Source: Bacteroidota bacterium (lineage in GTDB: Bacteria; Bacteroidota; Ignavibacteria; UBA10030; UBA6906). From it: a DNA stretch of 64,000 nt. Below, piece by piece: positions 1 through 64,000 of the stretch; positions within the stretch are counted from its first letter, which is position 1; every line of letters begins with the position of its first letter. The translations under genes and the position numbers were made by a program. Below the pieces are notes generated by a model that saw only the letters and a program-made list of their open reading frames with translations, made no database searches and was not told where the DNA came from. The DNA is taken from assembly GCA_040756745.1 (NCBI GenBank), contig JBFLYO010000003.1:15072-79071 (forward strand). The letters are read 5' to 3'.

Positions 1-1
1 C

Positions 2-703
2 ACCGGCGACATCCGGAAGCGTCTCCGGACGCTGTTGGGCTGTTTTCTCTTCCGCGGCGACGACGTGTTCAAGAAGGTGGCCGTCCTGTCGGGCGGGGAA
101 AAGAGCCGCCTGGCGCTGGCAAAAATGCTCCTGCAACCAGCCAACCTGATCGTGCTTGACGAGCCGACAAACCACCTCGACATGCGGTCGAAGGGGGTGC
201 TGCGGGAGGCGCTCGCTGACTATGAGGGGAGCTTCGTCATCGTGTCGCACGACCGCGATTTCCTCGACCCGCTTGTGACAAAGGTGATCGAAGTGCGGAA
301 CGGCCGGCTCACGACCTATCTGGGGAATGTCAGTGACTATATCGATGCGAGACGCCGTGCGGATGAGACCGCCCTGGAACACCGTCCGGTTCGAAAACAT
401 CAACTCCCAACGGGTGCGAAGGAACGCAAACGGGCCGAGGCGGAGGAACGACAACGCCGCTATCGGCTGACCAAGCCATTGCAGGAGAAGATCGCGGCCC
501 TGGAACAGTCGCTCGAAGCCGCCGAGAAGGAGAAGGCGGAATTGGAACGGCTCATGGGCCAAGAGGATTTGTACAAAGACGCGGGACGAATAAGAACCGC
601 GACCGCCCGGTATCAGGAGCTGACGGGATTCCTCAACGATGGGTACTTCCGGTGGAACGAGCTCGTCAAAGAGCTCGAGCGACTGGCGGGGAACGGGGCG
701 TGA
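2..703 (+). CDS. ABC-F family ATPase (Uup/YheS/EttA-like), 5' end truncated by window edge
   Basis: The open frame runs from the window edge. It has the ABC signature [15 protein letters not shown] and a D-loop (LDEPTNHLD), followed by a charged coiled-coil C-terminal tail typical of ABC-F proteins. Confidence 0.8.
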
Positions 704-2127
704 TGAAGCGGGGCGACATCATCGAAGTAGAGATCGAACGCGCAGCGTATGAAGGGAAAAGCGTTGCACGCGTGGAAGGGCTCGTCGTCTTCGTGCATGG
801 CGGCGTTCCGGGTGACCGGGTGGCGGTCTGCGTGACAGCAGTGAAAAAGGCATTCGCAGAATCCGAGATCGAGCGAGTGGTGCGCCCATCACCCCTGCGT
901 GTGGAGCCGCGATGCCGGTATTTTGGTTCCTGCGGGGGTTGCCGATGGCAACATGTGGCATATTCGGCTCAACTGGAATTCAAGCGTCAGCAGGTCACCG
1001 ATGCACTTGAGCGCATAGGAGGATTCAACGGGATCGAGGTCCCTCACCCTCTCGGGGGACCCGACACGTTTCACTACCGGAACAAGATGGAGTTCTCGTT
1101 CGGGGAGCGGTGGCGCACGAGAGAAGAGATGGCTGCGCGAACGGACCCGGAGGGACGGCAACCGGCCGCGTTCGCGCTTGGACTTCATGTGGCGGAACGG
1201 TATGACAGGATCCTCGACCTTGAAGAGTGCTATCTTCAGTCAGAGGAAAGTGCGGCAATTGTGAACGAAGTACGGCGGTATTGCATCGAACGCGCACTAC
1301 CTGTCTATTCCACGCGGACACAGAGCGGCTATCTTCGGAACCTTGTGATCCGCGAAGCGCGACGGACCGGCGAGCGGATGATCAATCTGGTGACGCGGGA
1401 TGACCGACCCGACATCATGGGACCAATGGCAGAGCATCTGCATGCCCGGTTTCCGTCAACAACCACGATAGTGAACAACATCACTCAGCGGAGATCCCAG
1501 GTGGCGGTCGGAGAAACTGAGAAGGTCTATTTCGGCAGCGGGACCATCACGGATCGGATCGGAAATCGCACCTACAGAATCTCCGCGAATTCTTTTTTTC
1601 AGACGAACACCGAACGGACGGAGCGTCTGTACGACACGGCACGGCGAATGGCGGAATTTCGCGCCGAAGACACTGTCTACGATCTGTATTCGGGGACAGG
1701 AACCATCGCTCTGCATGTCGCGGACGATGTACGGAGCGTGTTCGGGATTGAAGCGGTTGCGGGCGCTGTCGCCGATGCCCGGCGCAACGCAGAACTGAAC
1801 GGTGTCGGGAATTGCACGTTTGTGGAAGGAGATCTGAAAGACACTCTGCTCCGTTCGCGCACGCAAGGGGGAACGATTCCGTCCCCTGATGTCGTCATCG
1901 TAGACCCGCCTCGTGCCGGCATGCACGAAAAAGTGGTGCGCGAACTGCTCGCATTGCGTCCTCGCCGGATTGTCTACATCAGCTGCAACCCGGCAACGCA
2001 GGCCCGCGATGCGAAAATCCTCTGCGAATCGTATGCCTACCGAATCGTGGAAGTCCAGCCGGTCGACATGTTCCCACACACGTACCATATCGAGAATGTT
2101 CTCTCGCTCTCGTTGAATCCTCTCTGA
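703..2127 (+). CDS. rlmD: 23S rRNA (uracil-5-)-methyltransferase RlmD/RumA family (TRAM domain, Fe-S cysteines, SAM MTase)
   Basis: An N-terminal TRAM-like domain (GDIIEVEIERAAYEGKSVARV) is followed by a CxxxxxxCxxC cluster (CRYFGSCGGCRWQH) and a class I SAM methyltransferase region (DLYSGTGTIAL, DPPRAGM). The ATG at 703 overlaps the upstream stop (TGATG). Confidence 0.8.
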   Translation: MKRGDIIEVEIERAAYEGKSVARVEGLVVFVHGGVPGDRVAVCVTAVKKAFAESEIERVVRPSPLRVEPRCRYFGSCGGCRWQHVAYSAQLEFKRQQVTDALERIGGFNGIEVPHPLGGPDTFHYRNKMEFSFGERWRTREEMAARTDPEGRQPAAFALGLHVAERYDRILDLEECYLQSEESAAIVNEVRRYCIERALPVYSTRTQSGYLRNLVIREARRTGERMINLVTRDDRPDIMGPMAEHLHARFPSTTTIVNNITQRRSQVAVGETEKVYFGSGTITDRIGNRTYRISANSFFQTNTERTERLYDTARRMAEFRAEDTVYDLYSGTGTIALHVADDVRSVFGIEAVAGAVADARRNAELNGVGNCTFVEGDLKDTLLRSRTQGGTIPSPDVVIVDPPRAGMHEKVVRELLALRPRRIVYISCNPATQARDAKILCESYAYRIVEVQPVDMFPHTYHIENVLSLSLNPL

Positions 2128-2222
2128 TTTCCGTTGATTCTTTGCGACGGAAAGAGTACATTGCGCGTTATTTCGTCCCCCGCCTGTGCTACGTGTTACC
2201 CATCTCTGGATAGCATCCTCGT

Positions 2223-4700
2223 ATGGCGAGGAATTCGCTCACGCTGGTCATACTCCTGATCTCCTCACCCCTTCTCGGCGTGGCGGAACCCTCACCGAAG
2301 AAAGCCATTGCGGTCCGGACGCTCTCGCCTCCCGTTATTGACGGGCTGGTGGATGACCCGCAGTGGGCGACCGCCCCGCCGCTCCTCGATTTCACTCAGT
2401 TTGACCCTGTCGAAGGGGTCCTGCCGACCGAACTGACATCGGTGCGGCTCCTCTACGACAACAGCGCCCTGTACGTCGGGGTCATCTGTTACGATGCTCA
2501 TCCGGAACAGATCGTCCGCCAACTCACGCGCAGAGACCGTAGCTCGGAGGCGGACAGGTTCAGCGTGATGATCGACTCGTACTTTGACCGGCAGACGGCG
2601 TTCGTATTTGTCACGAACGTGTCCGGGGTGCAGAGCGACGGCGTGCTCTCACAGGACGGCGCGCTCTACGATCTGAGCTGGGACGCGGTCTGGACAGTAC
2701 GGACACGAGTGTATCGCGACGGCTGGTCGGCGGAATTCGAAATTCCCTACAACGCGATCAGGTTTGCGGAACAGGCGAGAGGCGTGTACACCTGGGGGAT
2801 CAACTTCCGGCGCTACATCAGCCGCAAGAAGGAAACCGACGAATGGGTCATGGTACCGCGGCGCGAGATGCTGCAGATCTCCCGCTGGGGGACCGTGGAG
2901 GGGATCAAGGACATTACACCGCCGTTGCATCTGGAACTCCTTCCGTATCTCTCCGGCACCGCATCGTACCAGACGGCATATCCCGGGCGCCCATGGAATT
3001 CATCGTACAGCTGGCAGGGAGGTGTTGATCTGAAATACGGCATCGAGAGGAATTTCACCGTCGATGCAACGATCAATCCCGACTTCGGACAGGTGGAAGT
3101 GGATCAGTCGGTGCTCAATCTCACGGTCTTTGAAACACGGTTCCCCGAGAAGCGGCCCTTCTTTGTTGAAGGGGCCCAGCTCTTCACGTTCGGATCCGCC
3201 GTGGATAACACGCCGCTCTCGGTCTTCTTTTCGCGGCGCGTCGGGAAACGTCCCTCCGGCAGTCCGTTCGTCGTCGAACCGCCGGGCGGCAGCATCGAAG
3301 AAAATCCGCAGGTGACGACAATCTTTGGGGCCGTGAAGTTATCCGGGCGATCCCATTCCGGCTTCTCCATGGGACTGCTGAGCGCGGCGACGGATGAGGA
3401 GAAGGCGGTGCTCGTTGACTCTGCCGGTGCGCGCACCGGCACCGTTACGGAGCCGCGGGCCTCGTACAATGTCGTACGGCTGAAGCAGGATTTCGACGGC
3501 GGCTCGTGGCTCGGCGCGATCGGAACGCTGGCATCACGCAGAACGATGAACCCTGCATTCGCCGGCGGATTGGATTGGAACATCCGGCTGGATGGCGGCA
3601 CCTACACGATCGACGGGTACGGTGCGGCGGCGCATTCTTCGACGGAACGGGTTCTGCGCGACGGTTCGTCGGGGCGCGACGGCGGGGCGGGCCGTGTGCT
3701 GTTCTCCCGCATTGCGGCGGAGCACTGGCTGTACACCGGATCGTTTGATTTCTATACGCGCTATTTCAATCTGAACGACCTGGGCTTCTTCGCCCAGCCG
3801 CATGACTACGGCGGATACACGCAGCTGCTCTACCGGGAGAATTTCGGAACCGGTCTCTTCCGGCGCTATGCGATCTCGGCCGTCCCGGAAGCGCGATGGA
3901 ACTGGGACGGCGTGTTGACGAACGCTTTGTCGGACCTGTCGTTCACCGGCGAGTTCATGAATTTCTGGCGGCTGGTGCTGGTCTACGACCTTGCGTTCCG
4001 CGCCTACGACGATGAAGAGCGGGGGATCATCGGCCTCTACCGGCGGCCACTCAGCCACACCTTCCGCACGCAGGTCAAAACCGACGAGCGCAGGAATATT
4101 TCTGCCACACTCACGCTGTCGTATGCATTTGATGAACGGCGGAAGCAGTCATGGAGCGGATCGCTCGGGCTCACCATCCGGCCGGTGTCATGGATTGAAT
4201 TGAGCCCGTCTCTGTTATGGACGCAAACGCGGGGCGAAGAGGCCTGGGCATTCCCGGCGGGGAACGTGTTCGATCCGGCGGTAAGCGCAACGCCCTTCAG
4301 CGTGTTCGGCGACAGGGATCTTGATCAGGTGGACGTGGAACTCCGGGGGATTGTCACATTCTCGAGGACGCTCTCGCTACAGTTCTTCTCGCAAATCCTG
4401 CTCGCCCGCGGCACATACCTGGACTACAGGCGATTCGATGGGCCACGAGCGATCCCGTATGACTTTGCCTCGTCTGCCGGGTACATTAGTCCCAATTTCA
4501 ATGAAGCGGTCTTCAACGCAAACGTTCTTCTCCGGTGGGAGTACCTGCCGGGGAGCACGCTGTATCTGGTCTGGACGCAGGGGAGGTTCGGCGATTCAGG
4601 CAATCCTGCGACAGGATTTGAGCGGCGGCTGCGCGATACGTTTGCGCTTCCGCACGATGACGCGCTGCTGCTGAAGATCAGCTACTGGTTCCCGCTCTGA
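2223..4700 (+). CDS. secreted DUF5916-type protein with N-terminal carbohydrate-binding family 9-like domain and large C-terminal beta-rich domain
   Basis: It has a signal peptide. The N-terminal region (DDPQWATAPP...LLYDNSALYVGVICYD) resembles CBM9-like domains of Bacteroidota DUF5916 proteins. The ORF is 825 aa with a clean start. Confidence 0.55.
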   Translation: MARNSLTLVILLISSPLLGVAEPSPKKAIAVRTLSPPVIDGLVDDPQWATAPPLLDFTQFDPVEGVLPTELTSVRLLYDNSALYVGVICYDAHPEQIVRQLTRRDRSSEADRFSVMIDSYFDRQTAFVFVTNVSGVQSDGVLSQDGALYDLSWDAVWTVRTRVYRDGWSAEFEIPYNAIRFAEQARGVYTWGINFRRYISRKKETDEWVMVPRREMLQISRWGTVEGIKDITPPLHLELLPYLSGTASYQTAYPGRPWNSSYSWQGGVDLKYGIERNFTVDATINPDFGQVEVDQSVLNLTVFETRFPEKRPFFVEGAQLFTFGSAVDNTPLSVFFSRRVGKRPSGSPFVVEPPGGSIEENPQVTTIFGAVKLSGRSHSGFSMGLLSAATDEEKAVLVDSAGARTGTVTEPRASYNVVRLKQDFDGGSWLGAIGTLASRRTMNPAFAGGLDWNIRLDGGTYTIDGYGAAAHSSTERVLRDGSSGRDGGAGRVLFSRIAAEHWLYTGSFDFYTRYFNLNDLGFFAQPHDYGGYTQLLYRENFGTGLFRRYAISAVPEARWNWDGVLTNALSDLSFTGEFMNFWRLVLVYDLAFRAYDDEERGIIGLYRRPLSHTFRTQVKTDERRNISATLTLSYAFDERRKQSWSGSLGLTIRPVSWIELSPSLLWTQTRGEEAWAFPAGNVFDPAVSATPFSVFGDRDLDQVDVELRGIVTFSRTLSLQFFSQILLARGTYLDYRRFDGPRAIPYDFASSAGYISPNFNEAVFNANVLLRWEYLPGSTLYLVWTQGRFGDSGNPATGFERRLRDTFALPHDDALLLKISYWFPL

Positions 4701-5608
4701 CCGGCAACCCGATCGACGAAGAACTCCAGGACCCGCCGCCAGTATTCCACCCCCCCCACGTCGGCAATGTCGTTGTGCCGCGCCCCCTGTATGAGCCAGA
4801 GCTCCTTTGGCTCATTCGCGTTGGCAAAGACCGTTTCCGAATACGTGTACCTGATCAGGTTGTCAGCGGTTCCGTGGATAATGAAGATCGGAACACGAAC
4901 GTCTTTCACGGCTTCCAGTGGCGACACGGCGTTCGCCTTGAAGTGCGCGAGATGCTCCGACCGCTTGATGACGATGTTCCGGAGGTAATGCCAGGGCAGC
5001 TTGATCATCCGTCGCTGGTAATCGTCGAAGATGGTACGTAGTGTAGCGAAACCGCTCTCGGCGACGAGCGCGACAACGCGATGATCGATCGCGGCGACCT
5101 GGATTGCCACTGCGGCCCCCATGGAGGTTCCGAAGAGGCCAACCCGTCCCGTGCGCAGATCCTTTCTGTCGAGCAGCCAGGAGATCGCCGTCGTTGCGTC
5201 GTGCTTCTCGTAGAAGCCGTAGGTGCAGTACTTCCCCCCACTGTCACCGTGGCGCCGTGAATCGTAGAGGAAGACATTGAATCCAAGGTCGTGGAGCTGC
5301 TTTGCCATCGGCAGACCGACGATCTTGCACTCGCTGACGCCGTGGAGATACACAATGGTGCCCCGGGGCTCTGCCGGTGCCTGGATGAACCAGCAGCTCA
5401 ATGCAATGCCCTCGGGGGTCTTCAACGTGACCTCTTCAAATGGAAGGCCGAGGTCCGAAGGGTGGAAGACGGAGGTGAACCTGCGGTAATACTCAATGGT
5501 CCTGCGGTGAGGCTGGAGCAGCATCCCCGGGCCAATCACCAGCAGCACGGCGGACACGAAGACCATGAAGAGCACCGCCCATCCGAGCAGGAGCAGGAAG
5601 ACGGTCAT
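4682..5608 (-). CDS. membrane-anchored alpha/beta hydrolase
   Basis: It has the GxSxG nucleophile elbow (GTSMGAA) and an HGTADN acid/His region, with an N-terminal TM helix. The ORF track extends to 5785. I prefer the ATG at 5608 (MTVFLLLLGW...), which sits immediately before the TM segment; alternatives are 5647 and 5785. Confidence 0.65.
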   Translation of the reverse strand: MTVFLLLLGWAVLFMVFVSAVLLVIGPGMLLQPHRRTIEYYRRFTSVFHPSDLGLPFEEVTLKTPEGIALSCWFIQAPAEPRGTIVYLHGVSECKIVGLPMAKQLHDLGFNVFLYDSRRHGDSGGKYCTYGFYEKHDATTAISWLLDRKDLRTGRVGLFGTSMGAAVAIQVAAIDHRVVALVAESGFATLRTIFDDYQRRMIKLPWHYLRNIVIKRSEHLAHFKANAVSPLEAVKDVRVPIFIIHGTADNLIRYTYSETVFANANEPKELWLIQGARHNDIADVGGVEYWRRVLEFFVDRVAGQSGNQ

Positions 5609-5723
5609 TCGTACAGCGCCGGTGGGGTGGTCGGTGCGTCCATGCATCAATATACACCCCCCCGGCAAGGGAAGCAACCTTGCGCGTTGCTTCTCCCGGA
5701 GGTCGTCTGTATATTGATACGCC

Positions 5724-6875
5724 ATGAACTCCGGAGCGGCCGGGCCGCAGCGCATCGCCATCGTGCACGAATGGTTCACCTCCATGCGGGGGGGCGAGAA
5801 GTGCGTCGAGGCGATGTGTGAAGCGTTCCCGCACGCGGATGTGTATGCCCTCCTTCACGTTCCGGGAACAGTCTCATCCGTGATCGAGCGGGCGATCGCA
5901 GGGACGTCGTTCATCCAGCACCTTCCCGCCGCGGCGACCCGATACAGGAACTACCTTCCCCTCTTTCCTCTCGCCGTCCGACGTTTTGATCTCAGCGGCT
6001 ACGATCTCGTCATCAGCTCGAACCACTGTGTTGCCAAAGGAGCGCGCACAGGAAGGAACACACTGCACCTCTGTTACTGCTACACCCCCATGCGGTACAT
6101 CTGGGGACTGTACGACGAATACTTCGGCAAGGGGCGCGCAGGGCTTCTGACGAGGGGTGCGATGCGGGCGTTCGTCGGGCCGCTCCGGCGGTGGGATCTG
6201 GCTACGGCGCGCAATCCTCATCGCTTTGTGGCGATCTCTCACAATGTCCGCCGGCGGATACAGGAGATCTATGGCCGTGACGCGGACGTGATCTACCCTC
6301 CGGTAGACACATCTCGGTTCACGCTCTCGCGCGATGACGATGGCTACTATCTGATCGTGAGTGCTCTCGTGCCGTACAAGGCGGTTGATCTTGCGATCGC
6401 GGCGTTCAATGCTTCGGGGGATCGGTTGGTGATCGTCGGAGAGGGGCCGGATCGCCGCAGACTGGAGGCGCTGGCAGGTCCCACCATTCAGTTTGACGGG
6501 TGGCAATCCGACGACCGGCTGGCCGAATATTATGCCGGCTGTTCCGCTGTGATCTTTCCAGGGGAAGAGGATTTCGGCATCGTGCCGGTGGAGGCGATGG
6601 CGACCGGAAAGCCGGTTCTCGCCTATGCGCGGGGGGGAGCGCTCGAGACCGTGGTGGACCGCCCCGGGCTCCGGGCCGGAGTATTTTTCCATGAGCAGAC
6701 GGTCGCGTCGCTCCTGGAGGGACTTGAAAAGTTGAAGAGGACTGAATTCGATGCTTCGGCGCTGCGGCGGCATGCGCTGACATTCGACCGGGAATTGTAC
6801 AAGTCGCAACTCATGGACTTCTGTCTCAGACGGTGGCGGGAATTCACTTCCGGATCCCTTCAAGCGTATATCTGA
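5724..6875 (+). CDS. glycosyltransferase family 4 (GT-B, EX7E motif)
   Basis: The GEEDFGIVPVEAMATGKPV motif is typical of GT4/group 1 glycosyltransferases. It is divergent from the hydrolase gene. Confidence 0.8.
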   Translation: MNSGAAGPQRIAIVHEWFTSMRGGEKCVEAMCEAFPHADVYALLHVPGTVSSVIERAIAGTSFIQHLPAAATRYRNYLPLFPLAVRRFDLSGYDLVISSNHCVAKGARTGRNTLHLCYCYTPMRYIWGLYDEYFGKGRAGLLTRGAMRAFVGPLRRWDLATARNPHRFVAISHNVRRRIQEIYGRDADVIYPPVDTSRFTLSRDDDGYYLIVSALVPYKAVDLAIAAFNASGDRLVIVGEGPDRRRLEALAGPTIQFDGWQSDDRLAEYYAGCSAVIFPGEEDFGIVPVEAMATGKPVLAYARGGALETVVDRPGLRAGVFFHEQTVASLLEGLEKLKRTEFDASALRRHALTFDRELYKSQLMDFCLRRWREFTSGSLQAYI

Positions 6876-6954
6876 GAAGGTGTTATCGGGTTTTCTCGTT
6901 GACTTTCCCGGCGGATTTCCATATATTTAGAGTCCAAATTTTCTAAGGTTGTGA

Positions 6955-7869
6955 ATGCCCCAGGAGGGAACCCGGCAGAGGAAATCGCCGCGTCTCTATA
7001 ACGTCGTCGTCGTGCCGGTGGAGGAGGGAGGGACGACCCGGACCTTCCGGACCAGCCGGCTGACGATTGGCGCACTTCTCCTTCTTGGTTTTCTTGCCAG
7101 CGTCGCCGTCACGCTGGGCATCCTCGTCTACACTCCCCTCGCGATGTACGTTCCGATCCCGAACCCCGGGCTCGAAGAACGATATGGGCGCCAGATCGTC
7201 GAAACGCAGCAGCGGCTCAACGCCCTGGCGGAAGACGTCGTGCTGTTGAGGGATTACAATAACCAGCTGCGCAAAGCGCTGGGAGAAGGGGGAGCGCGCG
7301 ACTCCTCCGCCGCACGGCATCTTCCCCGGATGCGCGATCAGCGGGATGAGGGTGTTCGCGCCGCACCGCCCCCGTCGCTGGTCGGGGACCCCGATCTGGG
7401 CATGCCGCTTGACGTTGGGCTCGAGACTGGTGAATCACCGGCGCAGTATGTGAGCGTCTCCACTGCAGCCCCTCCATCGCGGGCGTCCTTCCCTCTGCTG
7501 ATGCCGGTGCAGGGATTCGTGACGCAGGGGTTCGACCCCTCGCGCAACCACTTCGGCATGGACATCGCTGCCCGGCGCGGAACCCCTGTGCATGCGCCGG
7601 GCGACGGCGTCGTCCTCTTTGCGGGGTGGACGTACGACGACGGCAACATGCTCATCATCGCTCACGGGGCGGGGTATCTGACGGTGTACAAACACAACCA
7701 GGCATTGCTGAAGAATGCGCTGAGCGGCGTGCGGCGCGGTGAACCGATTGCGCTCCTCGGAACATCGGGGAAAACGAGCCTGGGCCCTCATCTGCATTTT
7801 GAGGTGTGGAAAAACGGGACACCGCAGGACCCCGACAACTATCTTCTCGTCCCCACGCGCACGCACTAA
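6955..7869 (+). CDS. M23 family metallopeptidase (LytM domain) with N-terminal TM and coiled-coil
   Basis: The C-terminus carries the LytM motifs HFGMDIAA...GTPVHAPGDGVV...GPHLHFEV (HxxxD, HxH). There is an N-terminal membrane anchor. Confidence 0.8.
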   Translation: MPQEGTRQRKSPRLYNVVVVPVEEGGTTRTFRTSRLTIGALLLLGFLASVAVTLGILVYTPLAMYVPIPNPGLEERYGRQIVETQQRLNALAEDVVLLRDYNNQLRKALGEGGARDSSAARHLPRMRDQRDEGVRAAPPPSLVGDPDLGMPLDVGLETGESPAQYVSVSTAAPPSRASFPLLMPVQGFVTQGFDPSRNHFGMDIAARRGTPVHAPGDGVVLFAGWTYDDGNMLIIAHGAGYLTVYKHNQALLKNALSGVRRGEPIALLGTSGKTSLGPHLHFEVWKNGTPQDPDNYLLVPTRTH

Positions 7870-7887
7870 GGGAGGCAGAGGAGCACC

Positions 7888-8265
7888 ATGGCAGAAAAGA
7901 ACCAGACGGCCGGCACCTTCAGCGTTATCGGCACCGGTACGGTGATCAACGGCAACATCAAGACGGAAGGGAGCATCCGTGTCGACGGCAAGATCGTCGG
8001 CAACGTGGTCACGCAGGCCGATGCGGCCGTCGGCCTGAGCGGAGTGGTGGAGGGATCGGTCGATGCGCGCAATATCACTGTGGCGGGCAAGGTCCTCGGT
8101 ACCTTGACCGCAGCGCAGAAGCTGGTGCTTGAGAGCCGGGCGGTGATTCGCGGCGATCTCCGCACGACCCGTCTCGTGGTGGATGAGGGGGCCGTCTTCG
8201 ACGGGAAGAGCACGATGGCCGGAGCTCCTTCCGCGTCGTCTCCCCCGGCCCGCGATTCCCGGTGA
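7888..8265 (+). CDS. bactofilin (CcmA-like polymer-forming cytoskeletal protein)
   Basis: Repetitive beta-helix bactofilin/DUF583 pattern (VIGTGTVINGNIKTEGSIRVDGKIVGNV...AGKVLGTL...). A Pro/Ser-rich tail follows. Confidence 0.8.
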   Translation: MAEKNQTAGTFSVIGTGTVINGNIKTEGSIRVDGKIVGNVVTQADAAVGLSGVVEGSVDARNITVAGKVLGTLTAAQKLVLESRAVIRGDLRTTRLVVDEGAVFDGKSTMAGAPSASSPPARDSR

Positions 8266-8269
8266 CGTC

Positions 8270-8542
8270 ATGGCTGAAGAAGGGAAGCCGAAACCGTGGA
8301 GCGTCGTCTACGGCCCCTTCCTGACCCTTGGCCTGCAACTGGCCATAACTGCGGTCGCGTTCTTCTTCGTCGGGCGGTGGCTTGACGATGCGCTGGGGAC
8401 GGCTCCCTGGCTCATGCTGGCCGGGCTTGCAGTGGGTGTCGCCGGCGGGTTGATCAGTTTCCTGCGAACGGCGATTGCACTGGGGAAGGAGCAGGACCGG
8501 GAGACCGAGGAACGACGAAAGGGATCGGAGGATGAAGAATAA
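8270..8542 (+). CDS. AtpZ/AtpI-family small membrane protein (putative F0F1-ATPase-associated subunit)
   Basis: 91 aa with two TM helices and an LxxGxWLD motif (FFFVGRWLDDALGTAPW), typical of AtpZ encoded ahead of atpI. The start was chosen at the ATG after the bactofilin stop. Confidence 0.55.
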   Translation: MAEEGKPKPWSVVYGPFLTLGLQLAITAVAFFFVGRWLDDALGTAPWLMLAGLAVGVAGGLISFLRTAIALGKEQDRETEERRKGSEDEE

Positions 8543-8921
8543 GGGGAGATTCCCCCTCCAGGTGGGAATGGTCCTCGCGGGGTCCGCTGCACTGATTGCC
8601 TTTCCGCTGGTGCAGTATGGCACGCCGGAGATCGTGTGGGCGGTTGCGGCAGGCGCACTTCTGAGCACTGTCAATGTGCTGCTCGGATACGTTGCAATCG
8701 AATACAGCTTCGAGAAGTCGTACACAACGTTTGTGAAAGCCGTGCTGGGGGGAATGGGGCTGCGCATGGCGGCCATGCTTGCTGCCCTGACGGCCCTCAT
8801 CGTGTTCGGCGGGATGCACGCCGTGGCGTTGACGGTGTCAGTGATGGGGTTCTACGCAGTGTATCTTGTGATGGAAATTGTTTTCATCCAGCGGAAAGTT
8901 TCGCTCAAGAACCGGGAATAG
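8532..8921 (+). CDS. atpI: ATP synthase protein I (AtpI), hydrophobic
   Basis: Small four-TM hydrophobic protein immediately upstream of atpB. The start was chosen at MKNKGRF. Confidence 0.6.
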   Translation: MKNKGRFPLQVGMVLAGSAALIAFPLVQYGTPEIVWAVAAGALLSTVNVLLGYVAIEYSFEKSYTTFVKAVLGGMGLRMAAMLAALTALIVFGGMHAVALTVSVMGFYAVYLVMEIVFIQRKVSLKNRE

Positions 8922-8927
8922 ACAGAC

Positions 8928-9833
8928 GTGTCCATGATGGTGTTTGAGGATGGGGCCAAGGTGCTTCTCCCCGCCGGCGCCGATACTCTTCGGGCGGCTG
9001 CGGAGCATGCGGGGGGGCATGAGGCGAGCGGAGAGCTGTTCACAGAACTGCTCCACCACGTGCAGGACTCCCATGAGCTTGAGCTCCCCTATCTCCATGT
9101 GTCGCTTCCCCGGTTCACGCCCTTCGAGGTTGCAGGGATCACCATCGATATGTCGATCACCAAGCACGTGGTCTTCCTCTGGGTTGCCGCGGCCATCCTC
9201 TGTGTCACCGCAATGCTCATCGCCCGCAGCAACACCCGCCGTGCGGTCCCGCGGGGGTTCGGCAACCTCTTCGAGATGTTCATCGTCTTCATTCGTGATG
9301 AGATTGCTCTGCCCAACATGGGGCCCCAGGGCCTTCGCTATCTCCCGTACCTGCTGACGACCTTCTTTTTCATCCTGATCATGAATCTTCTCGGCCTCGT
9401 CCCTTATGGGGCATCGGCCACGGGGAACGTATCGGTCACGGCCGGACTGGCATTCATTGCCTTCATCATGATTCAGGTGTCGGCCATCCGGGCGCAGGGG
9501 CTCGGCCCCTACCTGGCGCACCTGAGCGGCGGCGTACACTGGTCGCTCTGGCCCATCATGATCCCTATTGAGATCCTCGGCCTGTTCACCAAGCCCTTCG
9601 CGCTCTGCATCCGTCTGTTCGCGAACATGACGGGAGGGCACATCGTGATCGTCTCGCTGATCGGGCTGATCTTCATTTTCCAGTCGTACCTCATCGCGAT
9701 CGCTCCCATCGGGTTTGTCGTCGGCATCAATTTTCTGGAGCTGTTTGTCGCATTTCTGCAGGCATACATATTTGTGATGCTGACGTCGCTCTTCATGGGA
9801 CTCGGCATTCAGGCGGGCGGTCACGGGCATTGA
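8928..9833 (+). CDS. atpB: F0F1 ATP synthase subunit a
   Basis: Conserved subunit a motifs (LCIRLFANMTGGH, essential Arg) in a multi-TM protein. Confidence 0.95.
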   Translation: MSMMVFEDGAKVLLPAGADTLRAAAEHAGGHEASGELFTELLHHVQDSHELELPYLHVSLPRFTPFEVAGITIDMSITKHVVFLWVAAAILCVTAMLIARSNTRRAVPRGFGNLFEMFIVFIRDEIALPNMGPQGLRYLPYLLTTFFFILIMNLLGLVPYGASATGNVSVTAGLAFIAFIMIQVSAIRAQGLGPYLAHLSGGVHWSLWPIMIPIEILGLFTKPFALCIRLFANMTGGHIVIVSLIGLIFIFQSYLIAIAPIGFVVGINFLELFVAFLQAYIFVMLTSLFMGLGIQAGGHGH

Positions 9834-9897
9834 GCGGCACCCTACCGCAAAGTTCACCGACACCACAACAATCACCGTACTCTGAAGGAGGAACATC

Positions 9898-10128
9898 ATG
9901 GATCCCAAAGCACTCGGCTACCTGGCAGCAGGCATCGGCGCAGCGTTGACCGTCATCGGCGCGGGCATCGGTATCGGGAAGCTTGCGGCGGCGGCGATGG
10001 AAGCCAGCGGCCGGCAGCCCGAAGTGGCGGGACAGGTCCGCACCTCCATGCTGATTGCCGCGGCGCTGATCGAAGGCGCAACCTTCTTCGCGCTGGCCAT
10101 CTGCATCATCCTTGCCACGAAGTCCTAA
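9898..10128 (+). CDS. atpE: F0F1 ATP synthase subunit c
   Basis: 76 aa hairpin proteolipid with the AIGIGxLG and conserved Glu (LIEGATFFALA) motifs. There is a strong RBS GGAGG. Confidence 0.95.
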   Translation: MDPKALGYLAAGIGAALTVIGAGIGIGKLAAAAMEASGRQPEVAGQVRTSMLIAAALIEGATFFALAICIILATKS

Positions 10129-10143
10129 CGCCGGAGAAGCGGC

Positions 10144-10638
10144 ATGCTGGACATCAATCCGGGTCTGATACTCTGGACCATCATTACCTTTCTCATCGTC
10201 CTGGTGGTGCTCCGCGCGGTGGCGTGGAAGCCCCTGCTGGGCGCGCTGACGGCGCGCGAGGAATCGATCCGCACGGCGCTCCGGAAGGCAGAGGAGGCGC
10301 AGGCCGAGGCGCAGCGGATGCTGGAGGAACAGCGCCGGCACCTGGCGCAGGCGGAGGAACGCTCACAGCGGCTGATGAAAGAGGGACGCGATATGGGAGA
10401 GCGGCTGAAGTCTGAGATCCTGGAGAAGGCCTCGTCGTCGTCGCGGCACATGATCGACCAGGCAAGGGACGAGATCCGCCGAGAGAAGGAAGCCGCGCTC
10501 CAGGAGCTGCGCGAGGAGGTAAGCGATCTCGCCGTTGCCGCGGCGGGGAAAATCCTGGACGCCAACCTGGACACGCCGAAACAGCGTGCGCTTGCCGAAG
10601 CGGCGATCAGGGAAATCACAGGGAAGAAGGCCAGATGA
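10144..10638 (+). CDS. atpF: F0F1 ATP synthase subunit b
   Basis: N-terminal TM helix followed by a long charged coiled coil. Its position in the atp operon fits. Confidence 0.85.
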   Translation: MLDINPGLILWTIITFLIVLVVLRAVAWKPLLGALTAREESIRTALRKAEEAQAEAQRMLEEQRRHLAQAEERSQRLMKEGRDMGERLKSEILEKASSSSRHMIDQARDEIRREKEAALQELREEVSDLAVAAAGKILDANLDTPKQRALAEAAIREITGKKAR

Positions 10639-11180
10639 AGAACGTCCGGGTGGCGCGGCGCTATGCGGCCGCGCTCATGGCGGTCGCGGAAGAATTGCAT
10701 TCGGTGCAGAGCATCGATGCGGACCTTAACCTGATCGAGAGAACAGTGAAAGCCTCGCGTGAACTCCGCCTCCTGATCGCAAGCCCCGTCGTTTCACCCG
10801 CCCGGAAACAGGGGGTCATCCACGCACTGTTCGACGGGAAGGTCGGGGTCGCCACGATGAGCTTCCTCGAACTCCTGATCGGAAAGCAGCGCGAATCGCA
10901 CATCCCGGGAATCGTGGAGCAGTATCGCGCGCTTCGCGACGATCGGCTGGGGATCGTGAGCGTAGAGGTCACTGCCGCGGTTGCGCTCACGCCTGAACAG
11001 GAGAAGGAACTGGCGGCCGGGCTCGAACGGACGATGGGGAAACAGGTGCGGCTGCACATCAGGGTTGAGGGGGGGATACGGGGAGGACTCGTGTTGCGGG
11101 TCGGCGATACAGTGCGCGATGCAAGCGTGCGGCGCCAGCTCGAAATCCTTCGCGAACGGTTCCGCACCGGCGGGAATTAA
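10635..11180 (+). CDS. atpH: F0F1 ATP synthase subunit delta
   Basis: OSCP/delta-like fold sequence ([12 protein letters not shown]...). It overlaps the atpF stop and precedes atpA. Confidence 0.85.
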
Positions 11181-11203
11181 TCGGCACTCACAAGGACAGG
11201 ACA

Positions 11204-12760
11204 ATGGCTGAAGTCAGACCAGACGAGGTATCCGCAATCCTCCGCAGACAGCTCGCGGGATTTGAGAAAGAGGTGGACGTGTACGATGTCGGCACCGTGC
11301 TCCAGATCGGTGACGGCGTTGCACGCGTGTACGGGCTGTCGAAGGCGCTGATGAGCGAGCTCGTTGAATTCCCCCACGGCGTGTACGGCATGGTGCTGAA
11401 CCTTGAGGAAGACAACGTCGGATGCATCCTCTTCGGTGAAAGCAGCGAGATCAAGGAGGGGGACACGGTCAAGCGAACAGGCCGCGTTGCTTCCCTTCCC
11501 GTGGGCGAAGGCATGCTCGGGCGCGTAGTGAACCCGCTCGGCCAGCCGGTTGATGGCCGCGGGCCGATCGCCACGGAGAAACTGATGCCGATTGAGCGGA
11601 AAGCGCTCGGCGTCATCCAGCGCCAGCCGGTGAAGGAGCCGCTGCAAACGGGCCTCAAGGCGGTGGACGGGATGATCCCGATCGGGCGCGGCCAGCGCGA
11701 GCTGATCATCGGGGACCGGCAGACCGGGAAGACAGCCATTGCGATCGATACCATCATCAACCAGCGGTACACGCACACCGATAAGGCAATGCGCGAGGGA
11801 GTGCAGCCGGTCTATTGCATCTACGTCGCGGTCGGTCAGAAGAGCTCCACCGTGGCGCAGGTCGTGGACAAGCTCCACACGGAAGGCGCCATGGAGTACA
11901 CAACCATCATCGCCGCAACCGCAAGCGATCCCGCCCCCATGCAGTTCATTGCGCCGTACTCAGGCGCCACGCTCGGCGAATATTTTCGGGACAACGGCCG
12001 CCATGCGCTGGTCGTCTACGACGATCTCTCAAAGCAGGCACAGTCGTACCGCCAGGTCTCGTTGTTGCTCCGCCGTCCGCCGGGGCGCGAAGCGTATCCG
12101 GGCGACGTGTTCTACCTTCACTCACGCCTGCTCGAGCGCGCCTCCAAGCTGAGCGACGAGCTGGGAGGGGGGAGCCTCACGGCGCTTCCCGTCATCGAGA
12201 CGCAGGCGGGCGACGTCTCCGCGTACATCCCCACGAACGTGATTTCGATTACCGACGGACAGATCTATCTCGAGCCGGGCATGTTCAATTCCGGCATCCG
12301 GCCGGCAATCAACGTCGGCATCTCCGTCTCCCGCGTCGGCGGCAACGCGCAGATCAAGGCAATGAAGAACGTGGCGGGCCGTCTACGCATCGAGCTTGCG
12401 CAGTATCGGGAGCTGGAAGCGTTTGCAAAATTCGGGTCCGACCTGGATAAAGCAACGCTGGCACAGCTCCGGCGTGGCTCGCGGCTGGTGGAGCTATTGA
12501 AACAAGGACAGTTCGTGCCGATGCCGGTGGAGAAACAGGTAGCCAGCATCTTCGCAGGGACAAACGGCTTCCTCGATGAGATCCCCGTGGACGAGGTGCA
12601 GCGCTATGAGAAGGAAATGCTGGAGGTGCTCGACCTCAAGCACCCGGATCTCCTCTTGGCCATTGCGGAGAAGAAAGATTTGACGGATGAGATAACGGCA
12701 CGGTTGAGGAAGGTGCTTGCCGAGTTTACCGAGTCGTTTAAGGCGTCGGTGAAGGCCTGA
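11204..12760 (+). CDS. atpA: F0F1 ATP synthase subunit alpha
   Basis: Walker A GDRQTGKT and canonical alpha-subunit motifs throughout. Confidence 0.97.
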
Positions 12761-12761
12761 G

Positions 12762-13646
12762 ATGGCGACGCTGCGGGAAGTGCGCAGGCGCATCGGCGGG
12801 GTCAGGAAAACCCAGAAGATCACGCGCGCGATGAAGATGGTCGCGGCGGCAAAGCTGCGCCGCCGGCAGGCGGCGGTGATTGCGGCCCGGCCGTATGCCC
12901 GCAAGATGAAAGAGCTCCTTGCCCACCTCTCCGGGATTCCGGAAGCTGCGTCATCCGATCTGATGACGCCGCGCGAAATCAAATCGATTGCGCTGATCGT
13001 GGTGACTTCCGACCGCGGATTCTGCGGTGCGTTCAACGCCAACCTCCTGAAGGCCGCCGTAGCGCATGCGGAGGCACAGCCGGATGAGACGGGGACCGGC
13101 AAGGCGTTGAAGATATTCTCGATCGGCAAAAAGGGAACCGACTTCTTCACCAAACGTCAGTACAACATTGCCAGCAGGCGCGTCGGCCTCTTCGCCCGAC
13201 TTGATTTCACCGCGGCGAAGGAAATCGCCGGGGAGGTGACGGAGGGATATCTGCGCGGCGAGTACGACCGCGTGGATATCGTGTACAATGAGTTTAAAAC
13301 CGTTGCCCAACAGCGGATCGTGATCGAACAGTACCTGCCGATCCCGCAGTCGGACACGGGGCGGCGCGGAGGACCTGCGGCGGAGTACATCTACGAGCCG
13401 GGCCGCCATGAGATCCTTCTTTCGCTGATTCCCCGTCACCTGAACTTTCAGCTCTGGCGCGTGCTCCTGGAGTCGAATGCCGCTGAAGAGGGGGCGCGGA
13501 TGGCAGCGATGGAGAATGCCACAGAGAACGCGCGCGAACTGATCACCTCACTGCAGCTGCAGTACAACAAGGCCCGGCAGGCCTCGATTACAAAGGAACT
13601 TCTGGAGGTAGTTGCAGGTGCGGAGGCGCTTTCCGCCGGGGAGTAA
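12762..13646 (+). CDS. atpG: F0F1 ATP synthase subunit gamma
   Basis: Canonical N-terminus MATLREVRRRIGGVRKTQKITRAMKMVAAAKLRR and C-terminal helix. No atpD/atpC follows. Confidence 0.95.
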   Translation: MATLREVRRRIGGVRKTQKITRAMKMVAAAKLRRRQAAVIAARPYARKMKELLAHLSGIPEAASSDLMTPREIKSIALIVVTSDRGFCGAFNANLLKAAVAHAEAQPDETGTGKALKIFSIGKKGTDFFTKRQYNIASRRVGLFARLDFTAAKEIAGEVTEGYLRGEYDRVDIVYNEFKTVAQQRIVIEQYLPIPQSDTGRRGGPAAEYIYEPGRHEILLSLIPRHLNFQLWRVLLESNAAEEGARMAAMENATENARELITSLQLQYNKARQASITKELLEVVAGAEALSAGE

Positions 13647-13670
13647 GGACATCGGATGAGGCGTTTGTGA

Positions 13671-13700
13671 CCGCCGGAAGCACTCTCCGGCGGTTTTTTT
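13671..13700 (+). terminator. Rho-independent terminator after atpG
   Basis: Stem CCGCCGGA/TCCGGCGG with a 7-nt loop, followed by TTTTTTTGTGG. Confidence 0.7.
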
Positions 13701-13813
13701 GTGGTTGCGGCGCTCCTTGGGGATTGTTGCATTTCGACAGAGTTTTGCGTAGCTTTTAAATCCCTTGCGGGTTTCGCGGCGCTGTAAGCCATTGTCTCCA
13801 GAGAGGTTGAGGG

Positions 13814-15118
13814 ATGTTCGACGAACTGAGCCGGAAGCTTGACGCCGTCCTGAAAAAGCTGCGGGGACAAGGGAAGATCACGGAGGCCAACGTCGCTGAG
13901 ACGCTCCGTGAGGTCCGGCGCGTTCTCCTGGATGCCGACGTCAATTATAAGGTTGCGCGGGAGTTCATCGACGGCGTCCAGAAGAGAGCTATTGGCCAGG
14001 AGGTCTTACAGAGCATCACTCCCGGCCAGCTCGTCGTCAAGATCATTTTCGACGAGCTGGTGACACTGCTCGGGAGGTCGGCCGTGGAGATTGCCGTTTC
14101 GTCCACTCCCCCCACAGTGGTACTCGTTGCCGGCCTGCAGGGCTCGGGGAAGACGACGTTTTGTGCAAAGCTCGCGCGGCACTACGGGAGCCGCGGGCGA
14201 CATCCTCTCCTCGCCGCGGCGGACGTTCACCGTCCGGCAGCCATCCAGCAGCTTGCCTCGCTGGGAGCGCAGGCCGCCATCCCGGTCTTCTCCCTGCCGG
14301 GTGCGGGGGCGGTGGCGGTCGCAGGGGCGGCAGTCGAGCATGCGCGCAAGAACGCGCGGGATCTGGTGATCATCGATACCGCGGGCCGTCTGCACGTGGA
14401 TGAGGAGATGATGAGGGAGGTGGAAGCGGTCAGAGAGGCCGCACGCCCTCACGAGATTCTGTTTGTCGTTGACGCGATGACCGGACAGGATGCGGTCAAC
14501 ACCGCGCGAGTGTTCAACGAGCGACTCAACTTCGACGGCGCGGTGCTGACCAAGATGGACGGCGACGCGCGCGGGGGTGCAGCCCTCTCACTGCGGGCGA
14601 CCGTCGGGAAACCGATCAAGTTCCTGAGCATCGGCGAAAAGCTGGATGCGCTCGAGCGGTTTCACCCTGACCGGCTCGCATCCCGCATCCTCGGTATGGG
14701 CGACATCGTTACGCTCGTCGAGCAGGTGCAGGAGCGTGTCGACCAGGAGAAGGCGGTCCGACTCGAGGAGAAGCTCCGAAAGTCGCAGTTCACCCTCGAG
14801 GATTTCCTCGACCAGCTCCGGGAGGTCCGGAAGATGGGGCCGCTCAACCAGGTGCTGGGGATGCTTCCCGGCATGCACCGCCTCCCCTCGGACGCGCAGG
14901 TCGATGAAAAGGTGCTGGTGCGCATCGAAGCGATTATCCAGTCGATGACCCCCGAGGAGCGCCGCCGGCCCGCGATCATCAACGGGAGCAGGCGCAAGCG
15001 CATCGCGGGGGGAAGCGGGACAACGGTGCAGGATGTGAACAGGCTGATGAAACAGTACGAACAAATGCAACGGATGGTGAAACGGATGAGCGTAGGGGCG
15101 CGGTCCCCGCGCCCGTAG
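13814..15118 (+). CDS. ffh: signal recognition particle protein Ffh
   Basis: N and G domains (GLQGSGKTT, DTAGR) and a Met-rich M domain. Confidence 0.95.
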   Translation: MFDELSRKLDAVLKKLRGQGKITEANVAETLREVRRVLLDADVNYKVAREFIDGVQKRAIGQEVLQSITPGQLVVKIIFDELVTLLGRSAVEIAVSSTPPTVVLVAGLQGSGKTTFCAKLARHYGSRGRHPLLAAADVHRPAAIQQLASLGAQAAIPVFSLPGAGAVAVAGAAVEHARKNARDLVIIDTAGRLHVDEEMMREVEAVREAARPHEILFVVDAMTGQDAVNTARVFNERLNFDGAVLTKMDGDARGGAALSLRATVGKPIKFLSIGEKLDALERFHPDRLASRILGMGDIVTLVEQVQERVDQEKAVRLEEKLRKSQFTLEDFLDQLREVRKMGPLNQVLGMLPGMHRLPSDAQVDEKVLVRIEAIIQSMTPEERRRPAIINGSRRKRIAGGSGTTVQDVNRLMKQYEQMQRMVKRMSVGARSPRP

Positions 15119-15196
15119 GTGGGTTGTAGGGGCGCGGTCCCCGCGCCCAACAGAGGAATGATGAGAGAAGAGAGAAAAACATAAGGAGAAACGTTC

Positions 15197-15637
15197 GTGG
15201 CAGTACGGATCAGATTACGACGCATCGGAAAAAAGAAGCTTCCGATGTATCAGATCGTGGCGGCGGATTCCCGCGCGGCACGCAACGGCAAGTTCCTCGA
15301 GGTCGTCGGCCGGTACGAACCGCTCAAGCATCCCATGCTCATCAGCGCCAGGGAAGAGCGGGTCTTCCACTGGCTGAAGAACGGCGCTCTGCCGACCGAC
15401 ACCGTGCGCAGCCTGTTCCAGCGAAACGGGCTCTGGCTGAAATGGACGATGACCAGGCGGGGCGCGGAAGCCGGAGCGATCAGTGCAGAGATGGAGAAGT
15501 GGGAAATGGCGCGCGCTGAGAAAATGAGACGTGACGAGGAACGTCGCACACGTCGGCACGCGGCACGCAAGAAGGCCCGGAAGGCGGCAGGCGAGGCCGC
15601 TCCGCCCCCGGCCGCGGAGACACCTGCGGCGCAATAG
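15197..15637 (+). CDS. rpsP: 30S ribosomal protein S16 with basic C-terminal extension
   Basis: GTG start with RBS AAGGAGA. The protein begins MAVRIRLRRIGKKKLPMYQIV. Confidence 0.9.
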   Translation: MAVRIRLRRIGKKKLPMYQIVAADSRAARNGKFLEVVGRYEPLKHPMLISAREERVFHWLKNGALPTDTVRSLFQRNGLWLKWTMTRRGAEAGAISAEMEKWEMARAEKMRRDEERRTRRHAARKKARKAAGEAAPPPAAETPAAQ

Positions 15638-15754
15638 CTCAGGCGGCAGCCGGGAGATTCAGCGCCGAACGGTCTCTCGGCCGTGAGTGTGCGGGAGGCA
15701 AGTCGTGGAGAGCGTCATGCCCTGTGTACGCGACCTGTAACTGTGGAGGGGAGG

Positions 15755-15991
15755 ATGACTATGAAGGAATTTGTCGAGTTTATCGCGCGCCACCTTGTTG
15801 ATCACCCGGAACTCGTCGGCCTTGAGAGCGCAGTGCGCGATGACAAGGTGATCTTCACGCTGAAGGTGGCGACACAGGACATCGGTAAAGTCATCGGACG
15901 GAAAGGACGGACGGCACAGGCCATGCGCGTTTTGCTGGCAGCGGTCGCTGCCCGGGAAGGAAAACGGGTCATACTCGAAATCGCGGAATGA
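15755..15991 (+). CDS. KH domain RNA-binding protein (YlqC/UPF0109 family)
   Basis: The GxxG KH motif (VIGRKGRTAQAMRVL) in a conserved position between rpsP and rimM. The start was chosen at the ATG preceded by GGAGGGGAGG. Confidence 0.75.
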   Translation: MTMKEFVEFIARHLVDHPELVGLESAVRDDKVIFTLKVATQDIGKVIGRKGRTAQAMRVLLAAVAAREGKRVILEIAE

Positions 15992-16509
15992 CGTTCGCGC
16001 CTCCCGATCTGTATGCCGTGGGAACGATTGCCAAGGCGTACGGCGTCAGGGGGGATGTCGTCGTCCAGCCGCTGACGGATTCGGCGGCACGCTTCCGGAA
16101 GCTGCGGAACGCGTGGCTGGGGAGGGACACCGTGGCGGCACGGGAAGTGCGGATTGAACGGGCGACCGTCGATTCGCGCGGCGTCCGGTTGAAACTGGAG
16201 GGGATCGACGACCGGACGGCGGCCGGCGAGCTCCGCGGCATGATGCTGTTCGTGGACAAGACCCACCGTGTGCGCCTCCCTGCGGGGAGTTATTTCGTCC
16301 ATGATGTGATCGGACTTGCGGTGCGCGACCGGGACGGCGCTGATCTTGGCACGGTGGCGGACGTGTTGCGGTACCCCGCGAACGACGTCTATGTCGTTCG
16401 CGGCAACGGGAGGGAATTCCTCCTGCCGGCGGTAAGAGAGTTCGTGACGGCCATCGATCTCGCGACGCGCACCATGACCGTCCGCCTCATCGAGGGAATG
16501 GTGGAATGA
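15988..16509 (+). CDS. rimM: 16S rRNA processing protein RimM
   Basis: RimM N-terminal beta-barrel plus PRC barrel ([15 protein letters not shown]...). The operon position fits. Confidence 0.85.
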
Positions 16510-17192
16510 GCATCCGGATCGACGTGGTGACGGGATTCCCGAAGCTCCTCGAAGGGCCGCTGCATGAAAGCATCCTGAAGCGGGCGCAGGAAAAGGGGAT
16601 TGCGACGATCGCCGTGCACGACCTCAGGGCGTATGCTCAGGACCGGCACCGGACGATTGACGACGTGCCCTACGGCGGCGGCGCGGGAATGATCCTGAAG
16701 CCGGAACCAGTGTTCGCCTGCGTCGAAGCGCTGACGAAGGAGCGCCGGTACGACGACGTCATCTACCTGTCGGCTGACGGCGAACGCTTCACCCAGGGGA
16801 TGGCGAACGCGCTCTCCCTGCGTGAGGCGGTAATCCTCCTGTGCGGGCACTATAAGGGAATCGACGAGCGGATCAGGCAGTCGCTCGTGACCCGGGAGAT
16901 TTCGATCGGCGACTATGTCCTGACCGGCGGAGAACTCCCGGCGCTGGTGGTGATCGATGCAGTGGTGCGGCTGATTCCGGGTGTGCTCAACGACGGAGAA
17001 TCGCTCCTCACCGATTCGTTTCAGGACGGGCTGCTCGATGCGCCGTCGTATACGCGGCCTGCGGAGTTCCGGGGGATGCGGGTGCCGGAGGTACTGCTCT
17101 CGGGAAACCACGAAGAGATCGCGGACTGGCGCATGGAACAGCGACGGGAGCGGACGGAAGAACGCCGCAAGGATTTGTCTGAACATTCATAA
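16506..17192 (+). CDS. trmD: tRNA (guanine37-N1)-methyltransferase TrmD
   Basis: SPOUT knot motifs ([26 protein letters not shown]). Confidence 0.95.
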
Positions 17193-17215
17193 ACGTTTGC
17201 AGAGCGGAGAACGCC

Positions 17216-17557
17216 ATGGAGAAACTTAAACTCGTCGACGCCACCCAGATGAAGAGCGGGATCCCCGCCTTTGCCCCGGGTGACACGATCAACGTGCACG
17301 TGCGCGTTGTGGAAGGGGACAAAGAGCGCATCCAGCAGTTCCAGGGAGTCGTCATCGGGCGCCACGGCTCCGGCATGAGCGCAACATTCACAGTGCGGAA
17401 AGTGTCCGACGGCGTCGGAGTGGAGCGCATCTTCCCGCTGCACTCCCCCCGCATTGCAAAGATCGAGAAGATCAAGGAAGGAGCGGTCCGGAGAGCAAAA
17501 CTGTACTATCTCCGAGACCTCGCAAGCAAGGCGATCCGACAAAAGACCAACGCGTGA
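17216..17557 (+). CDS. rplS: 50S ribosomal protein L19
   Basis: Canonical L19 sequence ([29 protein letters not shown]). Confidence 0.95.
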
Positions 17558-17668
17558 CCCGGTGCGCCCCCTCACAGGCGGCTCACATCGTTCATTGATA
17601 TAGATAGTGGGACCGGCGTCCATCGACACCGGCGTTCTCATTCATTCACACACTCGGGGAGGTCCGCA

Positions 17669-18985
17669 ATGATGAAGCGAATGCGAATGGTGTGCACGAT
17701 CTGTGCGGCGGTCATGACAGCGGGATTCCTTGCGTCGGGGTGTAAGAGCAGTGATACCCCCGCCGGACCGGGAGGAGGAGGTGGGGGCACTGGCCTCACC
17801 GTGGTGGGCAAGGTCCTCGGCCAGAACAACCAGCCCGTGGCAGGAGTCCCGGTGCTCATCAAGGGGATCCCCTCGACCAACACCGACGCCAACGGCAACT
17901 TCACCTTCACCAACGTTTCCGCCCCGTACGATGTCACCGTCATCGACGGCACCGGAAAGACCGCGTTCATGTACAAAGGGGTCACGCGAACCGACCCCAC
18001 GCTCAGTTTCCTGGGCATGAGTCCGGGAACCCCTCGGAACGCCAACATCACCGGCAAAGTGTTCGGCGGCGCATTCAGTCCGACGCAGCCAGCGGATCAT
18101 ACCACCCAGGTTGCATTTATCTCGCCCGAAGCCATGAACAACACGACAACGGCGGCGGATGGGACGTTCGGCCCCATGGGCATTAACTGGGCGAGTGCGA
18201 CCACAACCACAGGGGCGCTTTATGCCCTTCAGTTCCAGAGGGATGGAGCGGGGCTTCCTGTCGCCTCCGGCTTCAAAGGGTACGGCGTCCGCAACAACGT
18301 AGTGCTGACCGACGCCAACCCGCTGATCAATCAGTTCGATACGCTCCAGGCCATCGGCACCGGCCAGATGACGGGGACGGTGTCAGTGGCAAGCGGATAT
18401 ACGGTGTACACCAAGGTGATCTTTGCCCGCGTTTCCGCGAACGGGACCCTTCGAGTATTCAGCGATAACACCCCCACAACGAACTTCTCCTACTATACTC
18501 CTAACATCACAGGGGTCGCTCTCATCCTCGGTGCCGGTGCGCAGAAGACGGGGAACCAGTCGGTCATCTTCAAGACCGGCTTGTCGGCCAACGCGACCGG
18601 CCTCGCAGTCTCCGTTCCTGCCGCTCCAGAGCAGAGCCTTCCCATTGCTGGCGCTACGGGAGTCGATACGACCGTCGCGTTTTCCTGGACGGCATATACC
18701 GGCGGCGTACACCTGGTATACTTCCAGGCCGGTGGAACCAATCCGAAGTTCTACATTCTCACATCGGGAACGAGCGCCACGATTCCCAATCTTCAGCCCT
18801 TTGGCCTGGGACTCCCTCCGTCCACAACCTATACATGGCAAATCTACGGCTTTGCCCCGTATGCGAGCGTTGATGCAGCGGCGGCTCCGGGAGGATTCCT
18901 GGCCGGACTGCTCAACCCCGCATTGCTTGGCGCCGATTCGTATCTTGCGCTCTCTGCCTCGCGCAATTTCGTGACGAAACCGTAA
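17669..18985 (+). CDS. lipoprotein with carboxypeptidase-regulatory-like (CarbopepD_reg) domain, Thr/Gly-rich, function unknown
   Basis: Signal peptide with lipobox LASGC and a Gly-rich linker. The segment VVGKVLGQNNQPVAGVPVLIKGIPSTNTDANGNFTF matches the CarbopepD_reg fold. It is low complexity otherwise. Confidence 0.6.
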   Translation: MMKRMRMVCTICAAVMTAGFLASGCKSSDTPAGPGGGGGGTGLTVVGKVLGQNNQPVAGVPVLIKGIPSTNTDANGNFTFTNVSAPYDVTVIDGTGKTAFMYKGVTRTDPTLSFLGMSPGTPRNANITGKVFGGAFSPTQPADHTTQVAFISPEAMNNTTTAADGTFGPMGINWASATTTTGALYALQFQRDGAGLPVASGFKGYGVRNNVVLTDANPLINQFDTLQAIGTGQMTGTVSVASGYTVYTKVIFARVSANGTLRVFSDNTPTTNFSYYTPNITGVALILGAGAQKTGNQSVIFKTGLSANATGLAVSVPAAPEQSLPIAGATGVDTTVAFSWTAYTGGVHLVYFQAGGTNPKFYILTSGTSATIPNLQPFGLGLPPSTTYTWQIYGFAPYASVDAAAAPGGFLAGLLNPALLGADSYLALSASRNFVTKP

Positions 18986-19108
18986 GAGAGGGCCATCGCT
19001 CTCTCATTTGCACGCTCCGGAGCGTACGGCAGAGTTGCCGTGCGCTCCGCTGTTTGTTGACCACACGCGCAATGCAGAAAGAATCCGTGAGAATCGGTAT
19101 ATTGGTTC

Positions 19109-19900
19109 ATGCAGTCGGCCAAACATCTCGGCATTCCGGAAAGCCTCTATTGCCGCCCCTTCATCGAAGGACTTCGCGACGAAGACAGCTTCCGGCTGGT
19201 CCACGAACAGCCGGCTGAGATCGCCCGCCGCCTCGAGACGCGCGGCCTGGATGCCGCCTTCCTTTCGCCGATCGATTATGCCCGCAATGCGTCCGAGTAT
19301 TTGATCATCCCGGGGAGTGCAGTCTCCTCTGCCGAAGGGAACAACGCCGTCGTCATCCATTTCCGCGAGGGAGCGACAAACGTGCGCACCCTTGCGGTCC
19401 GGCCCTCTTCCGCCTCCGATATCGTCCTTGCGCGTATCATGCTCGCGGAGCGGTTTGATCTCAACCCGCGTATCGTCCCGGTGATGGGCGCGCTCGAAGA
19501 GATGCTGGCGAAAGCCGATGCCGCACTTCTCACCGCCGATGCCGCCATGGAGTATGCGCTGTCGCGGCCTAGCGCCCTCGACCTCGTGGAAGAGTGGATC
19601 GCAGCGACCGACCTTCCGTATGTTCATGGGTTCTGGGCAGGACGGGAGGATTCGCTCTCAAAGCATGAATGGGATATCATCGCCGGTGCGGCGGACCGGG
19701 GGTACACCTCGCTGCAGGCACAGGGAGAACCTGTGGCGGGAGCGCTCGAAACGTTTTCGTATGATCTCACCGACGACGTGCAGGAAGGGATCCGCGAGTT
19801 CCTCCGTTACGCATACTATCACGGCATCCTTCCTGATGTCCCCGATCTCCGCTTCTTCGGGACCGACGTCGATTCCCCCTCACGGCCCGCGCTGAACTGA
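19109..19900 (+). CDS. MqnA/MqnD family menaquinone biosynthesis protein (futalosine pathway; likely chorismate dehydratase MqnA)
   Basis: Periplasmic-binding-like VitK2_biosynth pattern (LSPIDYARNASEYLIIPGSAVSSAEGNNAVVIHF). The length of about 260 aa fits. Confidence 0.55.
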   Translation: MQSAKHLGIPESLYCRPFIEGLRDEDSFRLVHEQPAEIARRLETRGLDAAFLSPIDYARNASEYLIIPGSAVSSAEGNNAVVIHFREGATNVRTLAVRPSSASDIVLARIMLAERFDLNPRIVPVMGALEEMLAKADAALLTADAAMEYALSRPSALDLVEEWIAATDLPYVHGFWAGREDSLSKHEWDIIAGAADRGYTSLQAQGEPVAGALETFSYDLTDDVQEGIREFLRYAYYHGILPDVPDLRFFGTDVDSPSRPALN

Positions 19901-19979
19901 CGCCGCCCACCCGCTCGCCGGGAGCGCGCTTCCGGCCACCGCAAATTGTATCTTTTGCAAACAATGGGTAGATTGACGC

Positions 19980-21695
19980 ATGCTCAAGTCTCTGTCCATT
20001 AGGAACTATGCCCTGGTGGAGGAACTCGAGGTCGAGCTCTCCAGCGGGCTGGTCATCCTCACGGGCGAAACCGGGTCCGGCAAATCCATCATCATCGGCG
20101 CTCTCAGCCTGCTCCTCGGTGACCGCGCGAGCAGCGACGTGGTGCGGAAGGGAGCCGAGAAGGCGGTCGTCGAGGGGGTGTTCCAGACCGCAGACAATGC
20201 CCGGCTCCGCTGGCTTATGGAAGAGAACGGGCTTCAACCGGAGGATGAACTGATTGTGAGGCGGGAAGTTTCGGCAAAGGGCCAGAGCCGATGCTTTGTT
20301 GCCGATTCTCCGGTCACGCTGGCGCTCCAGAAGCAGATCGGGGAGCTCCTTGTCGACCTGCACGGCCAGCACGAGCACCAGTCGTTGCTGCGTGTCGACA
20401 CCCATATCGCGATGCTTGACGATTTCGGCGGGCTGGACGGGATGGTGGAGGAGTTCCGGGGACTGCGGAAGAAGCTGAATGATGTGACCGCCCGGCTCGA
20501 GGAACTGCGCCAGCGTGAACGACAGCTTGCGGAAAAGAAGGAGTTCTACGAGTTCCAGATTCGCGAGATCGACGCCGTCGATCCGAAGCCGGGGGAAGAA
20601 GGTCGGCTGGAGGGGGAGCTGAAGATCCTCGAGAATGCAGAGAAGCTCTTCAGCGCGACGGGGACGCTCTATGGTCTCCTCTCCGACGGAGAACAATCGG
20701 TCCGTGATATGCTGGTGATCGTGCGGAACCAGTTGCAGGACCTGGCAGGGATCGACAAGGAGTTTGGCGAGGCCGCGCACGAGTGCGCCTCAGCAGAAGC
20801 AGTGGTGAGCGAGCTGGCCAAGTTCATCCAGTCGTACAATGCACGGATTGAGTTCAATCCCGAGCGGCTGGAAGAGCTCCGTGAGCGACTGGGACGTCTC
20901 GCGATGCTCAAGCGAAAATATGGCGGCTCCATCGAGAGCACGATCGCACACCGGGAAAAGATCGGGCAGGAAGTCCTGCTGGCGGAGAACTTCGGCGATG
21001 TGCTTTCCCGCCTCAGCACGGAACAGGAGGAGGCCCGGCAAGCCTGTGCGGCCGTTGCACAGCGTCTGTCCTCAAAACGCCACGATGTTGCAAAGAAGGT
21101 GGACAGGGCGATCGTCGGCGAGCTGGAAAAGCTCGGGATACGGAACGCGCGGTTCTCAACGCGCATCACCCAGGAGGAGATCGATGGAGCGGGAGAAGGG
21201 GTCGATTTCCTCCGGATGGGGCGCAAGAGTCTCCGGATGAATCCGCGCGGCTGCGATACCGTGGAGTTCTTTATCTCGACAAACCTTGGTGAAGAGGAAA
21301 AACCGCTCGCTAAGGTTGCCTCGGGGGGCGAGATCTCGCGCATCATGCTCGCGTTAAAAAGCATCCTTGCAAAGTCCGACCGGCTTCCCGTGCTCATATT
21401 TGATGAAATCGACGTCGGCGTGAGCGGGCGCGTTGCGCAGACGGTAGGCCAGAGCTTGAAATCCCTTTCCGGATTCCACCAGGTCGTGGCTATCACCCAC
21501 CTGCCGCAGATCGCGGGGCTGGCGGACACGCACTTCGTGGTTTTGAAAACTGAGCAGGGAAGGAGGACGGTGACGACCATGCGCCGGCTGACACTGGAGG
21601 AGCAGGTCGAAGAGGTGGCGCGACTGATGAGCGGCGCGGAGGTCACCGACGCTGGCTTACAGGGCGCACGGGAGTTAATGGGGCTGGAAGAATGA
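19980..21695 (+). CDS. recN: DNA repair protein RecN
   Basis: SMC-like N-terminus (LTGETGSGKSIIIGAL), long coiled coils and a C-terminal ABC signature region. Confidence 0.95.
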   Translation: MLKSLSIRNYALVEELEVELSSGLVILTGETGSGKSIIIGALSLLLGDRASSDVVRKGAEKAVVEGVFQTADNARLRWLMEENGLQPEDELIVRREVSAKGQSRCFVADSPVTLALQKQIGELLVDLHGQHEHQSLLRVDTHIAMLDDFGGLDGMVEEFRGLRKKLNDVTARLEELRQRERQLAEKKEFYEFQIREIDAVDPKPGEEGRLEGELKILENAEKLFSATGTLYGLLSDGEQSVRDMLVIVRNQLQDLAGIDKEFGEAAHECASAEAVVSELAKFIQSYNARIEFNPERLEELRERLGRLAMLKRKYGGSIESTIAHREKIGQEVLLAENFGDVLSRLSTEQEEARQACAAVAQRLSSKRHDVAKKVDRAIVGELEKLGIRNARFSTRITQEEIDGAGEGVDFLRMGRKSLRMNPRGCDTVEFFISTNLGEEEKPLAKVASGGEISRIMLALKSILAKSDRLPVLIFDEIDVGVSGRVAQTVGQSLKSLSGFHQVVAITHLPQIAGLADTHFVVLKTEQGRRTVTTMRRLTLEEQVEEVARLMSGAEVTDAGLQGARELMGLEE

Positions 21696-23140
21696 TCCAG
21701 GTGTACAATACGCTGAAGCGAACGCTGGAACCGTTCGTGCCCCTCCACGAAGGATTCGTCGGCATCTATGTCTGCGGCCCGACGGTCTACGGACACTCGC
21801 ACCTCGGTCATGCAAAAAGTTACGTCTCATTCGACGTCGTGGTCCGCTACCTCCGCGCGAGCGGTTTCAAGGTCCTCTACGTGCAGAACATCACCGACGT
21901 GGGGCACCTCACCGACGACGCAGACGAGGGTGAAGACAAGCTCGTCAAGCAGGCGCGTGCGGACCGTATCCATCCGATGCAGCTTGCGGAGCTGTACACG
22001 CGGAGTTACTTCGAGGACATGGATGCGCTGAACGTGATCCGCCCCGACATCGTGCCACGGGCGACAGGGCACATCACGGAGCAGATCGCCATGATCCGCG
22101 TGTTGCAGGAGAAAGGGCTGGCCTATGAAGTCCACGGGTCTGTCTACTTCGACGTGGAGAAATTCCCCGGATATGGGAAGCTCTCGGGACGCTCTGTCGA
22201 TGAGCTGAATGCGGGCGCGCGGGTGCAGGTCAACGAAGACAAGCGACACCCGGCGGACTTTGCGCTCTGGAAAAGAGCGGAACCGGGGCACATCATGCGC
22301 TGGCCAAGCCCGTGGGGTGAGGGTTTCCCGGGATGGCACATCGAATGCTCCGCCATGTCCATCAAGTATCTCGGAGACAGCTTCGACATCCACGGCGGCG
22401 GGCTGGAGAATCAGTTTCCTCATCACGAGTGCGAGATCGCGCAGAGCGAAGCCGTCACGGGGAATCCGTTCGTGCGGTACTGGCTCCACAACAATATGGT
22501 GACCGTCGACGGACGCAAAATGGGGAAGTCGCTCGGGAACTTCATTACGCTCAAGGATGCCTTTAAGAAATGGGAGCCGCAGGTGGTGCGGTTCTTCATC
22601 CTGCAGAGCCATTACCGGAGCACGCTGGACTTCAGCGATACGGCGGTCGAGGCGTCGGCGGCCGGCTACGGGAAACTCCTGAACGCGGTAAAGAACCTCC
22701 GCGATCGCGTCAGGACAGCGGGCAATGAGGGCGAGTCGCACGGCATCGATCTCACGCGGTACGCGACAGACTTCCAGGCCGCCATGGACGAAGATTTCAA
22801 CACGCCGAAAGCCATCGCTGCGCTCTTCGACCTGGCACGTGAGGTGAACCTCCTGCTGAGCGACGGCCGCACGTACGCGAAGGCCGGTCTGCGGGCGATC
22901 GAACAGCACTTCGATACCAATGCCGGTGACATCCTTGGACTGACGCTCGGTGCCGGGGAACAATCGGCGGGCGATGCAACCCTTGTGGCGTCGCTGATGG
23001 AGCTGCTCATCGGCATCAGGGCGGAGATCCGCGCGCAGAAACTCTGGGGACTCTCGGACAGGATACGGGACGGCCTGGCAAAGCTAGGGATCGCGCTCGA
23101 AGACAAGAAGACGGGGACATCCTGGAAAAAGGCTTCCTGA
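21692..23140 (+). CDS. cysS: cysteine--tRNA ligase
   Basis: HIGH-like ([14 protein letters not shown]) and KMSKS (KMGKSLGN) motifs, plus zinc-binding cysteines. Confidence 0.95.
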
Positions 23141-23277
23141 TACTGGCAGACGGGCTGGTCCTCACCTGCGACGGCACGAACAGGGGTGGGCGGCTCAGCC
23201 TTCTTATCCGCGACGGCCGGATCGTCGATATCGCCTCCGAGTCAGCCCCGTTCGCGTCGCTCTATCCCAATGCGCGT

Positions 23278-24645
23278 GTGGTCGACGCTTCCGCACACCT
23301 TCTCACTCCCGGGTTCGTCAACGTCCATTGCCACAGCGAGAGCATCATCCTCCGGTTTGTCACCGGACAACGCCCCTTTGCGGAGTGGCCCTCCCTTGCT
23401 CCTCTTCGGGAAGCAATTGCGACGCTCCGTTCCCCCGCAGTCGTGTCGCGCGTGGCGGAACTCTACACCGTGGCCGGCGTATACCACTTACTCGGCGGGA
23501 CTACGTCCCTCGGCGAATATCCCCTTCCCTATGAGCCGGAGGGAATCAACGCGACATTGACCGGCCTAGCACGCGGCGGTGTCAGACACAGAGTTGTCCT
23601 GCAGGAGTGGGAACAGATTGCCGCAGCGCGCGCCCGACCGGACGCGGCAACGTTGTTCACGATCTCGCTCGGTCCCGAAGAAGCATACACCGTTTACAGC
23701 TTCGAAAATCTCTTGCGTGCTGCGCGCGAGATCCAGTGCCCCCTGACGGCACACATCGGCGAACAACGACGGGAGACCGACACACTGCGGCGAAACTTCA
23801 AGAAAGCGCCACTCGCGGTCCTGAACGAGTTCGGTGCACTCTCGGCGTCAACCCAGATTCTCCATGCGAACCATCTGGGCGGCGCCGACCTTGATGCGGT
23901 GCGTGACGTGGACGGGACCATGACCCTCTGCGCCTGCTCGGGCGCGACGAAACAAACCGGGTATCCCGTGTTCACCCACCTGACGTCACACGATGTGCGG
24001 CTCAGTCTGGGGACGGACTGGGGGGTGGGGTCGATCCTCGGCGAGATCAAATTCCTCCGTGCCCTCCCGCAACTCGCACCGGGGGTTCGCCGCTTCCAAC
24101 CGACGGAATTGCTCCGCATGGGAACGATCAACGGCGCCCATGCCCTCGGGATCGCGCACCAAACCGGTTCGCTTGAGGTGGGGAAGAAGGCGGATCTGGT
24201 GATGTTCGCGCTGGATGATCTCCGGCTGCCTCCGTTGAGGCATTCCGCGACTTCCGCGGATCTCGCGTCTTTCCTGGTGGACCATATAGGCCCTGCGGCG
24301 ATCACCGACGTCATGGTGGACGGCAGGTTTCTCATCCGTAACCGGCGGCCGGGCAATCTCGACGAGGCGGAAATCAGACAACATGCACAATCACTATACA
24401 GCATGCTGGTATCGCACACGCCCATGGAGGAAGTCGTTCTGCGGGCAGTAAAATCTGATAGAGTATCCCTGGAAGAACCGAGTGCATTCCTCCGCGGCCC
24501 CCAGAGCTCTTCCCCGGATCCTGATCCCGCACATCGGGCGAACCTGGAACCCCCAACTGCCGCACCTCCTCCGGCACGCACATCACGCATGCCTGAACTT
24601 TCGCGCACCGTCAAGAAGGTCTTCGGCGAGGATGACGCGGGATGA
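23278..24645 (+). CDS. metal-dependent amidohydrolase (MtaD/SsnA/cytosine deaminase-like). The true N-terminus very likely extends upstream to about 23122-23143 without a canonical start codon
   Basis: HxH (VNVHCHS), a conserved His, and GKKADLV near the C-terminus. The in-frame upstream sequence [19 protein letters not shown]...LLIRDGRIVDI is the canonical amidohydrolase N-terminus but contains no ATG/GTG/TTG. Confidence 0.8.
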   Translation: MVDASAHLLTPGFVNVHCHSESIILRFVTGQRPFAEWPSLAPLREAIATLRSPAVVSRVAELYTVAGVYHLLGGTTSLGEYPLPYEPEGINATLTGLARGGVRHRVVLQEWEQIAAARARPDAATLFTISLGPEEAYTVYSFENLLRAAREIQCPLTAHIGEQRRETDTLRRNFKKAPLAVLNEFGALSASTQILHANHLGGADLDAVRDVDGTMTLCACSGATKQTGYPVFTHLTSHDVRLSLGTDWGVGSILGEIKFLRALPQLAPGVRRFQPTELLRMGTINGAHALGIAHQTGSLEVGKKADLVMFALDDLRLPPLRHSATSADLASFLVDHIGPAAITDVMVDGRFLIRNRRPGNLDEAEIRQHAQSLYSMLVSHTPMEEVVLRAVKSDRVSLEEPSAFLRGPQSSSPDPDPAHRANLEPPTAAPPPARTSRMPELSRTVKKVFGEDDAG

Positions 24646-25430
24646 GCGTCGCGTCGCGACACAAGCTCGGGTGTACAGTGGTTGCCGTGTGCCTGGCTGT
24701 TACCTCCCACCACGCTTTCGCACAGGGCTCAGCAGGCACAGCCGGCAAGCTTGAGCCGAGGTATCTCACCGACGTCCCGACTGCCGGGATGATCGATAAG
24801 GGAAATTTCGCGGTCGATATCGATTTCTACCGCGCGGGAGGCGTCCTCGTCGGATTCTCAGCCGGGATATTCAACCGCGTCAGCATGGGCATCTCGTACG
24901 GAGGGTCGAAGCTCATCGGCGGAGAATCGCCCGAGTTGAATGAAACGCCCGGCGTGAACGTGAAGATACGCGTGGCGGAAGAAGGGATGCTCTTTCCCGC
25001 GCTGGTTCTTGGCTTCGACTCGCAGGGGAAAGAGGGGTATATCAAATCCCTCAGCCGGTATGCGATCAAATCACCGGGGCTGTACGCGGTCGTCAGCAAG
25101 AACTACGCTGCGCTCGGCTACCTCAGTCTTCACGGTGGGGTGAACTACTCGTTCGAGCGTGCGGATGGCGATAAGGATCCGAACGTGTTTGTCGGCCTCG
25201 AAAAGACCATCGGACCGATCGTGTCGATGACGGTCGAGTACAGCCTCGGGCTGAACGACAACGGAGGTGACGCGATAGGGAGAGGAAAAGGGTACCTCAA
25301 TGCCGCACTGAAAGTGACTCTCGGCAGCGGCCTGACGCTCGGCGTGAACATGAAAGACCTCCTGAAGAACGGAGAGGATCTGAACATCGCCAACCGGACC
25401 GTGCACATTGAATTCTCAAAGCCCTTTTAG
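24642..25430 (+). CDS. outer membrane beta-barrel protein, function unknown
   Basis: Signal peptide (…HHAFAQGS), alternating beta-strand pattern and C-terminal aromatic (…SKPF). The start overlaps the upstream stop (ATGA). Confidence 0.5.
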   Translation: MSVASRHKLGCTVVAVCLAVTSHHAFAQGSAGTAGKLEPRYLTDVPTAGMIDKGNFAVDIDFYRAGGVLVGFSAGIFNRVSMGISYGGSKLIGGESPELNETPGVNVKIRVAEEGMLFPALVLGFDSQGKEGYIKSLSRYAIKSPGLYAVVSKNYAALGYLSLHGGVNYSFERADGDKDPNVFVGLEKTIGPIVSMTVEYSLGLNDNGGDAIGRGKGYLNAALKVTLGSGLTLGVNMKDLLKNGEDLNIANRTVHIEFSKPF

Positions 25431-25617
25431 CGTTGTAAACACAGGAAGGGCGCTGTGCTCTTAAATGAACGGTCGGTCGATAGGTGTCCAAAAATATGCA
25501 CATGGGAGAGCGCAACTCCTTCTCCCTCCTCTATTTTCAGGGCATTCTGATGGCACCCTTCTTGCAAACAAATTGGATACACCCACCGGACGGTCTCTCA
25601 ATGGAGGAGAGAACGAT

Positions 25618-26481
25618 ATGAACGCCAGATATGCAGCGATAGTCCTTGTTGCGATGGGAGCCCTCGGCGCCATCGCGCTCACAGGTTGTTACACTCAGTT
25701 CGGCACTCTTACCGAAGACAAGGAGCCCGGGGTCACGTCAGAGCCGGAGGAGTACGGGGAAGGAGTGACAGACGAAGAGTATGCCGAGGCACGGCAGCGG
25801 TTTTACTATGATTCGTATTATCCTGCTATCGATGTCGGGTTCTCGTTTGGGTGGGGCTATCCCTGGTACGGCTACCATCGTCCATGGTACGGCTACGGAT
25901 TTGGCTCCCCCTGGTATGGATACGGGTATCCCTGGTATTACGACCCGTTCTATTATGGCAATTACTATGGAGTCTATTCTCCATGGTACGTCGGGCCCTT
26001 CTACCGCGGCGGCTATTATTCTGATAGGGCACCGAGTGTGAACACGACCCGGAGGATCGGATCGACGAGGACGCTCGGCGGGACGCGCGGTTCCACGGAT
26101 TATCGGGGGACCTCCACCGAGTTCGCTCCGCTTCCGACGGGGAAGAGATCGAGTGGCACGGTGACCACGGGCTCATCCGCGCCGACGTCGGGCGGTCGGT
26201 CAGGGGTGAACACGGGCCGCAGGGGGACGGCGGGGGAGCGGCGGGATGGATCGCAGGGGCGCACGGTCAGCACTCCCCCAAAGGGAGGTTCGCGTGAGCA
26301 AGCGGCTCCTGCACCTTCTTCCGATACGCGACGAGGAAGTTCGGGTGGAAGCAGGACGCCGTCGTACACTCCACCACCTTCTTCTCCTCCTCCCTCAAGC
26401 GCTCCTTCTTCGGGGGGCAGCCGTGGCGGTGAAAGTCGCGGCGGAAGCGGTGGAGGCAACAGGGGCGGCGGCCGGCGGTAA
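25618..26481 (+). CDS. lipoprotein with Tyr/Trp/Gly-rich aromatic repeat block (PWYGY-type) and Ser/Gly/Arg/Pro-rich disordered tail
   Basis: RBS GGAGG before the ATG at 25618 and lipobox LTGC. The aromatic block is GWGYPWYGYHRPWYGYGFGSPWYGYGYPWYYDPFYYGNYYGVYSPWYVGPFY. The C-terminus is RGG/SGG-rich. Confidence 0.55.
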   Translation: MNARYAAIVLVAMGALGAIALTGCYTQFGTLTEDKEPGVTSEPEEYGEGVTDEEYAEARQRFYYDSYYPAIDVGFSFGWGYPWYGYHRPWYGYGFGSPWYGYGYPWYYDPFYYGNYYGVYSPWYVGPFYRGGYYSDRAPSVNTTRRIGSTRTLGGTRGSTDYRGTSTEFAPLPTGKRSSGTVTTGSSAPTSGGRSGVNTGRRGTAGERRDGSQGRTVSTPPKGGSREQAAPAPSSDTRRGSSGGSRTPSYTPPPSSPPPSSAPSSGGSRGGESRGGSGGGNRGGGRR

Positions 26482-26520
26482 TGCATCAGTGCACCCTCTG
26501 CTCTTGACACGAGGACGACA

Positions 26521-27948
26521 ATGAAACGATCAGTTGTTGCAGTAGCACTCGTTGCCCTGCTGGGGGGTTCCGCGCAGGCGCAGTTCCCCGAAGACGCTCT
26601 CCGGTTTGCGACGCCCGGGCTGGGTGTCGGTGCGCGGGCGATCGGCATGGGCGGCGCGTACACCGGCGTTGCCTCCGACTACAGCGCCATCTTCTGGAAC
26701 CCGGCGGGTCTGGCACAGGCGACGTACGGCGAATTCTCCGCCGGGCTGTCCTATGCGGCGAACGACAACACGAGCTCCTTCTTCAACGCCCAGCAAGGAT
26801 TCTCCACCAACGCCACAAACCTCAACACACTGGGGATTGTGCATCCCCTGCCGGTCCGACGGGGGAGCGCGGTCCTCGCGTTCGGCTTCCATCGGCAGAG
26901 CTCGTTTGCGAATGGCGTCTCCTTCTCGGGATTTAACGGCAACAGCTCCATCATCCAGACGTTTGCGCCGGACGGCGGCTTCTATCCTTCCGATCTGTCC
27001 GGCAATGTCGCCTATCAACTCTATCTTGCGAACCTGGATACCACGACGGGCAGGTTCGACAGTCCCATCAGGGACCGTCTGACACAGATCGGCAAGGTCG
27101 TGGAAGGTGGAGGGCTGAACAACTGGTCGATCGCCGGCGCAGTGGACGTGGCGAAGAACTTCGCGGCCGGGATGACGCTGACCTATCTGGGAGGGAGCTA
27201 CCGGTACGACAGGAATTACCGGGAAGAGGATACCCGTGGTGTCTACCAGGCGTTCCCGTTCGATTTCTCCTCAATGACGCTGGACGATTTCATTGAGAGC
27301 GACATCGCGGGATGGAATGCGAAGTTCGGAATCATGTTCCGGGAAGAGAACCGCTTCCGTATTGGATTTGCGGTGAGAACTCCCACAGAGTTCACCATCC
27401 GGGAGAAATTCGGGACGACCGCGCGCAGCTACTTTGACAACGGCGATATGAGACCGGCTGATGCCCCGTTCAACACAGAGTTTTCGAGCGAATATGACGT
27501 TGTGACCCCCTGGGTACTCAGCGGAGGAGTCTCGGTGATCATCCGGGACCTCGTGCTCTCGGGCGACGTCGAATTCACCGACTGGACTACGCTGGAATTC
27601 CGCAAAGCGAATTCCGACGTGATGGCGCAGAACGCGGACATGAAGACGATCTTCCAGCCGGCGGTGAATTACCGGGCCGGCGCGGAATTCGACATCCACG
27701 ATATCGGGCTCAGGCTCCGTGGCGGATTCGTCTATAACAAGTCTCCCTTCCGCAGCGACCCCGTCTCCTTTGACCAGAAGTATATCACCGGAGGGCTGGG
27801 AATCCTTGTGGGAGAGTCGACGATGATCGACATTGCGTATGCGCGGGGCTGGTGGGAGACCTTCGTGTACAATTATAACGCGACGTCGCGCGTGAACGAA
27901 TCGATGAAGACAAACACATTCATGCTGACGCTGACGCACCGCTTCTGA
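26521..27948 (+). CDS. FadL/PorV-like outer membrane beta-barrel protein
   Basis: Signal peptide. The N-terminal conserved block GMGGAYTGVASDYSAIFWNPAGLA is typical of FadL/TodX/PorV-like barrels. The terminal residues …THRF end in Phe. Confidence 0.6.
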   Translation: MKRSVVAVALVALLGGSAQAQFPEDALRFATPGLGVGARAIGMGGAYTGVASDYSAIFWNPAGLAQATYGEFSAGLSYAANDNTSSFFNAQQGFSTNATNLNTLGIVHPLPVRRGSAVLAFGFHRQSSFANGVSFSGFNGNSSIIQTFAPDGGFYPSDLSGNVAYQLYLANLDTTTGRFDSPIRDRLTQIGKVVEGGGLNNWSIAGAVDVAKNFAAGMTLTYLGGSYRYDRNYREEDTRGVYQAFPFDFSSMTLDDFIESDIAGWNAKFGIMFREENRFRIGFAVRTPTEFTIREKFGTTARSYFDNGDMRPADAPFNTEFSSEYDVVTPWVLSGGVSVIIRDLVLSGDVEFTDWTTLEFRKANSDVMAQNADMKTIFQPAVNYRAGAEFDIHDIGLRLRGGFVYNKSPFRSDPVSFDQKYITGGLGILVGESTMIDIAYARGWWETFVYNYNATSRVNESMKTNTFMLTLTHRF

Positions 27949-28018
27949 CCCATCAGGTTGCACGGAACGCGCCCGTTTGATATATTGAAGTCCATCGCTC
28001 GATGGACTTCATTGTTTT

Positions 28019-30433
28019 ATGACCAAGCGCGCGCGGGTGCTCACAGGCACGGTCGGGGTTCTCCTCGCCCTCCTCCTGGCCGCCGCCCTCTTCCTCCGCT
28101 ATCAGATTCGAAAGTCCTTTCCCGTTGACTCGGGCCTCCTGTCCGTCCCGGGACTCGACAGCGCGGTCACCGTGTCGCGAGACCCATACGGAGTTCCCGT
28201 CGTCGATGCGCGCAATGAACATGATCTGATGTTCGCCACGGGGTTCGTGCACGCACAGGACCGGCTCTGGCAAATGGACCTCGTTCGCCACGCGGGCGAG
28301 GGGCGTCTCTCGGAGCTCTTCGGACAATCCACCGTGCCGTTCGACAGGATGTTTCGCATCGTCGGGATCAGGCGTACTGCCGAAGCGATCGCTGCAACAA
28401 TGAGCCCCGCATCTCTGGAACGGCTCCAGTGGTATGCGGACGGGGTCAATGCGTGCATAGCGACAGCCGGCGGCGACCTCCCGGTGGAGTTCGATCTCCT
28501 CGGTTACCGGCCGGAACCCTGGACGCCGGTACACAGCATTCTCGTTGGACGTCTCATGGCGTGGGAACTGAACCTGTCCTGGTGGACCGATATCACGTAC
28601 GGCCTCGTCGCAGACAAAGTCGGCCCGCTGCGGGCCCTTGATCTGATGCCCGCCGATCCTCCGGAAGTCCCCCCCGCAGTTCCTGCAGGAGAATGGCGTG
28701 CGTATGCCTCCCTGGGGCGTTCGTATCTTCATGTCGCGCGGTCATACGCCGAGCGGTTCGGCAGAGCCTCCGTGATGGGGGGGAGCAATGCATGGGTGAT
28801 CGGCAGAGGGCGTTCATCGTCCGGGGCGGTCATCCTTGCCAACGATACCCACCTGCAGCTTGAATCTCCCTCGCGCTGGTACGAAATCCAGATGCAGATG
28901 CCCGGCATCCGCGTCCGGGGGATGTCGATCGCCGGTGTCCCCGCGGTGGTCTGCGGCAGGAACGGGTCTCTTGCGTGGGGGGTGACGAACGTGATGGCGG
29001 ACGACGCGGATTTCTATGCCGAGCAATTGGATTCCACGGGTGGAACCAGCTATGCCTACGGCGCCACATGGCGTCCCATCCGCGAGCTCCGGGAGGAGAT
29101 TAGCGTACTCGGTGACAGCGCCGTGCCACTTACGATCCGGATGACGCACCATGGACCTATCATTTCCGACGTTGACTATCCCCTGAAACGCGCACAGGTC
29201 CCCTATGTTGTGAGTATGCGATGGACCGGCAATGAACAAGACGACCAGTTCGGCGCGATCACTGCCATCAACCGTGCGACGAACTGGAAGGAATTTATTG
29301 CAGGGGTGCATGAATTCGCAGTGCCGGGACAGAACTTTGTGTATGGCGACTCCGCGGGGAACATCGGCTACTGGTGCGGCGCGAAGATTCCCCTCCGTGC
29401 CGCGCGGAGTTCATTGCTGCCGCTGCCCGGGTGGGACCCCGCCGCGGAGTGGCGGGGATACGTTCCCTTCGCGCGCCTCCCCCATCGCTTCAATCCTCCT
29501 GAGGGATTCATTGCGATGGCGAACAACAAGCTCGTGGACGATAGCTATCCCTACCGGATCAGCGATCTCTGGGAACCCTCCTCGCGCATCGAGCGGCTGA
29601 ATACGGTCCTCGGACGAACGGGCGACCGGTTTGCACTGCAGGATTTTGAATGGCTGCAGAATGACGCCTACTCGTACTATGCGAGGGAGATCGTCCCATT
29701 TATCCGGGAGGCATTCGCCGACAGTGGTGCGGGATTCCCCGGGAGCACACGCGTATTCGAGTATTTCAACAACTGGAACTTCCAGTTCGCGAAAGAAGAC
29801 ATTGCCACATCGATACTCCAGATGTTCCTCGTCCGGCTCGTGCGGAACGTCTACGCCGATGAGATGGGAGAGGATCTTCTCCATGACTGGGTGATGCTCT
29901 CCAACATTCCGCTCCGCGTAACGGCAAAGCTGCTCCGCGAGGGAACTTCTCCGTGGTTCGACGACGTCACGACTGAGGCTGTTGAAACGCGGGATGTCAT
30001 CATTCGCAGAAGTCTCCGCGAAGCGATGGAAGAACTCGACCATCGGTTCGGGAGCGATACGAAGCTCTGGCGCTGGGGAGAACTGCACACCGTCGTGCTG
30101 GAACATCCTTTCGGCAAACGCAGGCCGCTCGACCGGGTTTTCAACATCGGTCCCTTCCCGGTGAATGGTGCCTCGACGGCGCTGGTGAGCGGCGAATACA
30201 ATTTCAACGATCCCTTCAAGGTGACGGTCGGTCCTTCGTTCCGCCAGATCTTCGATTTTGCCGGAGACGGTCCCGTGCGGTCGGTGCTCCCCTCCGGTCA
30301 ATCGGGGCAGGCGTTTCACCTTCATTACGACGACCAGGTGCAGCTCTGGCTCAACGGAGGGTATCGCATCTCTTCCTTCTCTCACCCGGTGAGCGTGGGA
30401 GCGGCGATCCTCACACTGACGCCGCGTCAATGA
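28019..30433 (+). CDS. penicillin acylase family Ntn-hydrolase (penicillin amidase / acyl-homoserine-lactone acylase-like)
   Basis: An N-terminal TM/signal region is followed by the alpha-subunit motif FVHAQDRLWQMD and the beta-subunit nucleophile GGSNAWVIG. The protein is 804 aa. Confidence 0.85.
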   Translation: MTKRARVLTGTVGVLLALLLAAALFLRYQIRKSFPVDSGLLSVPGLDSAVTVSRDPYGVPVVDARNEHDLMFATGFVHAQDRLWQMDLVRHAGEGRLSELFGQSTVPFDRMFRIVGIRRTAEAIAATMSPASLERLQWYADGVNACIATAGGDLPVEFDLLGYRPEPWTPVHSILVGRLMAWELNLSWWTDITYGLVADKVGPLRALDLMPADPPEVPPAVPAGEWRAYASLGRSYLHVARSYAERFGRASVMGGSNAWVIGRGRSSSGAVILANDTHLQLESPSRWYEIQMQMPGIRVRGMSIAGVPAVVCGRNGSLAWGVTNVMADDADFYAEQLDSTGGTSYAYGATWRPIRELREEISVLGDSAVPLTIRMTHHGPIISDVDYPLKRAQVPYVVSMRWTGNEQDDQFGAITAINRATNWKEFIAGVHEFAVPGQNFVYGDSAGNIGYWCGAKIPLRAARSSLLPLPGWDPAAEWRGYVPFARLPHRFNPPEGFIAMANNKLVDDSYPYRISDLWEPSSRIERLNTVLGRTGDRFALQDFEWLQNDAYSYYAREIVPFIREAFADSGAGFPGSTRVFEYFNNWNFQFAKEDIATSILQMFLVRLVRNVYADEMGEDLLHDWVMLSNIPLRVTAKLLREGTSPWFDDVTTEAVETRDVIIRRSLREAMEELDHRFGSDTKLWRWGELHTVVLEHPFGKRRPLDRVFNIGPFPVNGASTALVSGEYNFNDPFKVTVGPSFRQIFDFAGDGPVRSVLPSGQSGQAFHLHYDDQVQLWLNGGYRISSFSHPVSVGAAILTLTPRQ

Positions 30434-31191
30434 GTGCCTCACTGTGCTCGGCGCGGCTCATCGCGAAGCTTCGCTCGGCGGAGTCGATCGTGGCATTTAC
30501 CGGTGCGGGCATGTCGGCGGAAAGCGGAGTCCCGACATTCCGCGGAACGGACGGCATCTGGGCCAGGTTCAAACCGGAAGAGCTGGCGAACATGGAAGCG
30601 TTCATGAGAAACCCCGCGCTGGTGTGGGAGTGGTACGCGGCGAGGAAGAAGATCATTGCGGAGGTCCAGCCCAACGCCGGCCATCGCGCGCTGGCCCGCA
30701 TGGAGGAGATCGTCCCGCGGTTCGCCATTATCACGCAGAACATTGATAACCTGCACCGCAGGGCCGGGAGCCGCACGGTCCACGAGCTGCACGGCAATAT
30801 CGAGCGGAACTACTGCATGAAGTGCGGCAAAGTCTACGGGAACGAGGATGTGCTCGGCCGAACCGGTCCGCTGGCGTGCAATGCCTGCGGCGGCTTGATC
30901 CGTCCCGACGTTGTCTGGTTCGGCGAGATGCTGCCGGAAGAGGAGTGGGACGCGTCGGTCCGTGCAGCGGAAGGGGCGGATCTGTTCCTCTCCATCGGAA
31001 CCTCCGGCGTCGTCTATCCGGCAGCGTCCATCCCGCTGATGGCCCGGCGGGCCGGTGCGTACATTGTGGAAATCAACCCCGAGCAAACACCGTTGACGCC
31101 GTATGTGGACGAGTTCCTTGAGGGAGCAGCAGGCAGCGTGCTGCCGGCGCTGGTCAAAGCCATGGCGGAGCTCAGGGAGAGCAAGGAGTAG
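30430..31191 (+). CDS. cobB: NAD-dependent protein deacylase (sirtuin, CobB family)
   Basis: GAGMSAESGVPTFRG, the QNIDNLH motif, a zinc-ribbon CxxC...CxxC and HG. The start overlaps the acylase stop (ATGA). Confidence 0.9.
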   Translation: MSASLCSARLIAKLRSAESIVAFTGAGMSAESGVPTFRGTDGIWARFKPEELANMEAFMRNPALVWEWYAARKKIIAEVQPNAGHRALARMEEIVPRFAIITQNIDNLHRRAGSRTVHELHGNIERNYCMKCGKVYGNEDVLGRTGPLACNACGGLIRPDVVWFGEMLPEEEWDASVRAAEGADLFLSIGTSGVVYPAASIPLMARRAGAYIVEINPEQTPLTPYVDEFLEGAAGSVLPALVKAMAELRESKE

Positions 31192-31194
31192 GCG

Positions 31195-31335
31195 GTAGGC
31201 AGAAGTCAGTAGGCAGAAATCAGAAGTCAGTAGGCAGAAATCAGAAGTCAGAAAGAAGCCCTAAACCTTAACCTTAATCTCAATCTCGATCTCAATCTCA
31301 ATCTCACTCTCGTTCTCAATGCCCCTCAAACGCTC
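31195..31335. repeat. Intergenic repeat block, family 1: GTAGGCAGAA in three copies (21-bp tandem unit GTCAGTAGGCAGAAATCAGAA), then CCTTAACCTTAA, then ATCTCAATCTCGATCTCAATCTCAATCTC
   Basis: Read directly from the sequence between the cobB stop and the pyk start. The same motifs recur at 32776-32884, 42440-42560, 43042-43100, 43340-43400, 47729-47815 and 47905-48003. Confidence 0.8.
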
Positions 31336-31344
31336 CCACCTGCT

Positions 31345-32781
31345 ATGACTGCGCAACCGAGCAGAACCCGGATTGTATGCACGCTTGGGCCTGCGTCGAG
31401 CAGCGTCGAGACGCTGACGGCGCTCATCGGGGCCGGGATGGACGTTGTGCGGCTGAACTTCTCGCACGGCACGCACGAGGAACACCGGGAGGCGCTGAGA
31501 AACGTCCGGGAAGCCGTGCGCGTGACCGGTCATGAAGTGGCGGTCCTCCAGGACCTCCAGGGACCGAAGATCAGAATCGGCGAACTGGAGGTGCCGTCGA
31601 TCGAGCTCCGTCAGGGAGAGGAATTCACGATCACGACGGACCCGGTCGTTGGCGGACGGGGGCGGGTCTCCACGACATATGCGGGGCTTCCTCACGATGT
31701 CCATCCGGGTGCGGATATCTTGCTCGATGATGGCCGGCTTCGGCTCCGGGTTCTCCGCGTTTGGGGAAATGATGTGGAGTGCGAGGTGATTGTCGGGGGA
31801 ACGCTCAGCTCCCACAAAGGGATAAACCTCCCGGGAGTAGCGGTCAGCGCGCCATCGTTCACGGACAAAGACCTGGATGACCTTGCGTTCGGGCTTGCCA
31901 GCGAGGTCGACTATCTCGCGCTCTCGTTCGTCAGGACGGCGGAAGACATCCGTCTCCTCCGTGCAGCAGCAGCACAGGCACCCCAGCATGCACGTATGCC
32001 GGTGATTGCGAAGATCGAAAAACCGCAGGCGGTAGCCAACATCGATGAGATCATTGCAGAGGCGGACGGAATCATGATTGCCCGCGGCGATCTGGGTGTA
32101 GAGCTTCCGCCGGAGGACGTCCCGGTTCTCCAGAAGATGATCATCAGGCGGTGCAACAACGCCGGCAAACCGGTGATCATCGCGACACAGATGTTGGAAT
32201 CCATGATTGCGAGCCCGATGCCGACACGGGCAGAGGCCAGCGACGTCGCCAATGCCGTGGTCGACGGGGGCGATGCGGTCATGCTGAGCGGCGAGACGTC
32301 GGTGGGAAAGTACCCCATTGACGCCGTTCGGATCATGGAGCGGATCATCCGGAAGGTCGAATCGGAACGGCTGGTGCGCCCCAGAATCCCCGCTGAACCC
32401 CGGTCGAGCGTAACAGACCGGCACGACGCCCTCGGCCGTTCGGCGTGTGTGCTTGCGGAACAGATGAGAGCGGCGGCGATCGTCACGGTGACCAACTCAG
32501 GCCAAACGGCGAGAGTGCTGGCGCGCTATAGGCCTGACCCGCAGATCATCGCCATCACCGACAGTCCAAGAACACTCCGGATGCTGAACATTGTCTGGGG
32601 GGTACGCGGGTTGCTGGTGGAGGGACTCGATGAAGACTCCGATCATGCGCTCGCCAGGGTGCAGGAACGGCTCGTGGCATCGGGTCTGGTGAAGCGGGGA
32701 GAATACATCGTGTTGCTTGCGGGGCAGCCGTTCTTCGCGAGGGGGGGGACGAATTTTATCAAGGTGGAAAAGATAGGTTAA
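31345..32781 (+). CDS. pyk: pyruvate kinase
   Basis: Canonical N-terminus (TRIVCTLGPASSSVETL...GMDVVRLNFSHG) and the MLSGETSVGKYP motif. Confidence 0.95.
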   Translation: MTAQPSRTRIVCTLGPASSSVETLTALIGAGMDVVRLNFSHGTHEEHREALRNVREAVRVTGHEVAVLQDLQGPKIRIGELEVPSIELRQGEEFTITTDPVVGGRGRVSTTYAGLPHDVHPGADILLDDGRLRLRVLRVWGNDVECEVIVGGTLSSHKGINLPGVAVSAPSFTDKDLDDLAFGLASEVDYLALSFVRTAEDIRLLRAAAAQAPQHARMPVIAKIEKPQAVANIDEIIAEADGIMIARGDLGVELPPEDVPVLQKMIIRRCNNAGKPVIIATQMLESMIASPMPTRAEASDVANAVVDGGDAVMLSGETSVGKYPIDAVRIMERIIRKVESERLVRPRIPAEPRSSVTDRHDALGRSACVLAEQMRAAAIVTVTNSGQTARVLARYRPDPQIIAITDSPRTLRMLNIVWGVRGLLVEGLDEDSDHALARVQERLVASGLVKRGEYIVLLAGQPFFARGGTNFIKVEKIG

Positions 32782-32884
32782 GGATAAGGTTAAGGTCAAG
32801 GTCGGTTGTCGCTTGAGGAGTGTGGATTGACAATTGTGGATTCCTCCCCTTAACCTTAACCTGCTCCATCCCTTAACCTTCTCA
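32776..32884. repeat. Family 1 inverted-repeat element (GGTTAAGGATAAGGTTAAGGTCAAGGTC ... CCCCTTAACCTTAACC ... CCCTTAACCTT) spanning the convergent pyk and STAS gene ends. Probable bidirectional terminator
   Basis: The arms are reverse-complementary AAGGTTAAGG/CCTTAACCTT runs about 40 bp apart. They overlap the stop codons of both flanking genes. Confidence 0.7.
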
Positions 32885-33205
32885 GTGCTTCACCCCCGCC
32901 TCCTGGATCTCAAACAACCTGTCCAGCATCGAGATCTTGAGCAGGCTGGTGACTTTCTTGTGGACGTGTACGAGCTTCACCCTCCCTCCATGTTCCTTCA
33001 TCTTCCGCTCGGCAATGAGGAGAGCGCTCAGACCGCTGCTGTCGCAGAAGTCCACTTCTGCGAGGTCGACAACGAGCGTTTCAACTTTCGGTTTGCAGAT
33101 GAGAAGAAACTCCCCCTTCAGTTCAGGGGCGACGGTGGAGTCGAGTTTCTTCTCCTTGAGTTTCAGCGTCGTGGACGCTCCGTTGTGCATGACTTCGAAC
33201 TTCAT
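32882..33205 (-). CDS. STAS-domain anti-sigma-factor antagonist (SpoIIAA-like)
   Basis: MKFEVMHNGASTTLKLKEKKLDS...VDLAEVDFCDSSGLSALL matches the SpoIIAA family. The start was chosen at MKFEV with an upstream GGAAGAGGG. Coordinates are taken from the ORF track (see the formatting note in the summary). Confidence 0.75.
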   Translation of the reverse strand: MKFEVMHNGASTTLKLKEKKLDSTVAPELKGEFLLICKPKVETLVVDLAEVDFCDSSGLSALLIAERKMKEHGGRVKLVHVHKKVTSLLKISMLDRLFEIQEAGVKH

Positions 33206-33765
33206 ACGCCCTCTTCCGCGAAGAACATCGTGAGACAATGCGCGAGCCGCTCGTAGGCATTTCCTCGGTGTGAGTCGGGGTCCAGTCGGACCTGGAAGTT
33301 ATAAAAAGTGTCTGCGTGCGGGTTGGCAAAGCCCGCGCGAATGCGCGCGTGACTTTCCCTACAAATATAGCCGGAGGGAAGGATGAAGTCAAGGTTAAGG
33401 TCCACGGCCAGGTCGTACTGACGGGCATGGACGCGGTCGATGACGACCTGGCGCGGCAGGAAGAACGGGTTCACCTCGTCCGGCGCAATCGTGATCACAC
33501 GGCTGCGGGGAAGAAGGCGTTCGAAGGAATCGCGGGAAAGCGTCGTGACCACGGTCATGTGTCCCTCCTCGAAGCGGGCCCGATACGGTGCGAGAAGCAC
33601 GAGATGATCGGCCCCGGCGGCAGGCCAGAGCGGCAGGATAATCAAAACCGACTCCGCTTCCGGGAGTGCGTGAGAAAACGAAATCACTTTCTCGCGGGAC
33701 TTTCGGTAACGGAATCGGGCCGCCAGCATGCCGACGGATCGGCGCAGAGATCGGAGCATCAACAC
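33202..33765 (-). CDS. hypothetical protein (no family recognised) between ligA and the STAS gene
   Basis: 187-aa ORF with a GTG start 1 nt after the ligA stop; its stop abuts the STAS start. No motif recognised. Confidence 0.4.
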   Translation of the reverse strand: MLMLRSLRRSVGMLAARFRYRKSREKVISFSHALPEAESVLIILPLWPAAGADHLVLLAPYRARFEEGHMTVVTTLSRDSFERLLPRSRVITIAPDEVNPFFLPRQVVIDRVHARQYDLAVDLNLDFILPSGYICRESHARIRAGFANPHADTFYNFQVRLDPDSHRGNAYERLAHCLTMFFAEEGV

Positions 33766-33766
33766 C

Positions 33767-36530
<2,764 letters not shown>

Positions 36531-36534
<4 letters not shown>

Positions 36535-38783
36535 GGCATCTGCGCCTCCGCCGCTGCTGGCGCCCGCGCGTCGAGTACTTGACGCACTTTCATGGCGAGC
36601 AGTTCAAGCTGGAACGGCTTCTGCACGAAGCCGTTGACTTGCGTCGAGAAGCTCGATGTTTCCACTCCCTCGCGGCCGTAGCCGGTGACGATGATAATGC
36701 GGACGGAAGGATTAATGCTGCGGAGCACCTCGAAGGCCTGCTTTCCTCCCATCACGGGCATGTTGATGTCGAGCAGGACAAGGTCAATCGATCCCTGCCG
36801 GGTGCGGTAGAGATCCGCCCCCGATTTCCCGTCGTGCTCCACGTAGATGGTGTAGCCGAGGCCCGCCAGCATGTCCCGTGCAATCTCGCACACGCTGATC
36901 TCGTCATCGATGATGAGAATGTTTTCGCGGCCGCGTGGCAGGCGTTGGCGGCGCTGGCGAGCTGCAGCGGGAGCTGTAGCTATGGAGCGGGGGAGGTAGA
37001 CGGAAAACGTCGTCCCACGGTGCGGTTGACTCTCCAGATTGATAAAGCCGCCGTGACTTTGCACGACGCCGTACACCACGGAAAGGCCGAGCCCCGTGCC
37101 GGAGTCCTTGGTGGTAAAGAACGGCTCGAAAACGCGGTTCTGGATTGAGCGCTCTATGCCATGCCCGGTGTCGGTGACCTGGATGAGGACGAACGGTCCC
37201 GGCTTGATGGAGGAGAACTGGCTGGTGGTATGCGCATCGGCGATCGTTACGCTGGTCGAGACGGTGAGCGTGCCGCCGTTCGGCATGGCGTCGCGGGCAT
37301 TCAGAAACAGATTGAGCAGGGCCTGCTGGATTTGCCCGTCGTCCCCGTCCACCGCTGCAACCGCCGGGGTCAGGTTGGTCACCACGGCGATCTCCTTGGT
37401 AACGCTTCGCTGAAAGAGGTGGAGTGTTTCCTCGATCAGGGCGTTGATATTGACCGGCTTGACGATGGTCTCCGTCTTGCGCGCGAACGTGAGGAGCTGG
37501 CGGGTGAGGGCGGACCCGCGCCGGGCGGATGACTCGATGATCTCGACGTATTTGTAGAGCTTAGATTTCTCGGTGAGCCGGCGGCGCATGATCGATGCGG
37601 AACCGAGAACAGCCGCCAGGATGTTGTTGAAGTCATGGGCGATCCCGCCGGCAAGGTTTCCGATGCTGTCGATCTTCTGGGCGTGGAGGAGAGCTCCTTC
37701 CATCTTCTTGCGCTCGGTGATGTCGCGCGCGACGATGCGGGCATTGACCGTCGCCCCCTGCTCGTCGAACACCAGCGACGAATTGAGTGTGACAAAGAGG
37801 TGCTGGCCATCGCGCGTGGCAAGCTGCTCCTCGACGTCCTTGAGGCCCTTGCCCTCGGCAAACATCGCCTCCACGAGTGCACGCACCTCGCTACGGCGGC
37901 TCTCGACGAAGAACTGCTCAAAGGGCTTGCCGGTGATCTCCTGCTTCGGCCTTCCCATGATTGCCGCCCCCGTCGTGTTGCAGCCGACGACAATATGCTG
38001 CCGGCTGACGCTCAGGTAGATATCGGGAGCATTTTCAAAGAGGTCGATGTACTGCTTCTCTGATTCCTTCAGCCGGTCAAACAGCCGGGCGTTGTTGAGG
38101 GCAACGCTGATCTGGTTGCCGAAGGCCTCAACGAGCTCGGCCTGCTTGAGAGTGAACATCTCGTAGTCACGCCCGGCGACGATCAGCGCGCCGGCCACAG
38201 TGTCTTTGACTTTCAGCGGGACCGACGCCCAGAACTGTACGCCCATTGCCTTGAACACGGGATCGATATGCCCGAGCCGTTCGTGCTGACGCTCTCTCTG
38301 CACATGGGGCTGCTGGAGCCAGAGTCCCGGCGTACTCGACGAGGGATCGTTGGCGGGAAGGAAGCGCAGCGTGGTGCCTTTGGAGAACTTCTGGATAAGC
38401 GAATCACCCTCCAGCATGTAGATCCACCCGAAGTCGGTCCCCAGCAGCTCGGTAATCTTATCCAGCGCCGTCTGGAGGACGACGTCGAGGTCGACCACCT
38501 GGTTGACAGCTTCTGCGATGGTGTTCATGGCGAGCAGCTGGCGGCGCTGCTCGTCGAGCTGGCGGCTGTAGCGAAGCGAGAAGTAGACGTTGGTAAACCC
38601 TATCGTCCCCACCGTGAGGATGCTGATGAAGTCCATCAGCCGCGGCGACTGCCCGGTGACGACCATAGCGCTGATGATCGTCGCCATTGAGACGATCACC
38701 GCCGTCGAGGCCACAATCTGCGCCTGTTCGACCGGCCCGAGGTTTTTGATGAACTGGCGAAGGACGGAAAAGGGATTCTTCAT
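36531..38783 (-). CDS. hybrid sensor histidine kinase (TM, GAF, PAS, HisKA, HATPase_c, C-terminal REC)
   Basis: H-box GGIAHDFNNIL, G-boxes DTGHGIE and GTGLGLSVV, and a receiver domain (LIIDDE...DLVLLDINMP). Confidence 0.85.
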
Positions 38784-38847
38784 CAGCGCTAAGGTAGGAA
38801 AACGGGACGTAAAGAAAAAGAGGAGAGAGAGGAGAAAGAATTTCGGA

Positions 38848-38950
38848 AGGCGGAGTGCGGATTGCGGAACGGAAGTTCAGATGTGCGATTTGTGATTTCG
38901 GATGTGCCTTTACTTCATTCCGCAATCCGCGCTCCGCAATCCGCAATATA
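38848..38950. repeat. Family 2 palindromic element (GGCGGAGTGCGGATTGCGGAACGGAAG ... CATTCCGCAATCCGCGCTCCGCAATCCGCAATA) between the hybrid kinase start and the hup stop
   Basis: Imperfect inverted repeat about 100 bp long built from TGCGGATTGCGGA/TCCGCAATCCGCA units. Related copies are at 48455-48482 and 56692-56782. Confidence 0.7.
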
Positions 38951-39012
38951 GTGCAGCCCCACCGGGGGAAGGCAGGGCTGCGGTGCTTGCTGCGTATAAG
39001 CCCGCGAGGGGG

Positions 39013-39309
39013 TTACATGACGGGCTTCTTCGGCAGCACGGCTTCTTTGCATGCCTTGGCGACGCGGAACTTCACGACGGTCTTTGCCGGAATCTGAATC
39101 TGCTCGCCCGTCTTCGGATTGCGTCCGATGCGCGCCTTGCGATTCACGAGCACGAGCTTGCCGATGCCGGGAATCGTGAAGGAATTCTTCGCCTCCTTGT
39201 AAGCAAGATTCGCGAGCTCCTCGAACATCGACGCCACCATCTTCTTCTTCAAATCGAACTTCTTGGCAAAGTGCGCGATGGTCGCGGTCTTCGACATTTG
39301 TTTACCCAT
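39013..39309 (-). CDS. hup: HU family DNA-binding protein
   Basis: Canonical HU/IHF sequence with the arm RNPKTGEQIQIPAKTVVKFRVAK. Confidence 0.9.
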   Translation of the reverse strand: MGKQMSKTATIAHFAKKFDLKKKMVASMFEELANLAYKEAKNSFTIPGIGKLVLVNRKARIGRNPKTGEQIQIPAKTVVKFRVAKACKEAVLPKKPVM

Positions 39310-39520
39310 TGAACCTCCCTACAAGAATTGTGATTGAATTCGTTTTCAGTCCGGCAGCAAAATCACCCTTGTATTTGCAAGGGAGTTGCTGCAATGCCGG
39401 CTCGTTTCAGACAAATAAACGAAAAAAAGGCCAATAAATACAAGGGAAAATCAAACTGTTACCGGATCGAACAGAAGTTGAATCCGCTGTAAATCGTGTA
39501 AGCCGCTGATAAATAATGGG

Positions 39521-41539
39521 TTATTGGTCAGAAGGCTCGACGACCGTAGTCTCTCCGTCGGCCCCCAAAATCTCAACCGGACAGCGTGGAAGCGAGGAAA
39601 TGAAGGCCCTGCCGTAACTTTTGTGCAGGATGCGGGAATCGAGCACCGTGACCACCCCTTTATCGTCACGGGTTCTGATGAGTCGCCCGGCACCCTGCTT
39701 GAATTTTAGGACGGCTTCTGGCAGCACGTATTCGAGGAAGGAATTCCCACCTCGTGCGGCGATCGCTTCAAGCCGCGCTTCTATCAGCGGATGGTTCGGG
39801 GCTGCAAAAGGAAGTCGAGTGATGATCACATGCTCGAGCGCCTCGCCCGGCACGTCCACGCCCATCCAGAAACTGTCAAGGCCGAAGAGAACTGAGCTGA
39901 TGTCTTCCTTGAAGTTCTCAAGCAGCTCATGACGTTGTCCATCGATCCCCTGCACCATCATGCGGATTCCCCGCTCGGAGAGTTCGGGGGCAAGTGTGGC
40001 GGCCGCAGAGCGCATCATTGCGGCGCTTGTGAAGAGCACCAGGGCTTTCCCCTGGGTCCGTTCAATGCTCCGGAGAATCCACCCTGGAAGTTCCTGCGCG
40101 TGCGCATCGCTGTCCGGCTCCGGGACATCTCGTGCGAGGCAGAGGGTCATCTGCCGCGAGTGGTCAAAGGGGGAGCCGAGGATAAGGGGCGTCGCATCAT
40201 CGGCGCCGACGCGGGCGCGGAAATAATCGAGCGAGCCATTCACAGAGAGTGTCGCACTCGTCATGATGACCGGCGTTTGCTCGCGAAACAGACGAGGACC
40301 CAGAACCTCCCCGACGTCAGAGGGAGACGCAACGAGCATCACATTTCCTGAAGGCGGAAGCTCCACCCAGTACGTGAGCTGGTCTCCGGTCTGATCGAGG
40401 AATGCCTGAACGCTGGTGCGCACCTCCTGCAATGATCGGCGGGCGGAGGCGAGCTCCTGGGACTGGAAGAGGTCGGCCGACTTTTCTTCGGCCTGCTTGA
40501 GGAAGCTCTCGACGGCGAGGAACGGTTCATCGATGGCATTGACCGCGACGCCGGGGGCCCTGATACGAATCTCCTGCCTGGGACCGTAGCCGCTGCCCGA
40601 TGGGGGCGCGAGAGCGCGTGCTGCCCGCGAGATGGTTCCGAAGAATTCATCGATCGCCGCTTCGGCCGACTCGAATATTGCCACCGGCTTTCTACGTCGT
40701 CCGCCGAGGAGCCCCTTCTTCGTCTTCGGATTATAGATTCTGTGGAGGGCCAGCAGGGCGGCTCGGCGCGACAGCTTCAGACCGAGCCCTGCCCCCGCGA
40801 CCGCCTCGAGCGTATGGGCCTCATCGAATATGACAAAATCGTCCGGGAAGATGAAGTGGTCTTCAGATTCATTAATGGCGAAGAGGGAAAAGAAGAGGGC
40901 ATGGTTCAGGATCAGCAGGTGGGCTTCGCGTGCCCGCACTTTCGCCCGCTGGAAGAAACATCGCTGACCGCAGACGCCGGAGCTGCAGGTTCCCTGCTCG
41001 GAGCAGACCATTTCCCAGACATCGGGACGAGGTGAGAAATCGAGTCCCTCCATGTCGCCGTCGGGCGTGTGTGATGCCCAGGCCTGTATGCGCGCAAGCT
41101 GTTCCGCGCCATTCAGATCGAACATCGACGATGGTGAAGCGACGGCATGAGCAAGGCGGGTGGTGCAGAGGTAGTTACGGCGACCCTTGAGGGTCGCAGC
41201 CACGACGGGCTTTCCTATCAGCGAGCGGGCGATCGGGATGTCTTTCTGGATCAATTGCTCCTGCAGGTTCTTGGTGTGGGTGGAGACGATCGCCTTCTGG
41301 TTTCGCTCGAGGGCGTACAGAAGGGCAGGGACAAGGTAGGCAAGGGTCTTGCCGACGCCGGTGGGGGCTTCCACGATAAGGTGGCTTCGCTCCTCCAGAG
41401 CCGAGGCGACCGCCGCGGCCATCTCCTCCTGCTGGGGCCGATGTTCATATCCTTTGCGCTGAGCGAGCGTGCCTGATGGAGAGAAGATGTGTTCAACCGT
41501 GGAGCGGAGGTGTTCCATATCCAATTGCAAGGTAACCAT
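39521..41539 (-). CDS. dinG: ATP-dependent DNA helicase, DinG/Rad3 family
   Basis: Walker A EAPTGVGKTLAYLVPAL, DEAH-like FIFDEAH, and a helicase C_2 region with TSATL and GRLIR-like motifs. Confidence 0.8.
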   Translation of the reverse strand: MVTLQLDMEHLRSTVEHIFSPSGTLAQRKGYEHRPQQEEMAAAVASALEERSHLIVEAPTGVGKTLAYLVPALLYALERNQKAIVSTHTKNLQEQLIQKDIPIARSLIGKPVVAATLKGRRNYLCTTRLAHAVASPSSMFDLNGAEQLARIQAWASHTPDGDMEGLDFSPRPDVWEMVCSEQGTCSSGVCGQRCFFQRAKVRAREAHLLILNHALFFSLFAINESEDHFIFPDDFVIFDEAHTLEAVAGAGLGLKLSRRAALLALHRIYNPKTKKGLLGGRRRKPVAIFESAEAAIDEFFGTISRAARALAPPSGSGYGPRQEIRIRAPGVAVNAIDEPFLAVESFLKQAEEKSADLFQSQELASARRSLQEVRTSVQAFLDQTGDQLTYWVELPPSGNVMLVASPSDVGEVLGPRLFREQTPVIMTSATLSVNGSLDYFRARVGADDATPLILGSPFDHSRQMTLCLARDVPEPDSDAHAQELPGWILRSIERTQGKALVLFTSAAMMRSAAATLAPELSERGIRMMVQGIDGQRHELLENFKEDISSVLFGLDSFWMGVDVPGEALEHVIITRLPFAAPNHPLIEARLEAIAARGGNSFLEYVLPEAVLKFKQGAGRLIRTRDDKGVVTVLDSRILHKSYGRAFISSLPRCPVEILGADGETTVVEPSDQ

Positions 41540-41599
41540 TCGGGCGGTTGCATGCCACCGCCTGTATTTTCTGCAGTATTTCTCTTATCATGGAACCTC

Positions 41600-42433
41600 A
41601 TGCGCAGACCAGTTATGGTTACAGTATTCGTTTCGACGACCTTTTGCAGCACCGCCTGGTGCGGGGGCGTTGATACTCTGGCAGCGAGCCGGCCGTCGGC
41701 AATCTCGAACATGGAGAAGGATGGTCTGACGTTTCTTCGAGGTGCAGGGCATATTTTCTCAGCACCCGGACGATGGGGGGGAGAGGATTGGTTGATGGCG
41801 GGCGCCGTTGGGGTGGGGACAGGAGGGGCAATGTTCCTGGACAACGACATGCGGGAGTTGATGCAAAGGAGTCAGAGCGGTGGGGCAGACAAGATCAGCG
41901 ACATTTCCGTCGAGTACGGTTCGGGCGTGAATATGCTCCTTCTTTCTGCCGGCGGATATGCAGCGGGGTTGATCTTTGAGGAGGACTGGCTACGTGAGAC
42001 GGCGATGCTGAGCGGGTCGGCGATACTGATTGCGGGTGTGGTGTCCACCGTGACGAAGGTTGTGGCCGGCAGGGCGCGCCCCTACACCGGCTTGGGATCA
42101 GGGATGTGGAGGCCGTTTTCGCTCAAGGTCGATTACGAGTCGTTCCCCTCGGGTCATGTGATCGTCGCGTTTGCAGTCAGCGGGGTGCTTGCCGAGCGGA
42201 TCGGGAATCCCTGGGCGACGGTCGGGTTGTACGGCCTCGCGGCGGCTACCGCCTGGTCGCGGATGTACACCGACCATCACTGGTTTTCGGACGTCATCCT
42301 CGCCGCGGCGATATCGGTGTCGGTGAGCAGGTCGCTAGTCCAATGGTATGAAGGGGAGAGCAAGGGGGAGAGTGATGAGGGGATTGGAATTGTGCCGATG
42401 CGTGGGGGGATCGGATTAATCCTGGTGTTCTGA
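41600..42433 (+). CDS. PAP2 family (type 2 phosphatidic acid phosphatase-like) membrane protein
   Basis: PAP2 motifs KVVAGRARP, PSGH and SRMYTDHHWFSDV. The start was chosen at MRRPVMV (41600), after the divergent dinG start. Confidence 0.75.
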   Translation: MRRPVMVTVFVSTTFCSTAWCGGVDTLAASRPSAISNMEKDGLTFLRGAGHIFSAPGRWGGEDWLMAGAVGVGTGGAMFLDNDMRELMQRSQSGGADKISDISVEYGSGVNMLLLSAGGYAAGLIFEEDWLRETAMLSGSAILIAGVVSTVTKVVAGRARPYTGLGSGMWRPFSLKVDYESFPSGHVIVAFAVSGVLAERIGNPWATVGLYGLAAATAWSRMYTDHHWFSDVILAAAISVSVSRSLVQWYEGESKGESDEGIGIVPMRGGIGLILVF

Positions 42434-42440
42434 AGAATAC

Positions 42441-42560
42441 CGCAGAGACGCAGAGTGATAGCCTGAACTCGAGCCCTGGATTCAGATTGAGGGGATGGGC
42501 CCTCACCCTCACCTCAAACTCAATCTTGATCTCAATCTGAATCTTCTCTGCGTCTCTGCG
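42441..42560. repeat. Nested palindromic family 1 element upstream of the DUF2147 gene
   Basis: Outer arms CCGCAGAGACGCAGAG / CTCTGCGTCTCTGCGCCTCTGCGG. Inner arms GATTCAGATTGAGGGG / CTCAAACTCAATCTTGATCTCAATCTGAATC. Confidence 0.7.
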
Positions 42561-42585
42561 CCTCTGCGGCAAAAATAACAAAGGG

Positions 42586-43041
42586 GTGTCTATGCGCTTT
42601 CTGCTGGTCCTTTCGCTCCGGATCCTGGGTTTAACGTTTGCCCGGGATGATCCTCGTGCCGGCGATGCGATTCTTGGCCAATGGCTCACGGCCGAGTCTG
42701 AATCACGGATCGAGATCTACAAATGCGACAGCATCACCTACTGCGGCCGGATTGTCTGGCTGCGCGACCCACTGAAGGAGGGGAAGCCGGTGGTGGACGA
42801 TAAGAACCCGGAGGAATCATTACGGAACCGGCCGGTGATGGGGCTGGAGCTGCTGAGGGGCTTCACCTACGACGGGGACGGCGTTTGGGCGGGCGGGAAG
42901 ATTTACGATCCGAAGAGCGGGAATGATTACAGTGCGAAGATGCGGCTGACCAGTGATTCAACGCTGAACCTTCGCGGGTATGTACTCATTCCGCTCTTTG
43001 GCAGGACTGAGGGGTGGGTGCGGGTGAAGAAAGCAGATTGA
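42586..43041 (+). CDS. DUF2147 domain-containing secreted protein
   Basis: Signal peptide. The pattern GQWLTAE...IEIYKCDSITYCGRIVWL...GGKIYDPKSGNDYSAKMRL...LNLRGY matches DUF2147. Confidence 0.7.
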   Translation: MSMRFLLVLSLRILGLTFARDDPRAGDAILGQWLTAESESRIEIYKCDSITYCGRIVWLRDPLKEGKPVVDDKNPEESLRNRPVMGLELLRGFTYDGDGVWAGGKIYDPKSGNDYSAKMRLTSDSTLNLRGYVLIPLFGRTEGWVRVKKAD

Positions 43042-43110
43042 GATTTAGATTGAGATTAAGATTAAGGTTAAGGGGTGAGGCAGGTTAAGGTTAAGGGGAT
43101 CAAGCTCGTC
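43042..43110. repeat. Family 1 repeat block (GATTGAGATTTAGATTGAGATTAAGATTAAGGTTAAGGGG...GGTTAAGGTTAAGGGG) immediately after the DUF2147 stop
   Basis: Direct reading of the sequence. It is followed by a perfect hairpin GGATCCGCC-ATCGA-GGCGGATCC at 43147-43169. Confidence 0.75.
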
Positions 43111-43440
43111 GGTCATTGCGAGCGCTCTTTGCGAAGTCCGCCTCTTGGATCCGCCATCGAGGCGGATCCCGGGGGGCGGACAATCTCTGGTTAGGCAGAC
43201 AGAGGTTGCTTCGTCGCTGAGAAACGCTCCTCGGTGACCGGAAAGTGAGACGGAATGTCTGGAGCCTGAACAAGTGGCCTCGGGCAGCGAAGCTATTTTT
43301 CTCCTTGACATTCTTTTTTATAGACGCAATGACAAAGTGCTCTGTGGTTATCCTCTCAACCATACTCTCAATCTTGATCTCAATCTCAACCGTAACCCTC
43401 GTTCCCCTCAGTCCGCTCCTTGTTCTGCACTGTTCCCACC

Positions 43441-44853
43441 TCACTTCTTCCGAAACGTCACCGCCCGCTCTGATGCGGTCTCCAGTTCCATGAGGAGTTG
43501 AACCAATTTGTTGTAGTCCTCAGGGGGGATAACCTGTGATGTGAGATCCAGCGTAGCCGTTAGGCGCACGTCGTCTCCATCCCGCTTGCAAGCAATTGAG
43601 CCTCGCCCACCTGCAAAACCGCGCATGGTGGTGTCTCTCGGAGACTCAGTTACCACGTACCCCTCTGGATGATGAATACGCCATTCGATCGTCATCGTGT
43701 ACGGTTCGGGAAACACGACGTCGTTCGTACGTGACGGGGCGAATAGCTCATCCCGCAGCTGCCGCAGCAGGTGATTGGCAGGTCGAACACTGACGTATTT
43801 TTCGATGGTGGTCACCGCTGCCCTTGAAGTTCCCTTCGCGGCAATACTGACAAGGCCCTCCTCAAAAAACGGCGAGTAGCGAAGATCGCCCGCGTTTTCA
43901 AGACATTTGCCCAACACTGCTCGCTCGAAAAACGACTCCAGGTCCTTTCCCTTCAGCGCATAACCCCCGTTGCGCCACTCTTCAACCGGAGCACCGCGTC
44001 CGCTCGTTGCCATGCTGTCGAGGACGGCGAACCGGTCGCTGAACCTGAGGTCATGTGACTCTCGGATCCAAGCCTCGCCTGCCCTTGCGGCAGGCGTGGT
44101 CACCGATTGACACCCGTCGTTGCTGATCACCATGGCGGTGATTCCCTTCAGGAACCATGGGGTGCTATAACGGTTCGGGATCGCCCTGTCGAAGTCATAC
44201 AGCCGTTCGACTCCCCCAATTCTTACCTGCACGCCGATCCTGTCAAACCATCGGACCGTCGGCACGCTTGTTTCATACACCCCCTTCCGCCTGTCGCGGA
44301 TCCACCCTGCCTTCGCGTCCACCTCCCATTGGCGTAGGATCTTGTAGAAGATCGCTGAAAGATCAGACGCATCGCCGCTCCCGTCATCGAAGACCTTATC
44401 CAGATCATCGACTAGCGGGTAGAGACTGTTCACAGGGTCAAGCACGATCGCATGTCGCAAGGCAGTATAAAGACTGTCAACGCGCGCAAAGGTAACCGGC
44501 GATCCTAATGGAGCAAGGCCCAGCTGCCTGATACGGGAGTCTTTGACGTGACCCTTGTCGAGGTTCTCCTCCCAGTATGTCTTCGCGAGCGAGGACCAGT
44601 CCGTAGAACCACGAAACGCCAGATCGGACACAAATGCCGTCATCATGGAGAGTTCTTCAAATGGCGGTGCGTACGGTTCGGCGGGGATCGCATTGAGATT
44701 TCTCACGCTCCAGAACCGTGTGTCTCCCGATCCGAGCGTCGTTGCGATTTCAGAGATCTTCGGCTCGCCGATGCGGTCGGCAGGGAAGCTGAATACCCGG
44801 ATTTCATCACGCGCCTGACCGGTAATCGCGAGATTCGAAAAGAGCACGGGCAT
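43441..44853 (-). CDS. DUF3858-like / degenerate transglutaminase-like C-terminal module protein (B2). It is in-frame with and 2 codons downstream of the B1 stop
   Basis: 470 aa with no signal peptide. The C-terminal region resembles the DUF3858 end of Bacteroidota DUF3857-TGase-DUF3858 proteins. It may be the C-terminal part of a gene interrupted by a TAG codon. Confidence 0.5.
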   Translation of the reverse strand: MPVLFSNLAITGQARDEIRVFSFPADRIGEPKISEIATTLGSGDTRFWSVRNLNAIPAEPYAPPFEELSMMTAFVSDLAFRGSTDWSSLAKTYWEENLDKGHVKDSRIRQLGLAPLGSPVTFARVDSLYTALRHAIVLDPVNSLYPLVDDLDKVFDDGSGDASDLSAIFYKILRQWEVDAKAGWIRDRRKGVYETSVPTVRWFDRIGVQVRIGGVERLYDFDRAIPNRYSTPWFLKGITAMVISNDGCQSVTTPAARAGEAWIRESHDLRFSDRFAVLDSMATSGRGAPVEEWRNGGYALKGKDLESFFERAVLGKCLENAGDLRYSPFFEEGLVSIAAKGTSRAAVTTIEKYVSVRPANHLLRQLRDELFAPSRTNDVVFPEPYTMTIEWRIHHPEGYVVTESPRDTTMRGFAGGRGSIACKRDGDDVRLTATLDLTSQVIPPEDYNKLVQLLMELETASERAVTFRKK

Positions 44854-44859
44854 GCGGTC

Positions 44860-45411
44860 CTAATAGTAGAAGATGCCGCTATAGGTCCGCGAAAAAGGCT
44901 CCGTCAGAGAATACTCTAGCTGGACGATGTCTCCGGGCATCAGGTCAGGAACTTTGAACAGCGCTTTGCGGGCGATCGGCTCGCCATGCTTGTCCTGGTG
45001 GGAGACAATCACCGACACATCGCGATCCGGCATCACGATCACTGACCCGTCCGGTTTCTGCACACGAGCCCTTGCGGCAAACCCCGCCGGAATCTCATTG
45101 CCGAAATACTCCTTATACTCAAACTCAAATGATCCCAGGCGACGCACGCCTGCCTCGTTGAAGACCTTCGCGATCAGCACCGTGGTCCGCGTCATGGCGA
45201 TCCCGACAAGATCGACGCCGCGGTACGTTATTTCACTTCTGTGGACGTTGAGAGACTGTTCCTTGAGAACAATCACCCCATCGGCGCTTGGGAAGGCGTT
45301 TTGCGTCAACTGCGCGGCGAAAGTTGCGTTGGGGAGAGGTCGCAGGAACTCCTGAGCAGTAGCAACCTGCAGCATAAGACACCAGAGCAGAACTGCGATC
45401 GGTGAGTTCAT
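44860..45411 (-). CDS. DUF3857 domain secreted protein (B1)
   Basis: Signal peptide (…QVATAQEF). A DUF3857-like region ends in the aromatic motif SGIFYY, followed by a TAG stop. Confidence 0.6.
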   Translation of the reverse strand: MNSPIAVLLWCLMLQVATAQEFLRPLPNATFAAQLTQNAFPSADGVIVLKEQSLNVHRSEITYRGVDLVGIAMTRTTVLIAKVFNEAGVRRLGSFEFEYKEYFGNEIPAGFAARARVQKPDGSVIVMPDRDVSVIVSHQDKHGEPIARKALFKVPDLMPGDIVQLEYSLTEPFSRTYSGIFYY

Positions 45412-45414
45412 GAG

Positions 45415-46428
45415 CTATCCTTTCTTCATGAGACGTATGGTCTGTGCCGCCTTGACGGCTTCGTTCGCGTAACTCCGGAGGAATTCGGATCGTGATCGTT
45501 CATCAAACGGGCCAGGGGGAAGAGCAAACCGATCCTCCCATCGGAATTCCCCATCGTGGCTTGGCGAGCGAAAGCCGGGGATTACTACCGCCACTGCGAC
45601 GCGCGCATAGCCCGGATAATAGAACACATCATTATGCTCAAGGCCAGGGTCTTCCTGAGGGAGGATTTTGTCGAACAGCTTGTCGAACCGGACATACACA
45701 TTCCCGCCGGCATGCCAGAGCGCATTGCGGAATCGGCATGCCGCGTTAATGACGAACGTTGTGCTGTCGACAGCCCAACTGACATCTGCAATAGTGATTT
45801 GCGAAGCGATATTTTTCTCGATCCACTTTGTGAGTGTTGCTTTCATTGACGTGTTGTTCATCCATCGACGTATGGTCAGAAAAGCGACGGCATACTGTCC
45901 TTGGAGCCTGACGGTAAGCGCCCCCATTAAATCGTCTTCGATTACCTGTAGGGTGCCGGAGACCGAGGCAAGGTTTTCAGGCAATTCAGCGATCGTTGCG
46001 AGGCTGGAGGCGCCCGTGTGGAGTATTAGTGCACGAGCGTTGACCACATCTTCGTCCGGCACGCCGATGGCCTCAGGGGGGTTCGTCCCATCGAACCAGT
46101 ATTCACGCCCCGGCGTCTGCCAGTGAACGATCATGTGATTGAACTGGTTGAGGGCGACCGGCAGGCCGTCGAAGAAAGGATGACCGTTCCCGCGCCAGCA
46201 GAGGGCGAGATCGGGATGGAGACCCGCTATGCGCGCCATCACGACCATGAGCGTTGAATAGTCTTTGCAATCGCCGTACCGGTGTCGGAACACGAATGGC
46301 GCCGCATTCGGTATGAACTCGCCGCCGCTGAGGTATGCCTGTTCGTATCGGATGTTTGACTGGCAGTAGCGGGCAATTGCGAACATTTTCTGTTCGTCGG
46401 TCATCTGATCGCTCACAATCTCCTGCAC
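45415..46428 (-). CDS. transglutaminase-like cysteine protease domain protein (A2). It has no own signal peptide and is in-frame continuation of A1 after a TAA
   Basis: Transglutaminase-like core YGDCKDYSTLMVVMARIAGL with downstream His/Asp. The 51 in-frame codons upstream (46429-46581) read as protein but contain no start codon. Confidence 0.65.
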   Translation of the reverse strand: MQEIVSDQMTDEQKMFAIARYCQSNIRYEQAYLSGGEFIPNAAPFVFRHRYGDCKDYSTLMVVMARIAGLHPDLALCWRGNGHPFFDGLPVALNQFNHMIVHWQTPGREYWFDGTNPPEAIGVPDEDVVNARALILHTGASSLATIAELPENLASVSGTLQVIEDDLMGALTVRLQGQYAVAFLTIRRWMNNTSMKATLTKWIEKNIASQITIADVSWAVDSTTFVINAACRFRNALWHAGGNVYVRFDKLFDKILPQEDPGLEHNDVFYYPGYARVAVAVVIPGFRSPSHDGEFRWEDRFALPPGPFDERSRSEFLRSYANEAVKAAQTIRLMKKG

Positions 46429-46581
46429 TGCCGCCGCGATCTGATCGTCCGGTCGCAGCTTCGCGTCGATGGTGCTCAGGAACCATTCGCCGAACGCTCT
46501 CCAACTGTCAGGTCCCCGGCTGGGCGTGATCGCATAGAGACGCGGAGCGGTGTCGTCGCTGGTAAAACGGTGCCGGGACGC

Positions 46582-47250
46582 TTACCGCTGTACATTGTGC
46601 CAGTCAAACCGATAGAGTGTCGAATGTTCGCTCCTGAGGACAGACGGGACAGTCCCGAGCGTGTCGTTGACGAGCCGGGCGATCACTGTATCCCCGGGCG
46701 GAACTTCCATGAGGCATGATGCATGGAGTACCCCGTCCCCCGCGTCTGCAGGCGAGAATGATACGCCAAGTTGCGGTAGTGCGAGGCGATGTTCGGAAAC
46801 GAACTCGACGAGGTCGCCCGATCCCGGCACGCGCTCAAGTCTGACGCTTCTGGAGAGCCGCTGCGAAATGACAATTCGGTTGCTCAATGTGCTCGAGGCG
46901 AGGTCGCTCAGGTCATAGGACTCCAGCGAGCCGTCGGCGTGTACGACGCGCGCCTCGTAGCCGGTCAGTTGCACCATGGAGCCATCCTCCACCGACAGGG
47001 TGCTGAATGTGCCCGCCGATCCGACTCGTATGATCCTGTGCGTGCGCAGTGTCGCAGCTCCCGTCCGATCATAGCGATAGTGTTCCTCGTGGAGCCGGAT
47101 CTCATCCTCCTGATTGCCAATTCCCTGGACTGCCTGCGGGGGAGGATCTGTCAGGAAACGATACCCTCCACAGCCGGGTAAGGAAAGGAGAAGGATGAGG
47201 CCAAGGGTGAGGATGTGAAGAATGGTGCGGATGAGCGGAGAGGTCATCAT
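46582..47250 (-). CDS. DUF3857 domain lipoprotein (A1)
   Basis: The start was chosen at MMTSPLIRTILHILTLGLILLLSLPGCGG (lipobox LPGC). A DUF3857-like region ends in the aromatic motif …LYRFDWHNVQR, followed by a TAA stop. Confidence 0.6.
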   Translation of the reverse strand: MMTSPLIRTILHILTLGLILLLSLPGCGGYRFLTDPPPQAVQGIGNQEDEIRLHEEHYRYDRTGAATLRTHRIIRVGSAGTFSTLSVEDGSMVQLTGYEARVVHADGSLESYDLSDLASSTLSNRIVISQRLSRSVRLERVPGSGDLVEFVSEHRLALPQLGVSFSPADAGDGVLHASCLMEVPPGDTVIARLVNDTLGTVPSVLRSEHSTLYRFDWHNVQR

Positions 47251-47572
47251 GCCGTCGCTCCTGAGTACGGGGAAACTTGTTATGGAAAAAACGGACTGCT
47301 CCCGCAGTGGATACCACTGCCGAGCATGTGGAGGCCGGGACCACACGTTCTCGCGCCGGGGGAGTTACAGCAAATGGCGCGTCAGGTTGCTACGAATCAA
47401 ATGGGAGAGCAGAATGCTGCAGCAGAATTACAGCGTCCGGCTTGCCGGGGGGTCGGACGCCGCAAAGACAACTCGCCGCAGAAAAACCACAGTAGAAGAT
47501 ACACCGCTCAGCAATTACTGTCAAGACGGAGCGGGATTATTCTGTCGATGTCACCCATGTCGGGATTCTTCA

Positions 47573-47606
47573 TAAAGAAAAAGGGCATCGGTTGTTGCGA
47601 TGCCCA
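47573..47606 (-). terminator. Rho-independent terminator on the minus strand (downstream of tRNA-Pro)
   Basis: The plus strand reads AAAGAAAAAGGGCATCGGTTGTTGCGATGCCC. On the minus strand this is an 8-bp GC stem (GGGCATCG/CGATGCCC) followed by TTTTTCTTT. Confidence 0.65.
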
Positions 47607-47728
47607 CGAGAAGAGATTTTGGTCGAAAGGATCAGGTCAAGGGGAGATTGCAGGTTGAGATCAAGACTCAGATCTTCGGATCTCCGTTGGGGCAGAATAT
47701 ATTCTGCGCTTACAGAGCCGATCTCTCC

Positions 47729-47815
47729 CTACTGACTTCTGCCTACTCCCCGCTTCTCCGTTCGCCCTACCTCCCTACCCCATACCTCCTTACCCCCTAC
47801 CTCTTTCTTCTTTAC
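47729..47815. repeat. Family 1 repeat block on the opposite strand: reverse complement of GTAGGCAGAAGTCAGTAG, followed by (CCTAC[C])n runs
   Basis: CTACTGACTTCTGCCTAC (47729-47746) is the exact reverse complement of the 18-mer GTAGGCAGAAGTCAGTAG at 31195-31212. It is followed by CCCTACCTCCCTACCCCATACCTCCTTACCCCCTACCTC. Confidence 0.75.
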
Positions 47816-47822
47816 TGCTCTG

Positions 47823-47896
47823 TCGGAGCGGGGGGATTTGAACCCCCGACCCCCTGAACCCCATTCAGGTGCGCTACCGGGCTGCGCTACGCTCCG
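47823..47896 (-). tRNA. tRNA-Pro (anticodon GGG)
   Basis: The reverse complement folds as a cloverleaf. The acceptor stem is CGGAGCG/CGCTCCG, the D-stem GCGC/GCGC, the anticodon stem CCTGA/TCAGG with loop ATGGGGT (U33, G37), and the T-arm GGGGG-TTCAAAT-CCCCC. The discriminator is A and CCA is not encoded. Confidence 0.85.
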
Positions 47897-47964
47897 AAAT
47901 ATAAAGTTGAGGATAAGGATAAGGTTAAGGGGACAAGTCGCGACGCCACATCATTCCTTCTTTT

Positions 47965-48003
47965 CCTTAACCTTAACCTTAACCTTAACCTTAACCTTAA
48001 CCT
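47965..48003. repeat. (CCTTAA)6 hexanucleotide microsatellite (family 1) overlapping the 3' end of the merR-like gene
   Basis: CCTTAACCTTAACCTTAACCTTAACCTTAACCTTAACCT is read directly. It is preceded by GAGGATAAGGATAAGGTTAAGGGG at 47909-47932. Confidence 0.9.
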
Positions 48004-48380
48004 ATCTTCTTCAACAACTCCTGCAAAAACTGCTTCGTCTCCTCCACGTCCGCGCGGAGCTGCTCGTCTTTGATTTTTGCGCGGGACTTCGGCGCGTCGA
48101 TGAGCTCGAGCTGCTCCCCCGTGTCCCCCTCCGGCGTGTAACTCTTCAGCACCTGCTTTGCCCCCTCAATCGTGTACCGCTCGTCCCGCAGCAGCTTCTT
48201 GATATAGAGGATCAGCTTAATGTCCCGGTTTGTGTAAATCCGGTTCCCCGCCCTGTTCTTCTGGGGCTTCAGATGCTCAAACTCCGACTCCCAGTACCGC
48301 AGCACGTACTGCTCGAGATCGGTGATCTTCGCCACCTCGCTGATCGAGTAATACAGCTTCTTGATGCCAAGCGATTTCAT
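47997..48380 (-). CDS. MerR family transcriptional regulator
   Basis: N-terminal MerR HTH (YSISEVAKITDLEQYVLRYWESEF) and a C-terminal coiled coil. Confidence 0.75.
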   Translation of the reverse strand: MKSLGIKKLYYSISEVAKITDLEQYVLRYWESEFEHLKPQKNRAGNRIYTNRDIKLILYIKKLLRDERYTIEGAKQVLKSYTPEGDTGEQLELIDAPKSRAKIKDEQLRADVEETKQFLQELLKKIG

Positions 48381-48482
48381 CGCGCGCTAGAGCCCAATAT
48401 ACCACGTCAAGCTACGAAAAACATGTCTGACTTGCAACCGACGCCGGCCGACAGTTCCGCAATTCGCATTCCGCAATCCGCA

Positions 48483-49040
48483 TTATTTTCTCGTCCTGCT
48501 CTTCGACAGCTTGACATCGATCTCCTTCATGCGCTTCAGCTCCTGCTGTACCTGCTGCAGGTCGGCTTCAAGATCCTGCAGGCGCCGCATGTCGGTCATG
48601 ATGGTGCCGCTCTGCCTCTTGGCGAGAGTCGTCAGGCTGTCGACCGAAGCGGTCTTCCGGGCAAGACTCTCCTGCAGCGTCCTCACCCGGCGAAGGAGGG
48701 AGACGAACATCTGGAAATGCTCACGGTCCGCTTTCTTCATCGGGAGATTGAGACACGCCGTGAACCAGTAGAGGGCGAGACTGTCGTTTCGCGCCGGGTT
48801 GAACTCGCTCGCATAGAGCAGGGCAGCCTTCCGCGCGGCAACCGGGAAGGCCGTTGATTGCGGAAATTCTGTCGCCACCACGACATAATGCTCGGCCGCA
48901 CCCTTGAGCGCCATCTCCTGCTCAAGGCTGTCGGCGAGCCGCATGTGATAGTTGACCAGATTCGCCGTCCGGCTTCCTTCGGTCCCCCCGCAGCCGGCAA
49001 GAACGCTCACGAGCAGCACGCCTGCGATCCATCGGTTCAT
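48483..49040 (-). CDS. lipoprotein with coiled-coil C-terminus, function unknown
   Basis: Signal peptide with lipobox LAGC. The first gene... (see finding) it is the last gene of a minus-strand operon. Confidence 0.55.
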   Translation of the reverse strand: MNRWIAGVLLVSVLAGCGGTEGSRTANLVNYHMRLADSLEQEMALKGAAEHYVVVATEFPQSTAFPVAARKAALLYASEFNPARNDSLALYWFTACLNLPMKKADREHFQMFVSLLRRVRTLQESLARKTASVDSLTTLAKRQSGTIMTDMRRLQDLEADLQQVQQELKRMKEIDVKLSKSRTRK

Positions 49041-50485
49041 GATGCCTTCTTTCTCCCCGCGGCGCGGGCCGTGGGAAACTCTACCGTGAATGTCGACCCA
49101 ACCCCGGGCTTGCTCGAAGCGGACACCTTCCCCCCCTGTCCCTCTACGAGCGCCTTCACGAACGCAAGCCCGATCCCCGTTCCTTTTTTCCGCTCTTGCA
49201 CGGCGCTGGAAGCTCGATAAAATTTCGTAAAGACCTTGGGGAGCTCAGCTGCAGGAATCCCCGCCCCCGTGTCGCGTACCGTCAGGTGCACGCCGCGTGG
49301 CGACGGGCCGACGATCACCTCGACGGTTCCCCCTTCATCCGTGTACTTCAACGCGTTGTTGATCAAATTGGATGCGATCTGGCTGCACTTCTCCGCGTCC
49401 ACGACCACCTCGGGGGCCGGGAAAGGAAGGAAGCTGAGCGTAATCTGCTTCCGCGCTGCGAGGGCCTCCGCCTCGCTGACCGCCGGTCGTATGACCTTGG
49501 CAAGATCCGCGCTGACCAGGTTGTACTCCATCATCCCTGCCTCGACCTTTGAGAGATCGAGGAACTGATTGCTGAACTTCGCGATCTTGTCCACGCTCTC
49601 CATCATGTTGTCGAGCAGCTTCCGCTGCTGCTCGGTTACGGGCCCCGCCTTCTGCTCCGTCAGCAGATAATAGACCGAATGGATGGTCTGAAGCGGCATC
49701 CGGAGCTCGTGGGAGATGTGCTGCATCATTTCCGCACGGAAGCGGTTCAGCGCGTCAAGGCTCGCGCTCATGGAGTTGAAGGCCGCGGCGAGGTCGGCGG
49801 TCTCGTCCTTCGAATTGACCCGTATGCGCGTGAATGAGCCGCCGGCAATCTCCTTGGTCCCGGCAACCAGCGTCCGGAGCGGACGGGTAATGGTGCGCGC
49901 GATGATGAACGCCGTTGCGATGGCGGCAAGGAGAGTCGTGGCCGCGATGATCAAGGCGACGCGGAAGGAGCGCTGCGTCGCGGTGTCGATGTCGTCGACT
50001 GTGGCGCGCACAGTTCGTTGTTTGGTGGTGATAAGAGCGTCTAGCGAGCGGTGCATGGCGTCCACGGTGTCCGTCCGCGCCTTCTCGGTCCCCGCCGGGT
50101 TGTAGGGGTCGGCTTCGGAGACGGCCGTGAAGTGCCAGTCGTGCCGGCGCCCGATGCGCTCGATGAGCTGCCGGTCGCGTTCGTCGGGGAGCATTCCTGC
50201 CAGAGAGTCCAGGAAACGGTTGAAGATCCGGTTGTTGTCGGCGAAAATGACGTGGTACGTCGTGTCCTGCGAGATGAGGTACTTCTGCGCGTAACGCTCT
50301 TCCTCGTACAGAATCGTCCGCATCTGCTTGGCAAGATCGATCGCCTGGACGTCGACCGTAAGCACGCTGCGTGTAGTCTCGGAAATGTGGCTCAGCTCCA
50401 GGAGACCGAACGCGCTTGCAACAAACATCAGCAGGATGATGACCCCGAACCCGATCATCACCTTCCGGTAGATGGTGAGCTTCAC
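49037..50485 (-). CDS. sensor histidine kinase (TM sensor, HAMP, HisKA, HATPase_c)
   Basis: H-box ISHELRMPLQTI and G-boxes DTGAGIP and GTGIGLAFVK. Confidence 0.85.
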   Translation of the reverse strand: MKLTIYRKVMIGFGVIILLMFVASAFGLLELSHISETTRSVLTVDVQAIDLAKQMRTILYEEERYAQKYLISQDTTYHVIFADNNRIFNRFLDSLAGMLPDERDRQLIERIGRRHDWHFTAVSEADPYNPAGTEKARTDTVDAMHRSLDALITTKQRTVRATVDDIDTATQRSFRVALIIAATTLLAAIATAFIIARTITRPLRTLVAGTKEIAGGSFTRIRVNSKDETADLAAAFNSMSASLDALNRFRAEMMQHISHELRMPLQTIHSVYYLLTEQKAGPVTEQQRKLLDNMMESVDKIAKFSNQFLDLSKVEAGMMEYNLVSADLAKVIRPAVSEAEALAARKQITLSFLPFPAPEVVVDAEKCSQIASNLINNALKYTDEGGTVEVIVGPSPRGVHLTVRDTGAGIPAAELPKVFTKFYRASSAVQERKKGTGIGLAFVKALVEGQGGKVSASSKPGVGSTFTVEFPTARAAGRKKAS

Positions 50486-50859
50486 CGTCGTCCGTCCTCA
50501 ATGACAACCATGGCCACGACGTGGCTGTCGGAATGCGACATGGAGAGCATCACGGTGGCGCCTGCGAGGTGCGCGCGCAGTGAGCCGTGGAGCGTGATGC
50601 GCGGCTGGCCGGAGGGCTCGTTGGTAATCTCGACATCCTTCCATCGAAATTCCCCGGCCCAGCCGGTGGAGAGGGCCTTGCTGAGCGCTTCCTTGGCGGC
50701 AAACCGCGCCGCGTAATGCTGGTAGCGGTGCGCCTTCGCGTCGCAGTATGCGATCTCCGACGGGGTGTAGACCTTCTGGACAAAGTGGTCCCCGATCGTC
50801 TCCACGCTCTTCTTGATCCTGTCGATCTCAATGATATCCACACCGATGCCGCGCACCAT
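50482..50859 (-). CDS. acpS: holo-[acyl-carrier-protein] synthase (4'-phosphopantetheinyl transferase)
   Basis: AcpS motifs GIGVDIIEIDRI...FAAKEA. 125 aa. Confidence 0.85.
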   Translation of the reverse strand: MVRGIGVDIIEIDRIKKSVETIGDHFVQKVYTPSEIAYCDAKAHRYQHYAARFAAKEALSKALSTGWAGEFRWKDVEITNEPSGQPRITLHGSLRAHLAGATVMLSMSHSDSHVVAMVVIEDGRR

Positions 50860-50863
50860 GTCC

Positions 50864-51559
50864 TCAGGCCCCCTTCCCGCGGGCGTTGACCCGGTCGATG
50901 ACGTCGAGCAGCGCCGAAACGTCGGTCAGATCGTAATCGGCATGCGACTCTACAGTGCCGAACGTATCTCCGTACCGCGCAAATGCCGTGGTCATGCCCA
51001 GATTGGCTGCACCGACCACGTCACGCTCTGCCCAGTCACCTACCATGATTGCCTCGTGCGGGTGCACGTTCAACAGCTCGAGTGCGCGCCGGAAGGGGGC
51101 CGGGCTCGGCTTGCGTTCTCCCGTGTCTTCGAACACCACGACGTGGTCAAACAATTGATGGAAGTTCAGGTAACAGAGCCGCAGCCATGCCTCGCGGGCA
51201 GGCGCATCGGAGACGACAGCCAGCTTGATCCCCCGCTTCAACAGCGCCACCAGCGTCATGTTCACGTGCGGGTACGGCACGAGGGCGGCTTCGCGTGCCC
51301 GCCGGTAGGCAATCACCCCCGCCGAGAGAATCTTGTAATCGACCTTCTGGAAGACGTCGTAGATGAGCTGGTCGAACACGTTCTGGAACTCAATGCCGCG
51401 CTCCTGGTAGATGGCGTCGATGCGCGCGCGGGCCTCCTCGGTGGTCAATCCCAGACCGGCATCGATCATGGCATTGATCGCGGCCGAGACGGCGAGCCGC
51501 TTCATGCTCATGAAATCGACGAGCGTGTTGTCGAGATCGAAGATAACCGCTTTGACCAT
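50864..51559 (-). CDS. HAD superfamily hydrolase
   Basis: HAD motif I (FDLDNTLVD) and motif IV (VGDWAERD). Confidence 0.8.
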   Translation of the reverse strand: MVKAVIFDLDNTLVDFMSMKRLAVSAAINAMIDAGLGLTTEEARARIDAIYQERGIEFQNVFDQLIYDVFQKVDYKILSAGVIAYRRAREAALVPYPHVNMTLVALLKRGIKLAVVSDAPAREAWLRLCYLNFHQLFDHVVVFEDTGERKPSPAPFRRALELLNVHPHEAIMVGDWAERDVVGAANLGMTTAFARYGDTFGTVESHADYDLTDVSALLDVIDRVNARGKGA

Positions 51560-51574
51560 GGGGTTCCGGGCGGT

Positions 51575-51847
51575 TCAGCGCGGGGACCGTGCGGACCGGG
51601 CAACCTCATCTTCGATGAACCCCCGTACGGCGGGCTTCAGGTAGAGGTTGTCAAGGCCGATTTCGTTCAGCGCTGTGGCGAGAACGGCCGCCTTCCGCTG
51701 AGGCAGAAGTCTCCTGTTGATGAGCAGCAGTTTCTGTTCCTTGAGAATGCAATACCCCCCTTCAAAATCCCCCCGCTCATAGCGGATGGTGACGCCGAGC
51801 TGACGGGCGACGCCGCCCAGCTCCACGATGAGCTCTTCGTGCTTCAT
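51575..51847 (-). CDS. small hypothetical protein (90 aa)
   Basis: ORF with tight spacing in the minus-strand operon; its start overlaps the upstream stop. No family recognised. Confidence 0.4.
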   Translation of the reverse strand: MKHEELIVELGGVARQLGVTIRYERGDFEGGYCILKEQKLLLINRRLLPQRKAAVLATALNEIGLDNLYLKPAVRGFIEDEVARSARSPR

Positions 51848-52371
51848 GCCTTCGCTTGTGCAGGTCGGACAAAGGGGCGGAACACTGCAAGCGCGATGAT
51901 CGTGTAGTAGCAGAGCAGGGCGATCACCGGCGCGCCGGCGAGCGCGGCCAAACGGGCGATGAAGAGTTCGCGGAACACCTCATTCCCAGCGGTGGTAAAA
52001 AATTCCATGTACACCATCTCAGCGTCCAGATACATCGTGAACAGTTCCACAGGGACAAACGCATAGAACAGGATCGCGCTCATCATGAGCCAGCCGTTCT
52101 CCTTGAGGCGGAGGGGGGTCGTTACCAGGAACAGCGTCGCGCTGACGAGGACGACCGCATAGCTGATCATGATGATGACGGAGGCGAACGACATCAGACG
52201 GAAGATCTCCCGTTCTGCTTCAGGGGCGAGGTATTCCTCGAACTCGAGCGTCCCCGTCTTGAGCATGTCGTCCCCGATCATGGCACGGATGTTCACCCCC
52301 CCCAGCCACACGATAGCGCCGACGATCATGATGAAGAGGGCCGCCCGGGAGAGACGAGGGGACGGTGTCAT
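51844..52371 (-). CDS. hypothetical polytopic membrane protein
   Basis: Four to five hydrophobic helices. The start was chosen at MTPSPRLSRAALFIMIV (52371); the track ORF extends to 52422. Confidence 0.5.
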   Translation of the reverse strand: MTPSPRLSRAALFIMIVGAIVWLGGVNIRAMIGDDMLKTGTLEFEEYLAPEAEREIFRLMSFASVIIMISYAVVLVSATLFLVTTPLRLKENGWLMMSAILFYAFVPVELFTMYLDAEMVYMEFFTTAGNEVFRELFIARLAALAGAPVIALLCYYTIIALAVFRPFVRPAQAKA

Positions 52372-52802
52372 GTGCTCTCCGCGCGGGTCCTGCCGGCGTC
52401 GATCAGCCAGTTCTTGTACCACGCAAGGTCATGGCAAAGCGCCAGGAGACTCTCCACGCCCCCATGTGTCATGACGAGGTACGTCCGTTCGAAGCGCTCG
52501 CGCGCGTCAGCCGGAGCGTCCTTGAGCATTCCTGTGATCAGCGCCACAGCGTGATCGAGACTCCGGGCAAACTCGGATGCCAACCGGTCGTACCCTTCTC
52601 CGTTAGGGCCGATCCGGTTCATGATCCCGTACGCGCGGTGGAGGAACTTGGATTGAAAGCAAAGCTCCTCCAGCGTCTGCCGCCGCGCCGGGGCACGGCC
52701 GAGGTCCAACAGCATCCCCAGATCGTCACGCCTCCCGAGTGTGCCGCCTGACAAGACGTCCAACTCTGACAGCAACGATTCCGTAGCCGGGGAGAATTGC
52801 AT
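52368..52802 (-). CDS. hypothetical helical protein (first gene of the minus-strand acpS operon)
   Basis: 144-aa ORF. Its stop overlaps the start of the downstream membrane protein gene. Confidence 0.4.
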   Translation of the reverse strand: MQFSPATESLLSELDVLSGGTLGRRDDLGMLLDLGRAPARRQTLEELCFQSKFLHRAYGIMNRIGPNGEGYDRLASEFARSLDHAVALITGMLKDAPADARERFERTYLVMTHGGVESLLALCHDLAWYKNWLIDAGRTRAEST

Positions 52803-52967
52803 GATGTAATATAGAGAATAGGGGAAGGAGTTTCAAACACGCGGTGGAACTTCGCTGCGTACAAGCCGCTTTACAGTGCGGGGACGTCCCCTGACCCCGT
52901 TTTGATTCTGAGGACTCAAAACACTACTTTAGCCAGGCAGAACGGAACCAGTGGACAGGAGTCGGGC

Positions 52968-54527
52968 GTGCGCCTCACCAGGAAAATCCTCATTGCGATC
53001 GTCCCCGTCTTTCTCATCTTCATCACCGTCAGCGTCGTGCTCCAGAATCAGTTCCAGGAACGGGAAATGATGGAAGAGGCACAGGTTGCAGCACACACCT
53101 ACGCCGACATCGTCAAAGAATCGCTCGTCAGCATGATGCTGAAGAACTACGAGGTGGACAGCAGCTTCATCGACCGCGTGAATATGTTGAAGCAGATTGA
53201 TACGCTTCGCGTGTTCGTCAATAATCTGAGAATCCGTGATGAGCTGCTGACTCCGGAACGGTACCTGCGCCTGCAACTGAAGTATGCGACCCTTCGCCCG
53301 AAAGACATGATAGAGAAGCGGGTGCTGGAAGGCGGCGAGCCCTTCTTCGAGCGGGAAGGAGAGTACTTCAGGGGCGTGATTCCCTTCACGGCCACGTCGG
53401 TCTGCCAGAAATGCCACGCCGTCCCGGTCGGGTACGCGCTGGGTGCGGCGGACATCCGGATCTCGTTTGCGCGGGTGTCGGCGGCCACGGCTCAGAACTG
53501 GAGCCGGTCGCTGATCATCTTTGTGGTCTTCGCGGCTGTCGTGATCGGCGTCGCGGTGATGATGTTCCGGATCTTCGTTTCCAAGCCCGTGCGCGGCCTG
53601 GTCGGCGCTACGTTTCAGATCAGCCGGGGGAACCTCGACACCCCGGTACCGGGGGCGGAGGTGCTTCGTCCCGGCGAAGACGAGCTTGCCGTGCTGTCCC
53701 TCCGATTCGATGAAATGAGAATCTCCCTCAAGGAAAAGATCGACCAGCTTGACCACGCCAACCGGTCGCTCTCCGACCGAAATACCGAGCTCGAAAGAGC
53801 TCTGGACCGCCTCCGCAAGGCGCAGGAGGATCTCGTCCGCAGCGAGCGTCTTGCCGTGACAGGGAAGCTGACCGCACAACTTTCACACGAGATCAACAAT
53901 CCGATCCACAATATCCAGAGTCTCCTGGAGTCCGCCCTGCGCAAGGTGAACGGCAACGTCGCCCTCCGGGAACTCATCGGCGTCGCTCTTGAAGAAGTGT
54001 CCCGGATGGCAAAGCTGACCCGCCAGATGCTCGATTTCTACCGGGGGTCAGTGGTCGAACACGAGCAGGATGAAGTGGATCTCCGGAGTCTTCTTGTGGA
54101 AACCGCGCGCAGCTACACGCCCCAGCTCGAACAGGCGGGGATCACGGTGGTCCTCGAAGCGAACGAGCCGGTTCCCCCCGTGCGTGGGTCGCGCGACAAG
54201 CTGAAGCAGGTGCTGATCAATCTCGTGATCAATGCGCGCGACGCCATGGACTCTGGCGGGATGCTGGCCCTGCGCTGCCGGGCAAACCGTGGGAGCGTCT
54301 GCGTCGAGGTTGCGGACACCGGCGTGGGGATTCCGGAAGAGAACATGGGGCGGATCTTCGAGGCGTTTTTCACCACCAAGAAGGAAGTGAGTGGCGTGGG
54401 TCTGGGACTAGCCGTCAGCTATGGCATCGTCCAGGCGCACCAGGGCACCATCGCCGTCCGCAGCACAATCGGGAAAGGGACGACGTTCATTATCGAACTC
54501 CCGGCATCGGCCGACGTCCATGTCTGA
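52968..54527 (+). CDS. sensor histidine kinase with periplasmic CxxCH heme-binding PAS-like (Tll0287/DUF3365-like) sensor domain
   Basis: TM helix, then a sensor region carrying VCQKCHAVPVGYALGAADI (CxxCH), a second TM, HAMP, H-box LSHEINNPIHNI and G-boxes DTGVGIPEEN and GVGLGLAVSYG. The start was chosen at the GTG at 52968 (RBS AGGAG). The track begins at the TTG at 52902. Confidence 0.8.
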   Translation: MRLTRKILIAIVPVFLIFITVSVVLQNQFQEREMMEEAQVAAHTYADIVKESLVSMMLKNYEVDSSFIDRVNMLKQIDTLRVFVNNLRIRDELLTPERYLRLQLKYATLRPKDMIEKRVLEGGEPFFEREGEYFRGVIPFTATSVCQKCHAVPVGYALGAADIRISFARVSAATAQNWSRSLIIFVVFAAVVIGVAVMMFRIFVSKPVRGLVGATFQISRGNLDTPVPGAEVLRPGEDELAVLSLRFDEMRISLKEKIDQLDHANRSLSDRNTELERALDRLRKAQEDLVRSERLAVTGKLTAQLSHEINNPIHNIQSLLESALRKVNGNVALRELIGVALEEVSRMAKLTRQMLDFYRGSVVEHEQDEVDLRSLLVETARSYTPQLEQAGITVVLEANEPVPPVRGSRDKLKQVLINLVINARDAMDSGGMLALRCRANRGSVCVEVADTGVGIPEENMGRIFEAFFTTKKEVSGVGLGLAVSYGIVQAHQGTIAVRSTIGKGTTFIIELPASADVHV

Positions 54528-55920
54528 TCAGGCATCCATCCTCGTGGTCGACGACGACAAGGCCTTCCGCGTCGCCACCAAAACTCTGCTGGAAGATGAA
54601 GGATTTGTCGTAGCGACTGCTGCAAGCGGCGACGAAGCGCTGACGAAGATGGAGACAGAGCAGTTCGATCTGGTGCTCTCTGATATGGTAATGGGAAAGA
54701 TGAGCGGCGTGGAACTGCTTGCCAACGTCAAAGCGAAGCGCCCCGACCTCCCCGTCATCATGGTCACCGGCTTCGGCTCCATTCAGACGGCGGTGGAGGC
54801 GATGCGGCTTGGTGCGTCGGATTACCTGACGAAACCATCCAACAACGACGAGCTGCTCATCAAGATCCGCCGCGCCCTGGAGATGCAGGACAAGGAGCGT
54901 CAGCTCCGCTCGCTTCGTGAGGAGCTGCAGGGGACCTACAGCTTCGGCAACATGGTGAGCCGCAGCCCGGTAATGCAGGAAGTGATACGTCAGGTGCAGC
55001 AGGTGGCCGACACCGACGTGACGATCCTCATCCAGGGGGAAAGCGGGACAGGCAAGGAGCTCGTCGCGCGCGCGCTCCACTTTAACAGCAAACGCTCCCT
55101 GAAACCGTTCGTCGTCGTCAACTGCTCGGCGATCCCCGAAAATCTGCTGGAGAGCGAACTCTTTGGGTATGAGCGCGGCGCCTTCACGGGAGCGACCCGC
55201 CAGCGGGCAGGAAAGTTCGAAGAAGCGAACAACGGTACACTCTTCCTGGATGAGATCGGGGACATCTCACCCGCCGTTCAGACCAAGCTGCTCCGGGCCC
55301 TTCAGGATAAAACCTTTGAGCGGGTCGGCGGAACGGGATCCATCAGCGTGAACACCCGCGTCGTTGCTGCAACCAACCGGAACCTTGATGTGATGGTCCG
55401 TCAGGGGGACTTCCGCGAGGATCTGTTCTATCGCCTCAATGTCTTCCCGATTGTACTTCCTCCGCTGCGCGAACGACTTGAAGACATCCCGCTCCTGACG
55501 GAACATTTCCTGCACCGCCATGCGGACCTGGCAGGAGGGACGGTGAAGTCAGTGGCCACCGCCGTGATCAGCGACATGATGAACTATACGTGGCGGGGGA
55601 ACATCCGCGAACTGGAGAATCTGATCAAACGCGCCATCATCAAGACCCCCGGCGAGGTGATCACGTCGCTCGAACTTCCCAACGTCGAGCCCGCCGCGCC
55701 GTCATCCGGGGAGCCCGCCGAGGGCGTCAACCTGAACACTCCGTATAAAGACTACATCGGCAGCATCATCCGCCATGCCGAGGAGCGGTACCTGGTCCGC
55801 ATGCTCCGCCTCTGCAAGGGGAACATCAACCAGGTGGCGAAGCTGATGGACGTAGACCGGAAGACCATTTATCGCAAGATGTCCGACTATTCGATCGATC
55901 CGGCCTCGTTCCGCGAATGA
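54520..55920 (+). CDS. sigma-54-dependent response regulator (NtrC family: REC, AAA+ with GAFTGA, Fis-type HTH)
   Basis: Receiver (ILVVDDD...DLVLSDMVM), Walker A GESGTGKE, GAFTGA, ESELFGYERGAFTGA and a C-terminal HTH. The ATG at 54520 overlaps the kinase stop by 8 nt. Confidence 0.9.
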   Translation: MSDQASILVVDDDKAFRVATKTLLEDEGFVVATAASGDEALTKMETEQFDLVLSDMVMGKMSGVELLANVKAKRPDLPVIMVTGFGSIQTAVEAMRLGASDYLTKPSNNDELLIKIRRALEMQDKERQLRSLREELQGTYSFGNMVSRSPVMQEVIRQVQQVADTDVTILIQGESGTGKELVARALHFNSKRSLKPFVVVNCSAIPENLLESELFGYERGAFTGATRQRAGKFEEANNGTLFLDEIGDISPAVQTKLLRALQDKTFERVGGTGSISVNTRVVAATNRNLDVMVRQGDFREDLFYRLNVFPIVLPPLRERLEDIPLLTEHFLHRHADLAGGTVKSVATAVISDMMNYTWRGNIRELENLIKRAIIKTPGEVITSLELPNVEPAAPSSGEPAEGVNLNTPYKDYIGSIIRHAEERYLVRMLRLCKGNINQVAKLMDVDRKTIYRKMSDYSIDPASFRE

Positions 55921-56061
55921 TCCCGCGTGTGGCATCACCGCCACACTACCGCTCGCCAGCGAGTTCCCTCCTGTGGTTTTGCTGCCCCACTCCCCGGTCG
56001 ACCTCGGTTGAATCGCCGCAAAAACCCCCCTCCCCGACTTCACCGATTGGTTTTCCTCCCT

Positions 56062-56077
56062 TGGCACAGTGGTTGAC
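56062..56077 (+). promoter_or_regulatory. candidate sigma-54 (-24/-12) promoter element TGGCACAGTGGTTGAC upstream of the ECF sigma gene
   Basis: TGGCAC-N5-TTGA compared with the consensus TGGCAC-N5-TTGCW. The GG to -12 spacing is correct but the -12 dinucleotide is GA rather than GC. It lies 53 nt upstream of the ATG at 56130 and directly downstream of the sigma-54 activator gene. Confidence 0.4.
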
Positions 56078-56129
56078 CCTGTTGATCCTACCAAACGACC
56101 ACGACGGCATACATACAGGGGGAACGGCC

Positions 56130-56690
56130 ATGATGACGACACGGTTCGAGCGGGAAGCCCTGACGCAGCTACCGGCGCTCCGTCACTACGCAGAGTCGCT
56201 GACGAAGGACCGGCAGCGATCTGACGACCTGGTGCAGGAAACGATGTTGAAAGCCCTCCGCTATTTCGACACGTACAGGGAGGGGACGAACTGCAGGGCG
56301 TGGCTGTTCCAGATATGCAAACACTCGTTCATCAACGAGTACCGTCGAAAGGAATACGAGCCGATCCTCGTCGATTTCCAGTCGGAGGCCGGCGGCGGAG
56401 ATGATGCGGGGGAATGGCATGGCGTGCACCCTTCGCTCAACGATGCCTCCGCGCAGCAGGATGACGGCGCGATGCTTGGAGACGAGGTGACCTCGGCGCT
56501 GCGAGGTCTCCCCCACGACTACCAGACCGTGCTGCTCCTGAACGACATCGAGGGATACACGTACGACGAGATTGCGGCGTTCATGCAGGTGCCCGTCGGC
56601 ACGATTCGCTCCCGTATCCACCGTGCCCGCAAGATGCTCGCGGCGAGGCTGGAGCGCTATGCTGAAGAGCTGGGATACAGACAGAACTAG
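56130..56690 (+). CDS. RNA polymerase sigma factor, ECF (sigma-70 group 4) family
   Basis: Region 2 (LVQETMLKALRYFDTYREGTNCRAWLFQICKHSFINEYRR) and region 4 (LLLNDIEGYTYDEIAAFMQVPVGTIRSRIHRAR). The start was chosen at MMTTRFE with RBS GGGGGAA. The track ORF extends upstream with no domain content. Confidence 0.85.
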   Translation: MMTTRFEREALTQLPALRHYAESLTKDRQRSDDLVQETMLKALRYFDTYREGTNCRAWLFQICKHSFINEYRRKEYEPILVDFQSEAGGGDDAGEWHGVHPSLNDASAQQDDGAMLGDEVTSALRGLPHDYQTVLLLNDIEGYTYDEIAAFMQVPVGTIRSRIHRARKMLAARLERYAEELGYRQN

Positions 56691-56691
56691 G

Positions 56692-56782
56692 GTGAAGCAC
56701 ATTCAATTCGGATTGCGGATTGCGAAGTGCGGAATATTCCGCAATCCACACTCCGCAATCCGCAATGCTGAGATTGCTTCAC
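56692..56782. repeat. Family 2 palindromic element between the ECF sigma stop and the cyc2-like gene start
   Basis: Outer arms GTGAAGCA...TGCTTCAC. Inner imperfect palindrome CGGATTGCGGATTGCGAAGTGCGGAATATTCCGCAATCCACACTCCGCAATCCG. Confidence 0.75.
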
Positions 56783-56850
56783 ACCGATGGCCTGAGTATA
56801 TTGCCCCGTTTCCTGTTCTTTTCCCGCAGACAGCTCACAAGGAGCGCATC

Positions 56851-57948
56851 ATGATGATCCGCCGGCCGATTATGCTCGTCCTTCTTGCGGCATCTGTGGC
56901 GTTCACCGCAGAAGCGCTGCCCCGGTTCTCCTCCCGCACCGGTTTCAAGTGTCAGTCCTGCCACGTCAACCCGTCAGGCGGGGCAATGCGCCTTGCCAAC
57001 GGGGTCCAGTACGGCAGGGAACAGCTTCCCGTTCCCGAGTGGTCAAAGGAGTTCGAAGTCGAAGACTTCTCCAACGTCATCACGAACATCCTGGGAGTGG
57101 GAGCGGACGTTCGGACCCTTTTTTTCTATCAGCGCCTGACCGACACAACGACGCTGAACGGTTTCTGGCAGATGCAGGGAGACATCTACCTGAATTTTCG
57201 AATCGCGAGAAAGATCAGCTTCTTCCTCAAGAAGGGACTGCGGGACGGGTTTGAAGCGTACGGACTCTTCTCCGTCCTCCCAGCGACGGGATACGTGAAG
57301 GTGGGGAAATTCCTCCCGAACTACGGACTCAGAATCGACGACCATACGACATACATCCGGCAGGTTACCGGCATGAGCCCTGAACGCGGCCGCGTGGAAC
57401 GGACCGGGTTGGAACTCGCCATATCCCCGGGTCCGCTCACGTTCAGCGGAGGGATGTACAATGCGGAAGAGGGGAACTTCCCAACGTCGTCAAGCAAGAA
57501 GGCCATTCTGGGACGCGCTGAAGGACTGTTCAACCTGGGCGAAGAGCTCTTCCTTGGGCTGGGAGGCAATGTGTTCATCAGGGAAGTGCAGGGAGTGAGG
57601 TCGACGTACTATGGCGGATTCGGCTCGTTCAGCGTGGGGCGGCTTACGGTATTTGGTGAAGCTGACCTGGTGAGGAACAAGACCCCTGGTGGGACGACGG
57701 TGAAGGAGCTGGTAACGTATGTGGAGGGGGACATGATGATCACCCAGGGGCTCGATCTGAAGCTCGCATTCGATTTCCACGATCTCGACCTGGATCTCAA
57801 GTCGGGAACAAAATCGCGTTACAGCGTCGGGTTTGAATTCTTCCCCGTGGGCGGCGTGGAGGTCCGACCGGTGTACCGGATTGTCAGGGAGAACCCGAGC
57901 GTGGGCAACAGGGACGAGTTTCATCTGCTTCTGCACTTGTATCTCTGA
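56851..57948 (+). CDS. outer-membrane beta-barrel protein with N-terminal CxxCH heme motif. Candidate Cyc2-like fused monoheme cytochrome-porin
   Basis: Strong RBS AAGGAG and a signal peptide MMIRRPIMLVLLAASVAFTAEA. CQSCH (KCQSCHVNPSGG) lies within 15 residues of the predicted mature N-terminus. It is followed by about 330 residues of alternating Gly/aromatic beta-strand-like sequence. The ORF track start at 56572 overlaps the sigma gene and was rejected. Confidence 0.5.
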   Translation: MMIRRPIMLVLLAASVAFTAEALPRFSSRTGFKCQSCHVNPSGGAMRLANGVQYGREQLPVPEWSKEFEVEDFSNVITNILGVGADVRTLFFYQRLTDTTTLNGFWQMQGDIYLNFRIARKISFFLKKGLRDGFEAYGLFSVLPATGYVKVGKFLPNYGLRIDDHTTYIRQVTGMSPERGRVERTGLELAISPGPLTFSGGMYNAEEGNFPTSSSKKAILGRAEGLFNLGEELFLGLGGNVFIREVQGVRSTYYGGFGSFSVGRLTVFGEADLVRNKTPGGTTVKELVTYVEGDMMITQGLDLKLAFDFHDLDLDLKSGTKSRYSVGFEFFPVGGVEVRPVYRIVRENPSVGNRDEFHLLLHLYL

Positions 57949-57954
57949 ACGAAC

Positions 57955-58407
57955 ATGGAGAAGCGCGTGTCTCTGCGTCTGGCGATCTCGATAATTCTTG
58001 TCGCGGCGCCGGTGTGCTCATTCGCTCAGAGCAAGAGTCGGGGTTTGATGAATCAAACCCCGACTCTGACGAAACCCGGAAAGACGATTTCGTTCAGGCA
58101 GGATGTGTTTCCGATCATCAGCAAGAACTGCCTTCCGTGCCACGCAGAGGACAACTTCAATCCGAGCGAGCTATCCCTTGATTCCTATGAGCTCTTGATG
58201 GAAGGAGGGAAGCATGGCCCGCCTGTTGTCGCGGGGAACGCGAAGGAGAGTCTCATCGTGAGGAAGACCGGGCTCAATCCGCCGTTTGGGGACCGGATGC
58301 CATTGAACTCCAAGCAGAAGATCGAATCGGGAAATGCCAAATGGCTCACGGAGGCGGAACTGAAGATCATCGCAGAATGGGTGGAGCAAGGGGCGAAGGA
58401 TAATTAG
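57955..58407 (+). CDS. small secreted monoheme c-type cytochrome with PSCyt1-like (planctomycete cytochrome c) heme-binding domain
   Basis: Signal peptide (…CSFAQS). DVFPIISKNCLPCHAED...LMEGGKHGPPVVAGNAKESLIVRK matches the PSCyt1 pattern around its CxxCH. Confidence 0.65.
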   Translation: MEKRVSLRLAISIILVAAPVCSFAQSKSRGLMNQTPTLTKPGKTISFRQDVFPIISKNCLPCHAEDNFNPSELSLDSYELLMEGGKHGPPVVAGNAKESLIVRKTGLNPPFGDRMPLNSKQKIESGNAKWLTEAELKIIAEWVEQGAKDN

Positions 58408-58417
58408 AAATGAGAGA

Positions 58418-58506
58418 TTCAGTCGGGGCTGAATATATTCAGCCCCGACTGAATCAGAAGTTGTCAATTGTCATTGCGGGGCCGGTGTGGGAGCACACCG
58501 GCCCCC
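58418..58506. terminator. two consecutive perfect hairpins after the cytochrome c gene (probable bidirectional terminator)
   Basis: The first is GATTCAGTCGGGGCTGAATAT/ATATTCAGCCCCGACTGAATC, a 19-bp perfect palindrome. The second is GGGGCCGGTGTG-GGAG-CACACCGGCCCC, followed by a T-rich tract. Confidence 0.6.
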
Positions 58507-58585
58507 TCGCTTATATCCTCTGATTTGATTCTCAAACGGAATCTCGCGATATTGTTTACATAATCTGCCTTTCATTTTTCTGCGC

Positions 58586-60925
58586 ATGCTTGAAGAGAAA
58601 CCCGGCATCAATCCGGGCCGGTTCTTCCGAAAGGAATGGATCGCTCCCGGCGTTCTTGTGAAGGTCGGCATTGGTCTGTCACTGACCACAGTGCTTGTGC
58701 TTCTGTTTCCACGCGGCGAGTCTATTGAGCTTGAATATCGCGTGGGAGCAGTCTGGGCGCAAAAAGACCTGATCGCTCCCTTTTCCTTCCCCATATTCCG
58801 TGACGAGCGTGAATATGCGCGTGATGTCGAAGAGGCCAGGAAGCGGGTGTTCAACGTCTTTGAGCGGGACACAGCCGGGAGCGAGATGCAGGTCGCGCAA
58901 CTCGACAGCTTCTTCGCGCGGCTCGAGGAGACGCTCGCGGCGCGGGCGCACCAGCGCAGGAACATGCGCAAAGGGGGGGGATCCGCATCAGAAGATTCCT
59001 CAAGGTTCAGCCGGCTTGCCTCCGCCCTTGACATTCCCTTCTCCGACAAGGAGTGGGATGCCCTCTCCTCGCTTGTCTCCTCGGGCCGTCTCCGTCAGAT
59101 GGGGCGGGTGCTGAGCAATCTTGCCCGTAGGTATCTTCACGTCGGGATCATCGACAGGCCGAAGAATGCACTCGGACGGCCCGACATCGCAATCCGCAAG
59201 GGTACGGTCGAGGAAATTCTTCCCGCGGCGCGCCTGCTCGACAACAACGACCTTCACGCGCTCCTGGAGAAGGAGCTCTCGGAGAGGTTCCCCGGCGACC
59301 ATGAGGCTGTCGGGATGGCCTACAAGATCGGCGTGATGCACATCAAGCCAAACGTGAAATTCAGTGCGGCGGCAACGGACCAGGCCCTTGCCGCAGCCGC
59401 CGACGCCGTGCCCCGGACTCTCGGCTTCGTTCAGGAGAACGAGCGGATCGTCAGCAAGCATGAGCGCATTACACAGGAAACCAGGCTGAAGCTGGAATCG
59501 CTGCGCCGTGCCCGCGCCGAACGGGGACCGGAGTCGGACCGACCGACACAATTCCTCGGGACGATCCTCCATGTGTCGATCGTGTTGGTCCTGTACGGCC
59601 TCTATTTGTTCCTCTTCCGGAAGGGGATCTTTGGCAGCAATCGGAAACTGGCACTCATCGCCGTCATTTTCGTGATGGAAGGAGCGTTTGCGTACCTGAC
59701 CCGCGAAGCCGACGTGAACGCCCCGCTTGAATTCCTCATCCTCGTGCCGGTGGCGTCGATGCTCCTCACCATCATCTTCGACTCCCGCGTTGGCTTTTAC
59801 GGCACAGTGATCATCTCGTACCTCGTGGCGGGGATCCGCGGGAACGACTATTCGGTCGCCCTCGCGTCGCTTGTTGCAGGTGCGATGGCGGTCTACACGG
59901 TCCGGGACATGAAAAACCGGACGCAGATCTTCCGGTCACTCGGCTTCATCTTCCTCGGGTATGGGATATCCATCACGGCGCTGGGGCTGGAGCGGTTCGA
60001 GTCCACGCCTATCGTCGTGGAACAACTGGCGTACGGACTGCTGAATGCGGTGATCTCCCCCGTGATGACCTACGGACTGCTGATCTTCCTGGAGAAGAGC
60101 TTCCGCGTGACGACCGACCTCGCCCTCATGGAGCTGGCGCATTTCAACCATCCGCTGCTCCGCCAGCTCTCAGAGCAGGCGCCTGGCACGTATCATCACA
60201 GCATGACGATGGCGACGCTTGCAGAAGCCGCCGCGGCGGCCGTGGGTGCGAACGAGGTGCTCGCCCGCGTGGGGGCCTATTTCCATGATGTCGGCAAGAT
60301 CGTGAAGCCGACCTATTTCGTGGAGAACCAGAAGACCTCCCGCAGCAGGCATGACAAGCTGTCGCCGCGCATGAGCTCCCTCATCATCGGCGCGCACGTC
60401 AAGGACGGGATTGCGCTGGCGCAAGAGCACCACCTTCCCGAGGAAGTGATCGAGTTCATCCCGATGCACCACGGCACCACACGGATGGACTACTTCTACA
60501 ACAAAGCGCTCGAACTGGCGCGGAACGATCCGGATGAAACCAAGATCGATGAGATCAAGGAGCAGGACTACCGCTACCCGGGCCCCAAGCCGCAGACAAA
60601 GGAGACGGGTATCATGATGCTGGCCGACGCGGTGGAGGCAGCGGTGCGGACGATCGACGACCCCACGCCCCAGCGCCTCGAGCAAGCAATCGACGAGCTC
60701 ATCAAGCTCCGGTTTGAAGAAGGGGAACTGGACGAATGTCCCCTGACGCTGAAGGACCTGACGCGCATTAAATCGGCCTTCCTTGGCGTCCTCGTCGGGA
60801 TTTACCACTCGCGGGTCAAATATCCCGACACGGCGCGCAGAAAGACACGCAAGACCACCACGCCGCCCGCCGAGCCCGCGGCGGAACGGAACACGAACAT
60901 CATCAGGGAGATCGATCGGCAATGA
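58586..60925 (+). CDS. PgpH-like 7TM receptor with intracellular HD phosphohydrolase domain (7TMR-HDED + HD/HDIG)
   Basis: Extracytoplasmic N-domain, 7 TM helices, then HD domain motifs (HSMTMATLAEAAA...GAYFHDVGK...HH). Confidence 0.8.
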   Translation: MLEEKPGINPGRFFRKEWIAPGVLVKVGIGLSLTTVLVLLFPRGESIELEYRVGAVWAQKDLIAPFSFPIFRDEREYARDVEEARKRVFNVFERDTAGSEMQVAQLDSFFARLEETLAARAHQRRNMRKGGGSASEDSSRFSRLASALDIPFSDKEWDALSSLVSSGRLRQMGRVLSNLARRYLHVGIIDRPKNALGRPDIAIRKGTVEEILPAARLLDNNDLHALLEKELSERFPGDHEAVGMAYKIGVMHIKPNVKFSAAATDQALAAAADAVPRTLGFVQENERIVSKHERITQETRLKLESLRRARAERGPESDRPTQFLGTILHVSIVLVLYGLYLFLFRKGIFGSNRKLALIAVIFVMEGAFAYLTREADVNAPLEFLILVPVASMLLTIIFDSRVGFYGTVIISYLVAGIRGNDYSVALASLVAGAMAVYTVRDMKNRTQIFRSLGFIFLGYGISITALGLERFESTPIVVEQLAYGLLNAVISPVMTYGLLIFLEKSFRVTTDLALMELAHFNHPLLRQLSEQAPGTYHHSMTMATLAEAAAAAVGANEVLARVGAYFHDVGKIVKPTYFVENQKTSRSRHDKLSPRMSSLIIGAHVKDGIALAQEHHLPEEVIEFIPMHHGTTRMDYFYNKALELARNDPDETKIDEIKEQDYRYPGPKPQTKETGIMMLADAVEAAVRTIDDPTPQRLEQAIDELIKLRFEEGELDECPLTLKDLTRIKSAFLGVLVGIYHSRVKYPDTARRKTRKTTTPPAEPAAERNTNIIREIDRQ

Positions 60926-61836
60926 TGCGGCATTGCGAGGATTACCTTCATTTCCTCGTCCTCGAAAAGAACGCCTCGCGCAATACCATTGCTTCGTACC
61001 GTCTCGACATCGGCCGGTACCTCCGCTTCCTGGAAGAGCGCGGCATCACGCAGCCCGGCCGGGTTGAGTCGGCTCACGTCGTGGCCTTTCTCGACACGCT
61101 GCGCGCTGCAAAGCTCTCGCCTCGTTCGGTCACCCGGTGCATCTCTTCGCTGAACGGCTTCCACAAGTTCCTGATCGGCGAAGGCCTTGTAACGGTCAAT
61201 CCGGTAGAAACCGTCGACGTCCCCAAACTCCAGCGGTCGCTCCCCGACGTTCTGAGTCAGGCGGAGGTGGAGTCGATTCTCAATCAGTTCGACCGTGAGC
61301 CCGCCCCTGCCAGCAGCCGGAAGCGGATGTTGCTGTTGCGGGACCGCGCCATCCTGGAAGTGTTGTATGCCACCGGCATCCGGGTCTCCGAGCTGATCAT
61401 CCTGAAACAACGTGACATTCTTGAATCGCAGGGGATCGTGCGCGTGTTCGGCAAGGGATCGAAGGAGCGCCTCGTGCCGATCGGGAAATCCGCGCTCTAC
61501 TGGATCGGCCGGTATCGCAGCGAGTGCCGCGCACTGCTGGAGACCCGGGGAGGCGGGCAGGATGCGCTCTTCCTCAATGCGCGGGGGAAGCCAATGACGC
61601 GGATGGCCATCTGGAAGATCACGCAATCATACACCCGCAAGGCGGGGATCGACAAGGAGGTGCATCCCCATACGTTCCGGCATTCGTTTGCGACACACCT
61701 GCTCGAAGGAGGAGCCGACCTGCGCGCAGTCCAGGAGATGCTGGGACATTCCGACATCTCCACGACGCAGATCTACACGCACATCGACCGGGAGTATCTC
61801 AAGGAAGTCCACCGGACGTATCACCCGCGGGGGTGA
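60922..61836 (+). CDS. xerD: tyrosine recombinase XerD/XerC
   Basis: N-terminal SAM-like domain and a C-terminal catalytic domain with R...HxxR...Y (LGHSDISTTQIYTHI). Confidence 0.9.
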   Translation: MMRHCEDYLHFLVLEKNASRNTIASYRLDIGRYLRFLEERGITQPGRVESAHVVAFLDTLRAAKLSPRSVTRCISSLNGFHKFLIGEGLVTVNPVETVDVPKLQRSLPDVLSQAEVESILNQFDREPAPASSRKRMLLLRDRAILEVLYATGIRVSELIILKQRDILESQGIVRVFGKGSKERLVPIGKSALYWIGRYRSECRALLETRGGGQDALFLNARGKPMTRMAIWKITQSYTRKAGIDKEVHPHTFRHSFATHLLEGGADLRAVQEMLGHSDISTTQIYTHIDREYLKEVHRTYHPRG

Positions 61837-61872
61837 TGTCATGATCTTACACTGATTGGCGCGAGCACTGCC

Positions 61873-63330
61873 ATGCACACATCGCAGCTCAGCGGGCATG
61901 CTGTCCGGGTCGCCGAGCTCCGCGGGGAGATCGTGGGGATCGACACCCGCGTCCCGGTCCTCAACGGGACCGAGCGTCCGTACGTCTTTCTCGACAATGC
62001 GGCAAGCACGCCGGCGTTCCGCGGAGTTCTGAAGGCGATCGGGGACTTCCTCCCCTGGTACTCCGGGGTGCACCGGGGCACCGGCTTCAAGTCGCTTCTT
62101 GCGACGGAGGTCTTCGACGCCGCGCATGACGCCGTCGGCGCCTTCGTTGGTGCCGATCCCACGACGAACACGGTCATCTTCACGAAGAACACGACGGAGT
62201 GCGTGAACAAGCTGGCGAACCGGTTCACCTTCCGGACGGGGGACGTGGTGGTGACGACGTTGATGGAGCACCATTCCAACGACCTGCCGTGGCGGAAGCA
62301 CGCCCGCGTTGTTCACGTCGGGATCACGGCCGACGGGCGGCTGGATCTGCATGCCCTGCGCGCTGCATTGGCGCGTGAGAAGGGACGCGTCAGACTTGTC
62401 GCGGTGAACGGTGCCTCCAACATCACAGGACTGTGCTCACCCATCCATGACATCGCGACGTGGACGCACGAAGCGGGGGCGAGAATGTTTGTGGATGCGG
62501 CGCAGCTGGCGCCGCACCGGCCCATCGACATGCGTCCGGACGACGATCCGGGACACATCGACTTCCTTGCCCTGTCGGCCCACAAAATGTACGCTCCCTT
62601 CGGCACCGGGGCGCTTGTGGGACCGGCGTCATTCTTCCGGGAAGGGGAACCGGATCTTGTCGGAGGTGGCGTAGTGGATGTTGTGACGCTCGATCGTGCG
62701 GTATGGAACAAGCCGCCTCACAAAGAGGAGGCAGGGAGTCCGAACGTGCTCGGGGGCGTCGCGCTCGCGGCGGCCATCAGAGTTTTGCGTGGGGTCGGCA
62801 TGGACGCGATTGCGGCGCATGAACGTGAGCTGCTGGAATACGGGTACGCAAAGCTGAAGAAGATCAGCAACATTCGGTTGTACGGCCCGACCGACCGGCT
62901 CGAGGAAAAGGTCGGCGTCATGACGTTCAACGTCGGCGACATGCATCATTCGCTCGTTGCGGCGATCCTGGGCACCGAGGGAGGGATCGGGGTCCGCGAT
63001 GGCTGCTTCTGTGCACATCCGTACGTCAAGGAGCTGTTGCGCGTCTCCCCGGCCGATGATGCCGTGCTGACGGCGGAGGTCATTGCAGGAGACAAATCAC
63101 GCATGCCCGGCATGGTGCGCGCGAGCCTGGGCTGTTACAACACGACCGGGGACATCGATGCCCTGGCCGAGATGCTGGAACGCGTGGCTGCGGGAGAATA
63201 CAAGGGACGGTACGTGCAGAACAGGGCAACGGGAGCGTTCCGGGCAGAGGGATTCGAGGTCGACTTCAGCAAGTACTGTTCGCTGGCCGTCCCCGGCGTT
63301 ACGGAGCGGACACATTCCGAAGCATCGTGA
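61873..63330 (+). CDS. aminotransferase class V-fold PLP-dependent enzyme (cysteine desulfurase/selenocysteine lyase-like)
   Basis: PLP-lysine region ALSAHKMYAPFGTGAL, HH and a conserved Cys (GCFCAHPY) in a class-V fold pattern. Confidence 0.75.
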   Translation: MHTSQLSGHAVRVAELRGEIVGIDTRVPVLNGTERPYVFLDNAASTPAFRGVLKAIGDFLPWYSGVHRGTGFKSLLATEVFDAAHDAVGAFVGADPTTNTVIFTKNTTECVNKLANRFTFRTGDVVVTTLMEHHSNDLPWRKHARVVHVGITADGRLDLHALRAALAREKGRVRLVAVNGASNITGLCSPIHDIATWTHEAGARMFVDAAQLAPHRPIDMRPDDDPGHIDFLALSAHKMYAPFGTGALVGPASFFREGEPDLVGGGVVDVVTLDRAVWNKPPHKEEAGSPNVLGGVALAAAIRVLRGVGMDAIAAHERELLEYGYAKLKKISNIRLYGPTDRLEEKVGVMTFNVGDMHHSLVAAILGTEGGIGVRDGCFCAHPYVKELLRVSPADDAVLTAEVIAGDKSRMPGMVRASLGCYNTTGDIDALAEMLERVAAGEYKGRYVQNRATGAFRAEGFEVDFSKYCSLAVPGVTERTHSEAS

Positions 63331-63995
63331 TCAACGAACTCCCGGTCCTTCCAATCCTGCTGTTCTCGGCGATCGTCCATGAGATCGCCCACGGGTGGGT
63401 GGCGCTGCGCCTTGGCGACCCGACCGCCCGCGACCTCGGGCGGTTAACGCTCAACCCGATCCCGCACATCGACCCGGTCGGATCCGTGCTGGTACCACTT
63501 GTGTCGCTCGTGGCGGCAGGGCATGTGTTCATCGCCTGGGCGAAGCCGGTGCCGGTAAACCCGGGGAACTTTCTGAACCCGCGGCGCGACAATGTGCTCG
63601 TGTCGGCTGCAGGACCGGCGTCGAACCTGGTGCTTGCGCTCGTGTGCTCAGTCGCCGTCATCCTGTTTGCCGCGCTCACGCGCGCCGCAGGGGGGGGAGG
63701 GCCTGAGATGGTGAACGATCTTCTGCACTTCATGGTGACGATGTTCTACGGGGGTGTCTACATGAATGTGGTGCTGGCCGTCTTTAATACCCTCCCCATC
63801 CCGCCGCTGGACGGGTCGCATCTGCTGGCTGCCGCCCTGCCCGCCGACGCCGCTCAGCAGTACATGAGGATTGGGTTTCTGGGCGTCATCCTGTTTCTCT
63901 TTCTTTTGAGAGTGCCGGCCGTCGCGCAGACATTCATGGCCCTCATCGGAGCCGTCTTCAGTCCGTTCCGCGCACTCGTGGAATTCTTTGTGTAA
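63327..63995 (+). CDS. site-2 protease family zinc metalloprotease (M50)
   Basis: HExxH in a TM segment (VHEIAHGW) and an LDG motif (PPLDGSHLL). It is polytopic. Confidence 0.8.
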   Translation: MINELPVLPILLFSAIVHEIAHGWVALRLGDPTARDLGRLTLNPIPHIDPVGSVLVPLVSLVAAGHVFIAWAKPVPVNPGNFLNPRRDNVLVSAAGPASNLVLALVCSVAVILFAALTRAAGGGGPEMVNDLLHFMVTMFYGGVYMNVVLAVFNTLPIPPLDGSHLLAAALPADAAQQYMRIGFLGVILFLFLLRVPAVAQTFMALIGAVFSPFRALVEFFV

Positions 63996-64000
63996 GCGAG

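Follow-up and report, generated by a model that had tools for sequence, protein, structure and literature searches.

A probable compact, divergent Cyc2-type cytochrome-porin and its linked small cytochrome in an Ignavibacteria genome

Does a 365-aa protein with one heme-binding motif, encoded at 56,851-57,948 of a 64,000-nucleotide stretch of Bacteroidota DNA (the window, hereafter), belong with Cyc2, the main marker gene for inferring microbial iron oxidation from genomes and metagenomes? An earlier note, made from the sequence alone, had described a single CxxCH motif close behind the signal peptide of a predicted outer-membrane barrel, and had preferred a fused, Cyc2-like cytochrome-porin to a protein of the MtrB type. 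We examined the gene itself, its relatives, its fit to published and newly built descriptions of Cyc2, and its neighbors in the window. The target gene and the parts of its product are as follows.

56851-57948, + strand: predicted fused monoheme cytochrome-porin gene, 365 aa, a divergent Cyc2 superfamily member by profile comparison (open reading frame and translation)
56851-56916, + strand: signal peptide, residues 1-22, predicted to be cleaved between AEA and L (by eye from the sequence: MMIRRPIMLVLLAASVAFTAEA, followed by L)
56914-56940, + strand: degenerate Cyc2-type motif A-L-P-R-F-S-S-R-T, the counterpart of AxPxFAR[Q/K][T/Y] in the same register
56950-56964, + strand: CQSCH heme c attachment motif (C34, C37, and H38; residues 34-38), predicted from sequence
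56965-57090, + strand: conserved post-heme linker (VNPSGGAMR...YGREQLPVPEW), which stands in for the PxL segment of canonical Cyc2
57091-57942, + strand: 16-strand beta-barrel porin domain, residues 81-364, ending in HLYL with the conserved H362 (AlphaFold2 model)

The translation of this open reading frame is identical to the one quoted earlier, and its ATG start lies 6 nt 3′ of an AAGGAG ribosome-binding site. The signal peptide, read by eye, consists of a basic n-region (RR) followed by a hydrophobic core and an AxA site, and its length and character are kept across 29 homologs. The spacing given previously (14 residues between signal peptide and motif) needs correction: the first cysteine is the 12th residue of the mature protein, with 11 residues between it and the cleavage site. 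The protein contains two cysteines in total, both within CQSCH, and no second CxxCH, so the absence of another heme motif from the remainder is borne out by the translation. C34, C37, and H38 are invariant in 29 of 29 close homologs and in all 84 related loci that include the N-terminus, and the CxxCH is likewise invariant in 121 of 121 superfamily sequences, some of them less than 30% identical to the target. Within the window, three open reading frames of at least 100 aa carry a CxxCH, all of them between 52.9 and 58.4 kb and each with one motif. This clustering and rarity, together with the invariance among homologs, rule out a chance occurrence of the motif; and since the histidine following the cysteine pair is itself invariant, the pair is read as a heme c attachment site and not as a disulfide. 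In the linker, G43 and R47 are invariant throughout the superfamily. We infer heme attachment, the outer-membrane location, and the position of the heme module.

We ran AlphaFold2 on the target with the 29-sequence alignment, with heme absent from the model (mean pLDDT 69, pTM 0.69). Beyond the heme module the prediction is all-beta: residues 81-364 form 16 strands, the majority with pLDDT 70-93, and the outer-membrane barrel that had been predicted from the sequence thus finds its counterpart in a structural model. Residues 18-77, including the heme module and the linker, have pLDDT below 50, which is expected since the heme was not modelled. For a porin, the barrel is conserved to an unusual degree (mean column identity of 63% within the close clade). 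Besides the CxxCH and the two linker residues, G84, G152, and G159 are invariant in the superfamily; P24, R88, E188, H362, R170, D86, and Y113 are more than 90% conserved (H362, four residues from the C-terminus, reaches 96%), and M108 and H165 are each 81% conserved. The side chain of H362 probably faces the lumen, and H362, M108, and H165 are, on the basis of their conservation, candidate sixth ligands of the heme. Searches of Pfam, NCBIfam, and PDB sequences with the target gave zero matches; as canonical Cyc2 proteins likewise lack a Pfam or NCBIfam match, the null result in these two libraries is uninformative.

The family to which the target belongs is large. A protein identical to it is deposited as a hypothetical protein (from a Bacteroidota MAG), and the source annotations of its relatives, distant members included, are either “hypothetical” or absent. 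A word-indexed search with the target returned 391 homologs, and exhaustive phmmer returned 1047 clusters at 50% identity (E ≤ 1e-3), 487 of them at E ≤ 1e-10. The 80 best genomic loci are without exception from uncultured MAGs of Ignavibacteria/Bacteroidota type and share 30-67% identity with the target. Members of the target family are 350-415 aa long, carry after the signal peptide the signature A-L-P-[RK]-[FY]-[AS]-x-[RQ]-x-G-x-x-C-x-x-C-H-[VI]-N-P-[ST]-G-G-G-[ML]-R, and end in x-H-x-[FY]-[LFY].

We then compared the target with the published description of Cyc2 (Keffer et al., 2021; PMC8406198), which comprises a signal peptide, one CXXCH with AXPXFAR[Q/K][T/Y] upstream and PXL downstream, a C-terminal 16-strand beta-barrel porin of OprO/OprP-like structure, a length of at least 365 aa (most have at least 400), and either a BLASTP hit on a cluster representative at E ≤ 1e-5 or agreement with a FeGenie Cyc2 HMM. 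The target has the signal peptide (by eye), exactly one N-terminal CXXCH, and the 16-strand C-terminal porin, and with exactly 365 aa it sits at the length threshold. The strict PxFAR[QK][TY] motif is found in none of the 84 related loci and none of 150 listed representatives: the target reads ALPRFSSRT, and its family has ALPRF[AS]xRT where the canonical proteins have PxFAR[QK][TY]. The looser pattern P.F[AS]..[TY] occurs in 79 of the 84 loci, and in the target as in canonical Cyc2 the upstream motif ends three residues before the first cysteine (register compared with Ralstonia, Caballeronia, and others). PXL after the CXXCH is absent from the target and its family, which have H-V-N-P-[ST]-G-G-G-[ML]-R; at this position the canonical sets have FPEL or WPxLN. 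An HMM made from 80 canonical Cyc2 sequences, as a proxy for the FeGenie HMMs, scored the target at 13.8 bits (not significant), and tblastn of the target against Cyc2-carrying plasmids, as a proxy for the cluster representatives, gave one N-terminal match at E = 4; by both proxies the target would be expected to fall short of the BLASTP or HMM rule. These mismatches in strict motif, PxL, HMM, and tblastn explain how published pipelines could miss the target.

Because no curated library model recognises canonical Cyc2, we assembled two reference sets. The FARQT set was seeded with a 444-aa Polymorphobacter protein taken from that weak tblastn match (E = 4); a search with this protein brought in Cyc2-type genes from Ralstonia, Caballeronia, Paraburkholderia, an A. 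ferrooxidans plasmid, Acidiphilium, Ideonella, and Methylocystis, and a profile search enlarged the set by about 120 sequences (Burkholderia, Cupriavidus, Pandoraea, and others), with 105 of the 126 FARQT sequences carrying the strict motif. The FARKY set came from a metagenome scan for P-x-F-A-R-K-Y-x3-C-x2-C-H, which yielded 84 complete proteins of 400-524 aa with one CxxCH each, 80 of which went into the profile; a homolog search from this group for cultured iron oxidisers returned Nitrospira MAG proteins only.

In hhalign comparisons of the heme module (without signal peptide), the target superfamily matched both FARQT (97.6%, E = 4e-12, 32 columns) and FARKY (97.7%, E = 2e-12, 42 columns). 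Control profiles of the unrelated small-cytochrome family scored 18-23 against the heme modules, where the Cyc2 sets scored 50-51, and the control alignments cover little beyond the CxxCH itself. The barrel of the target superfamily, taken alone, gave 4% against FARQT (E = 0.0095, 260 columns), which indicates that barrel composition by itself produces no match; against FARKY it gave 98.2% (E = 3e-14, 293 columns). For reference, the barrels of the two canonical sets, FARQT and FARKY, align to each other at 94.5% (E = 7e-8, 320 columns). At full length, FARKY was matched by the target superfamily (99.5%, E = 6e-23, 345 columns), by the 29-sequence clade of the target (98.9%, E = 1e-17, 332 columns), and by the single target sequence (97.1%, E = 6e-11, 316 columns), while four reversed-sequence nulls gave at most 0.6% (E = 0.09-0.43, 8-194 columns). 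The alignment between target and FARKY extends from the heme module through to the final strand, with the shared anchors A.P.FA...C..CH, FG, vKvGkF, GvE, and v.NG, and canonical Cyc2 owes its extra length to loop insertions. The FARQT comparison taken alone would have suggested that only the N-terminal module is shared with Cyc2; the full-length match to FARKY resolved this. As judged from these profiles, the target is a full-length homolog of Cyc2, with homology over both heme module and barrel, and it is as near to one of the canonical Cyc2 groups as those two groups are to one another. The alignment to canonical Cyc2 holds at full length against FARKY, and it does not extend to the FARQT barrel (4%) or to the strict motif (0 of 84 loci).

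The genes and signals that surround the target gene on its downstream side, and the promoter that precedes it, form a small unit.

56774-56802, + strand: sigma-70-type promoter of the two-gene unit (TTGCTT, 17 nt, TATATT), read from the sequence
57955-58407, + strand: partner gene, a small secreted monoheme cytochrome c of 150 aa with a PSCyt1 domain, 6 nt downstream of the target stop codon
58416-58455, no strand assigned: perfect 18-bp palindromic hairpin, 9 nt past the stop codon of the small cytochrome gene (from the sequence)

The partner cytochrome has its heme motif, CLPCH, at 58,129-58,143, as well as a conserved GDRMPLN segment, and it matches PF07635 (PSCyt1) above the Pfam gathering score (29.2 bits for a cut-off of 22, E = 1.5e-6). 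Of the 71 loci with enough sequence, 62 have an ortholog downstream in the same orientation, and the linkage persists in loci at 37-40% identity where the other synteny (7TM-HD, XerD-like, and aminotransferase genes) is lost. In about half of the partner-linked loci, one or two lipoproteins (with an SCKDMG lipobox and a C-terminal PSCyt1-like domain containing CX2CH, CX3CH, or CX4CH) are encoded between the barrel gene and the partner; small secreted heme-motif proteins adjoin the barrel gene in distant superfamily members too. Among eight canonical Cyc2 loci that we fetched, six have an annotated c-type cytochrome gene directly downstream, so the two-gene logic of a barrel plus a periplasmic cytochrome is common to Cyc2 and the target family, although the partners belong to different families. 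In the promoter, the TTG and TATATT columns are conserved in 13 of 14 aligned upstream regions, and the hairpin, from its sequence and position, is likely a terminator that closes the two-gene unit.

Further upstream, the window contains three regulatory genes and a putative promoter element.

52902-54527, + strand: sensor histidine kinase (HAMP-HisKA-HATPase; Pfam), with CQKCH in its periplasmic part (CxxCH at residue 168)
54520-55920, + strand: sigma-54-dependent response regulator (REC-AAA+-Fis HTH; Pfam)
56062-56077, + strand: sigma-54 -24/-12-like element TGGCACAGTGGTTGAC, upstream of the ECF sigma gene (pattern TGGCAC, 5 nt, TTGM)
56130-56690, + strand: ECF-type sigma factor gene directly upstream of the barrel gene (Pfam, NCBIfam)

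The CxxCH of the kinase is conserved in all 11 orthologs that cover the region, and the kinase, which is associated with the cassette, may act as a heme-based redox sensor. The kinase-regulator pair adjoins the barrel gene in about 12 loci, in four of which (L021, L023, L025, and L029) a gap of only about 40-60 nt separates the end of the regulator gene from it. An ECF sigma ortholog is found upstream of the barrel gene in about 19 loci, and 14 of 19 have an equivalent -24/-12 element about 70 nt upstream of the ECF ortholog. This arrangement suggests a cascade from the heme-motif kinase through the sigma-54 activator to the ECF sigma factor. No sigma-54 promoter was found directly before the barrel gene, either in the window or in the loci where the regulator abuts it; an ECF-type promoter (GGAAC, 17 nt, CGTTC) was found before the barrel gene in few loci (L034, L047, and L060) and is unconvincing in the window, which leaves control of the barrel gene by the ECF sigma factor unproven. 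Neither kind of promoter was found conserved at the barrel gene, so that it is adjacency that suggests that the cascade may control the cassette.

Taking the open reading frame, the invariant CxxCH, the porin fold, the full-length homology to Cyc2, and the conserved linkage to a small cytochrome together, we consider it probable (about 0.7) that the target is a compact, divergent Cyc2, that is, an outer-membrane 16-strand porin with an N-terminal module of about 60 residues that carries one covalent c-type heme; it is probably a trans-outer-membrane electron conduit. In the mechanism that we propose, in which we infer the electron-transfer partner, the direction of flow, the substrate, and the regulatory link, the precursor would be exported by Sec and cleaved after AEA, heme would be joined to C34 and C37 with H38 as the proximal ligand, and the barrel would insert into the outer membrane with the heme module within the pore mouth on the periplasmic side, or next to it. 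A reduced substrate, either extracellular or diffusing through the pore, would then reduce the heme, and the electron would pass to the small soluble PSCyt1-type monoheme cytochrome and on to the respiratory chain. The barrel and small cytochrome genes would be expressed as one unit from their own sigma-70-type promoter as far as the terminal hairpin, and in a subset of lineages, that of the target included, the kinase, sigma-54 activator, and ECF sigma factor may tune expression to the periplasmic redox state. By analogy with Cyc2, dissolved Fe(II) would be the likeliest substrate: the three superfamily members characterised by experiment (A. ferrooxidans Cyc2, Cyt572, and Cyc2PV-1) all act as Fe(II) oxidases (PMC8406198, PMC7029218). 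Fe(II) and inward flow are proposed here as an analogy, since the lifestyles described for Ignavibacteria are heterotrophy and iron reduction (PMC8478452, PMC7914226) and many Cyc2-carrying organisms are without known iron oxidation (PMC7029218). No terminal oxidase or carbon-fixation genes were found beside the cassette within the 64-kb window.

The heterotrophy and iron reduction described for Ignavibacteria lend some weight to a protein of the same architecture and descent that does a different job from energy-conserving Fe(II) oxidation, passing electrons outward (to Fe(III), humics, or other extracellular acceptors), taking them from a donor other than iron, or oxidising Fe(II) purely for detoxification. 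Cyc2 homologs have been reported from iron-reducing Ignavibacteriaceae (PMC6344600), the cassette sits among housekeeping genes with a sigma-70-like promoter in front, and the post-heme segment and conserved barrel residues (H362, M108, H165, and many charged ones) are unlike those of canonical Cyc2, so that the heme environment and potential may differ. The uniform Fe(II) oxidase activity of the characterised members speaks against this, and so does the partner, a PSCyt1-type cytochrome with a conserved Met-Pro motif; cytochromes of this type are expected to be His/Met-ligated and of relatively high potential, and would then suit electron uptake towards an oxidase. We regard such a change of job as unlikely on the whole.

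The heme might also not be an electron relay at all, serving a porin instead in sensing redox state or gases, in peroxidase activity, or in the handling of heme or iron. The conservation of the barrel, with its invariant charged residues, could reflect specific transport of this kind, but full-length homology to Cyc2 argues otherwise, and the tight and widespread association with one to three secreted cytochromes is easier to reconcile with an electron-transfer chain, making this reading improbable. Least credible is a sheath of the MtrB/PioB type that would hold a separate multiheme cytochrome, with the cysteine pair as a disulfide. MtrB-type barrels have an N-terminal CxxC without the histidine, and the target resembles them in having Cys-x-x-Cys near the N-terminus of an outer-membrane barrel; against this, the histidine is invariant (121 of 121), the barrel has 16 strands and not 26, and the window contains no multiheme open reading frame, its three CxxCH-bearing frames having a single motif each. 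An MtrB/PioB/MtoB-type identity is refuted by these observations, and the preference of the earlier note for a Cyc2-like cytochrome-porin is upheld by the invariant histidine together with the full-length profile homology.

The general idea of Cyc2-like genes in Ignavibacteria is not new: “Cyc2 homologs” have been reported in MAGs of Ignavibacteriaceae and Bacteroidetes (He et al., 2019; PMC6344600), and FeGenie-based work found iron-oxidation genes in Ignavibacteriales (PMC8478452). In the searchable literature we found no description of the signature of this clade, of the failure of the motif despite full-length homology to Cyc2, of the size of the clade, of its PSCyt1-type partners, or of the associated kinase, sigma-54 regulator, and ECF sigma factor. 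The published rules for Cyc2 (motif, 365-aa minimum, and BLAST/HMM cut-off) would exclude the target and probably the whole clade; if the clade is active, the iron or electron-transfer potential of Ignavibacteria/Bacteroidota in soils, groundwater, and sediments is under-counted or mis-assigned. More tentatively, and as a suggestion that we would not yet favor, the family may be an unrecognised sister clade of Cyc2, of very large size (no fewer than 1047 clusters at 50% identity) and common in Ignavibacteria/Bacteroidota MAGs, that serves heterotrophs as a general outer-membrane electron gate, with its own heme environment (NP[ST]GGG[ML]R and a conserved C-terminal His and Met), its own PSCyt1 partners, and a regulatory cascade in some lineages, and that is no marker of lithotrophic iron oxidation. 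If this were true, surveys for Cyc2 by motif, BLAST, or HMM would miss or misread a major share of extracellular electron-transfer capacity. The target, with about 365 aa, short loops, and a well-conserved barrel, would be a convenient minimal model for electron transfer through a single-heme porin, and the PSCyt1-type cytochrome and heme-motif kinase are concrete, testable partners for it.

Compared with known systems, the target is most similar to Cyc2 (A. ferrooxidans Cyc2 and Mariprofundus Cyc2PV-1; clusters 1-3 of McAllister 2020 and Keffer 2021). Both have a signal peptide, one CxxCH near the N-terminus with A-x-P-x-F-A-..-T/Y ahead of it in matching register, [FY]G soon after the heme site, a 16-strand OprP-like porin, and a periplasmic cytochrome gene downstream. 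They differ in that R-[QK] of the Cyc2 motif is replaced by S/A-R/Q and PxL by NP[ST]GGG[ML]R in the target family; that the target has 365 aa whereas canonical Cyc2 has a median of about 466 (400-524 in the sets assembled here), the surplus being loop insertions in Cyc2; that the target family has a conserved C-terminal His, probably lumen-facing, which none of the eight canonical Cyc2 C-termini compared has; and that the partner is a PSCyt1-type monoheme cytochrome, in contrast to the c4-type Cyc1 of known Cyc2 systems. For Cyt572 of Leptospirillum (Cyc2 cluster 3), the link to the target would run through the canonical motif-bearing set. Similar to MtrAB, PioAB, and MtoAB, electrons would cross the outer membrane through a cytochrome-holding barrel, but those systems use two proteins, a 26-strand barrel, and a decaheme cytochrome, whereas the target would use one protein, 16 strands, and one heme. 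The phosphate-selective porins OprP and OprO and other 16-strand general porins share 8-17% identity with the target and are without a signal-proximal heme module. The PSCyt1 domain is usually found at the start of very large multidomain proteins; among PF07635 proteins, the partner of the target is a stand-alone secreted cytochrome, and in related loci the domain is fused to a lipoprotein Ig-like domain.

Four features surround the barrel gene, which encodes the divergent Cyc2-type cytochrome-porin, and its partner, the small-cytochrome gene (window coordinates):

52902-54527 (+): histidine kinase gene, with CQKCH within the periplasmic sensor region, FRGVIPFTATSVCQKCHAVPVGYALGAAD
56062-56077 (+): sigma-54 -24/-12-like element TGGCACAGTGGTTGAC, 5′ of the ECF sigma gene
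56708-56771: nested inverted repeats ATTGCGGATTGCG ... GCGGAATATTCCGC ... CGCAATCCGCAAT, in the gap that separates the stop of the ECF sigma gene from the barrel-gene promoter
58416-58455: perfect 18-bp palindrome GATTCAGTCGGGGCTGAATATATTCAGCCCCGACTGAATC, directly 3′ of the small-cytochrome gene

A counterpart of the sigma-54-like element was found in 14 of 19 related loci; this implies that the ECF sigma factor would be transcribed from a sigma-54 promoter, under a two-component activator. Across the window, the sigma-54 consensus (TGGCAC-N5-TTGCA) is matched perfectly at a single site, 25551-25566 (+) (TGGCACCCTTCTTGCA), which lies within, or at the beginning of, an ORF at 25465-26481. The CQKCH motif of the histidine kinase is kept in all 11 orthologs that cover this region, and a Pfam search with the sensor region gave zero model matches; the kinase may be a c-heme sensor of redox or gas.

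The inverted repeats are predicted to fold stably as RNA (-35.5 kcal/mol, z = -5.8); there is no T-tract 3′ of the element, and the other loci show no conservation of it. The repeats may serve as a terminator or an insulator, or may be a REP-like element. The palindrome after the small-cytochrome gene is likely a bidirectional terminator.

The barrel and small-cytochrome pair varies among the other loci. In L004 (7126-7845) a lipoprotein gene sits between the two, and insertions of this kind are also seen in L009, L018, L024, L028, L032, L033, L039, L041, L044, L046, and L049; the inserted lipoproteins (∼220-300 aa) each have a PSCyt1-like domain at the C-terminus, mostly with an unusual CX4CH (e.g., CVNAGCH) replacing CX2CH. 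In L065 (from about 4004) and L061, the small-cytochrome sequence is apparently continuous with the barrel reading frame, the run-on ORF terminating in ...NQGAKNN, with two CxxCH motifs in L065; the barrel and its partner cytochrome are either naturally fused here, or the run-on is an artefact of assembly or frameshift.

In L095, which holds a distant superfamily member, a 290-aa secreted protein is encoded directly upstream of the barrel gene (4123-4992; gap of 9 nt); it contains a CVEGCH (CX3CH) motif, in the context GPPDGRAGDPP...TCVEGCH, and has no Pfam family on record. On the Caballeronia plasmid (L088), the canonical Cyc2-type gene has a c-type cytochrome gene downstream and, closely 5′, a gene for a high-potential iron-sulfur protein (415-726), which is reminiscent of the Iro/PioC-type partners in iron oxidation.
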